A stretch of 64,000 nt of DNA from Candidatus Aminicenantes bacterium (GTDB lineage: Bacteria; Acidobacteriota; Aminicenantia; Aminicenantales; JAFGBC01). The notes below the pieces were generated by a model. It did not search any database. It was not told the origin of the DNA and worked only from the letters and a program-made list of their open reading frames with translations. Below, piece by piece: positions 1 to 64,000 of the stretch (position 1 is its first letter; every line of letters begins with the position of its first letter). The position numbers and the translations under genes were made by a program. The stretch lies in NCBI GenBank assembly GCA_963702005.1, contig OY969696.1, positions 3,456,001 to 3,520,000 of the forward strand, read 5' to 3'.

Positions 1-1
1 C

Positions 2-934
2 ACAGCGACGCGGATCGCGGCGGTCGCCCCGGCGCCGTCATCTCCGAGCCTTCTCTATGCCGTCGCCTATGACCAGGGCGTCGCCAAAAGCGCGGATGCC
101 GGCCGGACCTGGAAAATCGTCTGGCCTATTTACGGCTGCGAATCCATCCCCAGCTTATCCGTCCATCCTAAAAATTCGAACCGCCTGCTGGTCCTCCTCG
201 AATCGGGCTGAACGAAATTCTTTTACGTCTTCAGGTCTGAAGACGGCGGGAAAAAATGGGCGAGAGTCCTGGACGAGCTCAGAATCCGGGATCTGGCCAG
301 GGCGGCGAACGATCCCGAGCACATCGTCTGCTGCGGCGAAACTCTCGACGACCCAAAATATCCAATGGCCTTATTCGCCTCACGGGACGGAGGAAAGACC
401 TGGACGAAGATCCGCATCACCTCCGTGAGCGGCTGCGGTTACGCCGTCGCCCTGGACCCCAAGGACAGCCGCCTCATCTTTGTCGGCGGCACGAAACAAA
501 GCAAGGCCGCCCTGTTCAAGACGGACGACGGCGGGTCAAGCTGGCGCGAGATCACGGGGCCGATCAAAGGGACCGTTGCCGAACTGGCTCTCGATCCGCG
601 GACTTCCCAAACGATCTACGCCGGAACCGCCAACGGCCTGTACCGAAGCCAAAACGGCGGCCAGGCCTGGGAGCGGACGGCCAAGTTCGACGTCCGCGCG
701 ATCAGGGTCGACCCGAACTCGCCCGACCGGATGTGGGCCGGCGGCGAAGACGGCCTCTTCGTAAGTTCCAACGGAGGGACGACCTGGACGTCGGTCCCCG
801 GCCTCACGATCAATAAAATCATCTGCCTCGAGTTCGATCCCAAAAAAGGCGTCCTCTACGTTGGGACGGACGGGGGCGGCCTGTCCATGGCGGCCGTTCC
901 ATCCGCGGCCGACCCGGCCGCACGAGGGCGATGA
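2..934 (+). CDS. Asp-box/BNR-repeat (VPS10/YCF48-like) beta-propeller protein, 5'-truncated, with in-frame TGA at 209-211 (candidate selenocysteine)
   Basis: Frame 2 is open from base 2 to 934 except one TGA. Asp-box motifs lie on both sides of it: KSADAGRTW before; RSEDGGKKW, SRDGGKTW, KTDDGGSSW, RSQNGGQAW, VSSNGGTTW after. The ORF track shows only the 365-934 part. Confidence 0.85.
209..245 (+). promoter_or_regulatory. Candidate bacterial SECIS element (UGA + hairpin)
   Basis: TGA at 209-211; perfect stem CGTCTTCA (226-233) / TGAAGACG (238-245) with loop GGTC starting 22 nt after the UGA; CAGGTCTG is identical to the apex of the E. coli fdhF SECIS. Confidence 0.75.
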
Positions 935-959
935 ACTTATTTCAGCGTAAAGGTGCCCG

Positions 960-2732
960 ATGAAGAAGTTTTTTAAGAATCGTTCGCTTCTCGTCGTCGG
1001 GGCTCTTATCCTGGGACTATTCCTCGGCCTCGGAAACTGCAAAATCTCGCTCGGCCCCGCACCGGCCCTTCCCCACCCCAGCCCCCATCAGGCCTATTTG
1101 AAAGCGCTGACGTCCATCCCGCCCCGAAACTCCGGCGGCCTATGGCCTTTTTACAAGGACGAATTCGGGCCCGCCCTCCCCGACCGGACCGAGTCGGAGA
1201 TCGACCAGATGGCGGACAGGGCCAAGCGGCTCAAGGAGGCCGGGTCCCAGTACATCGGGCTCTGGATTCCCTGGGGCGAGGTCGAGCCGGAGCCGGGCCG
1301 GTTCGAGTTCGGGAAATTCGAGCGGCTCTTTGCCGCGGCGGTCGCGACGGGCCAGAAGCTCGAGATCAACCTGGCCAGCTCGATGTACCCAGCCTGGTTC
1401 TACGAATCGGCCCTCCGGCCCGATTCCGGCGCGAATATGCTCTGGTTCTGGAACGATGCCGGTCCCGTTCCCGGCGCGGCCCCGGAGATAGCCCTCGGGA
1501 CGCATCATCAATACCAGCCGAGACGCGTCCAGTCCCCGCCCCTAAGTCTCTGGGCGCCGCCGGAGGTCAAGGCTTACCTTAAAAGGTTCGTCGACCGGGC
1601 CTTCGATGACCTGCTCGATAAATGGGCGCCGGCGATCCTCTACGTTCAGTTCAGCCTGGGACGCCTCAACGAGCCGACCTACCCGGACCGTGAGCACTTC
1701 TGGTGCTACGACCGCAGCGCCGTCGCGGATTTCAGGGCCCGGATGGAGGCGAAGTACGGGACGATCGAGCATCTGAACGAAGCCTGGAGGACGAATCATC
1801 CCGATTTCTCCACGATCGGACCGCCCGTCCCTCCCTTCAAAGGCGTCAACCCCATCCACCGCATGGAATTCTTCAACTGGTACCGGGACTCGAAACGGCG
1901 CTGGGTCCTCGAGGCAACCGGCTGGATCCAGTCCCGGCTGAAGCCGTGGCAGCGGAACCTTGTCTATGTGGCGGGCGGTTCGGGCGACGTCGACCTCGCC
2001 GAACAAGGACAAACCTATCTCGAGCAAGGCCCCGGCCTGGATTGGACCGATTGGACCCTCGCCCCCGCCGTCAAGGACACGATCCGGGCCATGGAGGATA
2101 ATTTCTGGATCGTAAGGAAGGCCAAGGAATTCGGCTGGGCCCTGCAGTACGCGGGTGTGGCGGGGTTGAGCGAAGCGGAGGAGTTGGCCCTCTGCAAACA
2201 TAATCCGGTCTGCCGCGAGGTCCCCCGCTACGCCGAGTCGATCGGCTTCACGGGCCCCATCTACGCCCAGATCCCATTCCTGAGGAAGGACTTCCGGCAG
2301 CCCGAGTTCGTCGCCGAGCAGATCTATACCTACGACGCGGGCTACCACGGCCTCCACTGGACGAACGACGAGAACTTGTTCGGTCCCCAGGACGGGGCCC
2401 GCCTGCAGTCTCTCGAGCGGGCCTGGCGCAACATCCAGCTCTATTTCGGGACGGACGCCCAACCTCCGGCCATCCTCGCGGTCCAGGAGCAGGTCTCGGG
2501 CCGGACGGCCGAGGTCAGGTGGACGACGGACGAGCCGAGCGAAGGATTCGTCCTCTACGGCCTGTCGCCGAGCCGGCTCAACCGGCTGTCGTCCCTCGAC
2601 GCCCTCGCCGCCGATCACTCCATTTCGCTCGAGGGGCTGGCCGAGAACGCGACCTACTATTACTCGGTCTTTGCAACGGACGCCTTCGGAAACTCCTCGG
2701 TGACCCCCGTCAAGTCCTTCGCCGTCCGTTGA
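960..2732 (+). CDS. Secreted glycoside hydrolase-like protein (GH42/GH14-like TIM barrel) with C-terminal Fn3-like domain
   Basis: N-terminal hydrophobic signal; IPWGEVEPEPGRFEF, LGRLNEPTYP, FWCYDRSAVADFR and KYGTIEHLNEAW motifs; C-terminal VRWTTDEPS...YG...H...L.GL...TYYY Fn3 pattern. Confidence 0.65.
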   Translation: MKKFFKNRSLLVVGALILGLFLGLGNCKISLGPAPALPHPSPHQAYLKALTSIPPRNSGGLWPFYKDEFGPALPDRTESEIDQMADRAKRLKEAGSQYIGLWIPWGEVEPEPGRFEFGKFERLFAAAVATGQKLEINLASSMYPAWFYESALRPDSGANMLWFWNDAGPVPGAAPEIALGTHHQYQPRRVQSPPLSLWAPPEVKAYLKRFVDRAFDDLLDKWAPAILYVQFSLGRLNEPTYPDREHFWCYDRSAVADFRARMEAKYGTIEHLNEAWRTNHPDFSTIGPPVPPFKGVNPIHRMEFFNWYRDSKRRWVLEATGWIQSRLKPWQRNLVYVAGGSGDVDLAEQGQTYLEQGPGLDWTDWTLAPAVKDTIRAMEDNFWIVRKAKEFGWALQYAGVAGLSEAEELALCKHNPVCREVPRYAESIGFTGPIYAQIPFLRKDFRQPEFVAEQIYTYDAGYHGLHWTNDENLFGPQDGARLQSLERAWRNIQLYFGTDAQPPAILAVQEQVSGRTAEVRWTTDEPSEGFVLYGLSPSRLNRLSSLDALAADHSISLEGLAENATYYYSVFATDAFGNSSVTPVKSFAVR

Positions 2733-2793
2733 CGTCTTTACGCCGGCCGCTGTCGCGCCTATAATCGGACGGGATCGAAAGGAGAAAATCATT

Positions 2794-3390
2794 ATGAAGA
2801 AAACCCTTTGGATCACGCTTTTAATTACGGCGGTCTTGACCCTCGGGATCGCGACGGCCCAGGACAAGCCCATGACCGCGGACCAGCAGAAGGCCGTCGA
2901 AGCCTACCTGAAAATGGGAGCCGTCGGCCCCAACCACGAATTCTTGAAGACCTACGCCGGGGAATGGGCGATGACGACGAAGGCCTGGATGACGCCCGGC
3001 CAGCCCCCGTCCTTGAGCCGGAGCACGATCACGGCCGAGCTCATTCACGGCGGGCGCTTCCTGCTCATGCGCTACAAAGGCACCATGTTCGGCCAACCCT
3101 TCGAGGGGCTCCAAATCATCGGCTACGACAACCTCCACCAGAAATACGTCACCTTCTGGATCGACAATACGAGCACGCTTTATTATCTGACCTCGGGGAC
3201 GCGCGACGCTTCCGGCAAAGTCCTCAACGAGACCGGCCTCTGGCCTGATCCCGTGACCGGCAAGGACGTCAAGATCCGGGCCCGGACCATCTTCATCGGC
3301 CCCGACGAATTCAGCTACGAGCAGTTCATGCCCCTCCCGGACGGCAAGGAATTCAAGAGCATGGATAATCATTGCACGCGCAAGAAGTGA
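2794..3390 (+). CDS. DUF1579-family exported protein
   Basis: Signal peptide; GPNHEFL..YAGEW, GGRFL, FEGLQIIGYDN...YVTFWIDN motifs; RBS AAGGAG. Confidence 0.8.
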   Translation: MKKTLWITLLITAVLTLGIATAQDKPMTADQQKAVEAYLKMGAVGPNHEFLKTYAGEWAMTTKAWMTPGQPPSLSRSTITAELIHGGRFLLMRYKGTMFGQPFEGLQIIGYDNLHQKYVTFWIDNTSTLYYLTSGTRDASGKVLNETGLWPDPVTGKDVKIRARTIFIGPDEFSYEQFMPLPDGKEFKSMDNHCTRKK

Positions 3391-5414
3391 AGCGCGCGGC
3401 CTTCGCCGCGCTCGCCCTGGCGGTTGTCCTGGGACTTTTCGCCGGAAGCGGTGAAGCCCCGGGCCGGGTCAATTTTCCCAACGCTTCGGATATCATTCCC
3501 GACCTGGGAGGGACGCCGCTCCGCTTCATCCCCAATCCCGACCCTGCGCCGGGCAGCGCTCTTTTCCTGGCCAAAACTCCTCGCTATGCGCTCAGCGTCT
3601 GGAGGAACGGGTTGGCCTTTGACGGAACGCGCATGGTTTTCCGGGGAGCGAATCCGCGGGTCGACGTCGTTCCGCTCAATCCGCTGGAGTCCCGCATGAA
3701 CATATTTCTGGGCGACGACCCGGCGCGCTGGAAGACGGATATCCCCTGCTTCGGGGCCGTTCTCTTCAAGCGGGTCTATCCCGGGATCGACCTTAAGGTC
3801 TACGGCGTCGCAAATAGGATCGAATACGACTGGATTCTGGAACCGGGCGCCGACCCGGGCAGGATCCAATTCGCCTATGAGGACATCCGGGATGCCGCCG
3901 TCGACGCCGAAGGAAACCTCGTAGTCCGAACAGAGACCGAAGAGATGGTTCAGGGGAAACCTCGGGTCTATCAAGAATCTTGCGACGATCGGGATGCGGT
4001 CGAAGCGTCGTTCCAAAACCTCGGTGGCGCGGCGTTCGGGTTTAAGCTCGGCCCCTACGATCGCGGCCGCCCCCTTGTCATCGACCCGGCCGTCCTGGCC
4101 TTTTCGACCTATCTCGGCGGCGACCTCAACGATTACGCTTCCGCGGTCGCTGTGGACGCGGCCGGATACATCTACGTCACGGGCAAAACCCGGAGCCCCA
4201 ATTTCCCGGTCAAGACGCCGTTCCAGACCGACCGCAATATCGAGGACGCCTTCATCGCGAAATTCACTCCATCGGGACGCTCCCTCGTCTACTCCACATA
4301 CATCGGAGGAAGCGATTACGACTTCGCCCTGGCCATCGCCGTGGACGCGGACGGCTGCCCGACGATCTCCGGCGGGACGCTGAGCTCGGACCTGCCGCTC
4401 AAGAATCCCATCCAGCGGCACTATCCGGGCCGTGACGCATTCGTCACCAAGCTCTCCGCGGCGGGAAACAGCCTCGTCTATTCGACCTACTTGGGCGGGA
4501 GCGATCTCGATGAGTCCTACGACCTGGCCCTCGACGCGGCCGGGAACGCGGTCGTCGTCGGCCGCACCGAAAGCGCGGATTTCCCGACCCTAACCCCGCT
4601 CCAGCGCGACCGGCCTCGCGCCGACGGCTTTGTCGCCAAGTTCGCCGGCGCGACCGGCGCGCTCGTTTTTTCGACCTACCTCGGCGGGAACGGCGTCGAC
4701 ACCATCAACGGCGTCGCCCTGGACGGACAGGGAGCCGTCTACCTGACCGGCAACACCGAGAGCACGGACCTGCGGCTCAAGAATCCTTTCCAAACCGACC
4801 AACCCGGAACGGATGCTTTCGTCATGAAGCTCGCGCCGAACGGGCGGTCTCTTATCTTCGCGACCTACCTGGGCGGCAGCGCCTACGACTACGCGACCTC
4901 GATCGCGGCGGACGCGGACGGCGCCGTCTATGTCGCGGGCGGGACCGACAGCGCGAACTTTCCCCTCAGCAAGCCGTTCCAAAAAAAGCGGCCCGGCCGG
5001 GACGCCTTTCTGGCCAAGTTCGATCCCTCCGGGAAGAGCCTCGTCTACTCGACCTGTCTCGGCGGAAGCGACTACGACCTCGCCTGGGCCGTCGCCCTCG
5101 GAAGCGACGGCAGCGCCTCAATAGCCGGCGAGACGATGAGCCCGGACTTCCCGCGCAAGGGCTCTTTTCAGGGCGATAAGCCCGACTCGGACGCTTTTAT
5201 CGCCAAGTTCAAGCCGGACGGGAGCGGACTCGTTTACTCGAGCTACTTGGGAGGGAACGGCGCCGACTACGCCTACGGCGGCGCCCTGGACGCGGCCGGA
5301 AACTTTTATGTCGTGGGCTGGACGGCGAGCACGGACTTTCCCACCGTTAAGGCCTTCCAAACCGACCGGGGCGACCGCGACGCTTTCTTGGCTAAGGTCG
5401 TGTTCGGCCGCTGA
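3387..5414 (+). CDS. SBBP-repeat beta-propeller protein with DUF7948-like N-terminal domain
   Basis: GTG start overlapping the upstream stop (GTGA); signal peptide; YPGIDLKVYG..IEYDWILEPGADP N-domain; seven STYLGG...AVD..G..YV.G.T.S.DFP...DAFV.K repeats. Confidence 0.88.
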   Translation: MKRAAFAALALAVVLGLFAGSGEAPGRVNFPNASDIIPDLGGTPLRFIPNPDPAPGSALFLAKTPRYALSVWRNGLAFDGTRMVFRGANPRVDVVPLNPLESRMNIFLGDDPARWKTDIPCFGAVLFKRVYPGIDLKVYGVANRIEYDWILEPGADPGRIQFAYEDIRDAAVDAEGNLVVRTETEEMVQGKPRVYQESCDDRDAVEASFQNLGGAAFGFKLGPYDRGRPLVIDPAVLAFSTYLGGDLNDYASAVAVDAAGYIYVTGKTRSPNFPVKTPFQTDRNIEDAFIAKFTPSGRSLVYSTYIGGSDYDFALAIAVDADGCPTISGGTLSSDLPLKNPIQRHYPGRDAFVTKLSAAGNSLVYSTYLGGSDLDESYDLALDAAGNAVVVGRTESADFPTLTPLQRDRPRADGFVAKFAGATGALVFSTYLGGNGVDTINGVALDGQGAVYLTGNTESTDLRLKNPFQTDQPGTDAFVMKLAPNGRSLIFATYLGGSAYDYATSIAADADGAVYVAGGTDSANFPLSKPFQKKRPGRDAFLAKFDPSGKSLVYSTCLGGSDYDLAWAVALGSDGSASIAGETMSPDFPRKGSFQGDKPDSDAFIAKFKPDGSGLVYSSYLGGNGADYAYGGALDAAGNFYVVGWTASTDFPTVKAFQTDRGDRDAFLAKVVFGR

Positions 5415-5419
5415 TCCGC

Positions 5420-6661
5420 TCAGGTCTCGGCGTCATCATCTCCGCCCGCGACGGCTTCGGGCTCGAGGAGCGGCGGCTCGGGCTCGATCCCCTTTTCGAG
5501 TCTCAGGTCCTCGATCCGGCGGAGCTGGCGCTCGAGTTGGTTGCGCCGCGTCGTCGTCAGCCGGTCGTATTCCTCCTGGGCCTGATGGATCTTGGCGCCC
5601 ATTTTATCCAAGGAGTCCACGAAAGCCGCCCACTGTTTGTTGAACCCGCCCAGAAGGGCCATGATCCGGCCCGCGGTCTTTTCCAGGTTGAAGTTCTCCA
5701 TGGCCTGGCGGATGACGGCCAGGATGGCGTAGAGGGTGATCGGCGAGCAGAGAATGACCTTTTTCTTGAGCGCTTCGTCGAGGAGAGTCGAGTCATTCTC
5801 GTTGATGAAGGCGTAGACCTGTTCGTTGGGGATAAAGACCAGGACGTAGTCGAGCGTGTTCTCCTCGGGGTTGATGTACTCGCGGGTCGTGACTTCCTTG
5901 ATCCGATTTTTCACGTCGCGCAAGAACTGGCCCTTGTAGGATTCCTTGTCCGACTCGCCCGGCGCCTCGAGAAAGCGGAGGTAGTTGTCGAGCGGGAATT
6001 TGACGTCCATGTTGACCTTGCGGCCCTGGGGGAGGTTGAAGGTATAGTCGGGCCGGGCCGGGCCGGTGTCGAGGACCTGCTGCTTGAGGTAGTTGATTCC
6101 CTCGATGAATCCGGCCAGGCGGAGGACATCCTCGGCCATCCGCTCGCCCCATTGACCCCGGACCTTGGTCGAGGCCAGGGCCTCCCGAAGATGATGGGCC
6201 GTCTCCTGGAGTTTCGATGTCTGTTCGGCCGCGCTCTTGAGCTGGGTTTCGAGCTGGCCGAACTTCTGCTCCCGGTCCTTCTCCAGGGTTTTCATCAAAT
6301 CCTGGACCTTGCCCAGATCGTCCTTCATGGCCAGGAGAGTCTGATCGATCAGCTGTTTTTTCCCCTCCAATTCCATGCCGCCCGCCTGGGTCTGTTTGGA
6401 CAACGTTTCGTTGGCGAGCTTGAGGAGCTCCTGGGTGCTCTTGTTGAGCACATCGTGGGATAGGGCGCCGAAGGAATCCTTGACCCGGCTCAGAAGAATC
6501 TCCAGGTCCTGGACCCTCTGGGTCTGGACCTGGGCGATGAGCTCGCGCGCCATGGACCGGGCGCTCTTTTTCCTGATAGCTTGTACGATGATAAAGAGCA
6601 CGATGCCGATGATAAATCCGAGCGCTATCCCGAAAACGAAATAGCCGGTATTCTCACTCAT
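5420..6661 (-). CDS. rmuC: DNA recombination protein RmuC
   Basis: N-terminal TM helix, coiled coil, RGQWGE, RPD, DVKFPL, FIPNE and SPITL motifs. Confidence 0.92.
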   Translation of the reverse strand: MSENTGYFVFGIALGFIIGIVLFIIVQAIRKKSARSMARELIAQVQTQRVQDLEILLSRVKDSFGALSHDVLNKSTQELLKLANETLSKQTQAGGMELEGKKQLIDQTLLAMKDDLGKVQDLMKTLEKDREQKFGQLETQLKSAAEQTSKLQETAHHLREALASTKVRGQWGERMAEDVLRLAGFIEGINYLKQQVLDTGPARPDYTFNLPQGRKVNMDVKFPLDNYLRFLEAPGESDKESYKGQFLRDVKNRIKEVTTREYINPEENTLDYVLVFIPNEQVYAFINENDSTLLDEALKKKVILCSPITLYAILAVIRQAMENFNLEKTAGRIMALLGGFNKQWAAFVDSLDKMGAKIHQAQEEYDRLTTTRRNQLERQLRRIEDLRLEKGIEPEPPLLEPEAVAGGDDDAET

Positions 6662-6682
6662 TGCACGCTCTCCTTATTTCAT

Positions 6683-7057
6683 TCATCCGTTGTCCTCTTG
6701 ACCGCCGCCGCCCGGGCCGTCCTCGTCCAAGCCCTCATCTACGGCCTTGTCGATTTCATCGTCGAAGTCTTCGCCGATATTCTCGCCCATTTCATCGCCC
6801 ATCTCGCGGCCCATCGTCTTCATCCAGCGGGCCATGCTCTTGGGATCGTTCTCGTCGAGCCCGCCCAGCTTGGAGGGATCGGCCAGGCTCTCGGCCCGGC
6901 TTTCGCCGGAGCGGCGGACGGCGACCCGCGAGACGAGCTTCTCCAAGTTTGCGCTCCCGCATTTTTTGCACTTGGGGTCGAGGGCCGCCTTGACCGAGAG
7001 GGTGATGAAAGTGGACTTCCCTCCGCAGTCCCGGCAACGGTACTCGTAGATGGGCAT
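6683..7057 (-). CDS. FmdB-family zinc-ribbon protein
   Basis: MPIYEYRCRDCG...CKKCGS..LEKLVS with acidic tail. Confidence 0.9.
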   Translation of the reverse strand: MPIYEYRCRDCGGKSTFITLSVKAALDPKCKKCGSANLEKLVSRVAVRRSGESRAESLADPSKLGGLDENDPKSMARWMKTMGREMGDEMGENIGEDFDDEIDKAVDEGLDEDGPGGGGQEDNG

Positions 7058-7075
7058 TCGTGCTCCCGGGCCGGA

Positions 7076-7969
7076 TCAGATCAGGATTCCATCCTCCCAG
7101 CCGAGCCTGACGAGGTCGATCCGGGCCGGGTCGGCGATCCCTAAATGATGCCGCGTCTCGGCGTACATGATATGGTGGGGCAGCGGCTGCATGGGCCGTT
7201 CGTCGCCGAAGAAGGCCTTGCGCTTGGCCTGGATGACGCGGAGGCCGGTCGAGTCGGCCGCGACCGGATCCCGGCTGACGATGAGACCCTTATACTCCCA
7301 GACGAATTCCTTGCTGTAATTATGGGGGCCGATCGCGTGGAAGAGGGGCGTCAGCATGACCAGGACGTTGAGCCGGGTCTTCCCCTTGACCTGGGGCAGT
7401 TCCCAGATCTTGGCCAGATCGGCGCAACCGTCGTCGTGCCAGTCGGAAGGCTGGGGCGTGAACATGATGTAGTTCTTGAGGAGGCTCCCCATCCCCGCCC
7501 AATGATGAGCCCGGGCCGGCCGGGCGTTGACAAGGGCGGTCGCCGCCTTGAAGACAGGGTTGTCGCGGACACCGCGGTCGTCGATCGCGATCCGGTCCTC
7601 GGCGACGCCGGCATCCCTGACCCGCCGCTTGAGGGCTTGCTCAACCTGCGGCGTCGTCGGGATGTATTGCCAGACGTTGGTCTTGATGCCGACCGTATCC
7701 TCGGGCTTAATGATCTTCCTCCAGGCCGCGACCGGGTCCTTGTCTCCGAGCAGGGCGCAGACGGCCTCGTCGAGCATCTTCTGGATGACGGCGGGATCGG
7801 GATTGCCCGCGGCGTCGAGCGCGGCCGCGTCCCGAACAAGGATGACCTTGGCCCTGTCCGTGGACTGGGCAAGAGGCCGCGCGGCCAGCCTGGACACAAA
7901 GGCTCCGGCCAGGGGGGCGGCCGAGGCGACCTTCAGGAAATCCCGCCTTGAGAGGGCCTTAGGACTCAT
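7076..7969 (-). CDS. Tat-exported DUF362-like protein
   Basis: SRRDFLK twin-arginine signal; IKPEDTVGIKTN, SLLKNY and SRDPVAAD motifs. Confidence 0.75.
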   Translation of the reverse strand: MSPKALSRRDFLKVASAAPLAGAFVSRLAARPLAQSTDRAKVILVRDAAALDAAGNPDPAVIQKMLDEAVCALLGDKDPVAAWRKIIKPEDTVGIKTNVWQYIPTTPQVEQALKRRVRDAGVAEDRIAIDDRGVRDNPVFKAATALVNARPARAHHWAGMGSLLKNYIMFTPQPSDWHDDGCADLAKIWELPQVKGKTRLNVLVMLTPLFHAIGPHNYSKEFVWEYKGLIVSRDPVAADSTGLRVIQAKRKAFFGDERPMQPLPHHIMYAETRHHLGIADPARIDLVRLGWEDGILI

Positions 7970-7996
7970 GTTCGATTCCTCCTTTTAGGCTTCACT

Positions 7997-8923
7997 TCAA
8001 ATGCCGTTATCCCGGTTTTTCGCGTCCTGGGACGGACCGGTCCGCGCCAGGAGATTCCCGGCGGCAGCCTCGGAGGGCGCGTCGAAAACGATCGCGACCC
8101 TGTTCCATAAAAGGCGGGCCGCCGTCCACTTCCCGTTTTCGGTCCGGGCGGCGCGCGATTCGGCTCCTTCGGGCAGATAAGCGCGGAGGAAGCTCGATAA
8201 GGCTTCCCTGGCCAGGTCCGCGTCCGGATAGCGGACGATGAGGAGTCGGCCTAGAGCGCCTTTCTCTCCGTAAAGCCCCAGAACCGCCTCGGTTTTCTGG
8301 TCGAGGCGCAGGATATTTTCCTGAGAGACGAAATAGTGGATGTTGAGGACAAGATGGTTGTGGAAATAGCGCACCGACCGAGGATCGAGCCCTTGTTCGG
8401 GGAGGGCCGCGACGAGGTCGGGCAACGTTCCCTCGCCGGGGATGGCGGCCGCGACCTTCCCGGCCAGCCCAAACACGGCCGCCCGGGTCTCCGAGGTTTC
8501 GTCCTCGGCGTAAATCGAAACGAAGTAGCGATCCTTCCAGAACGAGAGCAGCCCGCCCTGGTAGGTCGAGCCCTGCCCGACCCGGGCGTCCTCGCCTTCG
8601 AGATCATGACTGAAGACGCCGAAGGCGTCCGCCGATATCCCCATATCGAAGAGGTCCACGATCAGGGCCGGACGGCCCGCGCGGCTCATGCGCCGGGCGA
8701 ACAGCCGGCGAAAGTTATAAGACCGATAGACCTCGCCCGCGCCGTCGATATATTTGAAGATCGTCTCGGAATCGAAGGACTGGTCCTCCTCCACCGTCCA
8801 GCCCTGGAATTCGGCGGGAACGAACACGGCCAAATCTTCGGTGTTCTGGGTATTCCGGGCCATGAGCCCCCCTCCTCCGACGGCGACGATTGCGAACAGG
8901 CAAAAACCGGCAACCCTCTTCAC
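7997..8923 (-). CDS. DUF6599-like exported protein
   Basis: IFKYIDGAGEVY..YNF, VDLFDMG..ADAFGVFS and LSFWKDRYFVSI motifs. Start chosen at GTG 8923, 7 nt downstream of a TACAAT -10 box. Confidence 0.7.
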   Translation of the reverse strand: MKRVAGFCLFAIVAVGGGGLMARNTQNTEDLAVFVPAEFQGWTVEEDQSFDSETIFKYIDGAGEVYRSYNFRRLFARRMSRAGRPALIVDLFDMGISADAFGVFSHDLEGEDARVGQGSTYQGGLLSFWKDRYFVSIYAEDETSETRAAVFGLAGKVAAAIPGEGTLPDLVAALPEQGLDPRSVRYFHNHLVLNIHYFVSQENILRLDQKTEAVLGLYGEKGALGRLLIVRYPDADLAREALSSFLRAYLPEGAESRAARTENGKWTAARLLWNRVAIVFDAPSEAAAGNLLARTGPSQDAKNRDNGI

Positions 8924-9040
8924 GATCCGGATTGTATCAGATTCGATGAACGATTTCGAGCCGTCGATGCGGAGGGCGGGTCGGGACAACCGAACCAGCG
9001 CCGGATGCCGGCCCAGCTAAGAGCGGCCTAACGAAGCCGG

Positions 9041-9069
9041 TTGACATATCCGGAACAAGAGTATATTTT
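9041..9069 (+). promoter_or_regulatory. Sigma70-type promoter of SBBP tandem cluster
   Basis: TTGACA (9041-9046), 17 nt spacer, TATTTT (overlapping TATATT), in an AT-rich intergenic stretch. Confidence 0.6.
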
Positions 9070-9107
9070 AAAAAAAGTAGAGTTTTAAGAGCCTGGGGAG
9101 GGTATCC

Positions 9108-11180
9108 ATGAAAAAAAGCGCGGTTGTCTTTGGATTTCTGCTGTCAGCGGTCTTCATCGTTTCCATCAACGCCGGGACGAATCGACCAGCTCAGCTGACG
9201 CCCGATCCGGGTTTCGGATCGACGCCGCTCTACTTCGTCGCCAACCAAGGCCAGACGGATCGGGGGGTTCTTTATTATGCGACAACCCCCGGCCAGACGC
9301 TCTGGCTGACTCAGGGCGGCCTTGTCTTCAATCAAGGGATGGCTTGGCAGGGCGAGGGCGCGGCGCGCGCCGCCGTGACATTTCTGTTCAAGAACGCTTC
9401 CCCGAACGTCCAACTCTCGGCTGCGGACGAGGCGGACTATCGGGTCAGCTACTTTTACGGCCGGGATGAGTCCGAATGGAAGACGGATATCCCGACCTCC
9501 CGGGCCGTTCTCTATAAGAACCTCTACGACGGCGTCGACCTCAAGGTCTACGGCGTCGGAGGGGACCTCGAATATGATTGGGTCATCCGGCCCGGCGCCA
9601 ATCCCGGAGCCGTCCGTTTCGGCTATACGGGCGTGTCCGGAGCGCACATCGACAAACATGGAGACTTGATCGTCACCACCGCCCGGGGCGACTTGCGGCA
9701 CCGCAAGCCCGATGCCTACCAGATCCTCGATGGAAAAAAAGTCGACGTGGCCGCGTCGTTCAGGAGCCTCGGTGACGAGGAATACGGATTCGCGGTCAGC
9801 GCCTACGATCCCCGCCGCGAACTCGTCATCGATCCCTTGATCATCGTCTCTTCGACCTACCTGGGCGGGCATGCCGACGACTTCCTTCCCTCCATCGCCT
9901 ATGATGCGTCCGGCGCGGTTTATATCGCCGGCTTTACTGAAAGCACGGATTTTCCTCCCGTCAAGGTCAGCATGCCCCGGAATGATGCGTTCGTAACAAA
10001 ACTTTCCTCAGATGGACAAAGCCTGGTTTATTCTGCCTTCTTCCCGGCGTTTCTTTCCCAGTTTGGAGGCCTTGTTGGAGTCGCGGTAGACGGGAAGGGG
10101 TCCGCATATCTTGTCGGCCACACGAACAGCCGCAATTTCCCAGTCAAGAATGCTTTCCAGGAGACGAGGAAGGGACCCCGCGACGCCTTTTTCCTGAAGT
10201 TGACGCCCAACGGTAAGGGGCTGGTCTTTTCCTCTTATCTCGGAGGCTCAGAATCCGACTACTGTCCCCATGTTGCCGTGGACTCGACGGGTTCCTTCTA
10301 TCTGTCGGGCTATACCTACAGCTCCGACTTTCCGACCCGGAAGGCGTTGCAGAAGACCTTGAGTGGGACTGAGGATGTCTTCATCTCCAAGTTCGCGTCC
10401 GATGGGAAGAGCCTGATCTATTCCACCTTCCTGGGAGGCCACCAGACCGAATACAGTTCAGGGTTGGCCGTTGACGGCGAGGGAGCCGCTTATATCTGCG
10501 GCAACACGGAGAGCCCACAATTCCCCCTTAAAGACGCATTCCAAAAGAAGTACGGAGGAGGAGGAGAGGACGGTTTTATCACGAAGCTCTCCCCGAGCGG
10601 CGACTGGCTGATCTATTCAAGCTTCATCGGAGGATCCTCATACGATCTATGCTATGGGTTGGCCGTCGACAAGACGGGAGCCGTTTATCTCACGGGTGAT
10701 ACCTGGGGCTCCTTCCCGCTTAAGAACGCCCTCCAAAATACGCGGAAAGGAGGAATTGAAGGATGGATCGCAAAGGTCGCATTGGACGGCGAGAGCCTAA
10801 ATTATTCGACATACCTGGGAGGGACGAATACAGATATAGGCCGCAAGATAGCCGTGGACGATAATGGAGTTGCCTATGTGGTCGGGGAGACGGAAAGCCG
10901 GGGTTTTCCTGTTAAGGATGCCTTCCAAAAGACCCTCAAAGGAAGTAAGGACGGCTTTCTTGCCGTGGTGGCGCCGGATGGGAAGAGCCTTCGGCTTTCG
11001 ACCTTTCTGGGAGGTTCCTATCGAGAACGATGTGCCGATATCGCTCTAAGCGCGGACGGCGGAATCCTCATCACCGGAGACACGAACAGCCCTGACTTTC
11101 CGCTCACCAAACCCTATCAGAATAAGCTGGCGGGAGGCGATGACATCTTCGTCATGAAGCTCAAGCTGGGATCTGATTGA
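9108..11180 (+). CDS. SBBP-repeat beta-propeller protein with DUF7948-like N-terminal domain
   Basis: Signal peptide, PLYFVANQGQ, LYDGVDLKVYG..LEYDW, repeated S(T/S)YLGG blades. Confidence 0.9.
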   Translation: MKKSAVVFGFLLSAVFIVSINAGTNRPAQLTPDPGFGSTPLYFVANQGQTDRGVLYYATTPGQTLWLTQGGLVFNQGMAWQGEGAARAAVTFLFKNASPNVQLSAADEADYRVSYFYGRDESEWKTDIPTSRAVLYKNLYDGVDLKVYGVGGDLEYDWVIRPGANPGAVRFGYTGVSGAHIDKHGDLIVTTARGDLRHRKPDAYQILDGKKVDVAASFRSLGDEEYGFAVSAYDPRRELVIDPLIIVSSTYLGGHADDFLPSIAYDASGAVYIAGFTESTDFPPVKVSMPRNDAFVTKLSSDGQSLVYSAFFPAFLSQFGGLVGVAVDGKGSAYLVGHTNSRNFPVKNAFQETRKGPRDAFFLKLTPNGKGLVFSSYLGGSESDYCPHVAVDSTGSFYLSGYTYSSDFPTRKALQKTLSGTEDVFISKFASDGKSLIYSTFLGGHQTEYSSGLAVDGEGAAYICGNTESPQFPLKDAFQKKYGGGGEDGFITKLSPSGDWLIYSSFIGGSSYDLCYGLAVDKTGAVYLTGDTWGSFPLKNALQNTRKGGIEGWIAKVALDGESLNYSTYLGGTNTDIGRKIAVDDNGVAYVVGETESRGFPVKDAFQKTLKGSKDGFLAVVAPDGKSLRLSTFLGGSYRERCADIALSADGGILITGDTNSPDFPLTKPYQNKLAGGDDIFVMKLKLGSD

Positions 11181-11215
11181 CGATTTTTCCTGGCAATCGA
11201 GGGAGGAGGTATTCT

Positions 11216-13285
11216 ATGAAAAGGGTATTTGTTTTTTCCGCACTGGCAATCATTCTCGGGCTTTCCTGCCGGCCCACGGCAGGAACCAGTTCCGGATCTC
11301 GTTTCCAGATCGCGGCCAATTTCGGCGCAACGCCGCTCTATTTTATCGCCAACCGTGGGCAAGCGGCGCCCGAGGCGCGATTCTACGCGAGAACGGGAGA
11401 ATATACGATCTGGCTGACCCAGGGCGGACTTGTCTTCGATCAAGGGGTAGCTGGAGCGGGCGCGGCGTGCGCCGCCGTGACATTCCTGTTCAAAAACGCT
11501 TCCCCGAACGTTCGCCTCTCGGCCGCCGACCCGTCGGACTACCGGGTCAGCTACTTTTACGGACGGGATGAGTCCGAATGGAAGACCGATATCCCAACCT
11601 CGCGGGCCGTTCTCTACAAGAACCTCTATGACGGCATCGACCTAAAGGTCTACGGTACGGACAAAAAGATCGAATACGATTGGATTGTCCGGCCCGGCGC
11701 CGATTCGAATCGCATCCGGTTCGCGTACGAAGGAGCGCAAAAAACGGATATCGACCGCGCGGGTGACCTCGTCGTGAAATCCGCTTCAGGGGAACTGCGG
11801 AACCGCATGCCGTCGGCCTACCAAGTCATCGACGGCAAGAGAGTGAATGTACGGGCGGCGTTCAAGAAAATCGGCCAGGATGAGTTCGGCTTCGCGGTCG
11901 GCGAATATAAGCCCCGATTCGACCTCGTCATCGATCCCATCATCTTCGTCTACTCGACCTACCTGGGCGGGCATGGGAACGACTTTTCATGCACTTTAGC
12001 CTTGGACACGACCGGGGCGGTTTATATCGCCGGCTATACCCAGAGCCAGGATTTCCCTCCCGTCGAGGTTAACAAGCCCAGAAGCGACGCCTACGTCACG
12101 AAGCTCGCGTCCGACGGCAAGAGCCTGATCTACTCCGCCTTCTTCCCCATGGTTCCCTTAGAGGAAGATGATTTGGTCGGACTGGCCGTGGACGCAAAGG
12201 GCTCGGCCTACCTGGTCGGCGGCACCAACAGCCGCAATTTCCCCGTCAAAAACGCCTTCCAGAAAACGATCGGGGGCGGGGGTTACGACGGATTTTTCCT
12301 GAAGCTGACTCCCAACGGCAAGGGCCTCGTCTTCTCCTCTTATCTCGGCGGCTCGGGAAACGAAAGCTGTACCGAGGCGGCCGTGGACGCATCCGGTTCC
12401 CTCTTCATCGGAGGCTGGACGACCAGCCGGAACTTTCCGATACGCAAGGCTTTCCAGCAGACATTGAAGGGCATTGCCGACCTATTCGTCGCCAAATTCG
12501 ATCCCGACGGAAAAAGCCTCGCCTATTCCACCTACTTGGGCGGAGACAAATACGAAGACCTGGCGGGCTTTTCCTTAGACGACAGCGGATCTGTCTATCT
12601 TACGGGCATGACGACGAGCACGGCGTTCCCGAACAAGAACGCGTTCCAGAAAAAGTTCGGAGGGGGCCCAACCGACGCCTTCATCCTGAAGCTCGCTTCG
12701 GAAGGAGATAAGCTCATCTATTCCAGCTACCTCGGCGGCTCCTCCAAGGACTACGCTCTTGGGCTGACCATAGATGGCAGCGGGGCCGCCTACGTCTCGG
12801 GCTACACGGAAGGCTCTTTTCCTCTCAAGAACGCTCTCCAGAAGACCCGGAAAGGCGGCGTCGATGGATTCGTGACCAAGGTTTCTCCGGACGGCAAGAG
12901 CCTGGCCTATTCGACCTACTTGGGAGGAGCCAGCTGGGATTTCGGCCGTGCCATCGCGGTCGACTCCGCCGGAAGAACCTATATCGCGGGAACAACAGCA
13001 AGCTACAACTTTCCCGTCAAGGATCCTTTCCAGAGCGTCCTCAAGGGAGGCCAAGACGGATTTCTATCCATCATCTCGCCGAGCGGAAAAAGCTTCGTCC
13101 TTTCGACATACCTGGGCGGATCATACTGGGATGATATTCATGGGATGGTGCTAAACGCGGACGGCGATATCATCATGACGGGAAACACGAACAGCCTCGA
13201 CTTTCCCCTCAGCAAGCCTTTTCAGAAGACTCTCGCCGGCAAAGACGACATCTTCGTCTCCAAACTCCGGTTGTCGGGAGATTAA
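11216..13285 (+). CDS. SBBP-repeat beta-propeller protein with DUF7948-like N-terminal domain (possible lipoprotein)
   Basis: RBS GGAGGAGG before ATG 11216; LGLSC lipobox-like motif; close paralog of 9108-11180. Confidence 0.9.
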   Translation: MKRVFVFSALAIILGLSCRPTAGTSSGSRFQIAANFGATPLYFIANRGQAAPEARFYARTGEYTIWLTQGGLVFDQGVAGAGAACAAVTFLFKNASPNVRLSAADPSDYRVSYFYGRDESEWKTDIPTSRAVLYKNLYDGIDLKVYGTDKKIEYDWIVRPGADSNRIRFAYEGAQKTDIDRAGDLVVKSASGELRNRMPSAYQVIDGKRVNVRAAFKKIGQDEFGFAVGEYKPRFDLVIDPIIFVYSTYLGGHGNDFSCTLALDTTGAVYIAGYTQSQDFPPVEVNKPRSDAYVTKLASDGKSLIYSAFFPMVPLEEDDLVGLAVDAKGSAYLVGGTNSRNFPVKNAFQKTIGGGGYDGFFLKLTPNGKGLVFSSYLGGSGNESCTEAAVDASGSLFIGGWTTSRNFPIRKAFQQTLKGIADLFVAKFDPDGKSLAYSTYLGGDKYEDLAGFSLDDSGSVYLTGMTTSTAFPNKNAFQKKFGGGPTDAFILKLASEGDKLIYSSYLGGSSKDYALGLTIDGSGAAYVSGYTEGSFPLKNALQKTRKGGVDGFVTKVSPDGKSLAYSTYLGGASWDFGRAIAVDSAGRTYIAGTTASYNFPVKDPFQSVLKGGQDGFLSIISPSGKSFVLSTYLGGSYWDDIHGMVLNADGDIIMTGNTNSLDFPLSKPFQKTLAGKDDIFVSKLRLSGD

Positions 13286-13289
13286 TGAA

Positions 13290-14777
13290 ATGAAAAAGCC
13301 GTTCAATCATGATCTCGCCATTCTTGCCGTCCTTGGCATTCTCATCTCTGCCGTCTCCGGACGTTGCGATGAGGGCTCTCGGATTGCGCCTGGTGTCGGC
13401 CCGACGCCGCTCTCCTTCGGCTCCGGCCGCGGCCAGAGCGGTCCCGGAATCGTCTTCTCAACCTACCTGGGAGGGCGCAGCGAGGATCGGGGATACCGGG
13501 TCGCGGTCGATCCAACCGGCGCCGTCTACGTCGCTGGCTTCACCCAGAGCCGGAACTTCCCGCCCCGGGAAGTCTATCTCCCCCGTCAGGATATCTTCGT
13601 CGCCAAGTTCTCGCCGGACGGCAAGACCTTGATTTACGCCGCCTTCTTCCCCGTCGAAACCTGGGAGAAGGATATGACCCTGGGCTTGGCCGTGGACGCC
13701 AAGGGCGCCGTTTATCTCGCGGGAACAACCTTCACCCGCTTTTTCCCGGTCAAAAACGCCGTTCAGGAGAAATTCGGCGGCCGCGGAGACGGCTTCGTCT
13801 TGAAACTGGCTCCCTCCGGAAAAGCCCTGGAGTATTCGACCTATCTGGGAGGAACGGGAGAGGATCGCTGTCTCGCCCTGGCCGTCGACGCCTGCGGAGC
13901 CGCCTATGTCGCGGGCCGGACGGAAAGCCGCGACTTCCCGACGAAGAGCGCGTTTCAGAAAACTCCGGGCGGGATGTCGGACGGCTTCGTCGCTAAAATC
14001 TCGTCCGATGGAAAAAGTCTCATCTATTCGACCTACCTCGGACATAATAAGGACGACCGCTGTGCCGGGTTAGCCGTCGACGCCTCCGGCGCCGCCGTCG
14101 TCGCCGGCTGGACGGACAGCCGCGGCTTCCCGCTCAAGCACGCGCTACAGGGCTATGGCGGCGGTCTGTCGGACGCCTTTGTGTCCAAGCTCGCGCCGAA
14201 CGGGAAAAGTCTCGTCTTTTCCTCCTTCCTGGGCGGGGGGGCCGAGGACAGGGCGACGGCCCTGGCCCTCGATCGGCAAGGATGCGCTTATATCGCCGGG
14301 ACGACCCGAGGCGACTTCCCCATCAAGGGCGGCGTCCAGGCGAATAAGAACAGCTGGGCCGACGGATTCGTCACCAAGCTTGCCGTCGACGGCCGGAGCA
14401 TCCTCTACTCCACTTACCTGGGCGGCGCCGGAGAGGAGGAAGTCGGCGATATCGCCGTGGATAGCGCCGGCGCGGCCTATGTCGTCGGCCGGACGGACGG
14501 CCCGGGATTCCCGGTCAAGGATGCTTTGAGCTCCAACCTCAAGGGCAATTTCGACGGTTACCTGGCCGTCCTCGGGCCGGGCGGCAAAGGCCTTCAATTC
14601 TCGACTTACCTGGGCGGGTTTCTGGAGGACGCCTGCTGGGGCGTCGCCCTCGGCAAGAACCGCGCCGTTTATCTGACCGGCCAGACGAACAGCCTCGACT
14701 TCCCCGTTAAATCCCCCTATCAGGAGAAGTACCGGAACGAACGGGACGGTTTCGTCATGAAGCTCGCTCAAAAATAG
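13290..14777 (+). CDS. SBBP-repeat beta-propeller protein lacking most of the N-terminal domain
   Basis: Signal peptide, short remnant PTPLSFGSGRGQ joined directly to the STYLGG blades. Confidence 0.88.
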   Translation: MKKPFNHDLAILAVLGILISAVSGRCDEGSRIAPGVGPTPLSFGSGRGQSGPGIVFSTYLGGRSEDRGYRVAVDPTGAVYVAGFTQSRNFPPREVYLPRQDIFVAKFSPDGKTLIYAAFFPVETWEKDMTLGLAVDAKGAVYLAGTTFTRFFPVKNAVQEKFGGRGDGFVLKLAPSGKALEYSTYLGGTGEDRCLALAVDACGAAYVAGRTESRDFPTKSAFQKTPGGMSDGFVAKISSDGKSLIYSTYLGHNKDDRCAGLAVDASGAAVVAGWTDSRGFPLKHALQGYGGGLSDAFVSKLAPNGKSLVFSSFLGGGAEDRATALALDRQGCAYIAGTTRGDFPIKGGVQANKNSWADGFVTKLAVDGRSILYSTYLGGAGEEEVGDIAVDSAGAAYVVGRTDGPGFPVKDALSSNLKGNFDGYLAVLGPGGKGLQFSTYLGGFLEDACWGVALGKNRAVYLTGQTNSLDFPVKSPYQEKYRNERDGFVMKLAQK

Positions 14778-15358
14778 AATATAAGCCCGACCCCGGAATT
14801 GGCCAACCCCCAGCTTTTAGACGTTCCGTCTGTCTTGGCCTTAGCCTCACGTTCGATGGTCTGATAAGTGTAGCCGAATCCGACTTCGCCGAATAAGGAG
14901 AAATGCTCATTGAGCGGGGTTTGGACGCCGAGGACGGCGCTTCCCTGCCAGATATTCCCCGAGCCGTTTCTCTCGATGTCCTTTTTCTTATCGACGGAGA
15001 GGTCCGACGTGTTCCGCGCATAATTGACGTTCAACCCCGAATAAGCCGAGAAATTCTCGGCCTTGAGGACGTAATAGTGAAGCCCCAGGCCGAAGCTCAG
15101 GTGCGTCGCGTTCTTCTCGGTCTTGACCTTGCGCGGCTCCCCGGGCAGTCGGGCCTCGGCTTCGCTATCGGTCTTGACGCTCGTCTGGACGAAGCCGATC
15201 GACGGACGCAGCGCCAATCGGCCCGAGATGTGATAGGTCAGGCCGATCCGGGGGGCCGGGTCGACCCGCAGGTTGAGGCCGAGCTTCCCGGCCTCCTGGG
15301 CGGCCGCCAAAGCGGCGATGAAAACGATCCCCGCCGTCATAGTCACGAGCTTTTTCAT
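14768..15358 (-). CDS. Small outer-membrane beta-barrel protein
   Basis: Signal peptide, amphipathic beta strands, C-terminal GLIFYF; RBS AAGGAGG. Confidence 0.78.
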   Translation of the reverse strand: MKKLVTMTAGIVFIAALAAAQEAGKLGLNLRVDPAPRIGLTYHISGRLALRPSIGFVQTSVKTDSEAEARLPGEPRKVKTEKNATHLSFGLGLHYYVLKAENFSAYSGLNVNYARNTSDLSVDKKKDIERNGSGNIWQGSAVLGVQTPLNEHFSLFGEVGFGYTYQTIEREAKAKTDGTSKSWGLANSGVGLIFYF

Positions 15359-15546
15359 GGTTAGCCTCCTTATGCCTATTGGACAACCGGGCCGGCCGAT
15401 CCTTTGAGAATGCTTTTAAGGTCGCGGTTTCCCGCGACCGCGCGGCTCGATATTTTTCTGGGGCAGCCTTGACTTGGACGGCCGCTAATCCTATCGTTAT
15501 AACAGACCCAAGGGAAAAAACGCTTCCATAGGCATTCTAGGGAGGG

Positions 15547-16911
15547 ATGACAATGAAGAAGGGGTGGCCGGTTTTTCTGTTTCTGGCGATTCTCATCTGT
15601 CCGGGCCTGCTCAACGCTCAATGGGCCAGGGCTTATGGAGGGAAAGGAAACGAGGGGGCGGCCTGCGTCCAGCAGACGCCCGAGGGCGGGTTCATCGTCG
15701 TAGGCTGGATTGAGCGTCCGCTCCAAACCGAGTCCGTCCTCGCCGTCAAGCTCAGCTTCTCCGGGACCGTCCTATGGCAGAAATGCCTCGATATGTTGCC
15801 TAATTTGAGCTCCAGGGGTCATTTCGTCCAGACGACCCGCGACAACGGGTTTATTCTGACGGGAGAATCTTCATTGATGTGGAGGGATTTACTTGCCTGG
15901 AAGCTGGACACAAACGGCGGGACCCGATGGCAGACGCACATTATCGATCCCGACATGCATTATTATACTCATCAGTCCGGCCAAGCCGTCCAACAGACGA
16001 TCGACGGCGGATACATATTCACCGGATATCAAGAATACTTGGATTCTCAACATCAATCCCGAACCTATGATGACCTCCTCGTCTGTAAATCGGATTGTCT
16101 GGGCAAGAGAATTTGGGGCACCGTGTATGGAGGAGAGGGAATCGACCATGGTCATTCGATTCAGGTGACTCGCGACGGCGGATTCATCGTCGCCGGATGC
16201 ACGAGTTCCTTCGGCGCCGGCGATTATGACTTTTGGGTCTTGAAGCTCACGTCCGGAGGGCAACTGGAGTGGAGCTCAACCTTCGGAGGCCAGGACCTGG
16301 ACGAGGCTCATGAGATCCGGCAGACTTCGGACGGAGGCTATATCGTCATCGGAAACACCCTGTCTTTCGGCGCCGGATACTACGATATTTGGCTCTTGAA
16401 ACTCAACGGCTGGGGCCGGGTTCAATGGCAAAAAACCTACGGCGGCCCCAAGGCGGATTACGGGCATTCGATTTGTCAGACGGCGGACGGAGGTTTTATC
16501 GTCGCCGGGGAGACGGCATCGTTCGGATCGGGAGGAATCGACGCCTGGATACTCAAGCTGGATTCCCAGGGTTCGATCCAATGGGAAAAAACCTACGGCG
16601 GCGCCAAAGATGACAGCGTCTTCTCGGTAAGGCCGCTCCGAGGGAGCGGCTACGTCGCGGTCGGACAAACCAATTCCTTCGGGGCGGGCGGATTCGATAT
16701 CCTGGTCCTGAAACTGGGCCAAAACGGCAATATCGACGCCTCCTGCGGTTCATTCATCCGAAAGTCAAAAGCCACGGTCCTTCAAGGCAAGGGATCCGCC
16801 CAATGGGAAACCGGGGGGAACGCCCTGGGATCAGCGTCCGGCCTTTGGGCGTCTCCGACCATTCCCTCGACAGTAACCAAGGGAGGCAATACCGTCATCT
16901 GCAAGAAATAG
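15547..16911 (+). CDS. Secreted beta-propeller protein with W(Q/E)KTYGG repeats
   Basis: Signal peptide; repeats of QT.DGG(F/Y)IVAG.T.SFGAG..D.W.LKL...G...W.KTYGG. Confidence 0.8.
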   Translation: MTMKKGWPVFLFLAILICPGLLNAQWARAYGGKGNEGAACVQQTPEGGFIVVGWIERPLQTESVLAVKLSFSGTVLWQKCLDMLPNLSSRGHFVQTTRDNGFILTGESSLMWRDLLAWKLDTNGGTRWQTHIIDPDMHYYTHQSGQAVQQTIDGGYIFTGYQEYLDSQHQSRTYDDLLVCKSDCLGKRIWGTVYGGEGIDHGHSIQVTRDGGFIVAGCTSSFGAGDYDFWVLKLTSGGQLEWSSTFGGQDLDEAHEIRQTSDGGYIVIGNTLSFGAGYYDIWLLKLNGWGRVQWQKTYGGPKADYGHSICQTADGGFIVAGETASFGSGGIDAWILKLDSQGSIQWEKTYGGAKDDSVFSVRPLRGSGYVAVGQTNSFGAGGFDILVLKLGQNGNIDASCGSFIRKSKATVLQGKGSAQWETGGNALGSASGLWASPTIPSTVTKGGNTVICKK

Positions 16912-16998
16912 CGGCCGGGGAAAATATCCCCGACAGGAACCAATCCAAGGGGGCGTCGTATAATATTTTAGGCTTTTTGGAATGGAGAGGAGTCGCCC

Positions 16999-18975
16999 AT
17001 GACCGTCAAGAGAGGCCTGATCTTAAGCGCCGGGTTACTGCTTCTCGTTTTCGCGCGAGGGGCCGCCGCGGCCGCCCAAGACAATGACATCAAGCCGCTG
17101 CTCGCCCAACTCGAGAAAGCGGGCGGGCTCAAGGAGCATCCCGACGCCAATGCCCTGGTCGTCTTCGAAGATTATCGTTCGGACTATGAAGAGGACGGCC
17201 GGTTCACGTCGCGGGAACACAGCCTGGTCAAAATTCTGACCGATAAAGGCCGCCAGGAATTTGCCACCCGGAAGGTCCCCTACCATAAGCGCTACAACAC
17301 GGTCAGTGTCCCCTTGGCCCGCGTCATCAAGAAGGACGGCCGGGTCGTCCCGGTCCCGCCCGAGTCGATCAAGGACGGCACGATGGCCGAGACCCAGCAG
17401 ATGAACATCCTCGAGGAGAACTTCCGGCGGTTGAACATCACGGTGCCCCAACTGGAGACGGGCGACGCGGTCGAGCTGATCATCGAGACCGTCTCCCAGC
17501 CCCTCATCAAGAACCATTACAACGACATCCTTGTCTTCCAGGGACTAGAGCCCATCCTGAGGAAGGAGGCCGTCATCAGCGGGCCCGCCTCGCGCCCCCT
17601 CCGCTTCGTCGTCAAGAACGGCCGACTGGACTTTACCAAGGCCGAAAAGAACGGACGCTCGATCTACGCTTGGAAGGCCGCCAACCTGCCCAAGATCGAC
17701 CTCGAGCCGGCCATGGTCCCGGTGACCGACGTTGCCCTCAAGGTCGTCGCCAGCACCTTCAAGGACTGGGAGGAGCTCTCCCGCTACGGCGCCGGCCTCA
17801 ACGTCGGGAAGACCGAGCCGAGCGAAGCCCTCCAAGCCAAGGTTCGGGAACTCACCCAAGGCTTGACTACGGACGAGGAGCGGATCATAGCCGTCTTCCG
17901 CTATGTCTCGCAGAAAATCCGCTACATGGGCTCGTCGATGGACCTGGGGGCCTTTATCGAACCCCACCCGGCCGCCTACACGTTCGAGAAGCAATACGGC
18001 GTCTGCCGGGACAAGTCCCTCCTGATGATGACCATGCTCAAAGAGATCGGCGTCAAGTCCTACGACACGATCATCAACGTCTCGGCCCGGACCGAGCCCG
18101 AGATCCCGGTCATCTTCTTCGAGCACGCCATCTGCGCCGTCGTCCTTAAGGACGGCCGGACCGTCTACATGGACCCGACCCTCGAGCTCAGCTCCGATTT
18201 CGGAGAGAGCTACGTGGGCGGCCGCTATCTCCTGAGCCTGGACGAGAAAGGCCGCGGCCTCGTCCGGGTGCCTCCGACGCCGGCCGAGCGAAGCCTGGGG
18301 CTCATCCACTCCGAGACGAAAGTTCTCGACGACGGCGGGATCGAGGGCCATGTCCGGATCACGGGGCGGGGATTCTACGACCTCGCCCTGCGCAGCGTTT
18401 CCAAACAGGTCCCGGCTTACCAGTTCCCGATGATCTGGCAGCAACTCGGCCAGCTCCTGACGCCCGGCCTCAAGGTCGAGAACGTCAAGCCGACCGATTT
18501 CGCCGACCTGGCCAAACCCTACGAGATCGGGTTCGACTTCAAGGCGGCTAGCTATGCCATCGACGCCGGCCGGCTTCGGATGCTCAAGGTTCCCTTCGCC
18601 TCGTTCGCCTTCGACATTATTTCGATCGGGATCTTCCAAGCCCTGACCGACCGCCCCGAACGAAAATATTCGATCTTCCTGTTTACGCCGCGCGGGTCGG
18701 TCCAGGAGGAGCGGATCGCGCTTCCCGCCGGCTGGTCGGTCAAAGCCGTCCCGGATCCGATCGAAGCACGCGAGGGGCCGGTCCGGCTCTCCCTGTCGGC
18801 GCGGGCCGAGGCCGGGGCGGTCGTTTTCCGGAGCGACTTCCGGATCGAAAAGTCGAGCCTCGACCCGGCCGATTACCAATCTCTGCGCAAAGTCGTCCGC
18901 AAGCTCAAGAGGTTCCAGAAAGGGCTCATCATCCTCGAAAGGGTTGAACCGGGCCCGTCGGGAGGTCTCCGATGA
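16999..18975 (+). CDS. DUF3857 + transglutaminase-like domain protein (catalytic triad intact)
   Basis: Signal peptide; YGVCRDKS (Cys), FEHAI (His), YMDPT (Asp). Confidence 0.85.
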   Translation: MTVKRGLILSAGLLLLVFARGAAAAAQDNDIKPLLAQLEKAGGLKEHPDANALVVFEDYRSDYEEDGRFTSREHSLVKILTDKGRQEFATRKVPYHKRYNTVSVPLARVIKKDGRVVPVPPESIKDGTMAETQQMNILEENFRRLNITVPQLETGDAVELIIETVSQPLIKNHYNDILVFQGLEPILRKEAVISGPASRPLRFVVKNGRLDFTKAEKNGRSIYAWKAANLPKIDLEPAMVPVTDVALKVVASTFKDWEELSRYGAGLNVGKTEPSEALQAKVRELTQGLTTDEERIIAVFRYVSQKIRYMGSSMDLGAFIEPHPAAYTFEKQYGVCRDKSLLMMTMLKEIGVKSYDTIINVSARTEPEIPVIFFEHAICAVVLKDGRTVYMDPTLELSSDFGESYVGGRYLLSLDEKGRGLVRVPPTPAERSLGLIHSETKVLDDGGIEGHVRITGRGFYDLALRSVSKQVPAYQFPMIWQQLGQLLTPGLKVENVKPTDFADLAKPYEIGFDFKAASYAIDAGRLRMLKVPFASFAFDIISIGIFQALTDRPERKYSIFLFTPRGSVQEERIALPAGWSVKAVPDPIEAREGPVRLSLSARAEAGAVVFRSDFRIEKSSLDPADYQSLRKVVRKLKRFQKGLIILERVEPGPSGGLR

Positions 18976-20885
18976 AAAAGTACGGCCGAATTCTGGCCTT
19001 GGCATTTGCGATCGTCCTGGGCGCCTGGTCATCCCTGCTCGCCCAGGACAACGTCGATGAACTCGTCAAGAGCGCGCCGCCCCGGGGCAAGTTCCCCGAG
19101 GCGAGCGCGGTCGTCGTGGACGCGGTCCAGACGCTGGTCTTGAACCGGGACGGGTCCAAGACGGAGGATTTCTTCCGGCTCGTCGAGATCTTCAACGTCC
19201 AAGGCCGGGAGAAATTCAGCGACTTCCGCATCCCCTTCGACAAGAATACGGATACGGTCGAGATCCTTACGGCCCGGACCTATAAAGGCGACCGGACCTC
19301 CCTCGAGGTCGAACGGGGCGCCATCAACGACCTGACCCCGCCCCATCTCGCCGACGCCGACATCTATTCCAACATCATCCACCGCGTCCTTTCGTTCCCG
19401 GCCGTGGACCCCGGCGTCTGTTTGGCCGTCCGCTACCGGAAGACCAGCCGCGAGCTGCCCGGGAACCTGGACCAGATCGTCTTCTTCCAGACGGACGAGC
19501 CGCTGCTCCGGAAAAAGCTCAAGGTCATCCTCCCGGCCGGGAAGAGCCTTCGCTACGCCCTGGTCGGGCTCCCATCGGCCGTCAGTGAGGAGACGGCCGG
19601 TGAAGAGAAGACCTACACCATCGTCGTTGCCGACTCCCCTCAGGTCAAACCCGAGGAGTACATGCCCCCTCGGGCCGAGCTCTTCGCCAGGGCCGTGCTT
19701 AGCACCTACGGCAGCTGGGACGAAGCGACGGACGCCTTCCGTTCTTCGTTTTTCGAGGCCGCGCAGCCCGATGAGTCCGTACGGGCGGCAGCCCGGGACA
19801 TCCTCAAGGGAGAGACTTCGCGGGACGAGATGATCAAAAAATTGTTCCTGTTCACGGCCCGCGACATCCGGAGCGTCCGGCTTGACCTCGGAGAGGGCGG
19901 CTACAAGGTTTTAGCCGCCTCGACCGTTCTCAAAAATCGTTACGGCGACGGCAAGGACAAGAGCGCTCTCCTGGCGGCCCTGCTCGGCGCAGCCGGCATC
20001 GAGGCCTACCCGGTCCTGGTCCACTCGGAAGCCGTGCCCCTTGTCGAGGACGTACCGACCCTCCGCCAGTTCGACCGAGTCCTGGTCGCCGTGCCCGAGG
20101 GCGACGATTATCTCTACCTTAATCCTTTCGCCGATGATTCGCTCTATGGATTCTTTGAAGAGGGACGCGGGGCGAAAGGCCTCGTCCTCAAGCCCCGGGC
20201 CGTCGAGTTCCGGATCGTTAGGGGGCGGGCCGGGACCGACAGCGTCTCGCGGGGCCGGTTCGAGGCCGAGATCGGGACGAACGGCTCCATCCGCGGGAGC
20301 CTGAGCCTGGAGCTCTCGGGGCTATTCGACGCCCGGGCCCGCCAAGAGCTCAAGGATCAAACGGCGCCTGAGCTGGAACGCTTTTTCGCCGAGGCCGTCA
20401 ACAAGGTCCTGGGCGAGGGCCGGGTTCTCAAGACGACTCTCAGCGACACCGGGGACCTCGGCCGGCCCGTCTCCATCCGCCAGGAATTTCGCGGCGATGA
20501 ATTCGCCGTTTTTCAGGGGAAGGTCATGCTCATCAACCTCCCCCAGTCCCTGTACGGCTTCGCCGAACTCCCTTCCTATCCGAGCCTGGCCAAACGGCTC
20601 TATCCGTTCCGGGTCAGCGACCTAGCGGAGACCGAGATCGTCGTCGCCCTTAAGATCCCGGCCGGGTATAAGCCTCTCTACCTTCCCGAGGGATTTTCCC
20701 AAAAGACCGATTACGGCGAGTTCGTTTTTCGGGCGGCCTTCGACCCGGCGGCCCGGACGGTCCGGATCGAACGGGTCATGCGCTTCGCCAAGAAAGAGAT
20801 CCCGGTCGAAGCCTATCCCGAGTTCAAGAAGGTCTGGGACGCCTTCGGCGGCGTCAAGAACAACCTCATCCTCCTGGAAAAATAG
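18972..20885 (+). CDS. DUF3857 + transglutaminase-like domain protein (triad degenerate)
   Basis: ATGA overlap with upstream paralog; YGDGKDKS, FDRVL and YLNPF at the triad positions. Confidence 0.82.
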   Translation: MKKYGRILALAFAIVLGAWSSLLAQDNVDELVKSAPPRGKFPEASAVVVDAVQTLVLNRDGSKTEDFFRLVEIFNVQGREKFSDFRIPFDKNTDTVEILTARTYKGDRTSLEVERGAINDLTPPHLADADIYSNIIHRVLSFPAVDPGVCLAVRYRKTSRELPGNLDQIVFFQTDEPLLRKKLKVILPAGKSLRYALVGLPSAVSEETAGEEKTYTIVVADSPQVKPEEYMPPRAELFARAVLSTYGSWDEATDAFRSSFFEAAQPDESVRAAARDILKGETSRDEMIKKLFLFTARDIRSVRLDLGEGGYKVLAASTVLKNRYGDGKDKSALLAALLGAAGIEAYPVLVHSEAVPLVEDVPTLRQFDRVLVAVPEGDDYLYLNPFADDSLYGFFEEGRGAKGLVLKPRAVEFRIVRGRAGTDSVSRGRFEAEIGTNGSIRGSLSLELSGLFDARARQELKDQTAPELERFFAEAVNKVLGEGRVLKTTLSDTGDLGRPVSIRQEFRGDEFAVFQGKVMLINLPQSLYGFAELPSYPSLAKRLYPFRVSDLAETEIVVALKIPAGYKPLYLPEGFSQKTDYGEFVFRAAFDPAARTVRIERVMRFAKKEIPVEAYPEFKKVWDAFGGVKNNLILLEK

Positions 20886-21031
20886 CGGACCCGGAGCGTC
20901 CGCCGGCGCTGCGATGAAATGTCCCGGCGCCGTCATTCGCCCTGGGCCGTCACGACCTTTATTTCTTCAGCCATATTCAGCTGAAGTGATATAATAATTT
21001 CGGAATAGGCGTCATTTATTAAGGAGAGCCG

Positions 21032-21235
21032 ATGAAACTGAAGGTCATAGTCCATCAGGCTGAAGAGGGGGGGCTTTGGGCGGAAGTTCCCGCCATTCCG
21101 GGCTGCGTAAGCCAGGCGGAAACGCTCGAAGAATTGAAAAAGAATATCCAAGAGGCCGTGGAAGGATGTCTTTCAGTTGACCTCAAATCAATCCGCTTAA
21201 AGAAAAATGACAAGATAATGGAAATCGCCGTATGA
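21032..21235 (+). CDS. hicB: HicB-family antitoxin (short form)
   Basis: AEEGGLWAEVPAIPGCVSQAETLEEL..NIQEAVEG; RBS AAGGAG. Confidence 0.9.
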   Translation: MKLKVIVHQAEEGGLWAEVPAIPGCVSQAETLEELKKNIQEAVEGCLSVDLKSIRLKKNDKIMEIAV

Positions 21236-21441
21236 AGCCTCTGACGGGGCATGTTTTTTCAAAGATACCCGAAAAGAACGGGTGGATACTAGCGAGGATT
21301 CAAGGCAGTCATTTCATATATACGAAGGAAGGGCATAAAGCCCGTATCTCCGTTCCGGTCCATGGAAAACGGATGCTGAAAATAGGATTGCTGATGCATC
21401 TTATAAAGGTTGCGGAACTCAAGGATGAGGACTTACGCTGA
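21232..21441 (+). CDS. hicA: HicA-family toxin (mRNA interferase)
   Basis: NGW...RIQGSHFIY.K...ISVPVHG..LKIG motif; ATGA overlap with hicB. Confidence 0.85.
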   Translation: MKPLTGHVFSKIPEKNGWILARIQGSHFIYTKEGHKARISVPVHGKRMLKIGLLMHLIKVAELKDEDLR

Positions 21442-21612
21442 AAACTGGATATCAAGAGGACGATCATACTGATAAGAATCCCCGGAACCTTCATTGATTT
21501 CTACTATTCTAAGAATGCGGCTCTGCCAAAAAATACAGAAAGAGAGTCTCATCATACTAGACTGATAACTTCAATTGTCGACCTCCTGCCGAGTTCTCTC
21601 CGATCCGCTAAA

Positions 21613-22278
21613 ATGTTGCTTGTATTCGGACGTCAGGAAGAAAAAGATTTCGGGGATTGGGCTAAATTCCTCCCTAATCATGATATTAAAGAAATAATAG
21701 AATCCTACCATGACTGGTTTGATGAATTGATAAATATCAATCTCATTGATTATTCTATTTTCATTTTAGTTACCAAGGACGTTTGGATATCAGATAATCC
21801 GATTTTTATGACATTTTCTCTGGCTCACGAATTGGAGCATGCCGTTCAATATCTGGAAGAACGGATTCTCTCCCTTCAGGCACACTTAATAATATCTTAT
21901 CTCAAATTATCAAACCAATGGAACAACAGTACATATAATGATTTTCCGCCTGAAATGGATGCATCTAGAACAGCCAAGAAAATTAATTTTCTATTACACG
22001 GTGAAAATGAAACTCTAGCTTTTATTGATAAGAGAATTAGTGAATCGGCAGTTCAATCGCCTGATTCGTACGGTAAGTCCTATTGGCGGCATATAAGATC
22101 TCTTGAACTGGAAGTTGACTATGACTGGAAATCTCTAATCCGAGAGCGTTGGACAGAATACGAAGATATGATCTCTAGGATGAAGTGCGCTTCCGAAGAT
22201 TTCTTGAAAGAGTACGAATACTACGAAACCATTGTTAATATGCTTTCTAGCACAACATCCACATTACATCCAAAATAA
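21613..22278 (+). CDS. AT-rich hypothetical protein with HExxH zinc-metallopeptidase motif
   Basis: SLAHELEHAVQ plus downstream E.DA. The frame is open upstream to 21442, so the true start may be earlier. Confidence 0.65.
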   Translation: MLLVFGRQEEKDFGDWAKFLPNHDIKEIIESYHDWFDELININLIDYSIFILVTKDVWISDNPIFMTFSLAHELEHAVQYLEERILSLQAHLIISYLKLSNQWNNSTYNDFPPEMDASRTAKKINFLLHGENETLAFIDKRISESAVQSPDSYGKSYWRHIRSLELEVDYDWKSLIRERWTEYEDMISRMKCASEDFLKEYEYYETIVNMLSSTTSTLHPK

Positions 22279-22306
22279 ATATAGCACCCTCTGCCATTCC
22301 TTCCTC

Positions 22307-22335
22307 TTGACAATGGTAACTAACTTAGTTACTAT
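22307..22335 (+). promoter_or_regulatory. Sigma70 promoter with embedded palindromic operator (leaderless transcript)
   Basis: TTGACA-17-TACTAT; perfect inverted repeat GTAACTAA-C-TTAGTTAC (22316-22332) across the spacer and -10; ATG 7 nt after the -10, no SD. Confidence 0.75.
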
Positions 22336-22342
22336 TTAGCCC

Positions 22343-23575
22343 ATGAGTTTCTCCGTCGACGGTCTGCGGGCGGCCTTTCCGGCCCTGCGGGTATCCGTCC
22401 GCAAGAAGCCGATTGTCTACTTCGACAACGCCTGCATGACCCTCAAGCCCGAGCCAGTTCTCCTGGCCATGGACGACTATTACCGGAACTTCCCCGGCTG
22501 CCACGCCCGGGCCGATCACTACTTCGGGACCGAGACCTCCCGCCGTTACAATGAGGCTCGTCGCAAGATCGCCGCGTTCTTTAACGCGGCCGACCCCCGG
22601 GAGATCGTCTTCACCCGGAACGCGACCGAGGGCCTGAACCTGCTGGCCCACACGCTGGACCTCAAAGCCGGCGATGTCGTCGTCTCCTCCGACATCGAGC
22701 ACAATTCGAACCTTCTCCCCTGGCAAGCCCTGGAAAAGAGAACGGGCGTGCGGCGCCTCGTCGTCGCGACCCGGCCCGACACGACCTTCGACCTGACCCG
22801 GTTCCGGGAGCAGATGACGCCGGCCGTCCGCCTGGTGACGGTCCTCCACACCTCGAACCTGACCGGCGTCAGCTTTCCGATCGCGGACATCGTCCGGATC
22901 GCCCACGGCAACGGCGCCCTCGTTTGCGTCGACGCCGCCCAGGCCGCCCTCACTAAGAAGATCGACGTCCGCGCCCTTGACGTCGATTTCTTGGTCGCCT
23001 CGGTCCATAAGATGTGGGGGCCGACCGGAATGGGAATTCTCTACGGGAAACGGGCGCTCCTCGAGGCCATGCCCCAGTTCCTGACCGGCGGCGGGACCGT
23101 CGAGGACGCCGGCTACAATTCGGTCACCGTCCAGGGGCTTCCCGATAAGTTCGAGGCCGGCCTCCAGAACTATGCGGGCGCGGCGGGCGCCGGGGCGGCC
23201 GTCGATTTCATCCGCGAGGTCGGGCAGGAGGAGATCGCCGGCCAGGTCGGGAACCTCAATGCCCAGGCCACGGAGCTATTGGCCGGAATGAAAGGCGTAA
23301 CCATCCTCGGCCCCCGCGAGTCCGCTTTGCGGTCGGGCATCCTGAATATCGTCATCGACGGCCTGGACGCCGCCGACGCCGCTCGGATCCTCCACCAGTC
23401 GGAAAACATCATGGTCCGCTTCGGCAAGCACTGCGTCCATCCCTGGTACGCGAGCCGCCGCGTCCCCGATTCGCTCCGGATCTCGTTCGGCGCCTATAAT
23501 ACGACGGCCGAGGTTGAGATCTTGGCCGCGGGGCTGCGGAGCGTGCTCAAGTTCTTCCGGCAGAAGGCGTCCTGA
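22343..23575 (+). CDS. Cysteine desulfurase, class II (SufS-like), PLP-dependent
   Basis: YFDNAC.TLKP, FTRNATEG, EHNSN, DAAQ, SVHKMWGP (PLP Lys), KFEAG, VRFGKHCVHP (catalytic Cys). Confidence 0.9.
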   Translation: MSFSVDGLRAAFPALRVSVRKKPIVYFDNACMTLKPEPVLLAMDDYYRNFPGCHARADHYFGTETSRRYNEARRKIAAFFNAADPREIVFTRNATEGLNLLAHTLDLKAGDVVVSSDIEHNSNLLPWQALEKRTGVRRLVVATRPDTTFDLTRFREQMTPAVRLVTVLHTSNLTGVSFPIADIVRIAHGNGALVCVDAAQAALTKKIDVRALDVDFLVASVHKMWGPTGMGILYGKRALLEAMPQFLTGGGTVEDAGYNSVTVQGLPDKFEAGLQNYAGAAGAGAAVDFIREVGQEEIAGQVGNLNAQATELLAGMKGVTILGPRESALRSGILNIVIDGLDAADAARILHQSENIMVRFGKHCVHPWYASRRVPDSLRISFGAYNTTAEVEILAAGLRSVLKFFRQKAS

Positions 23576-23601
23576 CCCGGAAGGGCGAGGAAGGAGAAAC
23601 C

Positions 23602-23643
23602 ATGGCTTGCTGCGCGCTGAGAAAGAAGAAAAACAGCTTATGA
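23602..23643 (+). CDS. Putative 13-aa Cys-Cys peptide MACCALRKKKNSL (or frameshifted N-terminus of the next gene)
   Basis: SD AAGGAG 5 nt upstream of ATG 23602; its stop overlaps the next ATG (ATGA). Confidence 0.5.
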   Translation: MACCALRKKKNSL

Positions 23644-23978
23644 TCGTGCCGGTGACCTTGCTCCTCATCGTAGGCCTGTTCGGGGGAATCGCGGTCGGGT
23701 TCTACTCGCTGGGCGGGCTTGTTTCCAAGGGTTTCGCCCGGAGGCGGGACAGGGCGCGAAAAACGATGAAGCAGCTCACGGACGGCCTGAAGGACAGGAT
23801 TCTCAACGAACCTTTCCTGTTCGACTCGACGGTCCGCTGCAAGGTCAGCGGCCGGCTGATGGGCTACTCGACCCCCCTGGCCGGCCTCGTCTTCAAGTAC
23901 TTCAACCTCATCGTCTTCGGCACCGTTGTCGGGTCGGCGGCGCTCTTCGTCGGCAGCTTGGTCTTGGTCATAAGCTGA
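23640..23978 (+). CDS. Small two-TM membrane protein
   Basis: Two hydrophobic segments flanking a basic loop with FDSTVRCKVSGRLM; operonic spacing. Confidence 0.75.
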   Translation: MIVPVTLLLIVGLFGGIAVGFYSLGGLVSKGFARRRDRARKTMKQLTDGLKDRILNEPFLFDSTVRCKVSGRLMGYSTPLAGLVFKYFNLIVFGTVVGSAALFVGSLVLVIS

Positions 23979-23989
23979 GGCGGCGCGTC

Positions 23990-24799
23990 ATGAAGAACGA
24001 AATCATCGTCCAGTTCTCGGGCGGAATCGACTCGCTCTACGCCGCCCATTATCTCGCCCCCCGCTACGACCGCGTTCACCTTTTAACTTTCGACAAGGGC
24101 TATCTCCATCTCTTCCTCAAGGCCAACCGCCCCAACGTCGACCTCCTCAAAAAGCTCCATGGCGAGGACAAGATCGTCCACACCCTCCTCGACATCAAGC
24201 CCCTCTTCAAGGAACTGGGCGTCAAGAGCTACGGAGAGACGCGGGACGCTTTCGGAAACGAGATCGCCTGGTGCGTCCCCTGCCGGGCGACGATGGCCTT
24301 GGGGAGCATCCTTTATGCCCTCGAGCACGACATCCCCGCCTTCACCGACGGGGCCAACTGGGAGCAGGCGCCCGACGGCGAGAAGGTCCTGGTCACGGCC
24401 GACAACTACCCCGAATTTCTGGAAGTCATCAAGGCCTTCGCCGCGGCCTACAAGGTCGGCTACCTCCCCCTCATCTACGAGCTCAACACCCGGAAAGAGC
24501 GCCGGGACGAGCTCCTGGCCCTGGGCGCCAAGATCGATTTCAACAGCCTCGACCGCCCCAAGAAAAGCGTCTTCGACGTCTTCCGCAAGGCCTTCTTCAA
24601 GCGGTCCCAGCCGATGTGCCTGTCCGGCTACCTCATTCATTGGAAGCGGAACCTGTTCAACGTCAAGGAAGAGCTGACGCCGGAGATGACGGTGCGCGGC
24701 ATCCAACCCAAGCTCGAATCGGTCGGAAAGCGGCTTGTCGAAGACTATTTCGCGGCCAAAGGCCTGAATATCGCCGACCTCGTCCGCGTCCGCGGATAG
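23990..24799 (+). CDS. PP-loop (adenine nucleotide alpha-hydrolase) ATPase with CxxC + C, putative sulfur-insertion enzyme
   Basis: QFSGGIDS PP-loop, WCVPCR, TDGAN, QPMCL. Confidence 0.78.
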   Translation: MKNEIIVQFSGGIDSLYAAHYLAPRYDRVHLLTFDKGYLHLFLKANRPNVDLLKKLHGEDKIVHTLLDIKPLFKELGVKSYGETRDAFGNEIAWCVPCRATMALGSILYALEHDIPAFTDGANWEQAPDGEKVLVTADNYPEFLEVIKAFAAAYKVGYLPLIYELNTRKERRDELLALGAKIDFNSLDRPKKSVFDVFRKAFFKRSQPMCLSGYLIHWKRNLFNVKEELTPEMTVRGIQPKLESVGKRLVEDYFAAKGLNIADLVRVRG

Positions 24800-25251
24800 C
24801 TCAGCCGGAGGGATCCGACTCGATTTTTCCGCCCTAGCGCGATTTCGGCGTTGATCATATCCCGGATGGTCGTCTTGGCCAGGAAGGCATCGACTATCTT
24901 TTGAAGCTCCATCCATTTGAGCTTGGCCCCGCAGTTTTTTTCGCGGCGGCAGATCCCCTTGCGGACCAGGCAGGGCGCGATCCTGTCGCCGGGGTCCGAA
25001 AGAACGTTGACGACGTCGATGATCCGGATCCGGGCCGGGTCCTTGAGAAGACGGTAGCCGCCTTTTAATCCCCGCGCGCTCTCGACGAGCTTGGCCCGCA
25101 TCAGGGGCTGGAGGAGCTGCTTGGCGAACTTGGCCGAGATCAGCTGCCGCTTCTCGACTTCGGCCAGCGGCAGGGCGCCCTCGGGGTGGCGTCCGATCTC
25201 GACCAGGATGCGGATGCCGTAGCGGATCTTGGCGGGCATTTTCATGGCCAT
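24745..25251 (-). CDS. Rrf2-family transcriptional regulator (three Cys, Fe-S type)
   Basis: RYGIR, VESARGLKGGYRL, C-x6-C-x5-C. The start could be 25245; the 3' end overlaps the convergent PP-loop gene. Confidence 0.9.
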   Translation of the reverse strand: MAMKMPAKIRYGIRILVEIGRHPEGALPLAEVEKRQLISAKFAKQLLQPLMRAKLVESARGLKGGYRLLKDPARIRIIDVVNVLSDPGDRIAPCLVRKGICRREKNCGAKLKWMELQKIVDAFLAKTTIRDMINAEIALGRKNRVGSLRLSYPRTRTRSAIFRPLAAK

Positions 25252-25295
25252 AGGGAACCGATCTGATTACCAATTCTACCGTTGAGATCGGCATG

Positions 25296-25368
25296 AGTCA
25301 ACCCCTCGATACTCATGGAAGCCATGAGTACTGCAAGGCTGGACATAGCGTCGGCGAACGGGCCAACC
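25296..25368. repeat. Intergenic palindromic repeat family A, copy 1
   Basis: gtcaacccctcga-TACTCATGG aag CCATGAGTA-ctgcaaggctg...tcggcgaacgggccaacc. Confidence 0.75.
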
Positions 25369-25438
25369 GGTTTGACTTCTTTTTGCATCTTGCCTTATTC
25401 TTAACAATGACGGGATTGGGTCAGAGGGAGATGTGAGG

Positions 25439-27547
25439 ATGCCCGCTTTTTTCAGCGTTTTTCAAAAAAGAATAATCTACCTTTTTTTCTTAATGTGTTT
25501 AGCCCTCCTGCTGCCCGGCCTGACCGAACCGCCGGCGCATCCCGCTCAATCCAAAGCCAGGGCCGCTCAAGAACCTCTTCAGCATGAAGTGATCGTAACT
25601 CATAAACTCATCCAAGTCTATGTCGTCGATCCCAAGGGGAACCCGGCCCGCGACCTGGAGAAGTCCGATTTTGTCCTCACCGACAACGACAAGCTTCAGG
25701 TCATCCTGGATTTCGAGAAACATTTTTTATCCGCTTCGGGATCGAAGCTCCAGGACGCCAAGCTCCCCCCGGCCCGGGACACGGCTTCACTCATGAACCG
25801 CAAGTTCCTCTTCGTCCTCGACTACGAGAGCAACGACCTCTGGGGGATCGGAAAATCGAGAAAGGCCGTCTTGCAATTCCTGGATACCCAGATTCAGCCG
25901 GACGACGAGATCGCGCTTTTCTCCTATTCTCGAGGGAGAGGATTGGTCCTTCACGAGTATTTGACATCCGACCATCAAAAGGTCCGGACGGCAATAAAGA
26001 AAGTCTTGGATATCCCCTCCCAACGCGCGGGGTGGGATCCATGGGCTGACGAAGGGCATAGCATCCTGGGTCCTGAAATCTCGGGACCCCTGTCCCCTCC
26101 CAAGGGCGATCCCGGGCTGGTGACCATCGCCACGACGGATGGATCGACAGGGCAACGAGTAATAGTATCCAGTCATTCGGGCCAGGTCGGTGAACCGCGC
26201 TTGCGTTCTATCGCCGACTGCCTCAATGACCTTTCTAAAGCTCTTCGCCATATCCCCGGTCAAAAAAACATCATCTTGTTTTCAAGGGGATTCGTTGGCC
26301 CGGTCTTGAAACCAAAAACTCTGGAAAACCGGGCTTTCACGGCGATGGGCAAGGCGTTGGCGTCGGCCAACAGCCCGGTTTTTTCCGTAGATACGACCGC
26401 GGGAACCCGGGTCCTCGGCGACAACTCTTTGGAGTATCTTTCCAAATTGACGGGGGGGAAATATTACCCAGATGTCAATTATGACTCCAAGATCGCCGAG
26501 GACATCCAAAGCGCCACGAGCAATTATTACGTCCTGGGCTACTCGATCGCCTCCAATTGGGACGGAAAATTCCATGACATCCGGGTTGAGGTCAAAAAAC
26601 CCGGTTATAAGGTCTTCGCTCAAAAGGGCTATTTCAACCCCCTGCCCTTCAATCAACTTTCTCCGATCGAAAAACATCTTCACCTTCTAGACCTCGCCCT
26701 GGGCGAGAAAGCCTACTTCGAGCAACACCTGAATTTCCCCCTGATCGCGCTTCCCTTTTCCGACAGTCAACAGTCCAACACCGTCCTCATCTCCGAGATT
26801 CCGGTGCAGACGATCCGAGATGTTGTCGGGGACCATACCGAATTCATCATCCTCGTCTTCGATCCCGCCCGAACGATCGTCGATAGTTTGAGGACCGAGA
26901 TCGATTGGAGTACGATCGGGCCAGAAACGATCCTCCACTATTCGACCCTCGCTCTTGCGCCCGGCCGGAATGATTGTCGGATCGTCATCCGGAATCTGGA
27001 CAGCGGAAAGGCGGCGGTCGGGGCTTGCTCCATCGAACTGCCTGGGAAGTCAACGGCCGCTCTGAAGATCTATCCGCCTCTGCTCCTCAGCGCCGGACCG
27101 GCGGCTCCATATCTTCATATTGACGGACAAGACAAGGACGCGGCCGCAAAGAGCGTCTCACTATCCCAGCTTTATCCCTTTCCCGCCAGACAATATGTTC
27201 CGCTTATGGGCGGGTTGGAACCAGGGGCTTCGTCTCTTTATGCCGAGTTGAGATGCGCCGGGGCGGGCAGCCCGGGGGGGAAGATTCGAATATCAGCCTG
27301 GTTGGCGGCCGAAGAGAACGGTCTTAAGACATCCGTACCATTCCATGTCCTCGACCTAGTCAAAGGAGATGAAGTCGATATCTTCTTCTTGGAATTCGAA
27401 ATCCCAGACCTCAAGCCCGGCCGGTATTCTCTCCAAATTCTTGCCGAAGATGACGCGACGAATTCGAGCGCCCGGACGGAATCCTGGTTTTCTGTCGGAT
27501 CGGAGTCGTCCTCGTCTAAATCTCTCAATAAATCGCTCTCGAGGTAA
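25439..27547 (+). CDS. VWFA-related (Acidobacterial-type) exported domain protein
   Basis: Signal/TM; VYVVDPKGNP.RDL..SDF.L.DN, GQKNIILFSRG, LSKLTGG.Y, YYVLGY...WDGKFH.I.V motifs. Confidence 0.82.
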   Translation: MPAFFSVFQKRIIYLFFLMCLALLLPGLTEPPAHPAQSKARAAQEPLQHEVIVTHKLIQVYVVDPKGNPARDLEKSDFVLTDNDKLQVILDFEKHFLSASGSKLQDAKLPPARDTASLMNRKFLFVLDYESNDLWGIGKSRKAVLQFLDTQIQPDDEIALFSYSRGRGLVLHEYLTSDHQKVRTAIKKVLDIPSQRAGWDPWADEGHSILGPEISGPLSPPKGDPGLVTIATTDGSTGQRVIVSSHSGQVGEPRLRSIADCLNDLSKALRHIPGQKNIILFSRGFVGPVLKPKTLENRAFTAMGKALASANSPVFSVDTTAGTRVLGDNSLEYLSKLTGGKYYPDVNYDSKIAEDIQSATSNYYVLGYSIASNWDGKFHDIRVEVKKPGYKVFAQKGYFNPLPFNQLSPIEKHLHLLDLALGEKAYFEQHLNFPLIALPFSDSQQSNTVLISEIPVQTIRDVVGDHTEFIILVFDPARTIVDSLRTEIDWSTIGPETILHYSTLALAPGRNDCRIVIRNLDSGKAAVGACSIELPGKSTAALKIYPPLLLSAGPAAPYLHIDGQDKDAAAKSVSLSQLYPFPARQYVPLMGGLEPGASSLYAELRCAGAGSPGGKIRISAWLAAEENGLKTSVPFHVLDLVKGDEVDIFFLEFEIPDLKPGRYSLQILAEDDATNSSARTESWFSVGSESSSSKSLNKSLSR

Positions 27548-27565
27548 ACTTCGAGGTATCGGCAT

Positions 27566-27606
27566 CCCTGGAAATTGGAAAAAGTAACAAAGTGTAGGTT
27601 TGACCC
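27566..27606 (-). repeat. Intergenic repeat family B, copy 1
   Basis: Minus strand GGGTCAAACCTACACTTT...TTTCCAGGG, starting 4 nt after the acyl-CoA ligase stop. Confidence 0.75.
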
Positions 27607-27610
27607 TGGA

Positions 27611-29959
27611 TTATTTATAGAGGCGCTGGAGGCGGAGGCGCAGGGCGATGTAGCGGCGCAGGAAGCGGACGGCCTCGTCGCAGCGCCTGAAGACGGGGAC
27701 ATCGGCCGCCTCGAACATCCCGGCCAGCGGATCGTAAACCTCCCCCGCGTCGATATTGACGACGAAGGGTTTGTCCGTCCTGTGGAAGAGGTCGATCGTC
27801 CTCATGGCGGCGGTCCCGGCCCGCTTGAAGTCCTCCGCGTGCCCCTCCCCGGCCGGAAGCGTCTGCATGGCCGGCGTCATCGGAACGTCGGAGATGACGG
27901 CGCAGTCGACCCCGTCGTCGCCGAGGACGGCCTCGGCGCAGGCGGCGAAGGCGGCGTCGTCGGCGACCGGCGTCACGTCGAGCGGGTTGTGGACGTCCTG
28001 GATCTTGTCGATCCCGAGCGGCACCAGGGCCTCGTTGATCCGCGCCCGGGCGGCCGCCCCGAAGCCGGCCAGCTCGAGCCTTTCGCCGTTGGCGATCGTG
28101 TCCGACATGATGACGCACTCGAACCCGGCGTTCGACAGGAGCCCGGCCCGGTTTCCGCGGACCCTCTTTCCGGCCAGCAACGGCGCGTTCCGGAGCCAGG
28201 TCTCGAACTCCCGGATATCATCCGCGACGAAGACGCCGGCCTCCTCGAGCACCGCCTTGCTGATATTGTAATCGCCGGCGACCGAAGCCGTGTGGCTCGA
28301 CGTTGCGACCCGGCCCTCGGCGGTTCGGCCGGCCTTGTAGAGGACGATCATCCGATCGCCCTTGGCCAGAATGTCCTTGGCCGCCCGGGCCGTGCTCAGG
28401 CCGTCGCCGGGCTGGAAGCCCTCGACATAGACGGCGAACAGCTTGGCCTCGGCGTCGTCCTTGAGGTAATTTAAATAATCCGAGACGCGCAGGTCGAGCT
28501 GGTTCCCGAGCGAAATTCCGTAGCGGGGCCCCAGCTCCATCAAGGCGTTCATCCGGGCGATCATGAAGGCCCCGCTCTGGGAGAGATAGACGAGTCCGGC
28601 CCGGCCCTCTTTGGGCCGCGGCAGCTTGCGGTCCGGGATAAAGGTTGTATCGTACTTTCCGGGGACCGAGCTGATTCCCAGACAGTTCCCGCCGTTGACG
28701 ACCGGGGTCAGCTTTCCCTCCCGGCGGCCCCGCCCCAGGAGGTCCTTGATCCGGGTCTCGATCGTCTGGCTTCCCTCTTTCTCGCCCATCCCGCCGGCGA
28801 TGATGATGACCGAGCGGGCCTTCTCCTTCTCGGCGAGCTCCTTCATGACATCGTAGCACTGGTCCGCGGCCAGGGTCAGGACGAACAGGTCGACGGCCCG
28901 GGGGAGGTCGGCGACCGCCGGAACGCAGCGGCAGCCCTCGATCTCGACCAGCCCGGGCTTGACGACGAAAACGCCCTCTTTGGGAAAGCCGTTCTTGAGG
29001 ATGTTGTCGAGGATGATATGGCCGACGTTCATCTTCTCCGAAACGCCGATGATCCCGATCGACTCCGGCTCGAGGAGGTGCCGGATGTGCCCGATCGGCG
29101 GACCGGAAGTGACCTTCCCCCGCCGCGAGAAGCGGCAGACGCCGTCGAGCGGGATCGGAACGCCGTCCTTGATCACCAGGGGGTTGATCTCGGCCTCCTC
29201 GACGACGAAGGGGGCGTCCCCGAACGGGGAATAATGGGCGGCCAGCCCGGCGAAGCGGGCGACCGTTTCGGCCAGAGTTTCTTCCTTGAGGAGAGGCGGC
29301 CGGCCCCGGAACTCGCGGATGAGCTTGTCGGTGACGGCCCCCCCCGCCAGGACGGCCCCGATGTCCTTCCGCTCGACGAGATGGGGCGAGAACATCGCCA
29401 TGGCCCGGCCCGGTTTGAGCCGCTCGCTGAGGTACTCGACGTCGAGCCCGCCGGCCCCGAAGGTCAGGACCGGCCCGAATTCCCGGGAGTTGCGGACGCC
29501 GAGCAGGAGCTCGGTCCCGAACCCGGCATTGGCGAAAGCGACCATCTCGCAAACAAGGACGCCGCGGATCCCGGCCGCGACATCGGCCTGCTCGGGGATA
29601 TCGGCTTCTCCGTGCCGATGGGATTTCCGGGCCCAGGCCGCGAACTTGGCCGGAACGGACTCGACCATCTTCCGGACCTCGCGGTTGACCTCCTCGGGAT
29701 CATTGAGGACGAACTTGACGCCGCCGGCGTCGGTCTTGTGGACGATATGGGGAGAGACGATCTTGAGGACGAGGGATTCGCTCCTGAAGGAATCGAGGTC
29801 GGCCCGGGAGACCGGACGTCCCTCGACGAGGAGGACGCGCGGCGTTTCCATCCCCGCCTCGCGGAGCAGGGCGTAGACCTCGTGCTCGAACAGGAAGGAA
29901 CGTCCCTCCCGCTCGGCTCCGTTGAACAAAGCGTCCATCTTCGAAAAGTTGACCGCCAT
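27611..29959 (-). CDS. ADP-forming acetate/acyl-CoA ligase family protein (ATP-grasp N-terminal, CoA-binding C-terminal)
   Basis: LKIVSPHIVHKTDAGGV, EAEINPL, GGNCLG, SQSGA, SSHTASVAG (phospho-His), NPLDVT. Confidence 0.88.
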   Translation of the reverse strand: MAVNFSKMDALFNGAEREGRSFLFEHEVYALLREAGMETPRVLLVEGRPVSRADLDSFRSESLVLKIVSPHIVHKTDAGGVKFVLNDPEEVNREVRKMVESVPAKFAAWARKSHRHGEADIPEQADVAAGIRGVLVCEMVAFANAGFGTELLLGVRNSREFGPVLTFGAGGLDVEYLSERLKPGRAMAMFSPHLVERKDIGAVLAGGAVTDKLIREFRGRPPLLKEETLAETVARFAGLAAHYSPFGDAPFVVEEAEINPLVIKDGVPIPLDGVCRFSRRGKVTSGPPIGHIRHLLEPESIGIIGVSEKMNVGHIILDNILKNGFPKEGVFVVKPGLVEIEGCRCVPAVADLPRAVDLFVLTLAADQCYDVMKELAEKEKARSVIIIAGGMGEKEGSQTIETRIKDLLGRGRREGKLTPVVNGGNCLGISSVPGKYDTTFIPDRKLPRPKEGRAGLVYLSQSGAFMIARMNALMELGPRYGISLGNQLDLRVSDYLNYLKDDAEAKLFAVYVEGFQPGDGLSTARAAKDILAKGDRMIVLYKAGRTAEGRVATSSHTASVAGDYNISKAVLEEAGVFVADDIREFETWLRNAPLLAGKRVRGNRAGLLSNAGFECVIMSDTIANGERLELAGFGAAARARINEALVPLGIDKIQDVHNPLDVTPVADDAAFAACAEAVLGDDGVDCAVISDVPMTPAMQTLPAGEGHAEDFKRAGTAAMRTIDLFHRTDKPFVVNIDAGEVYDPLAGMFEAADVPVFRRCDEAVRFLRRYIALRLRLQRLYK

Positions 29960-29984
29960 GACCTCCCCTCCTCCCCCGGCTGCC

Positions 29985-30567
29985 TCAGGCGGCCGCCCGT
30001 CCCGCTTCGCGTCCGAGCGCGAAGGCCTTTAGGTTCAGCGTGACCAGGGCCTCGCCGCGCGGCTCGAACAGCTTCCGGATGACCTCCTCGAGGTTCTCGG
30101 TCTTGAGCATGAGACGATTCGAGGCCGCGCCGAGCATGACCATGTTCTGGGCTTTGGAGGAGCCCGCCTCCTTGGCCAGCTTGTCCGAATCGACGACGAC
30201 CGCGGCCCCGGCCCGCCGGACCTCGGCCAGAAGTTCATCGAGCGGAGGATAGTCGGGGATGTTGACGAAAGGCGTCGCGCTTGTGATCAGGATCCCGCCC
30301 GGAGCGAGGAAATCCAGGTAGCGGAGGCTCTTCGAGCGGCTCGACGCTCAGGATGAGGTCGGCCCTCCCTTTGGGGATGAGATCGCTCCAGATCGGCTCC
30401 CGGGACAAGCGCAGGTGGGATTGGACGGCTCCCCCGCGCTGGGACATGCCGTGGACTTCGGCCTGCTTGATCTGAAGCCCTTCCTTGAGGGCCGCCGAAT
30501 CGATGACGAACGCGATGGACAGGATCCCCTGTCCGCCGACGCCGGCAAGAATGATATCCTGCTTCAT
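29985..30567 (-). CDS. iorB: Indolepyruvate:ferredoxin oxidoreductase beta subunit (single +1 frameshift near 30331)
   Basis: AGVGGQGI, EVHGMSQRGG; continues in another frame as SLRYLDFL...NMVMLGA...NLKAF...stop 29985; span 583 nt = 3n+1. Confidence 0.85.
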
Positions 30568-30588
30568 GGACTCGGCTCCTTTACCCCG

Positions 30589-32178
30589 TCACTTTTTTTT
30601 CCGCGTTTCCTGGATGCAGTCGCGGGCGGCGATGATGACCGAAAGTCCGGGATGGTCGAGTTCTTCCTTGATGATCCGGGCATTCGTTTCCAGGTTTTTG
30701 GGGAGGGGCGTGATGACCCGGATGTGGTCCTTGGGAACGCCCAGCCCCTCGACGATCTTGAGGAGCCCCGCCCCGGTCGCATAGCTCGGCTGCCCTCCCG
30801 TCATGGCCACAATCGCGTTGTCGAGGATGAAGACGGTCATGGGGGTATCGGCCAGGGCGGCGTCGAGTAGGCCGGTCATACCCGAGTGGCCGAAGGTCGA
30901 ATCGCCGATGACGGCCACGGCGGGACGGATCCCGGCCTCGGCCCCGCCCTTGGCCATGCCGACCGAAGCTCCCATGCAGACGCAGGTCTGAATCGCGTTG
31001 TAGGGCGGGTAGGCGCCGAGCGTGTAGCAGCCGATGTCGCTGAAAACGTTGGCTTTGGGATAGGATTCGAGGACCTTTTTGAGGGCATTGAGCGTATCGG
31101 CGTGGGGACAGCCCTGGCAGAGCTGGGGCGGCCGGCTCGAAAGCTTAAGGCCGGCCGGCGCCCTGGCCGGGAGCGGAGCGAGCCCCAGGGCCCTGCGGAC
31201 GGATTCGGGAGTCAGCTCGCCCGTCAAGGGAAGATGGCCGCTGAGCTTGCCGACGACCGTCTTGCCCGGGACCCCGAACAGCCCTTTGAGCGAGCGCTCG
31301 ATGAGCGGGTAGCCGTCCTCGAGAACAAGGACGGTCTCGACGTGTTCGACGAGCTTCCGGATCAGGGCTTCGGGAAGAGGGTAAACCGAAAGCTTGAGCC
31401 AGGACGGCCGGAGCGGCGCGCCGGCCAGATTCTCCTGGAGATAATTATTGGCGATTCCGGCCGCGATGACGCCCAAGGATCGATCCCCGCGATTGAGCTC
31501 GAGCCGATTCCAGGGCGAGTTTTCCGCGTATTGGATGAGGCCGGGCTGGAGGTCCATGAGGAGGTTGAAACGGCGACGGGCGTTGACCGGGAGCAGCGTC
31601 CAGTCGGTCCAGACCCCGTAGCGGATCTCGTTCGGACTGCGGGGCGCCCGCGGCTGAACCGGGCCCCGGCTGTGGGCGAGGCGGGTCACGATCCGGATCA
31701 TGACCGGAAGCCCGACCTTCTCCGAAAGGTCGAAAGCCTCGCGGGCCATATCGTAGGCCTCCTGATGGTCGGAGGGTTCGAGGCAGGGGATCTGGGCGAA
31801 TTGAGCGTAGAAGCGGCTGTCCTGTTCGTTTTGGGAACTGTGCATGCCGGGATCGTCGGCCGAGACGACGACGAGCCCTCCGTTGGCGCCGGTCATGGCC
31901 GAATTGACGAACGGGTCGGCGGCCACGTTAAGCCCGACGTGCTTGAAGGAAACCAAGGCCCGTTTTCCGGCGAAACTCGCGCCCAGCGCCTCTTCGTAAG
32001 CGACCTTTTCATTGACGCACCAGGCCGCCCGGAAGCTTTGATCCCGCTCGGCGAGCTTGAGAAGATACTCCATGATCTCCGTGGCCGGGGTTCCCGGGTA
32101 GGAATAGCCGACGCTCAAGCCCGCCTGGACGGCCCCCAGCGCGATCGCCTCATCGGCCAGAAGGATTTCTCGATCCAT
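30589..32178 (-). CDS. iorA: Indolepyruvate:ferredoxin oxidoreductase alpha subunit
   Basis: YPGTPATEI, NEKVAYE, KHVGLNVAADP, SSQNEQD, LCQGCPH, DIGCY, GDSTFGHSG (TPP binding). Confidence 0.93.
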   Translation of the reverse strand: MDREILLADEAIALGAVQAGLSVGYSYPGTPATEIMEYLLKLAERDQSFRAAWCVNEKVAYEEALGASFAGKRALVSFKHVGLNVAADPFVNSAMTGANGGLVVVSADDPGMHSSQNEQDSRFYAQFAQIPCLEPSDHQEAYDMAREAFDLSEKVGLPVMIRIVTRLAHSRGPVQPRAPRSPNEIRYGVWTDWTLLPVNARRRFNLLMDLQPGLIQYAENSPWNRLELNRGDRSLGVIAAGIANNYLQENLAGAPLRPSWLKLSVYPLPEALIRKLVEHVETVLVLEDGYPLIERSLKGLFGVPGKTVVGKLSGHLPLTGELTPESVRRALGLAPLPARAPAGLKLSSRPPQLCQGCPHADTLNALKKVLESYPKANVFSDIGCYTLGAYPPYNAIQTCVCMGASVGMAKGGAEAGIRPAVAVIGDSTFGHSGMTGLLDAALADTPMTVFILDNAIVAMTGGQPSYATGAGLLKIVEGLGVPKDHIRVITPLPKNLETNARIIKEELDHPGLSVIIAARDCIQETRKKK

Positions 32179-32300
32179 GGCTTAATCCTTTAGGGGGGAA
32201 TTGAGACGGCGTTGTCCCGGACGAGAGACGGGCGAAATCAGGGTCCTGATCGCGGAACATGAGATGTCGAGGAACAAGGATACACGGCCGCCGTCCGGGC

Positions 32301-32549
32301 TGTCAACCCCTTGACCCCTCAATGCCTGGGCATTTAGGCGGGGAGCAGTCCAGGGGTAGTCCTGAGCCTTGCGAAGGGCAACCCCTTCCACACTCATACT
32401 AAGCCGTTTTCAGCTTAGTATGAGTGCTGCAAGGCTGCTCTCCGGCCATCAGGCGGCACTCATGGGCCGTTAGCACGCCTCCATGAGTACAGGCGAAGCG
32501 CCGGGGTTTGTATAGGGGTGACCCAGAGCCTCGGCGAACGGGTCAAACC
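32301..32549. repeat. Intergenic palindromic repeat family A, copy 2 (longest, nested hairpins)
   Basis: CACTCATACTAAGC/GCTTAGTATGAGTG hairpin (32391-32426) + ctgcaaggctgctc; second actcatgg...ccatgagt hairpin; ends tcggcgaacgggtcaaacc. Confidence 0.75.
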
Positions 32550-32689
32550 AAAGGGCGGCCTCCAATCGGCTTATCCACTCGATCCAATCGAATTTATAAA
32601 ACCTATAAATTTAAGTTGAAAAGCGCCCCGGAGGCGGATAAGATAAGAAATAGCACGGATGGCTTGGAGGTCCGGGGAAGGAGTGCGCC

Positions 32690-33130
32690 ATGATCAGGAT
32701 GTCGACGAAGGGCCGTTACGGAACCCGGCTCATGCTCCAGTTGGCCCATCATTACGGAGACAAAGAACCGGCCGTCATTTTACGCAGGGTCGCCGAGAAC
32801 GAGGATATCTCAATCCGCTATCTGGAACAGATCATCATCCCCCTTAAAGTCAGCAAGCTGGTCAAGAGCATTCGGGGCGCCGGCGGCGGCTACACCTTGG
32901 CCCGTCATCCCGCCCAGATCAGGATCAGCGAGATCCTCCACGCCCTGGAGGGCAGTTGCTGTCTGGTCGAGTGCATCGAAGACCCCGATTTTTGCCCCCG
33001 GATCCCCTATTGCGCGACCTTCGAGATCTGGAACAAGGCCTCCCAACTGCTCAAAGGCTACTTCGACAACCTGACCCTTCAGGACGTCGTCGAAATCGAC
33101 CGCAAGAAGAGAAAGGCCAAGTCGAAATAA
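32690..33130 (+). CDS. Rrf2-family transcriptional regulator (three Cys)
   Basis: STKGRYG, RYLEQI, VKSIRGAGGGY, C-x6-C-x5-C. Confidence 0.92.
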   Translation: MIRMSTKGRYGTRLMLQLAHHYGDKEPAVILRRVAENEDISIRYLEQIIIPLKVSKLVKSIRGAGGGYTLARHPAQIRISEILHALEGSCCLVECIEDPDFCPRIPYCATFEIWNKASQLLKGYFDNLTLQDVVEIDRKKRKAKSK

Positions 33131-33146
33131 AAATCCGGTTCGGCCC

Positions 33147-34433
33147 TTGAGAAGCCTGTTCCGTCTCCTGAGTTCGGTCCGATTCGCCATCCTCCTCTTC
33201 ATCCTGGTCACGGCCTCGTCGATCCTGGGCACTTTTTTCCCCGGACTGAACTTGTACCGGACACCTTGGTACTTGTCGCTCCTCCTTGTGTTCGCCCTCA
33301 ACATCCTGGTCTGTACCCTAACCCGGCTACGCCCGCGCTTGAGGCGAGCCCTTAAGCCGGCCTGGGATTGGACGGCGGCCGGCTTAGCCGGCGAGCCCGA
33401 GAGCCGGACGTTCAGGTCGGAAGCCGGGCTCGAGGGCCAGGTCCGGTATCTTTGCGACGCGCTCGCGGCGCGCCGCTACCGAACCCGCGAATCCGGCAGG
33501 GACGGCGCCGTCCTCCTCCTCGCCCGGAAAAGGACGCTCGGCGGATTCGGAGCGGATATAGTCCACATCGGCCTCCTCGTCATCCTGGCCGGGGGCATCC
33601 TGAGCGGCCTTTTTAGCCGCAGGGCGGACCTCTTCCTGTCCCGGGGGCAGACCGTTGATGTTCCGTTCGCCGGCTTCCAGGTCCGGCTCGAGGACTTCCA
33701 GACCGAATACTACCCGAACGGAGAGGTCAAAGACTGGAAGAGCCGGCTGACCGTCCTCGAGGAGAGAAGCCCGATCCTGACTCAAACGATCGAGGTCAAC
33801 CATCCCCTCAAATACCGGGGAGTCAATCTCTTCCAGTCGAGCTACGGCTGGAACTGGGACGAGGCGTCCGCTGTCCTCCGCGTCCGGAAGAACGGCGATC
33901 CGGCCTTCGAGCGGGAGATCAAGGTCCGCGTCGGGGGGGAAACGGATCTCCCGGGCACGGACCTGCGGATCGCCGTGGTCCGCTTCGTCCCCGATTTCGT
34001 CATCGGCTCTCAAAACGAAATCCAGACCCGGTCTTACGAGCCGAACAACCCGGCCGTTTTAATCGAAGGCCGGCGCTCGGGACGAACGGTCCTTTCGGGA
34101 TGGCTGTTTAATAAATACCCCGAATTCAGCCGCGTCCGGGACGCGGAGGCGGCCGGACTCGCCTTCGAGCTCAGGGACATCAAGGCCGACCAGTTCTCAG
34201 TCCTCCAGGCGGCCTCCGACCCCGGCCTGGTCCCGATCTGGCTCGGCTGCGTTGCCGTCATGGCCGGATTGTTCCTGGCCTTTTATTGGACGCCGCGGGA
34301 GATCCGCGCCGTCCTCGAGGTCAATAAGGGCAAGGTCGAGACCGTTTTAGCCGGACATGCGGCCAAGGCCGCGGAGGCCTTCCAGGCCGAGATCGAGGCC
34401 GTGGTATCGGCCGCGAGGAGGGAGCGATCATGA
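33147..34433 (+). CDS. resB: Cytochrome c biogenesis protein ResB/Ccs1
   Basis: LSSVRFAI, NILVCT, VHIGLLVILAGG, IEVNHPL.Y.G...FQSSY, DPG..IW.G motifs. Confidence 0.88.
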   Translation: MRSLFRLLSSVRFAILLFILVTASSILGTFFPGLNLYRTPWYLSLLLVFALNILVCTLTRLRPRLRRALKPAWDWTAAGLAGEPESRTFRSEAGLEGQVRYLCDALAARRYRTRESGRDGAVLLLARKRTLGGFGADIVHIGLLVILAGGILSGLFSRRADLFLSRGQTVDVPFAGFQVRLEDFQTEYYPNGEVKDWKSRLTVLEERSPILTQTIEVNHPLKYRGVNLFQSSYGWNWDEASAVLRVRKNGDPAFEREIKVRVGGETDLPGTDLRIAVVRFVPDFVIGSQNEIQTRSYEPNNPAVLIEGRRSGRTVLSGWLFNKYPEFSRVRDAEAAGLAFELRDIKADQFSVLQAASDPGLVPIWLGCVAVMAGLFLAFYWTPREIRAVLEVNKGKVETVLAGHAAKAAEAFQAEIEAVVSAARRERS

Positions 34434-35248
34434 CCGAATCCAAGCTTTTTCTGGCGGCTTTCATCCTCTACATCCTGGCGGCCGTCCTCTACCTTTTTTT
34501 TCTGTTGATGAAAAAGGAGGGGGCGGCCCGGAAAGGCTTTGTCCTGGCGGCGGCCGGCGCCGGCCTCCATACTCTGGCCCTCATCCTGCGCATCTTCGTG
34601 AGCGGCCACGCTCCCTTCACGAACATGTACGAATCGCTGTCTTTCCTGGCCTGGGCCTCGATCACGGCCTACCTCATCCTGGAGCGGACCTTCTCGATCA
34701 GGAAGGCCGGGCCGTTTTTCCTGCTCTTGGTCACGGCCTTGATGGCCTTCGCGTCCTCGCCCCTGATGCCCAAGGAAGCGGCCCCCCTCGTCCCCGCCCT
34801 TCAGAGCTACTGGCTCTGGCTCCACGTTTCGGTCACGCTCATCGGCGAGGCGTTTTTCGCCGTCGGGACTCTGACCAGCCTCCTCTATCTCGCGGCCGAG
34901 CGGAGGGAGAGGAAGGGGCTGGCCGGAAAGAAGGACAAGGATGCGGCCCACTACGACGCCGTCTCCTACCGTATCATCGCCATCGGCTTTCCCCTCTTCA
35001 CCCTGGGCGGGCTGGTCTTCGGGATGATCTGGGCCTACAAGGCTTGGGGGTCCTACTGGAGTTGGGATCCCAAGGAGGTCTGGTCCCTGGTCACCTGGCT
35101 TATCTACGGGCTGTACCTTCACACTCGGATCGTCATGGGCTGGAAGGGGCGGCGTTCGGCCGTCATCGCCATCATCGCCTTTCTGGCAGCTCTGTTCACC
35201 TTTTTCGGCGTCAATTACCTCTTGTCCGGCCTCCACAGCTACGCCTAA
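34430..35248 (+). CDS. ccsA: Cytochrome c biogenesis protein CcsA/ResC (system II)
   Basis: GHAPFTNMYES, LVPALQSYWLWLHV, GMIWAYKAWGSYWSWDPKE (WWD domain), GLHSY. Confidence 0.95.
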   Translation: MTESKLFLAAFILYILAAVLYLFFLLMKKEGAARKGFVLAAAGAGLHTLALILRIFVSGHAPFTNMYESLSFLAWASITAYLILERTFSIRKAGPFFLLLVTALMAFASSPLMPKEAAPLVPALQSYWLWLHVSVTLIGEAFFAVGTLTSLLYLAAERRERKGLAGKKDKDAAHYDAVSYRIIAIGFPLFTLGGLVFGMIWAYKAWGSYWSWDPKEVWSLVTWLIYGLYLHTRIVMGWKGRRSAVIAIIAFLAALFTFFGVNYLLSGLHSYA

Positions 35249-35252
35249 AACC

Positions 35253-35294
35253 GGGGTCAAACCTACACTTTTACACTTTGCGTACTTTCCAGGG
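35253..35294 (+). repeat. Intergenic repeat family B, copy 2
   Basis: GGGGTCAAACCTACACTTTT...TTTCCAGGG, 4 nt after the ccsA stop. Confidence 0.78.
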
Positions 35295-35385
35295 GGAAAA
35301 AATTCCCCCTTTCTCGTCTCTTGACCGGAGCGGAGAAAGGAGAACGTTCTCGAACGCTGGGGACTCGGCTCTTTAGGCCGGCCTG

Positions 35386-35916
35386 TTATTCATAATAAAT
35401 GACGGCACCGTGGAACTTGAGCAGGTCGGTGCCCAGCCCGAATTTGACGTTCAGGGTGTATGAGAAGCCGAGGTTGTCGACCTTGCCGTTGACGATTTTG
35501 GTCGCGTCGACGGATTTCCGGACCGTGGAAGCGGGCAGGGCGGCCGTAGTAGCCGTCGCAATCGAGCCCAGGGAGCCTGTCGCCAGTTTCTGGCGATTGA
35601 CGCTGAAGTCGATCTTGCCGTTGGAAGCGGGATCGTTATCCGTGAAATAGAAGGTCACCTTCTTGACGACCGCGCCCTGGGGGAGATAGATCGGGGCATT
35701 CGCTTCGAGCGGATAGGTCACGCTCGTGTCGAAGTTGAAAACCGTTTGGGACGAGGTCCACATACGGTTGTCCGCATCCCAATTGGCTGATTTGAGCGCG
35801 TTGGCCGGGATCGCGTAGTACTTAGTTGTCGCTTGGGCCGCGAGATTCAGCGAGCCGCCGACGATGACCAGGGCCAGCAGGGCTATAAGGCCGCCGATCC
35901 GAAGATAATTTCTCAT
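35386..35916 (-). CDS. Secreted hypothetical beta-rich protein
   Basis: Signal peptide, RBS AGGAGG, API.LPQGA.V motif, high-GC3 codon usage. Confidence 0.75.
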   Translation of the reverse strand: MRNYLRIGGLIALLALVIVGGSLNLAAQATTKYYAIPANALKSANWDADNRMWTSSQTVFNFDTSVTYPLEANAPIYLPQGAVVKKVTFYFTDNDPASNGKIDFSVNRQKLATGSLGSIATATTAALPASTVRKSVDATKIVNGKVDNLGFSYTLNVKFGLGTDLLKFHGAVIYYE

Positions 35917-35994
35917 GAAAAACCTCCTTTTTTACCCATTTCCGGATTCAGATCGAATTTAATTCCTACTAAATATATATAATCTATAGGTACA

Positions 35995-36131
35995 TGTCAA
36001 TCCCTCGACACCCATACTAAGCCGTTTTCGGCTTAGTATGAGTACTGCAAGGCTGCTCCCCGGCCGAAGCTCCACGGACTAATGCTCATTGGAGCACCAG
36101 TACTCATGAACCGTTTCCGGTTCATGAGTGC
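35995..36131. repeat. Intergenic palindromic repeat family A, copy 3
   Basis: tgtcaatccctcgacac-CCATACTAAGCCG..CGGCTTAGTATG-agtactgcaaggctgctcccc; second hairpin ACTCATGAACC/GGTTCATGAGT. Confidence 0.78.
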
Positions 36132-36150
36132 AAGAATGCCGGCACTAAGG

Positions 36151-37554
36151 CTATTCGTTTCCGATCCCCAGCGCCTTCATTTTATTAAAGAGCGTCTTCC
36201 GGCTGATCCTAAGCGCTTTCGCGGCCAGGGTCCGGTTCCCGCCGGCCTCGCGGAGCGCCTTTTCGATCAGGACTTTTTCCGCCCGCTCCGCGGCCGCCTG
36301 CGCGGCGCCCCGCAGCGATTCGCCGGAAGAGCGGCCCTCCGCTCGCGGACCCGGACGCTTCTCTGCCTCGGCCGCGGCGAACCCGCCCCGGATCCTCGCC
36401 GGCAGCCTCCTCTCATCCAAGATAAGATCGTCGCTGAGGACCATCGATTCGTAGATCACGTTCTCCAACTCGCGGACATTGCCCGGCCAGGCATAGCCCA
36501 GGAGGGCTTCCAGCGCGTCCGGCGCAACGCCGCGGATCTCCTTCTTCAGCTCGGTCGCGTACTTGTTGAAAAAATGCTCGCAGAGAAGGGGGATGTCCTC
36601 CCGGCGGTCGCGCAGCGGCGGGAGATGGAGGGAGAGGACCGCCAGCCTGAAATAGAGGTCCTCCCGGAAGGCGCCTTTCCGGACCTCTTCGTCCAGGACC
36701 TTGTTGGTGGCGGCGATCACCCGGACGTCGATCGGGATGGTCTTCGTCCCGCCGACCTTGACGATCTCCCGTTCGCCCAGGACGCGCAGGAGCTTGACCT
36801 GGGCGTCCTGAGACAGGTCGCCGATTTCGTCGAGGAAGACCGTCCCTCTCTGGGCGAGCTCAAACTTGCCCGTCGTTTCCGTCCTGGCATCCGTAAACGC
36901 GCCCTTGCTGTGGCCGAAGAATTCGGACTCGATCAGGTCGCGCGGGATAGCGCCGCAATTGACCACGACGAAGGGGCCGTCTTTCCGCGGCCCGGCGAAG
37001 TGGATGGCGCGCGCGGCAAGCTCTTTACCCGTGCCGCTCTCCCCCGTGATCAGGACGGTCCCGTCGACGCGGGCGATCCGGTCCATCATCTGGAAGATCG
37101 AGTTCATCCTGGCGCTGGTGCCGACGATGCTGGAGAAGCGGTAGCGGGAAAGGAGCTCGCTTTTGAGGACGGCGACCTCGGCCTCCAACTTCCGGACCTC
37201 GAGTGCCCGGGAGATGAGGAGGAGCAGCTCCTCGTTGTTGACGGGCTTTTCCAGGTAGGCGTAGGCGCCCAGCTTGGTCGCCTCGACGGCATTTTTGATC
37301 GTCCCGAAGGCGGTGATGATGATGATCCGGCAGGCCGGAGAGACCCGCTGCACGCCGGCCAGGACGTCCAATCCCGACATGTCGGGCAGGTTCATGTCCA
37401 GCAGCAAGAGGTCGGGGGCGAAGGTCCCGACCTTTCTAAGCCCCTCGGCTCCGTCCGCCGCGCTCTCGGTAAGATAGCCCTTCTCCTCGAGCAGAAGGCT
37501 GAAGATGTCGCGGATGTTCTTTTCGTCGTCGATGATCAGGATCTTGAATCGCAT
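36151..37554 (-). CDS. Sigma54-dependent NtrC/AtoC-family response regulator
   Basis: Receiver domain (IDDE, LLD), GESGTGKE, GAFTDA, FLDEIG, FREDLYFRL, WPGNVREL, Fis HTH. Confidence 0.95.
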   Translation of the reverse strand: MRFKILIIDDEKNIRDIFSLLLEEKGYLTESAADGAEGLRKVGTFAPDLLLLDMNLPDMSGLDVLAGVQRVSPACRIIIITAFGTIKNAVEATKLGAYAYLEKPVNNEELLLLISRALEVRKLEAEVAVLKSELLSRYRFSSIVGTSARMNSIFQMMDRIARVDGTVLITGESGTGKELAARAIHFAGPRKDGPFVVVNCGAIPRDLIESEFFGHSKGAFTDARTETTGKFELAQRGTVFLDEIGDLSQDAQVKLLRVLGEREIVKVGGTKTIPIDVRVIAATNKVLDEEVRKGAFREDLYFRLAVLSLHLPPLRDRREDIPLLCEHFFNKYATELKKEIRGVAPDALEALLGYAWPGNVRELENVIYESMVLSDDLILDERRLPARIRGGFAAAEAEKRPGPRAEGRSSGESLRGAAQAAAERAEKVLIEKALREAGGNRTLAAKALRISRKTLFNKMKALGIGNE

Positions 37555-37569
37555 GGCTCACCTCCGGCT

Positions 37570-38814
37570 TCAGCCCAGGGGAAGGCTGACCAAAATCGTC
37601 GTCCCCTGACCGGTCTTGCTCTTAACCTCGATATCGCCGCGGTGGGATTTGATGATGTTGTAGCAGATTGAAAGCCCCAGCCCGGTTCCGCTTTTTTTCG
37701 TCGTATAAAAGGGGTCGAAGATTCGATCCAGGTTCTCCTCGGGAATCCCATCGCCCGTATCGGTCACGGCGACGACGGCCTTCGGGCCGTCCTTCCGCAG
37801 CGCCTCCACTTTGAGCTCGCCCCCGCCCGGCATGGCCTGGATCGCGTTGAGGAAGACGTTAAGGAAGAGCTGCTTGAGCTGGGAACGATCCCCCCGGACG
37901 GTCAGCGCCTCGTCCGGGAACTCCCGCCGCAGCACGACCTGCTGCTTGCGGGCCTGGAACGAGACCAGGTCCAGACCTTCCTCCAGGGTCTCGACGAGGT
38001 TGTACCGCTCCTGGACGGTCTCGGAGGGACGGGAGAACGACAGCAGGGCCGAGACGATCTCGTTGATCCGGGCCGTCTCCTGGAGGGCCGCGCTGATCAG
38101 CTTGAGGGAGGCCTCGTCGGCGCTCTTCGCTTCCAGGTACTGAAGGGACGACCGGATGGCCGTCAGCGGGTTGCGGATCTCGTGAGCGGCGCCCGCGGCC
38201 AGCTCCCCGATAGTCGCCAGCCGGTCGGCCCGCGACATGCGCCGGAAGCGCTCCCGCTGTTCCTTGAACAGGAGGGCATTCTCCAGGGCGATCCCCGCCT
38301 GGGGCAGGATCGAGGAGATGAAGGAGATCTCGAGCTTGGCGAACCGCGCCCCGCCCGTCTTGGCGCCGACCAGAAGCACTCCGATCAGCCGGTTCATGGA
38401 CATCAGCGGGAAACAGATCTCGATGCCCAGGGCTTCGAGCATTTCGTTTTCCTTCCCGGTCAGGTATTCGAGGACGCCGGGGCGCTGGCGGACCTCCAGG
38501 TAGGTCTCGTTGACCTTGAGCCATTTGACCAGGCGCGAGTTCCGCGGGAAGAAGACCCGACGAGCCTCGTCCTCGGACAGCCCGGCGGAGGCGGAGGACG
38601 CGAATCGCCCCGTGTCCGCGTCGTAGATGAGGAGGATCAGCGTCCGGACCGGACAGACCTCCTTGATCTTGCCCAGGAAATTGCCGGCGATGTTGTCGAA
38701 ATCCTCGATCAGGTTGAGGCTGTCCTCGAATTCCCGGAAGACGAGGAGGGGAAAAGATTCGTCCCCCGTCTTCCCGGTCAAACGGCGGAGGAAGGCTCGG
38801 ATCGCTTTCTTCAT
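37570..38814 (-). CDS. GAF-domain sensor histidine kinase (no TM segment)
   Basis: GAF-like region, AAHEIRNPL H-box, NAIQA, DTGDGI, FDPFYTTK, GTGLGL. Confidence 0.92.
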   Translation of the reverse strand: MKKAIRAFLRRLTGKTGDESFPLLVFREFEDSLNLIEDFDNIAGNFLGKIKEVCPVRTLILLIYDADTGRFASSASAGLSEDEARRVFFPRNSRLVKWLKVNETYLEVRQRPGVLEYLTGKENEMLEALGIEICFPLMSMNRLIGVLLVGAKTGGARFAKLEISFISSILPQAGIALENALLFKEQRERFRRMSRADRLATIGELAAGAAHEIRNPLTAIRSSLQYLEAKSADEASLKLISAALQETARINEIVSALLSFSRPSETVQERYNLVETLEEGLDLVSFQARKQQVVLRREFPDEALTVRGDRSQLKQLFLNVFLNAIQAMPGGGELKVEALRKDGPKAVVAVTDTGDGIPEENLDRIFDPFYTTKKSGTGLGLSICYNIIKSHRGDIEVKSKTGQGTTILVSLPLG

Positions 38815-38916
38815 GGTTTCGATCCTTAGGACATTATACAAAGATTACGGGGAAATCAAAAAGCCCTGCTGCCACGAGCCGAAATGAAACAAGCAAAACC
38901 TTCAACGCCGGCTGAA

Positions 38917-39432
38917 TCAGGGCTTAGGACGACGTTGTCTTGATCCGGGTTTCCCGGTTGCCGCCGTCGACGCGCCCCTTATGCGTTTCAACTCCAAGAG
39001 GAGTTCAAGGTCGGCTTTATCCTGGAGCCGGGTTGACCGCTTTTTCAACCGTATCAGGTCGCCCAACCCGATGAAATAGACACGCGCTCGGCCGAAGAAG
39101 CCGCGATTCTTGTTTGCCCAGATTCGGCTGAAGGAGCAACCTTCGAGCCCGGTCAGCAGGTCGATTCTCAAGGGCTCGAACCCGAGCTGAATGATCCGCT
39201 TTTTCGCCTGAAAATCCCTCTCGGACAAGTTGAGACTGGCAAAACCAAACTCATTTAGAGCCCGCACGACCTTGCGGCTGTTGTCCCGGCTGGGCTCGAT
39301 TAGGATATCGATATCCTTTGTGTATCGCGGCCTGACATAAAAAGCCAAGGCATAAGATCCGACGATGCAACAGCGGATCTTATACTTGTTGAATAATTCG
39401 AACAACTCTTCGTAATCTTTTTCGACTTTCAT
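38917..39432 (-). CDS. Minimal nucleotidyltransferase family protein
   Basis: IVGSYALAFY..PRYTKDIDIL, RIDLL, R.QDKADL. Confidence 0.82.
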   Translation of the reverse strand: MKVEKDYEELFELFNKYKIRCCIVGSYALAFYVRPRYTKDIDILIEPSRDNSRKVVRALNEFGFASLNLSERDFQAKKRIIQLGFEPLRIDLLTGLEGCSFSRIWANKNRGFFGRARVYFIGLGDLIRLKKRSTRLQDKADLELLLELKRIRGASTAATGKPGSRQRRPKP

Positions 39433-39586
39433 GGCCCGGGCCTTTGTCAAGCCCATGCTTCTGTTCCCTTAAAACCTGAACCGTCTCGAGTCTCTCTTGA
39501 GGACTCATCGACAGATAATATGAATGGTCGAATCTCCGGGCTTCTCGGAAGGTTGAGAACGACTGGAGCCAAATCTTTTTTGCCAT
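39380..39586 (-). CDS. Small partner protein of the nucleotidyltransferase
   Basis: MSPQERLE...LR....LRRVVRII; overlaps the NTase start. Confidence 0.7.
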   Translation of the reverse strand: MAKKIWLQSFSTFREARRFDHSYYLSMSPQERLETVQVLREQKHGLDKGPGHESRKRLRRVVRIIQQV

Positions 39587-39672
39587 TGAAGCTATTATAA
39601 ATCAACGCCGTTCATGGGGCAATTTTTATGAAATCCCTCCTCTCATATACTGGGAAAGGCTTTCCCTGATGA

Positions 39673-41070
39673 TCACCTGACGTCGTAGCGGATAAAGAGG
39701 ACGAAACTCAGCAGGAACGCGGCGCAGGCATAGACGACGTTGATGACCAGGTAAACCAGCGCGGGCTTGAGCCTTTCGGCGAACGACATGGATTTCTCGG
39801 TGAATTGGGGGACGGTGTCGAAGGCGACCGGCCTGCGGGTCGTCGAGACGTCTTCGCGGGGGTTAGACCAGTGCGGGCTCATGGGGTCTCGGGCATCAAA
39901 AGCCTTGAAGAAAGCCAGAAGCTGGGCTTGATAGACGTGGAAGTCGTCCCAGACCTTCCGGAAGCGCGGATATCCGCCGCCGACGACCGCCTCGGGCAGG
40001 AACTGAAATACCGTCACCGGCGAGACTGCGGTCAGGAATCGGGTCCGCTCGAATTGGCGGAATTGACTTTGAATATAGGCGTCTCGAATGTCCATCTCGG
40101 CGTCGAGGAGTTTCCTCTGCAGGTTGGCCCGGAGCTCGTGCTGGGGCAGGAAGGGATTGCCGTACTGCATCATCCAGCTCCCCGGCGGGGCATTATTGCT
40201 CAGATCGGCCTGGACGGCCTGAATCCTGTCCTCGACCGATTTCGAGGTCTCGATCCCGAAGGCACGTTTGGCAAGAAAGGCGGAGGAGTTGGGAATGACG
40301 ACGGCGAACAGCAGCCAGAAGGATAGGGCCAGCAGCAGGCTGACATTGGAACTGCGCGACACCACGGAACACAGCAGGCCGACCGCGGCCAGGACGGCGG
40401 CCATCAAGGCCGAGACGATGACGAATCCCAGCGTCTCCAGAAAAAGCGCCCAGGCCATCGCAACCCGGCCGGACAGCAGGACGACCAGAAGGCTCAGCAG
40501 GATGCCTGGGACAACGATCGCCAGGGAAGCGAGGAGGGCGCTCAGGTATTTGCCGACGAGGAGCGTCCCCCGCGAGCAGGAATTGGATAGGGTTAGGGCC
40601 AGCGTCTTCGACTCCTTCTCCCCCGAGACGGCGTCGAAGGTGAAGAGCAGCGTTACGAAGCTCAGGATCATGGCCACGATGAACGACCAGTTCAGCTCGT
40701 CGAAGGCGTTGAGAAAGGGGTTGCTGCTGCCGCTCTTGTTCTGGAAGGAAAAGACGCTATAGGCGTTAAAGACGACGGCGTTGGGCAGGTACTTCTCCTT
40801 GCCGTCGGAGATGAAAGCGTTGTCCCGCGGCCTCATCGGGTATGTCCATGGGGTCACGGCCAGAGCAGTGGCGTTGGCTTCGGCCTGGGCTTTCATCTCG
40901 GCTAAGAATTTCGACTGGGCCTCACGATAGCGGGTGAGCCCGGCCTCATGGCTATTGACGAACGAAAGCGACCCGGCGACGAACACGACCAGGATAAGGG
41001 CGAGCGAGATCTGGAAGCGCAAGCTGTAGAGGCTGTGCTGAACCTCCCGCTTCAGGACGGTCTTCAGCAT
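39673..41070 (-). CDS. ABC-2 type transporter permease
   Basis: FDAVSGEKESKTL.L.L.N...R..LLVGK motif, multiple TMs, ends RYDVR. Confidence 0.88.
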   Translation of the reverse strand: MLKTVLKREVQHSLYSLRFQISLALILVVFVAGSLSFVNSHEAGLTRYREAQSKFLAEMKAQAEANATALAVTPWTYPMRPRDNAFISDGKEKYLPNAVVFNAYSVFSFQNKSGSSNPFLNAFDELNWSFIVAMILSFVTLLFTFDAVSGEKESKTLALTLSNSCSRGTLLVGKYLSALLASLAIVVPGILLSLLVVLLSGRVAMAWALFLETLGFVIVSALMAAVLAAVGLLCSVVSRSSNVSLLLALSFWLLFAVVIPNSSAFLAKRAFGIETSKSVEDRIQAVQADLSNNAPPGSWMMQYGNPFLPQHELRANLQRKLLDAEMDIRDAYIQSQFRQFERTRFLTAVSPVTVFQFLPEAVVGGGYPRFRKVWDDFHVYQAQLLAFFKAFDARDPMSPHWSNPREDVSTTRRPVAFDTVPQFTEKSMSFAERLKPALVYLVINVVYACAAFLLSFVLFIRYDVR

Positions 41071-41073
41071 GGC

Positions 41074-42681
41074 TCACCTCACGTCGTAGCGGATGAAGGC
41101 GATATAGCCCAGATAAAAGAGCAGGATCGCCTCGACGAGCAGGATTCCGATCCGAGCGATGGAATTTTCCACGCCCTCTAATAAAGACACCGCGCGGTCC
41201 AAGAAGCGGGGCATATCTGAGATGTCGAGAAAGGGGAAATCGTCCGGCTGGTCGCCGCGGAGCTTGACCTTGTTGAGTCTTTGCCATTGGACCCAAAAAT
41301 CCTTCTCCCCGGTGGCCCAATCATCATAAGCCTTCATCGTCTTGAATTCGCCCCCGGTCCTGGCCGCGACGAGCCAGTCGGCCGTCTTCATGTCCTGGGG
41401 AGACGTCGGCGTAAAGTACCGAAATGAAGCAAAAATATTCTTCCCCTGCAAATAGCGGATGAACGTCTCCCGATATTGGCGCATCCGGTCCATGACCTTC
41501 TCATAGGAATGTCCATCCGTCGCGCAGATGGCCGAGGCGATCGTCCGGAAGACTCCCGCGGGCGAAATCAGGGCGATTCGCTCAGCAATCTGCGCCTGGC
41601 GGGTCAAGCTGTCCAGATAAGCTTTTTGGGAGGCCCATTTCTTTTCGGCGTAATCGAGCCGCAGGGGCTCCGAAATCAGCGACCGCTGACGCTCCCTTTC
41701 AAAAAACGAAGCTGTGCACCCATACATTTCCTTATGGCCGTCGTCCCCTCCGATGTTATACCAGCCCATGTCCCAATCGGTCGTCGGCAGAGTCTTTTCC
41801 CGGTCTCGGATCGTTCGGTTGAATTCCCTGTCCAGGTCGTCGATCACGCGAGCCAGGTTCTCGCGGGATTGGACCCGGACGAAGCTCTCGGCGAAATAGG
41901 CAGACAGGTTGGGGACGATGAAGACGAAGAAGACCCAGACGAACAGGCAGAGGACGAGGCTGGTGACGGATGTCTTGGACCGGGCCGAGATGAGGAGCCC
42001 GACGAAGATGAAAACGGCCAGGTAGAGCAGGCTGACGCCGGAGATGAGCGCGATCCGTCCCCAGTCGAGCGCCGAAAAGGACAGATCCTTCGACGCCAGG
42101 ACCAGGAGGGCGCTCAGCAAGAAGCAAAAGATGAGCACGGGCAGCATCGTGACCAGGATGCCTAGGACCTTGCCGGCCAGGAGTCGCGAGCGTCCGATGG
42201 AGTTGGCCATCTGCATCCGCAAGGTGCCGTCCTCCTTCTCGCGGGTGAAGACGTCATAGCTGAAGAGGAGGGCCAGCAGAGAGAAGACGATGGCCGCGAT
42301 ATCGACGAAATCGACCGAGAAGAAGGACGCTAGAAAGGGGTTGTCCCTGACGGCCGTCGTCCCTTCCGCCCACCACGGCTTTTCCCCGAGGAGGATCCTC
42401 ACCCGGTGGCCGACCTGCCCCCGGATGCCCCGGCAGAAGATGCCGAGCGGCTCGGGGGGAAGTACGATCTCGGGCCGCAGGGCCGAATAAACACGGACTT
42501 CCCTGGTCGCCTTTTCCGCCGCGTCCCTCTCGGTCTGGTAGATGGCGGCCTGGTCGCGGTAGTCGTCGATGTTGATCAGGATGCTGAAGGGGATCAGGAC
42601 GAGGCAGAGGAGGAAGCCGATGACGAAGCGGGCGGAGAGGAGGTTGTTGAGGAACTCTTTCCTGACGATTTGAGAAACCAT
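41074..42681 (-). CDS. ABC-2 type transporter permease
   Basis: Start MVSQIVRKE with SD AAGGAG; YDVFTREKEDGTL motif; ends RYDVR. Confidence 0.88.
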   Translation of the reverse strand: MVSQIVRKEFLNNLLSARFVIGFLLCLVLIPFSILINIDDYRDQAAIYQTERDAAEKATREVRVYSALRPEIVLPPEPLGIFCRGIRGQVGHRVRILLGEKPWWAEGTTAVRDNPFLASFFSVDFVDIAAIVFSLLALLFSYDVFTREKEDGTLRMQMANSIGRSRLLAGKVLGILVTMLPVLIFCFLLSALLVLASKDLSFSALDWGRIALISGVSLLYLAVFIFVGLLISARSKTSVTSLVLCLFVWVFFVFIVPNLSAYFAESFVRVQSRENLARVIDDLDREFNRTIRDREKTLPTTDWDMGWYNIGGDDGHKEMYGCTASFFERERQRSLISEPLRLDYAEKKWASQKAYLDSLTRQAQIAERIALISPAGVFRTIASAICATDGHSYEKVMDRMRQYRETFIRYLQGKNIFASFRYFTPTSPQDMKTADWLVAARTGGEFKTMKAYDDWATGEKDFWVQWQRLNKVKLRGDQPDDFPFLDISDMPRFLDRAVSLLEGVENSIARIGILLVEAILLFYLGYIAFIRYDVR

Positions 42682-42736
42682 ATCCGCGTCTCCTTGCCTG
42701 TGCCGGCGGGATCGAAGTCCGCCGTATTTTTGAATC

Positions 42737-42753
42737 TGCATTTTTTATGCCAA
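42737..42753 (-). promoter_or_regulatory. Sigma54 (-24/-12) promoter
   Basis: Minus strand TTGGCATAAAAAATGCA: GG-N10-GC spacing, upstream of the permease start at 42681. Confidence 0.75.
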
Positions 42754-42757
42754 GTCG

Positions 42758-42836
42758 AATTCTGGGGACACACGACTTATTTCATAATCTCTAAAAGAGA
42801 AATAAAGGGAGAAATAAGTCGTGTGTCCCCAGAATT
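42758..42836. repeat. Perfect 26-bp inverted repeat (REP/MITE-like, family C)
   Basis: AATTCTGGGGACACACGACTTATTTC - 27 nt AT-rich spacer - GAAATAAGTCGTGTGTCCCCAGAATT. Confidence 0.88.
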
Positions 42837-43004
42837 AGCGGCCTTTATGCCTGTGCCGGACAAGAAGACGCCCGGGAGAAGGTCCCGCGCATCTACGGCT
42901 GATTGGGTACGAACTTTCCCGTGTCCAGGTAATCCGTTGCCCAAAACGCGCTTCTAAAAAGCCACTTCCCCATCCTTCGCCCCCTGGACTCGCCGTTTTA
43001 TTCC

Positions 43005-43021
43005 TTGGCACGAAACGTGCA
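43005..43021 (+). promoter_or_regulatory. Sigma54 (-24/-12) promoter
   Basis: TTGGCACGAAACGTGCA: TGGCACG -24 consensus and GG-N10-GC spacing, upstream of the TolC gene. Confidence 0.82.
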
Positions 43022-43064
43022 TTATTAGCGCGAGATGACATTCATCGACCGCGGAGAATCGACT

Positions 43065-44679
43065 ATGCGCAATAAAAAACCAATACTCGGCCGTTTGGCT
43101 CATATGATTCTATTCATCCCAATGCTACTCCCCTTCTCCGCGGCCGCGCAGGACAAGCCGGCCGCCCCGGCGGTCTCGCCGGAGAAATCTCCTCTCGCGC
43201 TCACCCTGGACGAGTGCATCGTCAGGGCGGTTAAAAAGAACCTGGGCGTGGCGGTTCAAATCACCACCTCCCGGATGGCCGACCTCGCCCTGACTCGGGC
43301 CGGAGAAAAATTCCTCCCTTCGCTCTTCTTCGACTTCAGCAGCCAGAAAACGAACTCGGCTTCTTACTCCTGGATCCAATCGGCCGACGTCCTGTCCCAA
43401 TCCGCGAAGAGCTACGGGGGGAGCCTCAGCCAGCTCATTCCCCTCGGCGGCAGGCTTGCCGTGTCCCTGGGGGCCGGCCGGAGCGAATCGAATACGCAGT
43501 TCCAGATTATCAACCCCAGCTACAGCGGCTCGCTGTCGTTCTCGCTGACCCAGCCCCTCCTCAGGGATTTCGGATGGGAGACGAGCCGGAGAGACATCCT
43601 GGTCGCCCGGAACAACAAGGACATCGCTCAAAACGACCTCAAGTCCACGCTTCTCGATACGGTTTACTCGGTCGAGCAGGCCTACTGGGAGCTGGTCTTC
43701 CGCATCGAGGCGCTCAAGGTCCGGCGCCAGTCCCTCAAGCTGGCCGAGGACCTCCTCGAAAAAAACCGGAAGGAGATCGAGATCGGGACGAAGGCGCCCA
43801 AGGAGATCCTGACCGCCCAGGCCGCCGTAGCCGCCCGCAAGGCCGATATCCTTCAGGCGGAGCAGATGGTCAAGGACTACGCCGACATGCTGCGCGGCCT
43901 TATCAACCTTCCCTTCGACAACGACGGCGGCGGAGATATCGCCCCCATCGACAGGCCCGGCTTCGCCAAGCGGGAGGTCGGTCTCGACGATGCCCTGGCC
44001 TTGGCCCTGAAGAACCGGCCCGACCTCCAGTCCTTCGCCCTCGAGATCAAGAACAGGGAGCTGGATTATTCCTACGCCAAGAACCAGACGCTTCCCGCCC
44101 TCGACCTCAAGGCCGACTATTGGAGCCCCGGCCTTTCGGGCGATCGGATCCTGTACCTCGACGATAACCCTTTGACCGGAGTCGTCCTGGGCAAGGTCCC
44201 GGGCGGCGCGTCCCTGGCCATGCGCGACGCCCTCAACTTCAAATACAGGAATTGGTCGGTCGCTCTGTCTCTGACCATCCCCCTGAGCTCCGTCCTCACC
44301 CGGGCGGCCCAGGCCGAGGCCAAAGCCGGCCTCGACCGGCAGATCGCCAGGATGAAAAGCCAGGAGCTAAGCGCCGTCTTGGAGATCCGGGCCGCCGTCC
44401 GGGCCGTCCAGACGGACTACGAGCGGGTCGGCGCCTACAAGGCCGCCCGCGAGCTGGCCGAGCAGAAGCTGGCCGCGGAAGAGGCCAAGCTCAAGGCCGG
44501 GCTGAGCAACAACTTCTTCGTCCTCCAGTACCAGCAGGACCTGGCCAGCGCCGGGACGGCCGAGCTGCGGGCCGTCATCGACTATACGCTCTCCCTCGAC
44601 CAGGCTGGACAAGGCCACGGGTGTCAGCCTGGACAAGCGGAACATCGCTTCGCTGACGCCACGGAGGTCGGATCGATGA
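43065..44679 (+). CDS. TolC-family outer membrane efflux protein (frameshift near 44600)
   Basis: LTLDECI..A...NL, LTQPLLRDFG, VEQAYWEL, ALKNRPDL, VLQYQQDL; C-terminus LDKATGVSLDKRNI continues in a shifted frame to TGA 44679. Confidence 0.88.
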
Positions 44680-46172
44680 AAAAGATCGCATCGCATTCTC
44701 CTCGCCCTCGTTGTGATCGGAGCGGCCCTGGGCGGTCCGGCCGCCGCTCAGGAAGGCCAGTCCCAGACGATGAAGCTCCTGACGCCTGAAAAAGGCCCAG
44801 CTCCATGCTCGAAAAGACCAAGGGCGACTTCGACCGCTCGCTCAAGCTCAAGGAACAGGGCCTGACATCCGAGCAGGAGTTCGCCCTGGTCCGGACGGCC
44901 TACCTCCAGGCCCAGGTCGATTACCAGCAGGCCCTGATCAACTTCATGGGCAGCGAGGCCCGCATCTCGGTGGCCAGCGCGGTCAAGTTCCAGGACGCGG
45001 GCGGCAAGAAGTTCGTCCGGGTCACCCTCCGCTACTCCTCCAAGGAGCTCAAGGAGCTGGCCAAGCTGAACATCAAGCGCCGAGGACCTCTTCCCGCTCG
45101 ACTTCATGAAGGAGCTCAAGGACGTCTACGGTCTCGCTGAAGTCCGAGGGCAAGATCGTCTCCGACCCCTACGAGAAGACCATCGCCTCGCCTGCCGCTC
45201 GAATCGGAGCGGGACGTGACCTTCCAGCTTCTCAAGGACGTCGAGAACCTCGACGTCAACGTCTTCTATTCGGGAAAGAACGAGACGACCTCGGTCTACC
45301 TCCAGAAGGGCGTCAGCGCCAACATCGTGACCATCAACTCGGCCCAGTTCTCGCAGGAAGCCGACCTGGAGAGCCACGGCCACCTTCGACCTGTCGCTGG
45401 AGAAATTCTCGGGCGAGGCCAACGTCTTCAAGCTGGAGATCGCCAACCTGCCCCACCAGATCAATTACGAGTTCAGCGATCCCGACGACGGGCGCCCGGC
45501 TGTCCCAGATCAAGTTCACCGAGGGCGTCACCAGCATGAAGCTGTCCCTCAAGCTCTATCTCCCCAAGAACGCCGACGCCCAGGTCGTCATCGACAAGCC
45601 GATCACCTTCTACGCCCTGGCCCTCGACAACGAGCGGGCGGGCGCGCTCCAGGACCTGCTGGCCAAAAAGCCCGAAATCGGGCTCAAGGACATCGAAGCC
45701 CTCAAGGCCGGCAGCGTGCGGCTCGAGCTCATCCCGCGCGGCGTGGGCAAGATCGAGGTCCAGGCCGTCAACCTCTACCACGAGATCAAGGTCGGCGAGG
45801 CTGTCGCGATGGAAGTCAGGGTCAGCAACGCCGGGACCCGCAAGCTCAACAATATCCGGCGTCTTCGCCGACCTGCCGCTCAACTGGCGGTCCGAGATCG
45901 AGCCCGACCTGATCGCCTCGCTCGACCAGAACAAGGAGCAGGTCGTCACGATCAAGTTCCTGCCGCCGGCCGACGTCGCCGTCGGCGATTATGAGCCGAA
46001 GATCAAGACCGAGTGCAGCGCCGACAACCGGAAGGTCGAGTCCGAGGACAAGATCGTCCGCGTCCACGTCGCCTCGAAGACGAACGTCCTGGGCATCAGC
46101 CTGCTGGTGCTCCTGCTGGTCGGCCTGCTGGTCGGGATCGTCGTCTTCGGCATCAAGCTGACCCGGCGCTGA
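44676..46172 (+). CDS. NEW3-like domain membrane-anchored protein (multiple frameshifts; assembly error or pseudogene)
   Basis: Pieces in alternating frames: signal, alpha-hairpin LEKTKGDFDRSLKLKEQGL.SEQEF, Ig-like N.GTRKL.NI...P.NW...P..I.SL, VG.YE.KI, C-terminal TM ...GIVVFGIKLTRR. Confidence 0.75.
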
Positions 46173-46209
46173 ACCCGCCGCGTCGAACGTACGAAACAAG
46201 GAGGACATC

Positions 46210-46949
46210 ATGGCTCAAACGAATCCCATCCTTAAGGCCGACGACCTGTCCAAGCGCTACGAGGACGGCGTCCTGGCTCTCGACCACCTCAACCTGGACG
46301 TGCACGGGGGCGAGGTCTACTGCCTGCTCGGCGCCAACGGCGCGGGAAAGACGACGACGATCAACCTTTTCCTGAACTTCATCCCGCCCACGACGGGAAC
46401 CTGCTACATCACCGGCATCGACGTCACCAAGGACCCGCTCGAGGCGAAAAAGTACGTCGCCTTCGTCTCGGAGAACGTCATGCTCTACGGCAATTTCACG
46501 GCCCGCCAGAACCTGGACTTCTTCGCCAAGCTGGGCGGGAAGCCCGACCTGACCAAGGAGCATTATTATCAGGTCATGCGGCGCGTCTCGCTCCAGGAGA
46601 AAGCCTTCGAGCAGCGGGTCAAGACCTTTTCCAAAGGCATGCGGCAAAAGCTCGGAATCTCGATCGCCGTCATCAAGGACGCGCCGGCCATCCTGCTCGA
46701 CGAGCCGACCTCGGGCCTCGACCCCAAAGCGGCCGAGGAGTTCCTGGAGATCCTGGACGAGCTGAAGAAAGAAAACAAGGCGATCCTTATGTCCACCCAC
46801 GACATCTTCCGGGCCAAGGAGATCGGCGACCGGGTCGGGATCATGAAGGAAGGCCGGCTGGTCATGGAGCGGACCCGCGGGAGCTTCAGTACGAGGACCT
46901 GGTCAAGATCTACATCGACTACATGAAGTCCGAACCCCTGACGGCTTAG
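46210..46949 (+). CDS. ABC transporter ATP-binding protein (frameshift near 46880)
   Basis: GANGAGKTT, FSKGMRQK, LLDEPTSGLDP, STHD; likely true C-terminus ELQYEDLVKIYIDYMKSEPLTA in a shifted frame. Confidence 0.9.
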
Positions 46950-46952
46950 TCC

Positions 46953-48395
46953 ATGCTGAAAACCATCGTTCGCAAAGAGCTTCTCGAGAACATCTTCAGC
47001 TACCGCTTTCCGCTGTTCGCCCTCATCTGCATCGTCCTCATTCCGTTGGGCATGTTCGTCAATAACGCCCAGTATTCCAAGCGGCTCAGGGATTACGGCG
47101 AGCAGGTGCGCCTGGCGGACGAAGGGGCCTCGGGGCTCACGATGCAGGACGTCATGGCCGGACGGGTGACCCTCAAGGGCTTCCGCCGGCCCGCGCCGCT
47201 GTCGATATTCGCCCAGGGCTTCGAGAACACCTTGCCCCGCTACTACCAATTCACGCAGGACGGCTTCGCTCAAGGCGAATCGGCCAGCGGCGACGAGTCC
47301 TTTCTTTCGACCCAGGGCAAGTTCGATTTCGTCTTCCTGGTCCAGATGGTCATCAGCCTGATCGGCCTGCTGTTTGCCTCGGATGTCATCGCGGGCGAGA
47401 AGGAGTCGGGCACGCTGCGGGCCATGCTCTCGAACCGCTTGCCGCGGGACGCCGTTCTGATCGGCAAGATCGCCGGCGGCTTCCTGGCCCTGGCGGCGTC
47501 CTTCCTGGTCGCCCTCCTGCTGGGCGTCCTGATCCTTCTGCCGGGAGGTTTTCCGCTCTTCAGCGGCGACGGCTTGGCCCGGATTCTCATCCTGGCTCTG
47601 GCCTCCCTGTTCTTCATGCTGATCTACTACACGATCGGGACGATGGTCTCGACCAGTTCCTCCAAAACGAGGACATCGCTGGTGGCCATTCTTCTCATCT
47701 GGTCGGGCTTCCAGCTGGTTATTCCCAAGTTGAGCGATATGGCCGCCGCGCTGATCTATCCGGTGCGTACGGAAACCGAAGTCTCGCTCGAAAAATCCCT
47801 CCTGATCAATTCGATCGAGACCGAAACGGCGAAAGAACTGGGCCGCCAGTACGACCTGATCTTCGGAAGCGCGGCCGCGGGCGTCGCGGACGACGTGAAC
47901 TCGCCCGAGAGGAAGAAATGGGATCCGCTCAGAGACGACATCCAGCTGCGCGCCCGGGAGAGGAAGGCCCAGCAGCTCCAGACGATCGACGAGACCTTCC
48001 AGATGCGGAAGCGGCGGCAGCAAAACCTGGCCGTGAATCTGTCCTTGATCTCGCCCAGCGCGGCTTTCGGCCGCTTCGCCGCCGACGTCTGCGCGACGGG
48101 CGAGCTGGCGCGCGCGAAATACCAGGAGGCCGTCCGCTCCCATCAAAAGGCCCTCGACAACGAGCTCTTCAGCAAAGTCAAGCGGACCCTGATGATGCAC
48201 GCGGATGGCCGCATGACGATGATGTTTTCCGCCCAGCCGGTGGACCCCAAAAATCTGCCGAAATTTACGATCGGCGTCGCTTCGCTGGGGGACACCTTCA
48301 AGGAAAACGGGCGCAGCCTTCTGGCGCTGGCTTTCTGGCTGATCGCTCCTTTCGCCTTCGCCTATATCCGATTCTTGAAATACGACGTCCGATAG
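46953..48395 (+). CDS. ABC-2 type transporter permease
   Basis: DVIAGEKESGTL motif; ends KYDVR. Confidence 0.9.
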   Translation: MLKTIVRKELLENIFSYRFPLFALICIVLIPLGMFVNNAQYSKRLRDYGEQVRLADEGASGLTMQDVMAGRVTLKGFRRPAPLSIFAQGFENTLPRYYQFTQDGFAQGESASGDESFLSTQGKFDFVFLVQMVISLIGLLFASDVIAGEKESGTLRAMLSNRLPRDAVLIGKIAGGFLALAASFLVALLLGVLILLPGGFPLFSGDGLARILILALASLFFMLIYYTIGTMVSTSSSKTRTSLVAILLIWSGFQLVIPKLSDMAAALIYPVRTETEVSLEKSLLINSIETETAKELGRQYDLIFGSAAAGVADDVNSPERKKWDPLRDDIQLRARERKAQQLQTIDETFQMRKRRQQNLAVNLSLISPSAAFGRFAADVCATGELARAKYQEAVRSHQKALDNELFSKVKRTLMMHADGRMTMMFSAQPVDPKNLPKFTIGVASLGDTFKENGRSLLALAFWLIAPFAFAYIRFLKYDVR

Positions 48396-48402
48396 TGATC
48401 CG

Positions 48403-49722
48403 ATGCTGAGAACGATCATCAGGCGGGAAATCCTCGAATACCTGAAATCCGCTAAGTTCCTCATCGGTCTGATGATCGCAGTCATCCTGACGGCGGCGAG
48501 CACATTCATCAACGTCCAGGATTACGCCATCCGCCACCAGGACTACCTCGATGCTAAGAACAATTTGAAATCAGACGGCTTCAGGATAAAAATCTTCCGC
48601 GAACCCCAGGTTCTGGGCACACTTGCCCGGGGCAAAGACCGGGAGATAGGCGACCAGATCGAGATGTCGGTCATAGATGCGCCGCGCAGGCTCACCGGAT
48701 ATATGGACGAAGGGCGGAAGAGGAATCCCACGTTCGCGGGCTTCTCGGCCGTCGACTTCGCCTTCCTCGTCCGGGTCGTGCTAAGCCTTCTCGTCGTTTT
48801 CCTGGCGTATAACAGCGTGTCGGAGGAGAAGGCCAACGGAACCCTGAAGCTCGCCTTGGCCAACGCCTTGCCTCGGGACAAGCTTCTTCTCGGAAAACTC
48901 ATCAGCGGCCTCCTCGTTGCCCTGGGCTCGCTCGTGATCGCAGCCCTCCTTGCATCCCTTATCCTGATCCTCCATCCCTCGGTCTCTCTGTCGGGCGGCG
49001 ATATGGTCAGGATCGCGGCGATGCTGGCCGTTTCGGCTCTCTATCTTTCCGCCTTTTATGCCCTAGGGCTTTATATCTCGGTCAAGACAGACCGTCCGGC
49101 GGTGTCCCTGATGATTCTCCTCCAGGCTTGGATCGTGCTGGTCATCATCTACCCCAATTTGAGCGTGGCCTTTGCGGAGCGCTTTTATCCCCTGCCGAGT
49201 GAAGAGTCGCTGGCTCGGCAAAAGGACGCTGTTTGGGATAAACACAGCGCCGAAATCAAAAAGGCGAACGAGGGCTTTCAAAAGGTTTCCCCAACGCTGG
49301 AAGACAGGCTGAGATTCGTCGAAGCCTGGTCCTCCACAGCGGCAGACTATGATAGCATCGCTGCGGAGCTCGACCGTCGCCAGACCTCGCAGATGAAATT
49401 AGCGGTATTTCTCTCCGGTCTCTCGCCCGCCGCCCTCTGCGACCAGGTCATGAATCGCCTTGCCCGGACCGACATTCGGGAATATGACCGGTTCGTCGAC
49501 GGCGCCCACCGGCTCTGGCTGAAGTTCGTCGAACGGTCCAAGCTCCGCTACAGGGACGAAGAGGCATTCAAAAGGAGCACGCTTCCGGATTTCAGCTATA
49601 TTTCAGACAGGCCGGGAGAAGCCGTTGTCGCCGTCTGGCCGCATTGGCTGATCTTGTTCCTTTTCAACTGCATTTTCTTCGCGCTTGCTTACACAGGCTT
49701 CCTGAGAAAAGACCTCCGGTGA
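48403..49722 (+). CDS. ABC-2 type transporter permease
   Basis: NSVSEEKANGTL motif; ends RKDLR. Confidence 0.9.
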   Translation: MLRTIIRREILEYLKSAKFLIGLMIAVILTAASTFINVQDYAIRHQDYLDAKNNLKSDGFRIKIFREPQVLGTLARGKDREIGDQIEMSVIDAPRRLTGYMDEGRKRNPTFAGFSAVDFAFLVRVVLSLLVVFLAYNSVSEEKANGTLKLALANALPRDKLLLGKLISGLLVALGSLVIAALLASLILILHPSVSLSGGDMVRIAAMLAVSALYLSAFYALGLYISVKTDRPAVSLMILLQAWIVLVIIYPNLSVAFAERFYPLPSEESLARQKDAVWDKHSAEIKKANEGFQKVSPTLEDRLRFVEAWSSTAADYDSIAAELDRRQTSQMKLAVFLSGLSPAALCDQVMNRLARTDIREYDRFVDGAHRLWLKFVERSKLRYRDEEAFKRSTLPDFSYISDRPGEAVVAVWPHWLILFLFNCIFFALAYTGFLRKDLR

Positions 49723-49726
49723 TGCC

Positions 49727-51133
49727 ATGAAGACGATCCTCCGCCGCGAATTTCTGGACCATATCCAAAGCCTGCAATTCATGGCCCTTCTAGCCTTGGC
49801 CGTTATTCTGTTCGCAGGCAACGGCCTTATCTTCGTTAAGTCCTATTCGCAGCGGATCGACGCCTACCAAAAGAATCTGGCTTTCATGCAGGAGCAGGAA
49901 TGGAAGAGCACCGTGCGCCTCCAGCTCTACAGGCGTCCCAGCTCGCTGCTTTTTATCGCAGAAGGTGGGGATATCATAAGGCCTTCCGAATACTATCTCC
50001 TTCCTAAAGGAGCCCTCTCGGCCGGAGAGCAGAATCTTAGGACGTTCAAGATGCCGACCGTGCCGACGCTGGACTGGTCCTTCATCATCGGCACCTTGTT
50101 CAGCCTCTATACCATACTCTTAGGCTACAGCACCGTGTCATGGGAGAGGGAACAGGGGACACTTCGGTTGGTTCTCGCCAATTCACTCGGCCGGGTCCAC
50201 TTGCTCACGGCCAAATACTTGTCCGTCCTTTCGGTCATCGCGGTTCCGCTCCTGGCCGGCACCCTCGTTAGCCTGATCATCATCGGGACGCTCGTCCCGC
50301 AGGCCATGACGCTGGCCAACGTTTCCAGGATCGTCCTGGTTCTTCTCCTGGCCCTGGCGTACGTTTCCCTTTTCGCGTTCTTGAGCCTCCTCTTTTCGTC
50401 GATCATCTCCCGATCATCGCTTGTCCTGCTGACACTCCTCGCCATATGGGTGCTTTTTGCCATCGTCATCCCCAGCTCTTCCCTAGTTCTGGTCGACAAG
50501 CTTTCGTCGGCCCCCCGCGAGATCCAGGCAGCCCGGATGTTCGAGCCCATGGTTCAGAAAGAAGTGTGGGAAAAAATCGATGCGATCGTTGCCGGGGCCG
50601 GGCGGGGCGAATACAAGACGGAGGAGGAGGTCAGGGCAGGCACGGACCACGCTTTCGAGGAGGGTCAGAACCGGGTCAAACAATTCTACGAAGATTTCGG
50701 AAAATCTGAGAAAGCCCGAGCCGCCCAGGCTAAAAACCTGTCGCGGCTCTCCCCCCTGGCCTTATTCCAATATGCCTCGGAGGATATCGTCCAGTCAGGG
50801 GACGGCGGAGAAGATGAGTTTTTGAGGCAGGTTCGGGAATATTCCCGCATTTATGACGCGTATATCCAGAAGAAACTCGGCAAGATCATAGTGACTTCGG
50901 ATTGGTCGTTTTCTAAGAATATTGGCTTTCATGGGAAAACCATCCGCATCGAATCGCCCGAAGCCCTGGAATACGAGGGGGATAAGTCCGACTTCCCGGT
51001 CTTCAGCGAGCGGCGGCCGTCCCTGAGCAAGGGACTCAAGAGCGCCCTGGGCGACCTGGCCGGGCTCATTCTCTGGAACATCGTCCTGGCCGGCTTGGCT
51101 TTTTCAGCCTTCATCAGGACAGACGTGAGATGA
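49727..51133 (+). CDS. ABC-2 type transporter permease
   Basis: STVSWEREQGTL motif; ends RTDVR. Confidence 0.9.
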   Translation: MKTILRREFLDHIQSLQFMALLALAVILFAGNGLIFVKSYSQRIDAYQKNLAFMQEQEWKSTVRLQLYRRPSSLLFIAEGGDIIRPSEYYLLPKGALSAGEQNLRTFKMPTVPTLDWSFIIGTLFSLYTILLGYSTVSWEREQGTLRLVLANSLGRVHLLTAKYLSVLSVIAVPLLAGTLVSLIIIGTLVPQAMTLANVSRIVLVLLLALAYVSLFAFLSLLFSSIISRSSLVLLTLLAIWVLFAIVIPSSSLVLVDKLSSAPREIQAARMFEPMVQKEVWEKIDAIVAGAGRGEYKTEEEVRAGTDHAFEEGQNRVKQFYEDFGKSEKARAAQAKNLSRLSPLALFQYASEDIVQSGDGGEDEFLRQVREYSRIYDAYIQKKLGKIIVTSDWSFSKNIGFHGKTIRIESPEALEYEGDKSDFPVFSERRPSLSKGLKSALGDLAGLILWNIVLAGLAFSAFIRTDVR

Positions 51134-51240
51134 TTCGCAAAGACATGAAGGAAGCGCTTTTTTACTATCTCCGGAGACCGCCCGTCGCTCCCGGGCTGCA
51201 ACCCGGGTTGAACGGTTCCGGGAAAGAGGTGCGGGCATGA
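51130..51240 (+). CDS. 36-aa linker ORF (possible permease remnant) translationally coupled at both ends
   Basis: MIRKDMKEALFYYLRRPPVAPGLQPGLNGSGKEVRA; ATGA overlaps with both neighbours. Confidence 0.5.
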   Translation: MIRKDMKEALFYYLRRPPVAPGLQPGLNGSGKEVRA

Positions 51241-52472
51241 TCGGAACCATCGTTCGCAAGGAGATCGCCGCCAACCTCCTCAGCTACAAGTTCTTTATCG
51301 TCATGCTACTGGCTTCCCTGCTCGTCTTCACCAGCCTGTTCGTCATGGTCAGGGATTTCAAGGGACGGCAGGCCGACTATCAACTCAACAAAGCCAAGCC
51401 CGGAGAGCCGATCGCCATCATCCCGCCCAATCCCCTGTCCATCTTCGCCAAGGGCCTGGACGACGCCATGACCCGCTCCTTCGGAGTCGGCATCACCGGT
51501 ATCTACGTCCAGGCCGGCCAGCAGTCCGGCAACATCATCTTTTCCTTTTTCCCTTCGCCCGATTTCGTCTACGTCGTCAAGGTCGTGCTGTCGCTGGTGG
51601 CCCTTCTGTTCGGCTTCGACCAAATCAGCCGGGAGAAGGAAGCGGGCACCCTGAAACTGGTGTTCGCCAATTCGCTCTCCCGGGCCTCCGTCCTGGCCGG
51701 CAAGTGGCTCGGCAACTTCCTGAGCCTGGCCGTCCCCTTCCTGCTGGTGACCATACTGGGGATCGCCCTGATGAGCCTCGATCCCGCTGTGCGCCTCTCC
51801 GGATCGGGGCTCGGGCGGCTGGCGTTGTTGCTCGCAACAAGCCTCATCTACGTCGCCCTGTTCTTAAGCCTCGGCATTTTCATCTCCACGGTCACCCGGC
51901 GGTCCGCTTCATCTCTGGTTGTTCTCCTCTTCATCTGGTCGCTGCTAGTCTTCATCCTGCCCAACCTGGGCACGCTGCTGGCCCGCCAATTCGTCGACGT
52001 TCCGTCCGTCCGCGCCCTGAGCGAGAAGCGGGAGCAGATCTGGACGCGGGAAGTCCTCATGCGCTATACCGATAAAACCGACAACTGGGACGCCCGGATC
52101 AAAAACATGAACGCCGAATTCGACAAGATGGAGGAAGACTACCGCAACAAGTTCGACCGCCTGATCCGATTGTCTAAGAACATCAACCGGATCTCGCCGG
52201 CGGCCAGCTTCGTCTACGCCGCCACCGAGATCGCCGGCACCGGGATCGGCGAGGAAGGCTTGCTTAAAAGCGAAGTCATCCGCTATAAAAACCGGTTCTT
52301 GGAGGACATCCGGTCCGGGATCAAGGGACACGCCGCGTTCAGCTACCGTTACCGTTCCGTCGGACGCGTATTGGCCGAGGGGAGCCTGTTCGATATCGCC
52401 TGGCTCCTGGTCTTCAATATCGTCTTTTTCGCCGCGGGCTACGCCGCGGTCGTGCGCTACGACGTCAGATAA
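51237..52472 (+). CDS. ABC-2 type transporter permease
   Basis: FDQISREKEAGTL motif; ends RYDVR. Confidence 0.9.
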   Translation: MIGTIVRKEIAANLLSYKFFIVMLLASLLVFTSLFVMVRDFKGRQADYQLNKAKPGEPIAIIPPNPLSIFAKGLDDAMTRSFGVGITGIYVQAGQQSGNIIFSFFPSPDFVYVVKVVLSLVALLFGFDQISREKEAGTLKLVFANSLSRASVLAGKWLGNFLSLAVPFLLVTILGIALMSLDPAVRLSGSGLGRLALLLATSLIYVALFLSLGIFISTVTRRSASSLVVLLFIWSLLVFILPNLGTLLARQFVDVPSVRALSEKREQIWTREVLMRYTDKTDNWDARIKNMNAEFDKMEEDYRNKFDRLIRLSKNINRISPAASFVYAATEIAGTGIGEEGLLKSEVIRYKNRFLEDIRSGIKGHAAFSYRYRSVGRVLAEGSLFDIAWLLVFNIVFFAAGYAAVVRYDVR

Positions 52473-52474
52473 GG

Positions 52475-53917
52475 ATGACAGCTATGATCCCTATCCTCGT
52501 CATGAAAGAAATCCGCAACCACCTCCTGTCGTTCCGGTTCCTGGTGACATTCGTCCTTCTCCTGGTCATCGTCCCAGTCACAACCTTGATCCTGACCAAC
52601 GATTACATACGGAAACAGGACGATTATTCCCGGCGCCAGGCCGAGATTCAGAATTACCTAAGCCGCTACGCCCATTTCAACCGGATCGGAAACGTGATCG
52701 AGCCTTCCCAGCCGCCCGTTCCGTTCTATGCGCTCGTCCGGGGGCTGTCGGCCGACGTCAATATCAACGCCTTCTACAACGACCCTCTGCCTGTCATGTT
52801 TCCGCTGCTGGACTTGACGTTCATCGTCGCCATTCTCCTCAGCCTGGCCGCCCTGGTCTTCGCCTACGACTCCCTATCCGGCGAAAAGGAAGACGGGACC
52901 CTGAAGCTCATGCTGGCCAACGGCCTGGCCCGGTCCAAGATCATCGCCGCCAAGGTTTTGGGAGGAACGGCGACCTTGCTCATCCCCTTCCTGGTTTCGC
53001 TGGCCGTCGGCCTGATCATCATCCTGCTCAACCCGAGGGTGGGCTGGAAAGGGTCGGATTGGGGCGCGCTGGGGATGATCGCGATCGGGGCCGTCGTTTA
53101 TTTTACCCTCTTCACCTGCCTGGGGATCTTCATCTCCTCGCGCCACCAGTCGAGCTCCTCGTCGATCATGACCTCGCTCTTTGTCTGGGTTCTCGCCGTC
53201 CTGGTCGTCCCCAACCTCAGCCCTTACCTGGCCTCGCTCCTCCGTCCGACGCCCTCCCGGATCATGATCAACCGGGAGGTCCAGCGCATCACCCAGGATG
53301 AACGCGACGAGCTCGGCCGGATAATCCAGAAGGAAAGAACGGCGGAGGTTCTCAAGGAATATCCCGTCCTGGCTCCCGTTTTCAGGATGTCCGAACAGGA
53401 AATCCTGGACGCCATCAAGAAGGACCCCGCCTTCGCTCGCGCCTATGAAGCTTTGCGAAAGACGATCGAGGCGGTTTGGCGCGAAGCTAACAGGATCCAG
53501 GGCGAAAAAGCCAAGGTCTTGACAGAAGACTTGGACCGAAAGGAAAAGGCGCAGACTCGGCTCTCCGTCCTCCTGTCCCTGAGCTCCCCCATGGCCGCCT
53601 TCTCTTATTTGACCACGGACCTCTCCAACACCGGGATGAGGAATGAAATTCATTTTAGCGAGCTGGCAAGGGGATGGGGTCAGGCCTACGAAGACTTCGC
53701 GACCCAAAAAATGGAGGAGCTCAGGAAAAAGGATCCGACCATGGATGTCTGGAACTCGCCGGTCGACGTCCGCGATATGCCGCGCTTCCAATACAAGGAA
53801 GAAGCGCTGACGGGACGGATCAAGGCCGTTCTGGCGCCGTTAGCCGTCCTGGCCGTCCTCTCCATCGTTCTGTTCGGCGCGGCCTACGCTTCCTTCATCC
53901 GCTACGACGTCCGCTGA
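52475..53917 (+). CDS. ABC-2 type transporter permease
   Basis: YDSLSGEKEDGTL motif; ends RYDVR. Confidence 0.9.
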   Translation: MTAMIPILVMKEIRNHLLSFRFLVTFVLLLVIVPVTTLILTNDYIRKQDDYSRRQAEIQNYLSRYAHFNRIGNVIEPSQPPVPFYALVRGLSADVNINAFYNDPLPVMFPLLDLTFIVAILLSLAALVFAYDSLSGEKEDGTLKLMLANGLARSKIIAAKVLGGTATLLIPFLVSLAVGLIIILLNPRVGWKGSDWGALGMIAIGAVVYFTLFTCLGIFISSRHQSSSSSIMTSLFVWVLAVLVVPNLSPYLASLLRPTPSRIMINREVQRITQDERDELGRIIQKERTAEVLKEYPVLAPVFRMSEQEILDAIKKDPAFARAYEALRKTIEAVWREANRIQGEKAKVLTEDLDRKEKAQTRLSVLLSLSSPMAAFSYLTTDLSNTGMRNEIHFSELARGWGQAYEDFATQKMEELRKKDPTMDVWNSPVDVRDMPRFQYKEEALTGRIKAVLAPLAVLAVLSIVLFGAAYASFIRYDVR

Positions 53918-54074
53918 AATCCGACGCTGACCTTTCGTCTAATTTCCCGATTTCAAAAATTCCCGCAAAAAGACACGGCGCAGAGTTGACATTAATTCGA
54001 ATGGCGCGTAGAGTCAAAATAACGGGGTTCCTAAAGCTGTGGAGAGGGATCTGTCTTTAAGATAAGGAGGTCTT

Positions 54075-54138
54075 ATGGAAAAGCGGCGGCGTCCTGCTGG
54101 CCATCATCGGCGCCATCAAGAAAGCCGTCAGCAAGTAG
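54075..54138 (+). pseudogene. Remnant of a small Gly-rich membrane protein gene (internal deletion)
   Basis: Promoter TTGACA-17-TAGAGT, SD AAGGAGG and ATG GAA, then out of frame GGVLLAIIGAIKKAVSK-TAG with typical GC3 codons. Confidence 0.5.
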
Positions 54139-54211
54139 GCCGCCATCCTCTTTGCGCGGCTCAAGAACCATTCGTCCAGACTGAGTCCGTCATTCTCGAA
54201 GGAGGATCGTG

Positions 54212-54400
54212 ATGCCGATAAAGCGAACAACCCATCGCAGCTCCAAGGGCACCAAGCTCTACGCCGTGCGCGACAGCAAAGGGCGCTTCAAGGACATCCA
54301 GACCTATAAGCGCGCCCAGGCCGCGGACATGAGGCGCAAGAGCAAGGCGGAAAGTGCCGCGAAGTTGAAAAAAGGGAAGAAAACCAAGAGGGGCAAATAG
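54212..54400 (+). CDS. Small basic hypothetical protein
   Basis: SD GGAGG; GTKLYAVRDSKGRFKDIQTYKRA...D.RRKSKAE. Confidence 0.75.
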   Translation: MPIKRTTHRSSKGTKLYAVRDSKGRFKDIQTYKRAQAADMRRKSKAESAAKLKKGKKTKRGK

Positions 54401-54472
54401 CCTTTTTTTGGGGGCCGGCCGGAAAATGGGGATCCCCCAAACGAAGACGAGTTTATCGGCCGGCCTTTCCGA

Positions 54473-55585
54473 TCAGGATCGGGCGTCATCAAGGGCGGTT
54501 GCAATGAGACCGCCCCCCAAGACGGTCTCGCCATCGTAGAAGACGGCTGACTGTCCGGGCGTTATGGCCCGCTGGGGCCGCTTGAACTCGACGATGACCT
54601 CGCCCGGCTTCACCGGCTTGAGGACGGCTTTGGCCCCCGGGTGCCGGTAGCGGATTTTAACGGCCGCTTCCCTCTCGTCCTTCAGGTTCTCGACGGCGAT
54701 CCAGTTGACATCGGCGACGCGGAGGCGTCTCTTCATCAGCTCCTCGCCGCGGCCCACGACGACCGTGTTCGTAGCCGGGTTGAGCGACAAGACGTAATAA
54801 GGATGGGGCCCCGCCACCCCCATCCCCTTCCGCTGCCCGATCGTGTAGTGGATGATGCCCCGGTGCTCGCCGAGGATCCGGCCCTCCCGGTCCACGATCG
54901 GGCCGGGACGAAAGGCGGCCGGAATCCGCTCGCGGAGGAAACGAGCGTAGTCGCGGTCGGGGATGAAACAGATCTCTTGGCTCTCGGGTTTGGCGGCGAC
55001 CGCGAGTCCGAGGCGGGCCGCCGTCCGCCTGACTTCCGCTTTGGTCATCCCGCCGACCGGGAACAAGCTCCGGCCCAGCTGATCCTGGGTCAGGGCGTGG
55101 AGAAAATAGGACTGATCCTTGGCCCGGTCGAATCCTTTTTTGAGCAGGAAGCGTTTCCGGGACGGATCGTATTCGACTCGGGCGTGATGCCCCGTGGCCA
55201 ATCGATCGGCGCCGAGCCGGCGGGCCCTCTTCCATAAACAACCGAATTTAACGAGCGCGTTGCATCGGACGCAGGGGTTGGGCGTTCGCCCTCTCCGGTA
55301 TTCCCCGCAGAAATCGGCGATGACCGCGCGCTCGAAATCCTTCCTGAAATCGGCCGTGTAATGGGGAATGCCGAGGGCCGCGGCGACGCCGGCCGCGTCC
55401 CTGCGCGCCTTGGCTCCGCAACAGCTCTGGAGCCCCTCGTCGCGACAGGCTTCGGAGGAGAGGGAAAAGAGGTCCATGGTCAGGCCGATGACCTCGTGCC
55501 CCCGCTCGAGAAGGAGGGCCGCGGCGACCGAGGAATCGACCCCCCCGCTCATGGCCGCGGCTATGACCGGACTTTTCTTACTCAC
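54473..55585 (-). CDS. mnmA: tRNA 2-thiouridine(34) synthase MnmA
   Basis: MSGGVDSS, TPNPCVRCN, ATGHHA, KDQSYFL, ESQEICF, YTIGQRKG, AITPGQSAVFY. Confidence 0.96.
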   Translation of the reverse strand: MSKKSPVIAAAMSGGVDSSVAAALLLERGHEVIGLTMDLFSLSSEACRDEGLQSCCGAKARRDAAGVAAALGIPHYTADFRKDFERAVIADFCGEYRRGRTPNPCVRCNALVKFGCLWKRARRLGADRLATGHHARVEYDPSRKRFLLKKGFDRAKDQSYFLHALTQDQLGRSLFPVGGMTKAEVRRTAARLGLAVAAKPESQEICFIPDRDYARFLRERIPAAFRPGPIVDREGRILGEHRGIIHYTIGQRKGMGVAGPHPYYVLSLNPATNTVVVGRGEELMKRRLRVADVNWIAVENLKDEREAAVKIRYRHPGAKAVLKPVKPGEVIVEFKRPQRAITPGQSAVFYDGETVLGGGLIATALDDARS

Positions 55586-55701
55586 GGCTTTGACCAGGTC
55601 AGGATATCAGAAAATCGGCCCGGACGACACACCCCTTCCCGGCTCTCCGCCGGATTGAGTCGTCCGGGGATTTGAGATATAAAGGGGGCGAGGAGTCGAA
55701 A

Positions 55702-56580
55702 ATGAAAAAACAGCTCGCTCTCCGCTTGTTGGCCGTCGGGTTTGTCATGGTCCTAACTCTGGGCTCGGCTTGGGCCTCGAAGCAGATCCTCCTTTTCAAA
55801 TTCGAGCTTTCGGCCTCTTACGCTTGGGAAAATCCCCGGCTGAACTCGACCTATCTCCATTCCTATTCCCCTCCCTTCTCGCCCGGCGCCTTTCAAAGCT
55901 CGGCTTCCCAAACCCTGAGCTTTAAGGGCCAGAAGGCCCACGGCTACACGGCCGCCTTCCGCTTCTTTCCTTTCCGTTACGCCGGGCTCGAAGTCCTCTT
56001 GGATGCCTTTAAGGCGAACCTGTCCGGAGCGAATTCGAACTACAAGCTTTCTCTAAAATACACGGCGCGCTTGCCTCCCAATTATATTCCGGTTGAGTAC
56101 AGCTACCACCGGGAAGATTCCTGGCCGGCGACCGACGGCGAGTTCAAGGAGACCGTCATCAGCCTCAACGCGGCCGTCCGCGTCCCCCTGGTCAGCGTCC
56201 TGACCCTCAAGGCCTCGGCCGGCGCCAGCCTGTGCAATTTCGAGGCCCAGTCTTCGAGCATCGCCTTCACCAAGTATTGGCTCGGCGGCCACTCGGTCCT
56301 GTTCATGCAGGATTACAGCCTGGCCCTGGACTGGGGGCCGGCCCGGATCACGGGATTTAACGTCGGCGGCGAACTGGTCGTCGACCTCTTCTCGAATATC
56401 GGCCTCGCCGTCGATGTCCGCTATTTTTCCTTCCCCGAGACCTCCGTCAAATGGCATGTCCTGACCGGCCAGGGCATCACGGAAACGGCCGAAGAGCTTG
56501 GGCGCCTGATGAACCTCGGCTCGGTCAAGGTCAATCCATCCCTGTTCCGGGTCAACCTGGGCCTGCGGTTTCTGTTCTAA
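55702..56580 (+). CDS. Outer-membrane beta-barrel protein
   Basis: Signal peptide, amphipathic strands, C-terminal LGLRFLF; SD GAGGAG. Confidence 0.75.
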   Translation: MKKQLALRLLAVGFVMVLTLGSAWASKQILLFKFELSASYAWENPRLNSTYLHSYSPPFSPGAFQSSASQTLSFKGQKAHGYTAAFRFFPFRYAGLEVLLDAFKANLSGANSNYKLSLKYTARLPPNYIPVEYSYHREDSWPATDGEFKETVISLNAAVRVPLVSVLTLKASAGASLCNFEAQSSSIAFTKYWLGGHSVLFMQDYSLALDWGPARITGFNVGGELVVDLFSNIGLAVDVRYFSFPETSVKWHVLTGQGITETAEELGRLMNLGSVKVNPSLFRVNLGLRFLF

Positions 56581-56586
56581 GCGTCC

Positions 56587-57534
56587 TTAGAAACTTGTAT
56601 TGAAGACCGGAAGGACTTTGAGTCCCCGCGGATTGTCCCGTACGATGTTGACCAGTCCAACCTGCACCCCTTTAACGCTCCAGGCATAGTTGACGATGCC
56701 GACGGATATTCCTATCTGAGCGCCCCTGACGTAGTTGAAGGAACTGGCCGCGAACCCGGTCAGCCGTCCACCCGGGGCGATCTTGATGAAGCCGCCCGCA
56801 ATCTGAATCCCCATGAGGTCTTTGCCGCCGACGGCCAATCCGCCGACCGTAACCCCGCGGACTTCGGGAGCGCCGGCGGCGATCCCGCTCAAGGTGAGGC
56901 CGGTCAGCCGTTCTCCAGCGCCGACGCCGATTCCTCCGATATTGATCCCGGCCACGACTTGGCCGGCGCCGACGCCGACGCCGCCGATATTGATGCCCAC
57001 CAAGTCCTTGCCCGCGCCGACGCCGATCCCGCCGATGTTGATGCCCACCATCGAACCGCCCGCCCCGGCTCCCAGCCCGCCGATCGTGATGCCCTTGATG
57101 TCCTCGCCGGCGCCGATGCCCAAGCCGCCCAGGTTCAGGCCGACGACATTTCCCCCGCAGCCCGCGCCCAAGCCGCCCAGGGTTATTCCCTTAAGATCCT
57201 TCTCCGCGGCGATCCCGAGAATTCCGACCTGAATCCCGCGCAGATAGCCCCCGCCCGGGATGGTTCCGAGCGAGAGACCATGAATGACGGCATCCGCGTC
57301 GTCTTTCCTGGGCTGCCAGAGCGTCACATTGACGCCGTTGATGCGCTTGACTTGGCTGTCCCGGTAATTGAAACGGAGTCCCGAGAAGTGTTTGGAGTTG
57401 CCGAAGCTGATGCCCCAGGTATTCGAAGGAATATCCAGGCTTTGGCCGGCCGAAGCCAAGCCGGCCGTCGCCATGAGAACGGCCGTCGCCAGCAAGCGGA
57501 CGGAGTTCCGCTCGAAACATCCTTGTGTTTTCAT
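56587..57534 (-). CDS. Exported Gly-rich beta-solenoid repeat protein (LA_2272-like)
   Basis: Signal peptide; about eight ~16-aa repeats G(I/L)(N/T)(I/L)GG(I/L)G.GAG; GVQVGLVN; ends VFNTSF. Confidence 0.78.
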   Translation of the reverse strand: MKTQGCFERNSVRLLATAVLMATAGLASAGQSLDIPSNTWGISFGNSKHFSGLRFNYRDSQVKRINGVNVTLWQPRKDDADAVIHGLSLGTIPGGGYLRGIQVGILGIAAEKDLKGITLGGLGAGCGGNVVGLNLGGLGIGAGEDIKGITIGGLGAGAGGSMVGINIGGIGVGAGKDLVGINIGGVGVGAGQVVAGINIGGIGVGAGERLTGLTLSGIAAGAPEVRGVTVGGLAVGGKDLMGIQIAGGFIKIAPGGRLTGFAASSFNYVRGAQIGISVGIVNYAWSVKGVQVGLVNIVRDNPRGLKVLPVFNTSF

Positions 57535-57620
57535 GGAGACTCTCCTCGGGATAGAGATCATCATCGGGAAACGCTCATTGACTAATACGAAACCGCGGGT
57601 TGGAATGTTTCTCTAAAACG

Positions 57621-57657
57621 AAAAAAAACCCTCCCGCCCCAGCCTGGGGCGGGAGGG
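57621..57657 (-). terminator. Rho-independent terminator of the YHS gene
   Basis: 13-bp GC stem CCCTCCCGCCCCA/TGGGGCGGGAGGG followed by U8 on the minus strand. Confidence 0.88.
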
Positions 57658-57686
57658 CTGTAGAAGTAGGGCTCAGCCGAAAAAAT

Positions 57687-58328
57687 TTACTTCTTGGGCT
57701 CTTCCTTCTTGGCCGCCTCCAAGCATTTGGCGCGGCATTCCTTCATCTTGGCGGCCTGGTCCTGGAGGGCCTTGACGAGCTCGGGCGTTTTGGCCGTCAA
57801 GGTGACGACAACGCCGTCCTTGACGTTCTCGACCTTAACCTCGACGTCGGGAGAGCAAAGGGGGCAGGCGCAACCCGCCGCGCCCTGAGCCTTCATCATG
57901 CCGCAGCCCTTGCCCATCTCTTTGCCGGCAGCCTGTTTATGGCCTCCGCAACAGGGCTTGGCTTCCATCAGCTTCGCGGCTTCCTGCGGCTCGGTCTTCT
58001 TGACAAGGTCCATGCCGCACTTGGGGCACTTGCCGGGCTTGTCCGACTCGACGCCCTTGCACATCGGGCATACGTATTTCACGCCCGGCTCGGGCTTGGC
58101 CTGGGTGTACTGAGCGGGATCCTTGAGGAATTTCGCCTTGCACCCTTCGCAGCAGAAATAATACGTCTTGCCCTGGTACTCGACGCTGGCGGGAGCTTCC
58201 GCCTTCTTCATGACCTTCCCGGAAACGGGGCAAGTCACGGTCTCGTCGTTTTGCTGGGCGATCCCGGCCATGACGGCAATGACCGCCAGGGCCAGCACGA
58301 TTGAGAGCCACCGGGTCTTTCTATTCAA
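57687..58328 (-). CDS. Exported YHS-domain / heavy-metal-binding Cys-rich protein
   Basis: TTG start with SD GGAGG; CPVSG...YQGKTYYFCCEGCK.KF..DP (YHS); YVCPMC....DKPGKCPKCGMDLV. Confidence 0.85.
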   Translation of the reverse strand: MNRKTRWLSIVLALAVIAVMAGIAQQNDETVTCPVSGKVMKKAEAPASVEYQGKTYYFCCEGCKAKFLKDPAQYTQAKPEPGVKYVCPMCKGVESDKPGKCPKCGMDLVKKTEPQEAAKLMEAKPCCGGHKQAAGKEMGKGCGMMKAQGAAGCACPLCSPDVEVKVENVKDGVVVTLTAKTPELVKALQDQAAKMKECRAKCLEAAKKEEPKK

Positions 58329-58383
58329 TAGGTTACCTCCTGGGTACCGTTTTGAATTTCTATTTTATCCTTTCTCTCGGAAT

Positions 58384-58481
58384 TGTCAAATCCTCGACAC
58401 TCATGGAAGCCACGATTGCAGGCATTTCGCAGTACTTATGGCCCGTTTCTGGGTCATGAGTGCTGCAAGGCTGCTCCCGCC
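58384..58481. repeat. Intergenic palindromic repeat family A, copy 4
   Basis: tgtcaaatcctcgacactcatggaagcca...gtacttatggccc/gggtcatgagtgc-tgcaaggctgctcc. Confidence 0.72.
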
Positions 58482-58507
58482 GCGATCAGAAGCCTGGCCG
58501 GAAAGGA

Positions 58508-61255
58508 TTATTCCGTCTTGATGGTGAAGGTCCCGTCGCTCACGTCCGAGGGGACATGGTCCGCCGCCTCCCAGATCCGCACCTTGCACTTCGTCGAGGG
58601 CTTGGCGGGTATTTTCCAGCTGTAACTCCCCGTGTTCGGCGCCGAGGCGTCGATCGTCGTCCAGTTCGTCCCGCCGTCGACCGAGTAGCTGATCTTCACG
58701 TCTCCAACCTCTCCCGTCGTCGTCCATTTGATCGTTTGGGTCGTTCCCGCCTTCCAGCTCTCGCCTCCGTTCGGAGAGACGACCGTGAGCGTCGGCTTGG
58801 GGATGATCCAGAATACCTTATCGCTCCGGTCGTAGCCGGGCCCTTCTCGCTCGGCCACCCGGACCCAGACCGTATGAGAGAGGTCGTTCGGCACGGTCCA
58901 GAGATAGGTCTCGTCATCGCGCGTCGCGAAGACGATCGTCTTCCAAGTCTCGCCCTTATCCGTGGAGTAAACAAGCTTGTCGTCGCCGAGCTTATCCCCG
59001 GTCAGCCAGGTGATGGGGTGTTGAGAGCCGACCTCCCATTTCTCGCCGCCGTTGGGGGAGGTGACCCTGATCCAGCCGGCGCAGATCTCGGCCACAAAGG
59101 CATCGGAGATTCCCCCGTTATACGTCAGGTCCGGCCCATACGCCACCGGGAAGCTGGATTCCGAGGAAGAAGACCGCCCCGTCAGAAACTCGTCCCCTGC
59201 CCAGTCCAACGCGATCCCGTTGCCATAATCGCCGCCGCTCCCTCCGATATAGCTGCAGTTGACGAGATCGCGGCCCGTCGCATTGACCTCGGCCACGTAG
59301 GCATCGGAGCCCCCCCCGTTAAATGTGAGGTCCGGCCCACCCTTGACCGGAAAGGAAGCCTCCGTGGACGAGGCGGATCCCGTCACATGGGCGTTCCCCG
59401 CCCCGTCGACCGCAATCCCGTTGCCCGAATCCGTATCGCTCCCTCCGATATAGCCGCAGTAGGCGAGCGCGTCCCCGGCTGAATCGACCTCGGCCACGAA
59501 GGCGTCGGAAGATCCTCCGTTATAGGTTAGGTCCGGCCCGAACGTCACCGGAAAGCTCGTTTCGTCTGACAAGGTATCGCCCGTCAGGTAGGCGTTCCCC
59601 GACCTGTCCACGGCGATCGCCCTGCCCGTGTCCATGCTGATCCCGCCGATGTAGCCGCAATAGATAAGCCCTGTACCGGCCGCGTTGACCTTGGCGACGT
59701 AAGCATCGGTGAGCCCTCCGTTAAAGGTCAGGTCCGGCCCGACCGCCACCGGAAAGCTGGATTCCGAAGACACCGTGGTTCCCGTCACATAAGCGTTCCC
59801 CGACCAATCCAACGCGATGCCGTTGCCATTTTCGGCGTTGTTCCCCCCGATGTAGCCGCAGTAGACAAGCGCCGTCCCGTCCGCATTCACCTTGGCCACG
59901 AAGGCGTCGGTGAGCCCCCCGTTATACGTCAAGTCCGGCCCGACCGCCGCCGGAAAAGTGGCTTGCGTTGACAAGGTGGAGCCCGTCACATAGGCGTTTC
60001 CCGACCCGTCCACCGCGATCCCATTGCCGACATCGGCGCTGCTCCCCCCGATATAGCCGCAGTAGACGAGCGCCGTCCCGGCCGCATTCACCTTGGCCAC
60101 GAAGGCATCGGAGATTCCCCCGTTATACGTCAAGTCCGGCCCGACCGTCACCGGAAAGCTGGTTGGACCGGACAGCGTCGATCCGGTCACATAGGCGTTT
60201 CCTCCCCCGTCCACAGCGATCCCATTGCCGATATCGGCGTTGCTCCCCCCGATATAGCCGCAGTAGACGAGCGCCGTCCCGGCCGCATTCACCTTGGCCA
60301 CGAAGGCATCGGAAAGTCCCCCGTTGTATGTCAGGTCCGGCCCGACCGTCACCGGAAAGCTGGTTGGACCGGACAACGTCGATCCGGTCACATAAGCGTT
60401 TCCTCCCCAGTCCACCGCAATCCCGTTGCCGACATCATTGCTGCTCCCCCCGATGTATCCGCAGTAGATAAAGATAGACGGGTCGAGTACGAGAGGGAGG
60501 GCCGGGTCGTATGTCCCCAGCTCGAACCCGTAAGCGAACCGTTCCCCCCCGCCCGTCGCGGTCTTCGGTTCCGCGGGCTCGTACCGAGCCTTCACCTCGC
60601 GCCGGACCCCGTTCGCTTCCTGCCAGGCCACTGGAACGTCATCCTGGAACGAGGAAACCGGCGTCCGGACTTCGAGCCGGCCCTCCCCGTTCATGGATAC
60701 GCTCTCCGCACCGCGGAGGGCCAGCCGGATCTGCGCCGGATTCGCGCCCTGCTTTACCACGAACTCCGACTTGAGATGGTTCGACGTCCCGCTGTAAATC
60801 AAGTCGATTCCCGGCCACAGCTCCCGATAGACGATTTGCGAATAAGTCTGAAGACCCGTTTTCCACTCCTCGGGCCCGCCCTTGAAATAGGAGATGACCG
60901 CCCCGGTCTCGGCTTCCCCGACGGGGCGGACGTCCGGGTTCGCGCCCAGGAAGTCCAACTTGACGACCCAGCGGACGTTGTCGACGGCCTTCGTCAGGAC
61001 GAACGTCACCCCGTCCGTCTCGAAGTATAAAGTCTTATCCTTCCCCTGAACATAGTACCCAACCCGCGAGTCCAGCTGTCCCCGGTTCTCGATGAAATAG
61101 AGGGGCATCTGCCCGAAATCCATCTGGATCCGGGGAGCCGCTTGGACGGGAGCGACTCCCGCCGGCGGCGTGCTCGCCCCTCTCCCAGCGCCGACCGCTC
61201 CCAGCGCGATGATCAATGCAAAAAAACAGACCGCAAGAACAAAGACCTTTTTCAT
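58508..61255 (-). CDS. SBBP-repeat beta-propeller protein with DUF7948-like N-domain and two C-terminal Ig-like (SPNGGE) domains
   Basis: Start MKKVF with SD AAGGAGG; PLYFIENRGQ; seven 67-aa YCGYIGG repeats; two V.SPNGGE.W..G....I.W modules. Confidence 0.9.
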   Translation of the reverse strand: MKKVFVLAVCFFALIIALGAVGAGRGASTPPAGVAPVQAAPRIQMDFGQMPLYFIENRGQLDSRVGYYVQGKDKTLYFETDGVTFVLTKAVDNVRWVVKLDFLGANPDVRPVGEAETGAVISYFKGGPEEWKTGLQTYSQIVYRELWPGIDLIYSGTSNHLKSEFVVKQGANPAQIRLALRGAESVSMNGEGRLEVRTPVSSFQDDVPVAWQEANGVRREVKARYEPAEPKTATGGGERFAYGFELGTYDPALPLVLDPSIFIYCGYIGGSSNDVGNGIAVDWGGNAYVTGSTLSGPTSFPVTVGPDLTYNGGLSDAFVAKVNAAGTALVYCGYIGGSNADIGNGIAVDGGGNAYVTGSTLSGPTSFPVTVGPDLTYNGGISDAFVAKVNAAGTALVYCGYIGGSSADVGNGIAVDGSGNAYVTGSTLSTQATFPAAVGPDLTYNGGLTDAFVAKVNADGTALVYCGYIGGNNAENGNGIALDWSGNAYVTGTTVSSESSFPVAVGPDLTFNGGLTDAYVAKVNAAGTGLIYCGYIGGISMDTGRAIAVDRSGNAYLTGDTLSDETSFPVTFGPDLTYNGGSSDAFVAEVDSAGDALAYCGYIGGSDTDSGNGIAVDGAGNAHVTGSASSTEASFPVKGGPDLTFNGGGSDAYVAEVNATGRDLVNCSYIGGSGGDYGNGIALDWAGDEFLTGRSSSSESSFPVAYGPDLTYNGGISDAFVAEICAGWIRVTSPNGGEKWEVGSQHPITWLTGDKLGDDKLVYSTDKGETWKTIVFATRDDETYLWTVPNDLSHTVWVRVAEREGPGYDRSDKVFWIIPKPTLTVVSPNGGESWKAGTTQTIKWTTTGEVGDVKISYSVDGGTNWTTIDASAPNTGSYSWKIPAKPSTKCKVRIWEAADHVPSDVSDGTFTIKTE
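59085..60467 (-). repeat. Intragenic tandem repeat, 201-bp period x7
   Basis: ttggccacgaaggc recurs at 59892, 60093 and 60294 (period 201). Confidence 0.88.
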
Positions 61256-61427
61256 GATGCACCGCCTCCTTATCTCAATAGCAATAGGCAAATTTATACA
61301 AAACCCGGTTGCATCTGTCAAGAGCTTATCATGACTCGCTGTCAAGCCGAAGTTGTCGAGCACAAGCCGGAATGAGCTTGGGAAAACGAATGTCCAGCGC
61401 GCTCAGGAACGGAATCAGGAAAAAGAT

Positions 61428-62765
61428 TCAGCCGAGCCGGCGCGCTTCCAGATAGAATCGCTTCTCCCAGGCTTCGCCCATTGAAAAGGTCTTGCGGGGC
61501 AGGGCGCCGTCGAGGATGACGGTCTTGAATAGATCCTCTTTGCGCATGGCCGGGAGATAAACGCCCAGGTTTCCGGGCTTGGCGCCGAGCTGGGCGACCG
61601 TGTTCGCGCCGTGGACATAATCGATTTCGCCGGCCCCCTTGTCCTTCAGATAAGCGTCCAGGAACGCCTGGATGGTGCCGGCCGGAAGGTTCGATCCGGC
61701 GGCGTCGATCTCCAAAACGCTCGACCCGGACTCCCCGATGAGCCCGATCTTGTGGGGCCGGCCCAACTGCGTATCGATCGTTTCCATCATCGACCGAAGG
61801 CAGCAGGACTTGGCGCTCCGGACTCGCCCTTGAAAGAAGGTCCCGGCCTCGGCGGCGACATCCCGGCCGGGCGCCAGCCCGAACAGGACGCGGTGGATGG
61901 GCTCGAAGACGAGCGCCGGATCGTGGAGGTTGACGAGTTCGACCAGAGCGTAGCGGAGCGGCGAAGCCATGACGGCCTTCCGGTCGGCTGCCGCTTCCTT
62001 GGTCTTTTCCCAGATCGTCTTGGCCGTGGCCAGCGAATGGTTCCCATCCCCCATCGCGTAGAGGAGAACGGGCGTCCCGGCCGGTAGTCCGTAGCGGAGG
62101 GCGAACAAGGCCGGATCGGCCAGCCGGCTTAGCGCCGCGACGACGCCCGCCTCGAGCTTCCCCCCCGGAACGCGGTATCCCGCGAGATGCCCCGATTCCA
62201 TCATGAGGTCGAAGTCGTAGAGCTTCTCGAGACGATCCTTGGCTTTCATGAGGGGGCCGACGACGCCGTCGTCCGGGTCATCGATAAGGACCATGATGTG
62301 GGGAAGCTCGATCGGCGCCCCTTCCCGGATCCGGACCCGGGGCGGAATCCGGTCCATGATTGTGCCCTCGGTCGCCCGGATCGGGCTCGTCGCGCTCCTG
62401 CGAAAATCGTAAGCTTCGAGGTCGAGGAGAACGACGATCCCGCGCCGCGTCCGGCCTCGGGTCGTGCGCTCGACGTAGACGAGGCCCTCGACCGACCGGA
62501 ACAGGCCGCAGCCCAGGTAATCGTTCATGGCGGCTCGGATCCGCCCGATCCGGGCGGCCGGGTCGGGCTCATGGAGATAGACCTCGGGGTAAATAAGGTT
62601 CAGGGTCGAAGGGGCGTCCCCGACGAACGCGGCCGCTTTGTCCCAATATTCGGGCTCGGAGGTGAACTGGTCGCAGGCGATGACGGACCACTTGGCCATA
62701 TCGACGCCGGGCTTGGGCAGGAGAATCTTGGGGATCCCGAGGCGGATCGACTCGAAGCTGCGCAT
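61428..62765 (-). CDS. DUF1015-family protein
   Basis: KWSVIACDQFTS, IRATEGT, ELPHIMVLIDD, GDGNHSLATAK, GALPRKTFSMG..EKRFYLE. Confidence 0.9.
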   Translation of the reverse strand: MRSFESIRLGIPKILLPKPGVDMAKWSVIACDQFTSEPEYWDKAAAFVGDAPSTLNLIYPEVYLHEPDPAARIGRIRAAMNDYLGCGLFRSVEGLVYVERTTRGRTRRGIVVLLDLEAYDFRRSATSPIRATEGTIMDRIPPRVRIREGAPIELPHIMVLIDDPDDGVVGPLMKAKDRLEKLYDFDLMMESGHLAGYRVPGGKLEAGVVAALSRLADPALFALRYGLPAGTPVLLYAMGDGNHSLATAKTIWEKTKEAAADRKAVMASPLRYALVELVNLHDPALVFEPIHRVLFGLAPGRDVAAEAGTFFQGRVRSAKSCCLRSMMETIDTQLGRPHKIGLIGESGSSVLEIDAAGSNLPAGTIQAFLDAYLKDKGAGEIDYVHGANTVAQLGAKPGNLGVYLPAMRKEDLFKTVILDGALPRKTFSMGEAWEKRFYLEARRLG

Positions 62766-62831
62766 GGCTTATTCCTTTCTCCGCGAGACCGGGATTATAC
62801 ACCAAAAGGAAAACGGGCGAAAAGCAGCCTT

Positions 62832-62899
62832 GGGGTCAAACCTACACTTTTGCAGTTAGTCTAGATGTTCACTAAGTGTAAAAGTGTAGGTTTGACCCC
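62832..62899. repeat. Intergenic repeat family B, copy 3 (complete 20-bp inverted repeat)
   Basis: GGGGTCAAACCTACACTTTT - 28 nt - AAAAGTGTAGGTTTGACCCC. Confidence 0.88.
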
Positions 62900-62913
62900 G
62901 ATCTTTATTCAGA

Positions 62914-63999
62914 TCAGTCCGGGAACCGGAAACGGCGCAAGCGGAGGGAATTCGACACGACCGAGACCGAGCTGGCGGCCATGGCGGCCGAAGCGATCAT
63001 CGGGTTGAGGACAATCCCGAAGAACGGATAGAGAAGGCCGGCCGCGACCGGAATCCCGGCCGTGTTGTAGATGAAAGCCCAGAATAAATTCTGCTTGATG
63101 GTCCGGATTGTTCGCCGGCTGAGCTCGATGGCCGAGGCGACTCCCCCAAGATCGCCCCGAATCAGCGTGATGTCCGAAGCCTCGAGGGCCACGTCCGTGC
63201 CCGTTCCGATGGCGATTCCGATATCGGCCTGGGCCAAGGCCGGAGCGTCGTTGATGCCGTCGCCGACCATGGCCACTTTCTTCCCGGCCGCCTGAAGGCG
63301 CTTGACCTCGGCGACCTTATCCTGGGGCAGAACCTCGGCGAGCACGGCCTCGATCCCGGCTTGCCGAGCCACGGCTCGGGCGGTCAGGCGGTTGTCGCCG
63401 GTGAGGAGCACGACCTCAAGTCCCATCGCTTTCAACTTCGCTACGGCGAGCGGCGCGCTTTCCTTGAGCGTATCGGCCACGGCGATGCAGCCGGCCGGCC
63501 GGCCGTCCACGGCCACGAGCATGACGGTTTTCCCTTCCGCCTCGAGCTCGGCCGGTTTCGAGGCGCAGTCACGGAAATCGACCCCGCGCTCCCCCATCAG
63601 CCCGGCGTTTCCGATGAGGATGTTCCGGCCGCCGATGCGGGCTTCGATCCCCCGCCCTTCCAGGGCTTGAAAAAGCTCGGGCGCGCCGAGCTCGATCCCC
63701 CGCTCCCGGGCTCTGCTCACGACGGCGGCTCCGAGCGGATGCTCGGAGCTTTTTTCGGCGCTGGCCGCCCAGCGGAGAAGGTCCGTCTCGGAGTACTCCC
63801 CGACCACGAAAAGATCGGTCACGGCCGGTTCGCCCTTGGTCAGAGTCCCCGTCTTGTCGAAGACGATCGTCGTCAGCCGGTGGGCCGTCTCCAGGCTCTC
63901 TCCGCCCTTGATCAGGATGCCGTGCTCGGCGCCGCGGCCCGTCCCGACCATGACCGCCGTCGGCGTCGCCAGGCCTAGGGCGCAGGGGCAGGCGATAAT
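62914..63999 (-). CDS. copA: Copper-translocating P1B-type ATPase (5'-truncated by window)
   Basis: [37 protein letters not shown] and MAASS Cu(I) signatures. Confidence 0.9.
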
Positions 64000-64000
64000 C

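Follow-up and report, generated by a model that had tools for sequence, protein, structure and literature searches.

To our knowledge, the bacterial selenoproteins described so far are nearly all redox enzymes of the cytoplasm, and a thioredoxin-like fold is common among them. The closest described counterpart of the RNA element treated here is found in fdhF of E. coli MG1655, where codon 140 is UGA and is followed by a hairpin whose GGUC apical loop starts at +22; in SECIS elements of the fdhF type, a role is assigned to a bulged U below a short upper stem. On the protein side, the closest counterparts are the GH74 enzymes, which have two seven-bladed propellers and a catalytic Asp pair in a cleft; we know of no GH74 enzyme with Sec or Cys at the loop described below. 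[quoted passage not shown] The families catalogued there were predicted by the same logic as is used here (an in-frame UGA, a bSECIS, Cys homologues, and Sec machinery), and among them are envelope proteins without a thioredoxin fold, the FCYXU TonB-dependent receptor being one; some are extracytoplasmic (PMC13188914).

The window analyzed is a 64,000-nt stretch, positions 3,456,001-3,520,000 of the single contig (C1) that makes up the 4.31-Mb, 60% G+C genome of a Candidatus Aminicenantes bacterium (G000, the source genome). Its first 934 positions hold the 3' part of what is predicted to be a gene for a secreted protein of ~660 residues; its start, where a signal peptide is encoded (MKRLSTSAL...; MKRLSTSALIALCAIVGTLAAG...), lies ~1,047 nt before the window. 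Frame 2 reads ...PIYGCESIPSLSVHPKNSNRLLVLLESG-TGA-TKFFYVFRSEDGGKKW... and stays open past this internal TGA until a second TGA is reached (Table 1); the first ATG, GTG, or TTG 3' of the internal codon in that frame is an ATG at position 365. We predict that selenocysteine (Sec) is inserted at the internal UGA, and we hold this to be very probable. The first-pass annotation, which was made from the sequence of the window, had proposed just such a Sec-containing propeller. Its in-frame TGA between two open stretches, its 8-bp stem around a GGTC loop, and its statement that no restart precedes position 365 were all reproduced, and its overall reading gained support from the conserved alignment column, the hairpin, the sel genes, and the Cys homologues described below. 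It had, however, presented a single candidate gene, and in this respect it needs amending: the selenoprotein reading stands, but the gene belongs to a large family.

Table 1. Features of the target gene and the gene that follows it, in window coordinates.
Feature	Position	Strand	Evidence
CDS 5' of the predicted Sec codon (...TATRIAAV...LLVLLESG)	2..208	+	Pfam Sortilin-Vps10 (2.7e-32), BNR_2, PSII_BNR
TGC, Cys of YGCES, 24 residues before the predicted Sec codon; candidate selenylsulfide partner	137..139	+	Conservation
In-frame TGA, predicted to be read as selenocysteine	209..211	+	Paralog column, orthologues L010 and L065, C aligned to U in close homologues
Predicted SECIS hairpin, stem 226-233/238-245, apical loop GGTC 234-237	226..245	+	Fold and conservation
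CDS 3' of the predicted Sec codon, 240 residues, further Asp-box blades	212..931	+	ORF, profile matches
Terminating TGA, no hairpin behind it	932..934	+	ORF
Next gene, secreted GH42/GH14-like glycoside hydrolase	960..2732	+	Glyco_hydro_42 (8.2e-13)

Pfam places the protein among the BNR/Asp-box propellers: PF15902 (112.6 bits, cut-off 33), PF13088 (50.8, cut-off 31.4), and PF14870 (46.9, cut-off 27) all score above their thresholds, and blades with the Asp-box S-x-D-x-G-x-T-W are repeated along the chain. The solved structures closest by profile are GH74 xyloglucanases (2cn2_A, 6p2n_A, and 4lgn_A; E 1.5e-40 to 1e-38), with Ycf48 and sortilin ranking well below them. The target resembles GH74 proteins in its size class (~700 aa), in its repeated Asp-box blades, in being secreted, and in having a glycoside hydrolase gene adjoining it, although the GH74 matches are partial, with the halves out of register, and the likeness is one of sequence profiles; the protein probably consists of two beta-propellers as in the GH74 enzymes. 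The PSII_BNR and Sortilin-Vps10 models, which point to Ycf48/HCF136 and to sortilin Vps10, also exceed their cut-offs in the target, and relatives are named "photosystem II stability/assembly factor-like" in their sources, a name that reflects only the shared Asp-box repeats. The NCBIfam model NF045728 ("F510_1955 family glycosylhydrolase") matches 22 of 22 family members, the matches being driven by the repeats; relative to its cut-off of 175 bits, the target part scores 174.8 and the orthologue in genome G001 scores 189.9, the latter by way of six repeated stretches on a profile of 246 positions. Other NCBIfam matches were to Ycf48, BamI, and PorZ, and no selenoprotein model in NCBIfam matched the target or its family. 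Ycf48/HCF136, sortilin Vps10, and NF045728 differ from the target family in that they contain no selenoproteins and most lack the GG-U-G loop.

A six-frame protein search of the source genome and 60 relatives flagged many paralogs with one TGA. At least 14 loci in the source genome, 30-35% identical to the target, have a TGA at one shared alignment column. The motif of these loci is (hydrophobic strand)-G-G-U-G-x(3-5)-(V/I)-Y-R-S-V-D-G-G, and in all 14 the TGA is followed by a hairpin of the form (C/A)GUCUACA-GGUC-UGUAGAC(G/U); two copies have GUUC as the loop, and one of these two folds as a 7-bp stem with a 6-nt loop. Family members with an intact N-terminus begin with a signal peptide, and the proteins are ~620-830 residues long. 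A scan of the whole source genome, in which a TGA within an open frame had to precede a G[GU]U[CU] loop closed by a stem of 6 bp or more, gave 18 matches, and 13 of these are members of the propeller family. Counted from the U of UGA, the loop in these matches starts at +23 in nine copies and at +26 in four, the target included; expressed as UGA-to-loop spacing, this is 19 nt in most paralogs and 22 nt in the target. A permissive scan of the same genome for TGA-containing frames gave 381 candidates, mostly neighboring genes lying in one frame; from this set, the two thioredoxin-like U-G-S-C genes described below were taken further. Eight further paralogs have no TGA at the shared column, carrying S, P, S, T, Y, C, or T there (the C is that of paralog L062), and one of the eight is cut off by a frameshift just after the column.

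In the target, bases 226-233 (CGTCTTCA) are perfectly complementary to bases 238-245 (TGAAGACG), and the hairpin is encoded by the Asp-box codons V-F-R-S-E-D. With a 4-nt GGUC loop, an 8-bp stem, a 22-nt spacing, and -11.0 kcal/mol in a 30-nt window, it agrees with all four of the bSECIS criteria of the review, the kind of SECIS prediction that had been called for in the first-pass annotation. The single-sequence fold of 61 nt has an energy of -15.9 kcal/mol (z -1.42), and 19 of 200 shuffled sequences folded equally well; the hairpin alone is within chance, and it is conservation that makes it significant. Scanned against Rfam, window positions 150-330 gave no SECIS match, only a chance match to EBER1 (E 1.3); bacterial SECIS elements seem to be poorly covered in Rfam, and this null was given no weight. 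The comparison with E. coli fdhF, initially drawn from the loop, was confirmed on the MG1655 gene: both hairpins lie directly 3' of the UGA within the coding sequence, both have the loop GGUC, and the octamer CAGGUCUG is common to the two elements. They differ in that the loop starts at +22 in fdhF but at +23 or +26 in the propeller family, and in that the stem is a perfect 8 bp here, whereas the fdhF stem is bulged (a bulged U) and has a long lower stem. The host proteins are unrelated, fdhF encoding a molybdopterin enzyme with U-H-x-P, in contrast to a BNR propeller with G-U-G/T.

The stem is written in the codons TAC AGG TCT GTA GAC, which encode V/I-Y-R-S-V-D of the Asp-box. Across all 14 Sec paralogs, the Asp-box after U uses TAC/TTC, AGG/AGT, TCT/TCC, GTA/GTG/GAA, and GAC/GAT, in that order; in nine other YRSxDGG boxes of these proteins, the codons are CGG, CGC, or AGG with AGC or TCC, none of the nine having AGG-TCT and none the hairpin. 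Compensatory changes occurred at two of the eight base pairs. One pair alternates between GC and AU, with A-U in place of G-C in five rows; the other is flipped between AU and UA in the target and its orthologue, where Tyr becomes Phe and Val becomes Glu and the pairing is kept. Covariation is confined to these two pairs, and the hairpin is otherwise almost invariant. Over 23 sequences, 98.9% of the cells are paired, compared with 15-55% when the partners are slid, seven of the 23 rows having themselves been chosen by the hairpin pattern. In the trio formed by the target and its orthologues L010 and L065, a 24-nt hairpin block is identical and its flanks have diverged. Two aligned Cys homologues (YRSGDGG and YRSADGA) have G or A where the Val codon forms the 3' arm. 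Judging from these alignments, the conserved hairpin is under selection at the nucleotide level.

The check on Sec machinery proposed with the original candidate had a clear outcome. A single locus of the source genome, at 765,691-770,106, contains selA-selD-selB-tRNA-Sec: SelA at 765,691-766,785 (5.3e-143), SelD at 767,020-767,940 (364.6 bits, cut-off 125), a full SelB with its GTPase, beta-barrel, and winged-helix domains ending at 769,992, and, just after it, one tRNA-Sec (770,011-770,106), the sole tRNA with anticodon UCA that ARAGORN reported in this genome. Six paralogs of the target flank the locus, four in tandem upstream (756,153-764,721) and two downstream (772,371-774,854 and 780,282-782,831). 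The source genome also has two secreted thioredoxin-fold U-G-S-C genes with GGU(C) loops at +21/+22. Proteins of this kind are a known selenoprotein type, so the SelB of this organism should be able to read such loops. TGA is the commonest stop codon of the genome, closing 982 of 1,950 long coding-like frames, and several family members terminate in TGA at their conserved C-terminus. Because TGA is the usual terminator, any recoding of UGA would be site-specific, with the code itself unchanged. Elsewhere, SelA is present in four of the four other genomes that carry the Sec form and in 26 of the 61 genomes of the order sample; in G445 it lies ~0.85 Mb from the two Sec copies, and no tRNA gene was found in 11 related loci. 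Adjacency of Sec paralogs to the sel locus was seen in the source genome only.

An orthologue from the same genus (L010 in G001) is 71% identical to the target and unbroken apart from the TGA, and both it and the metagenome orthologue L065 have kept the TGA and the hairpin. The first-pass annotation had asked for exactly this comparison, and within the orthologues and the paralogs of the source genome, TGA and hairpin always occur together. The target protein retrieved 80 metagenome loci, among which L065 is the only orthologue that reaches the site (with U and hairpin), L066 ends before the site, and the Sec-type TGA is absent from the 78 distant homologues. A base-call error had been named as one way in which the TGA could prove spurious; across the TGA and the hairpin, an independent contig from a peat metagenome (X5) shows 0 differences, and this X5 piece is the contig taken as support for the TGA, those from X1 and X2 being left aside. 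The 19-mer of the hairpin occurs 13 times in the source genome and its reversed control 0 times; among 401 genomes across the phylum, one other contained it, as a single stray match. A pattern scan with one genome per species found 13 loci, 8 of which are BNR genes with an in-frame TGA, distributed over three Candidatus Aminicenantes MAGs and one Candidatus Zixiibacteriota MAG; the remaining five are without TGA, about what is expected by chance. Per genome, the pattern copies number five in G001, two in G445, one each in G040 and G446, and zero in G002. Two genomes with a stop inside the match were considered as Sec carriers and rejected: neither G016, whose broken frame reads ...SEAPSAYYGYDEILRSQDGG, nor G002 (...AGSGSPSHVYKSTDGG) has the Sec form.

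It had been foreseen that standard gene callers would split the gene. In public gene calls, the orthologues of the target fall into nine clusters with 52-100% identity to the G001 orthologue; they are called as proteins of 419-434 aa, and all nine stop at ...LESG. A profile of the N-terminal part was compared with 1.84 billion representatives, and the best 150 matches were inspected. Among these 150, 13 representatives (at 50% identity) of 421-483 aa end in ...G exactly at the end of the profile, and 37 full-length relatives have at the U column 12 gaps, six C, four N, four S, three T, and a few others. The first homologue search gave 120 matches, with 113 gaps, two A, two V, two S, and one C at that column. 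Cys homologues are thus a minority, and distant homologues are mostly without the GG-U-G loop. The expected Cys homologues do exist at close range: L044 against P0154 and L055 against P0151 place U opposite C at 63-64% identity. In a quick tree of N-terminal parts, the Sec forms are scattered, forcing at least nine changes, and three clades with SH-aLRT 100 join U and C forms.

Were the TGA an ordinary stop or a nonsense mutation, the product would be a ~420-aa protein, and what follows would be an untranslated or separately started remnant. The public gene calls and the use of TGA as the main stop codon both suit this explanation, but we regard it as very unlikely because the 240 downstream codons are open, in frame, and conserved at the protein level in the 14 paralogs and the orthologues, because the break falls inside a blade with no start codon before position 365, and because a nonsense mutation is not expected to recur at one column among copies that are 30% identical. 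Stop-codon reassignment of UGA exists in some uncultured bacteria, and under such a code, or with a suppressor tRNA, the codon could in principle stand for Trp, Gly, or Cys. Against this, TGA terminates half of the long frames, those of family members included, the recoding is restricted to one column and always accompanied by a SelB-type hairpin, and the only tRNA reported with a UCA anticodon is tRNA-Sec, which together leave reassignment a very slim chance. The hairpin itself might be a by-product of coding an Asp-box, or some RNA element other than a SECIS: the same 19-mer encodes YRSVDGG in two BNR genes of other phyla that have no TGA, one from Dehalococcoidia and one from Roseivirgaceae, and of the 132 windows around other Asp-boxes in this GC-rich genome, 30 reach a folding energy of -8 kcal/mol or better. 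However, the other YRSxDGG boxes of the family proteins do without these codons, the two Cys homologues have replaced the Val of the 3' arm by G or A, the compensatory flips alter amino acids while keeping the pairs, and the distance from UGA to loop is fixed in codon steps; we therefore find this explanation scarcely credible.

A rival with considerably more weight concerns this copy of the gene and not the family. The signal-peptide start lies in another frame than the ORF of the window, the two frames joining after ...GHGDEGR, and the switch is due to an extra base, CGT[T]CTG, near genome position 3,455,352, 648 nt before the window and ~860 nt upstream of the TGA. The G001 orthologue L010 reads ...GHGDEGRLAVHPKAPDTVFAAG at that place without interruption, from which it follows that the G000 copy has one extra base. 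The eight of eight orthologous predicted proteins with the motif read through ...GHGDEGRL(A/S)VHP, as does L066, and a 2,957-nt contig from wetland run X1, ~93% identical, lacks that base (L001:852). The frameshift is thus private to this assembly, and the 1-nt insertion is, on these comparisons, either an assembly error or a recent lesion; a programmed frameshift was ruled out, because relatives do not have the extra base. If the insertion is real, the target copy is inactive, and it would then be a decaying pseudogene of the Sec family whose TGA was formerly a Sec codon. The frame switch itself speaks for this, as do single frameshifts in two other paralogs of the source genome (the 756,153 copy and the 1,976,572/1,977,806 copy), a picture to be expected in a large family that is losing members. 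On the other hand, the single indel is the only break in two frames that are otherwise open throughout and well conserved, the orthologous proteins, L010, and L066 read straight through, the X1 contig lacks exactly that base, and isolated indel errors are plausible in a single 4.3-Mb contig. We consider decay of this copy a serious possibility, though we lean toward an intact gene.

Under the reading that we prefer, in which the UGA is a Sec codon, SelB with Sec-tRNA(Sec) would bind the 8-bp GGUC hairpin that starts 14 nt after the UGA and would deliver Sec to the ribosome in place of termination, by the ordinary bacterial mechanism. The same codons that spell the Asp-box of the blade (V/I-Y-R-S-V-D-G) would form the SECIS, Sec would be placed in a Gly-rich loop (GG-U-G) that is absent from most BNR blades, and the family would have expanded to 14 Sec paralogs in the source genome, six of them around the sel locus. 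Sec and, in most members, a Cys 23-24 residues before it may form an extracytoplasmic redox or metal-binding site at one face of the propeller. What the comparisons show is the shared UGA column, the selected hairpin, the Sec machinery, the ordinary use of UGA as a stop elsewhere, and the sister Sec and Cys forms; that Sec is inserted, that it pairs with the Cys, and what the protein does are inferred from them.

Redox partners had been suggested on both sides of the Sec residue, the Cys of YGCE upstream and CC/SGCG downstream. The former is kept in nine of the 14 Sec paralogs (the others having Ser or Ala), in 10 of the 13 truncated Sec-type representatives, and in all nine target orthologue clusters, and this conservation makes the Cys 24 residues upstream the likely partner of Sec; the Cys of SGCG is not kept even in the 71%-identical orthologue, which has SGLG. 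In the usual topology of Asp-box blades, Sec would fall in the loop preceding the strand that runs into the Asp-box, and the upstream Cys would come immediately ahead of that blade's first strand. Both would then lie on one face of the propeller.

Among the 119 families and subfamilies of Table 1 in the review, there is no propeller, BNR, Asp-box, sortilin, GH74, or Ycf48 entry (PMC13188914). BNR, propeller, and sortilin are likewise absent from main-text passages of the 2026 review, deep-Sep, and BSepDB. Full-text literature searches returned nothing that joins selenoprotein, BNR, and selenocysteine, or selenocysteine and Asp-box, and the only matches for selenocysteine with xyloglucanase or with Aminicenantes were unrelated by title. 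The propellers are apparently an undescribed, expanded selenoprotein family, and an expansion to 14 copies in one genome is probably unusual. A secreted family of Sec beta-propellers would widen the chemistry attributed to selenium, and ~14 genes would join the selenoproteome of the organism; a systematic mis-annotation would also be corrected, as public gene calls cut these proteins at the predicted Sec codon. The family further illustrates well how a SECIS can overlie a conserved protein motif, with RNA and protein both constrained, and it offers a compact natural SECIS candidate of 20 nt (8-bp stem, GGUC loop) that is suited to reporter work.

A more far-reaching proposal, which we put forward tentatively and think rather unlikely to hold in full, is that these propellers are a new class of extracytoplasmic selenoenzymes and a main client of this Aminicenantes lineage's Sec machinery. 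A double propeller like that of GH74 would have gained a Sec (often Sec-Cys) site in a novel Gly-rich loop and radiated to at least 14 paralogs per genome around the sel locus. If true, this would mean selenium-dependent redox or metal chemistry on extracellular substrates, e.g., plant or humic polymers, in anoxic wetlands, and a glycoside-hydrolase-type fold would be seen in a selenoprotein for the first time. The GH42/GH14-like gene follows the target gene after 26 nt and is a possible operon partner of it.

Six paralogs carrying the in-frame TGA at the target's selenocysteine (Sec) column surround the selenocysteine-insertion (sel) locus of the Candidatus Aminicenantes genome (G000): a tandem array of four on its upstream side and a further two on its downstream side (see the table). 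Two genes for secreted thioredoxin-type proteins in the same genome each contain a SECIS-like hairpin, whose GGU(C) loop lies at +21/+22 counted from the U of UGA; their products probably add two more members of a known selenoprotein type to the set. The genome also encodes, at locus L008, a protein with SelB winged-helix domains but no GTPase domain, which may be a free-standing SECIS-binding module.

The identical 19-nt hairpin-forming sequence, encoding YRSVDGG, was found in BNR genes from other phyla, in a Dehalococcoidia MAG (L037) and a Roseivirgaceae MAG (L041), yet in neither is there an upstream TGA; coding alone can therefore give rise to that sequence. Such a coding-derived sequence might serve as a stepping stone toward a SECIS.

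The target is not the only frameshifted member of the family: three of the 22 paralogous loci in G000, the target included, are affected; each of the two further members contains a single frameshift and is otherwise open, as is the target. Upstream of the target, and on the opposite strand, lies a paralog without Sec. The three genes downstream of the target, taken together, resemble a gene cluster for secreted proteins.

Coordinates of features discussed, on the single contig of G000 (G000:C1) unless marked as window positions
Feature	Position	Strand	Remark
selA-selD-selB-tRNA(Sec)	765,691-770,106		
sel locus and surrounding Sec-form paralogs	756,153-782,831	- (paralogs)	six paralogs, all minus strand
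Frameshifted family members besides target	757,300-758,226; 1,977,700-1,978,000		one Sec form, one not
Thioredoxin_7/Thioredoxin_2 + TPR secreted protein	1,013,349-1,015,055	+	U-G-S-C; in-frame TGA
Thioredoxin_7/Thioredoxin_2 + TPR secreted protein	2,162,572-2,164,131	-	U-G-S-C; in-frame TGA
460-aa protein	L008:1492-2871 (C1 ~461,983-463,362)	-	SelB winged-helix domains 2 and 3 only
Non-Sec paralog	3,451,897-3,454,143	-	AGS-S-G at Sec column
Unrelated open frame	3,454,242-3,454,910	+	between non-Sec paralog and target
Secreted GH42/GH14-like hydrolase	window 960-2732		C-terminal purple-acid-phosphatase-N-like domain; downstream of target
DUF1579 protein	window 2794-3390		downstream of target
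DUF7948 + SBBP beta-propeller-repeat protein	window 3372-5414		downstream of target

Some Sec-form members, namely L046 and L048 in G000 and L011 in another carrier genome (G040), have a C-terminal extension of ~170 residues that ends in TYxYxLxAVDxxGREGxxATVT(I/V)(R/K) and looks like an added Ig/Fn3-type domain.
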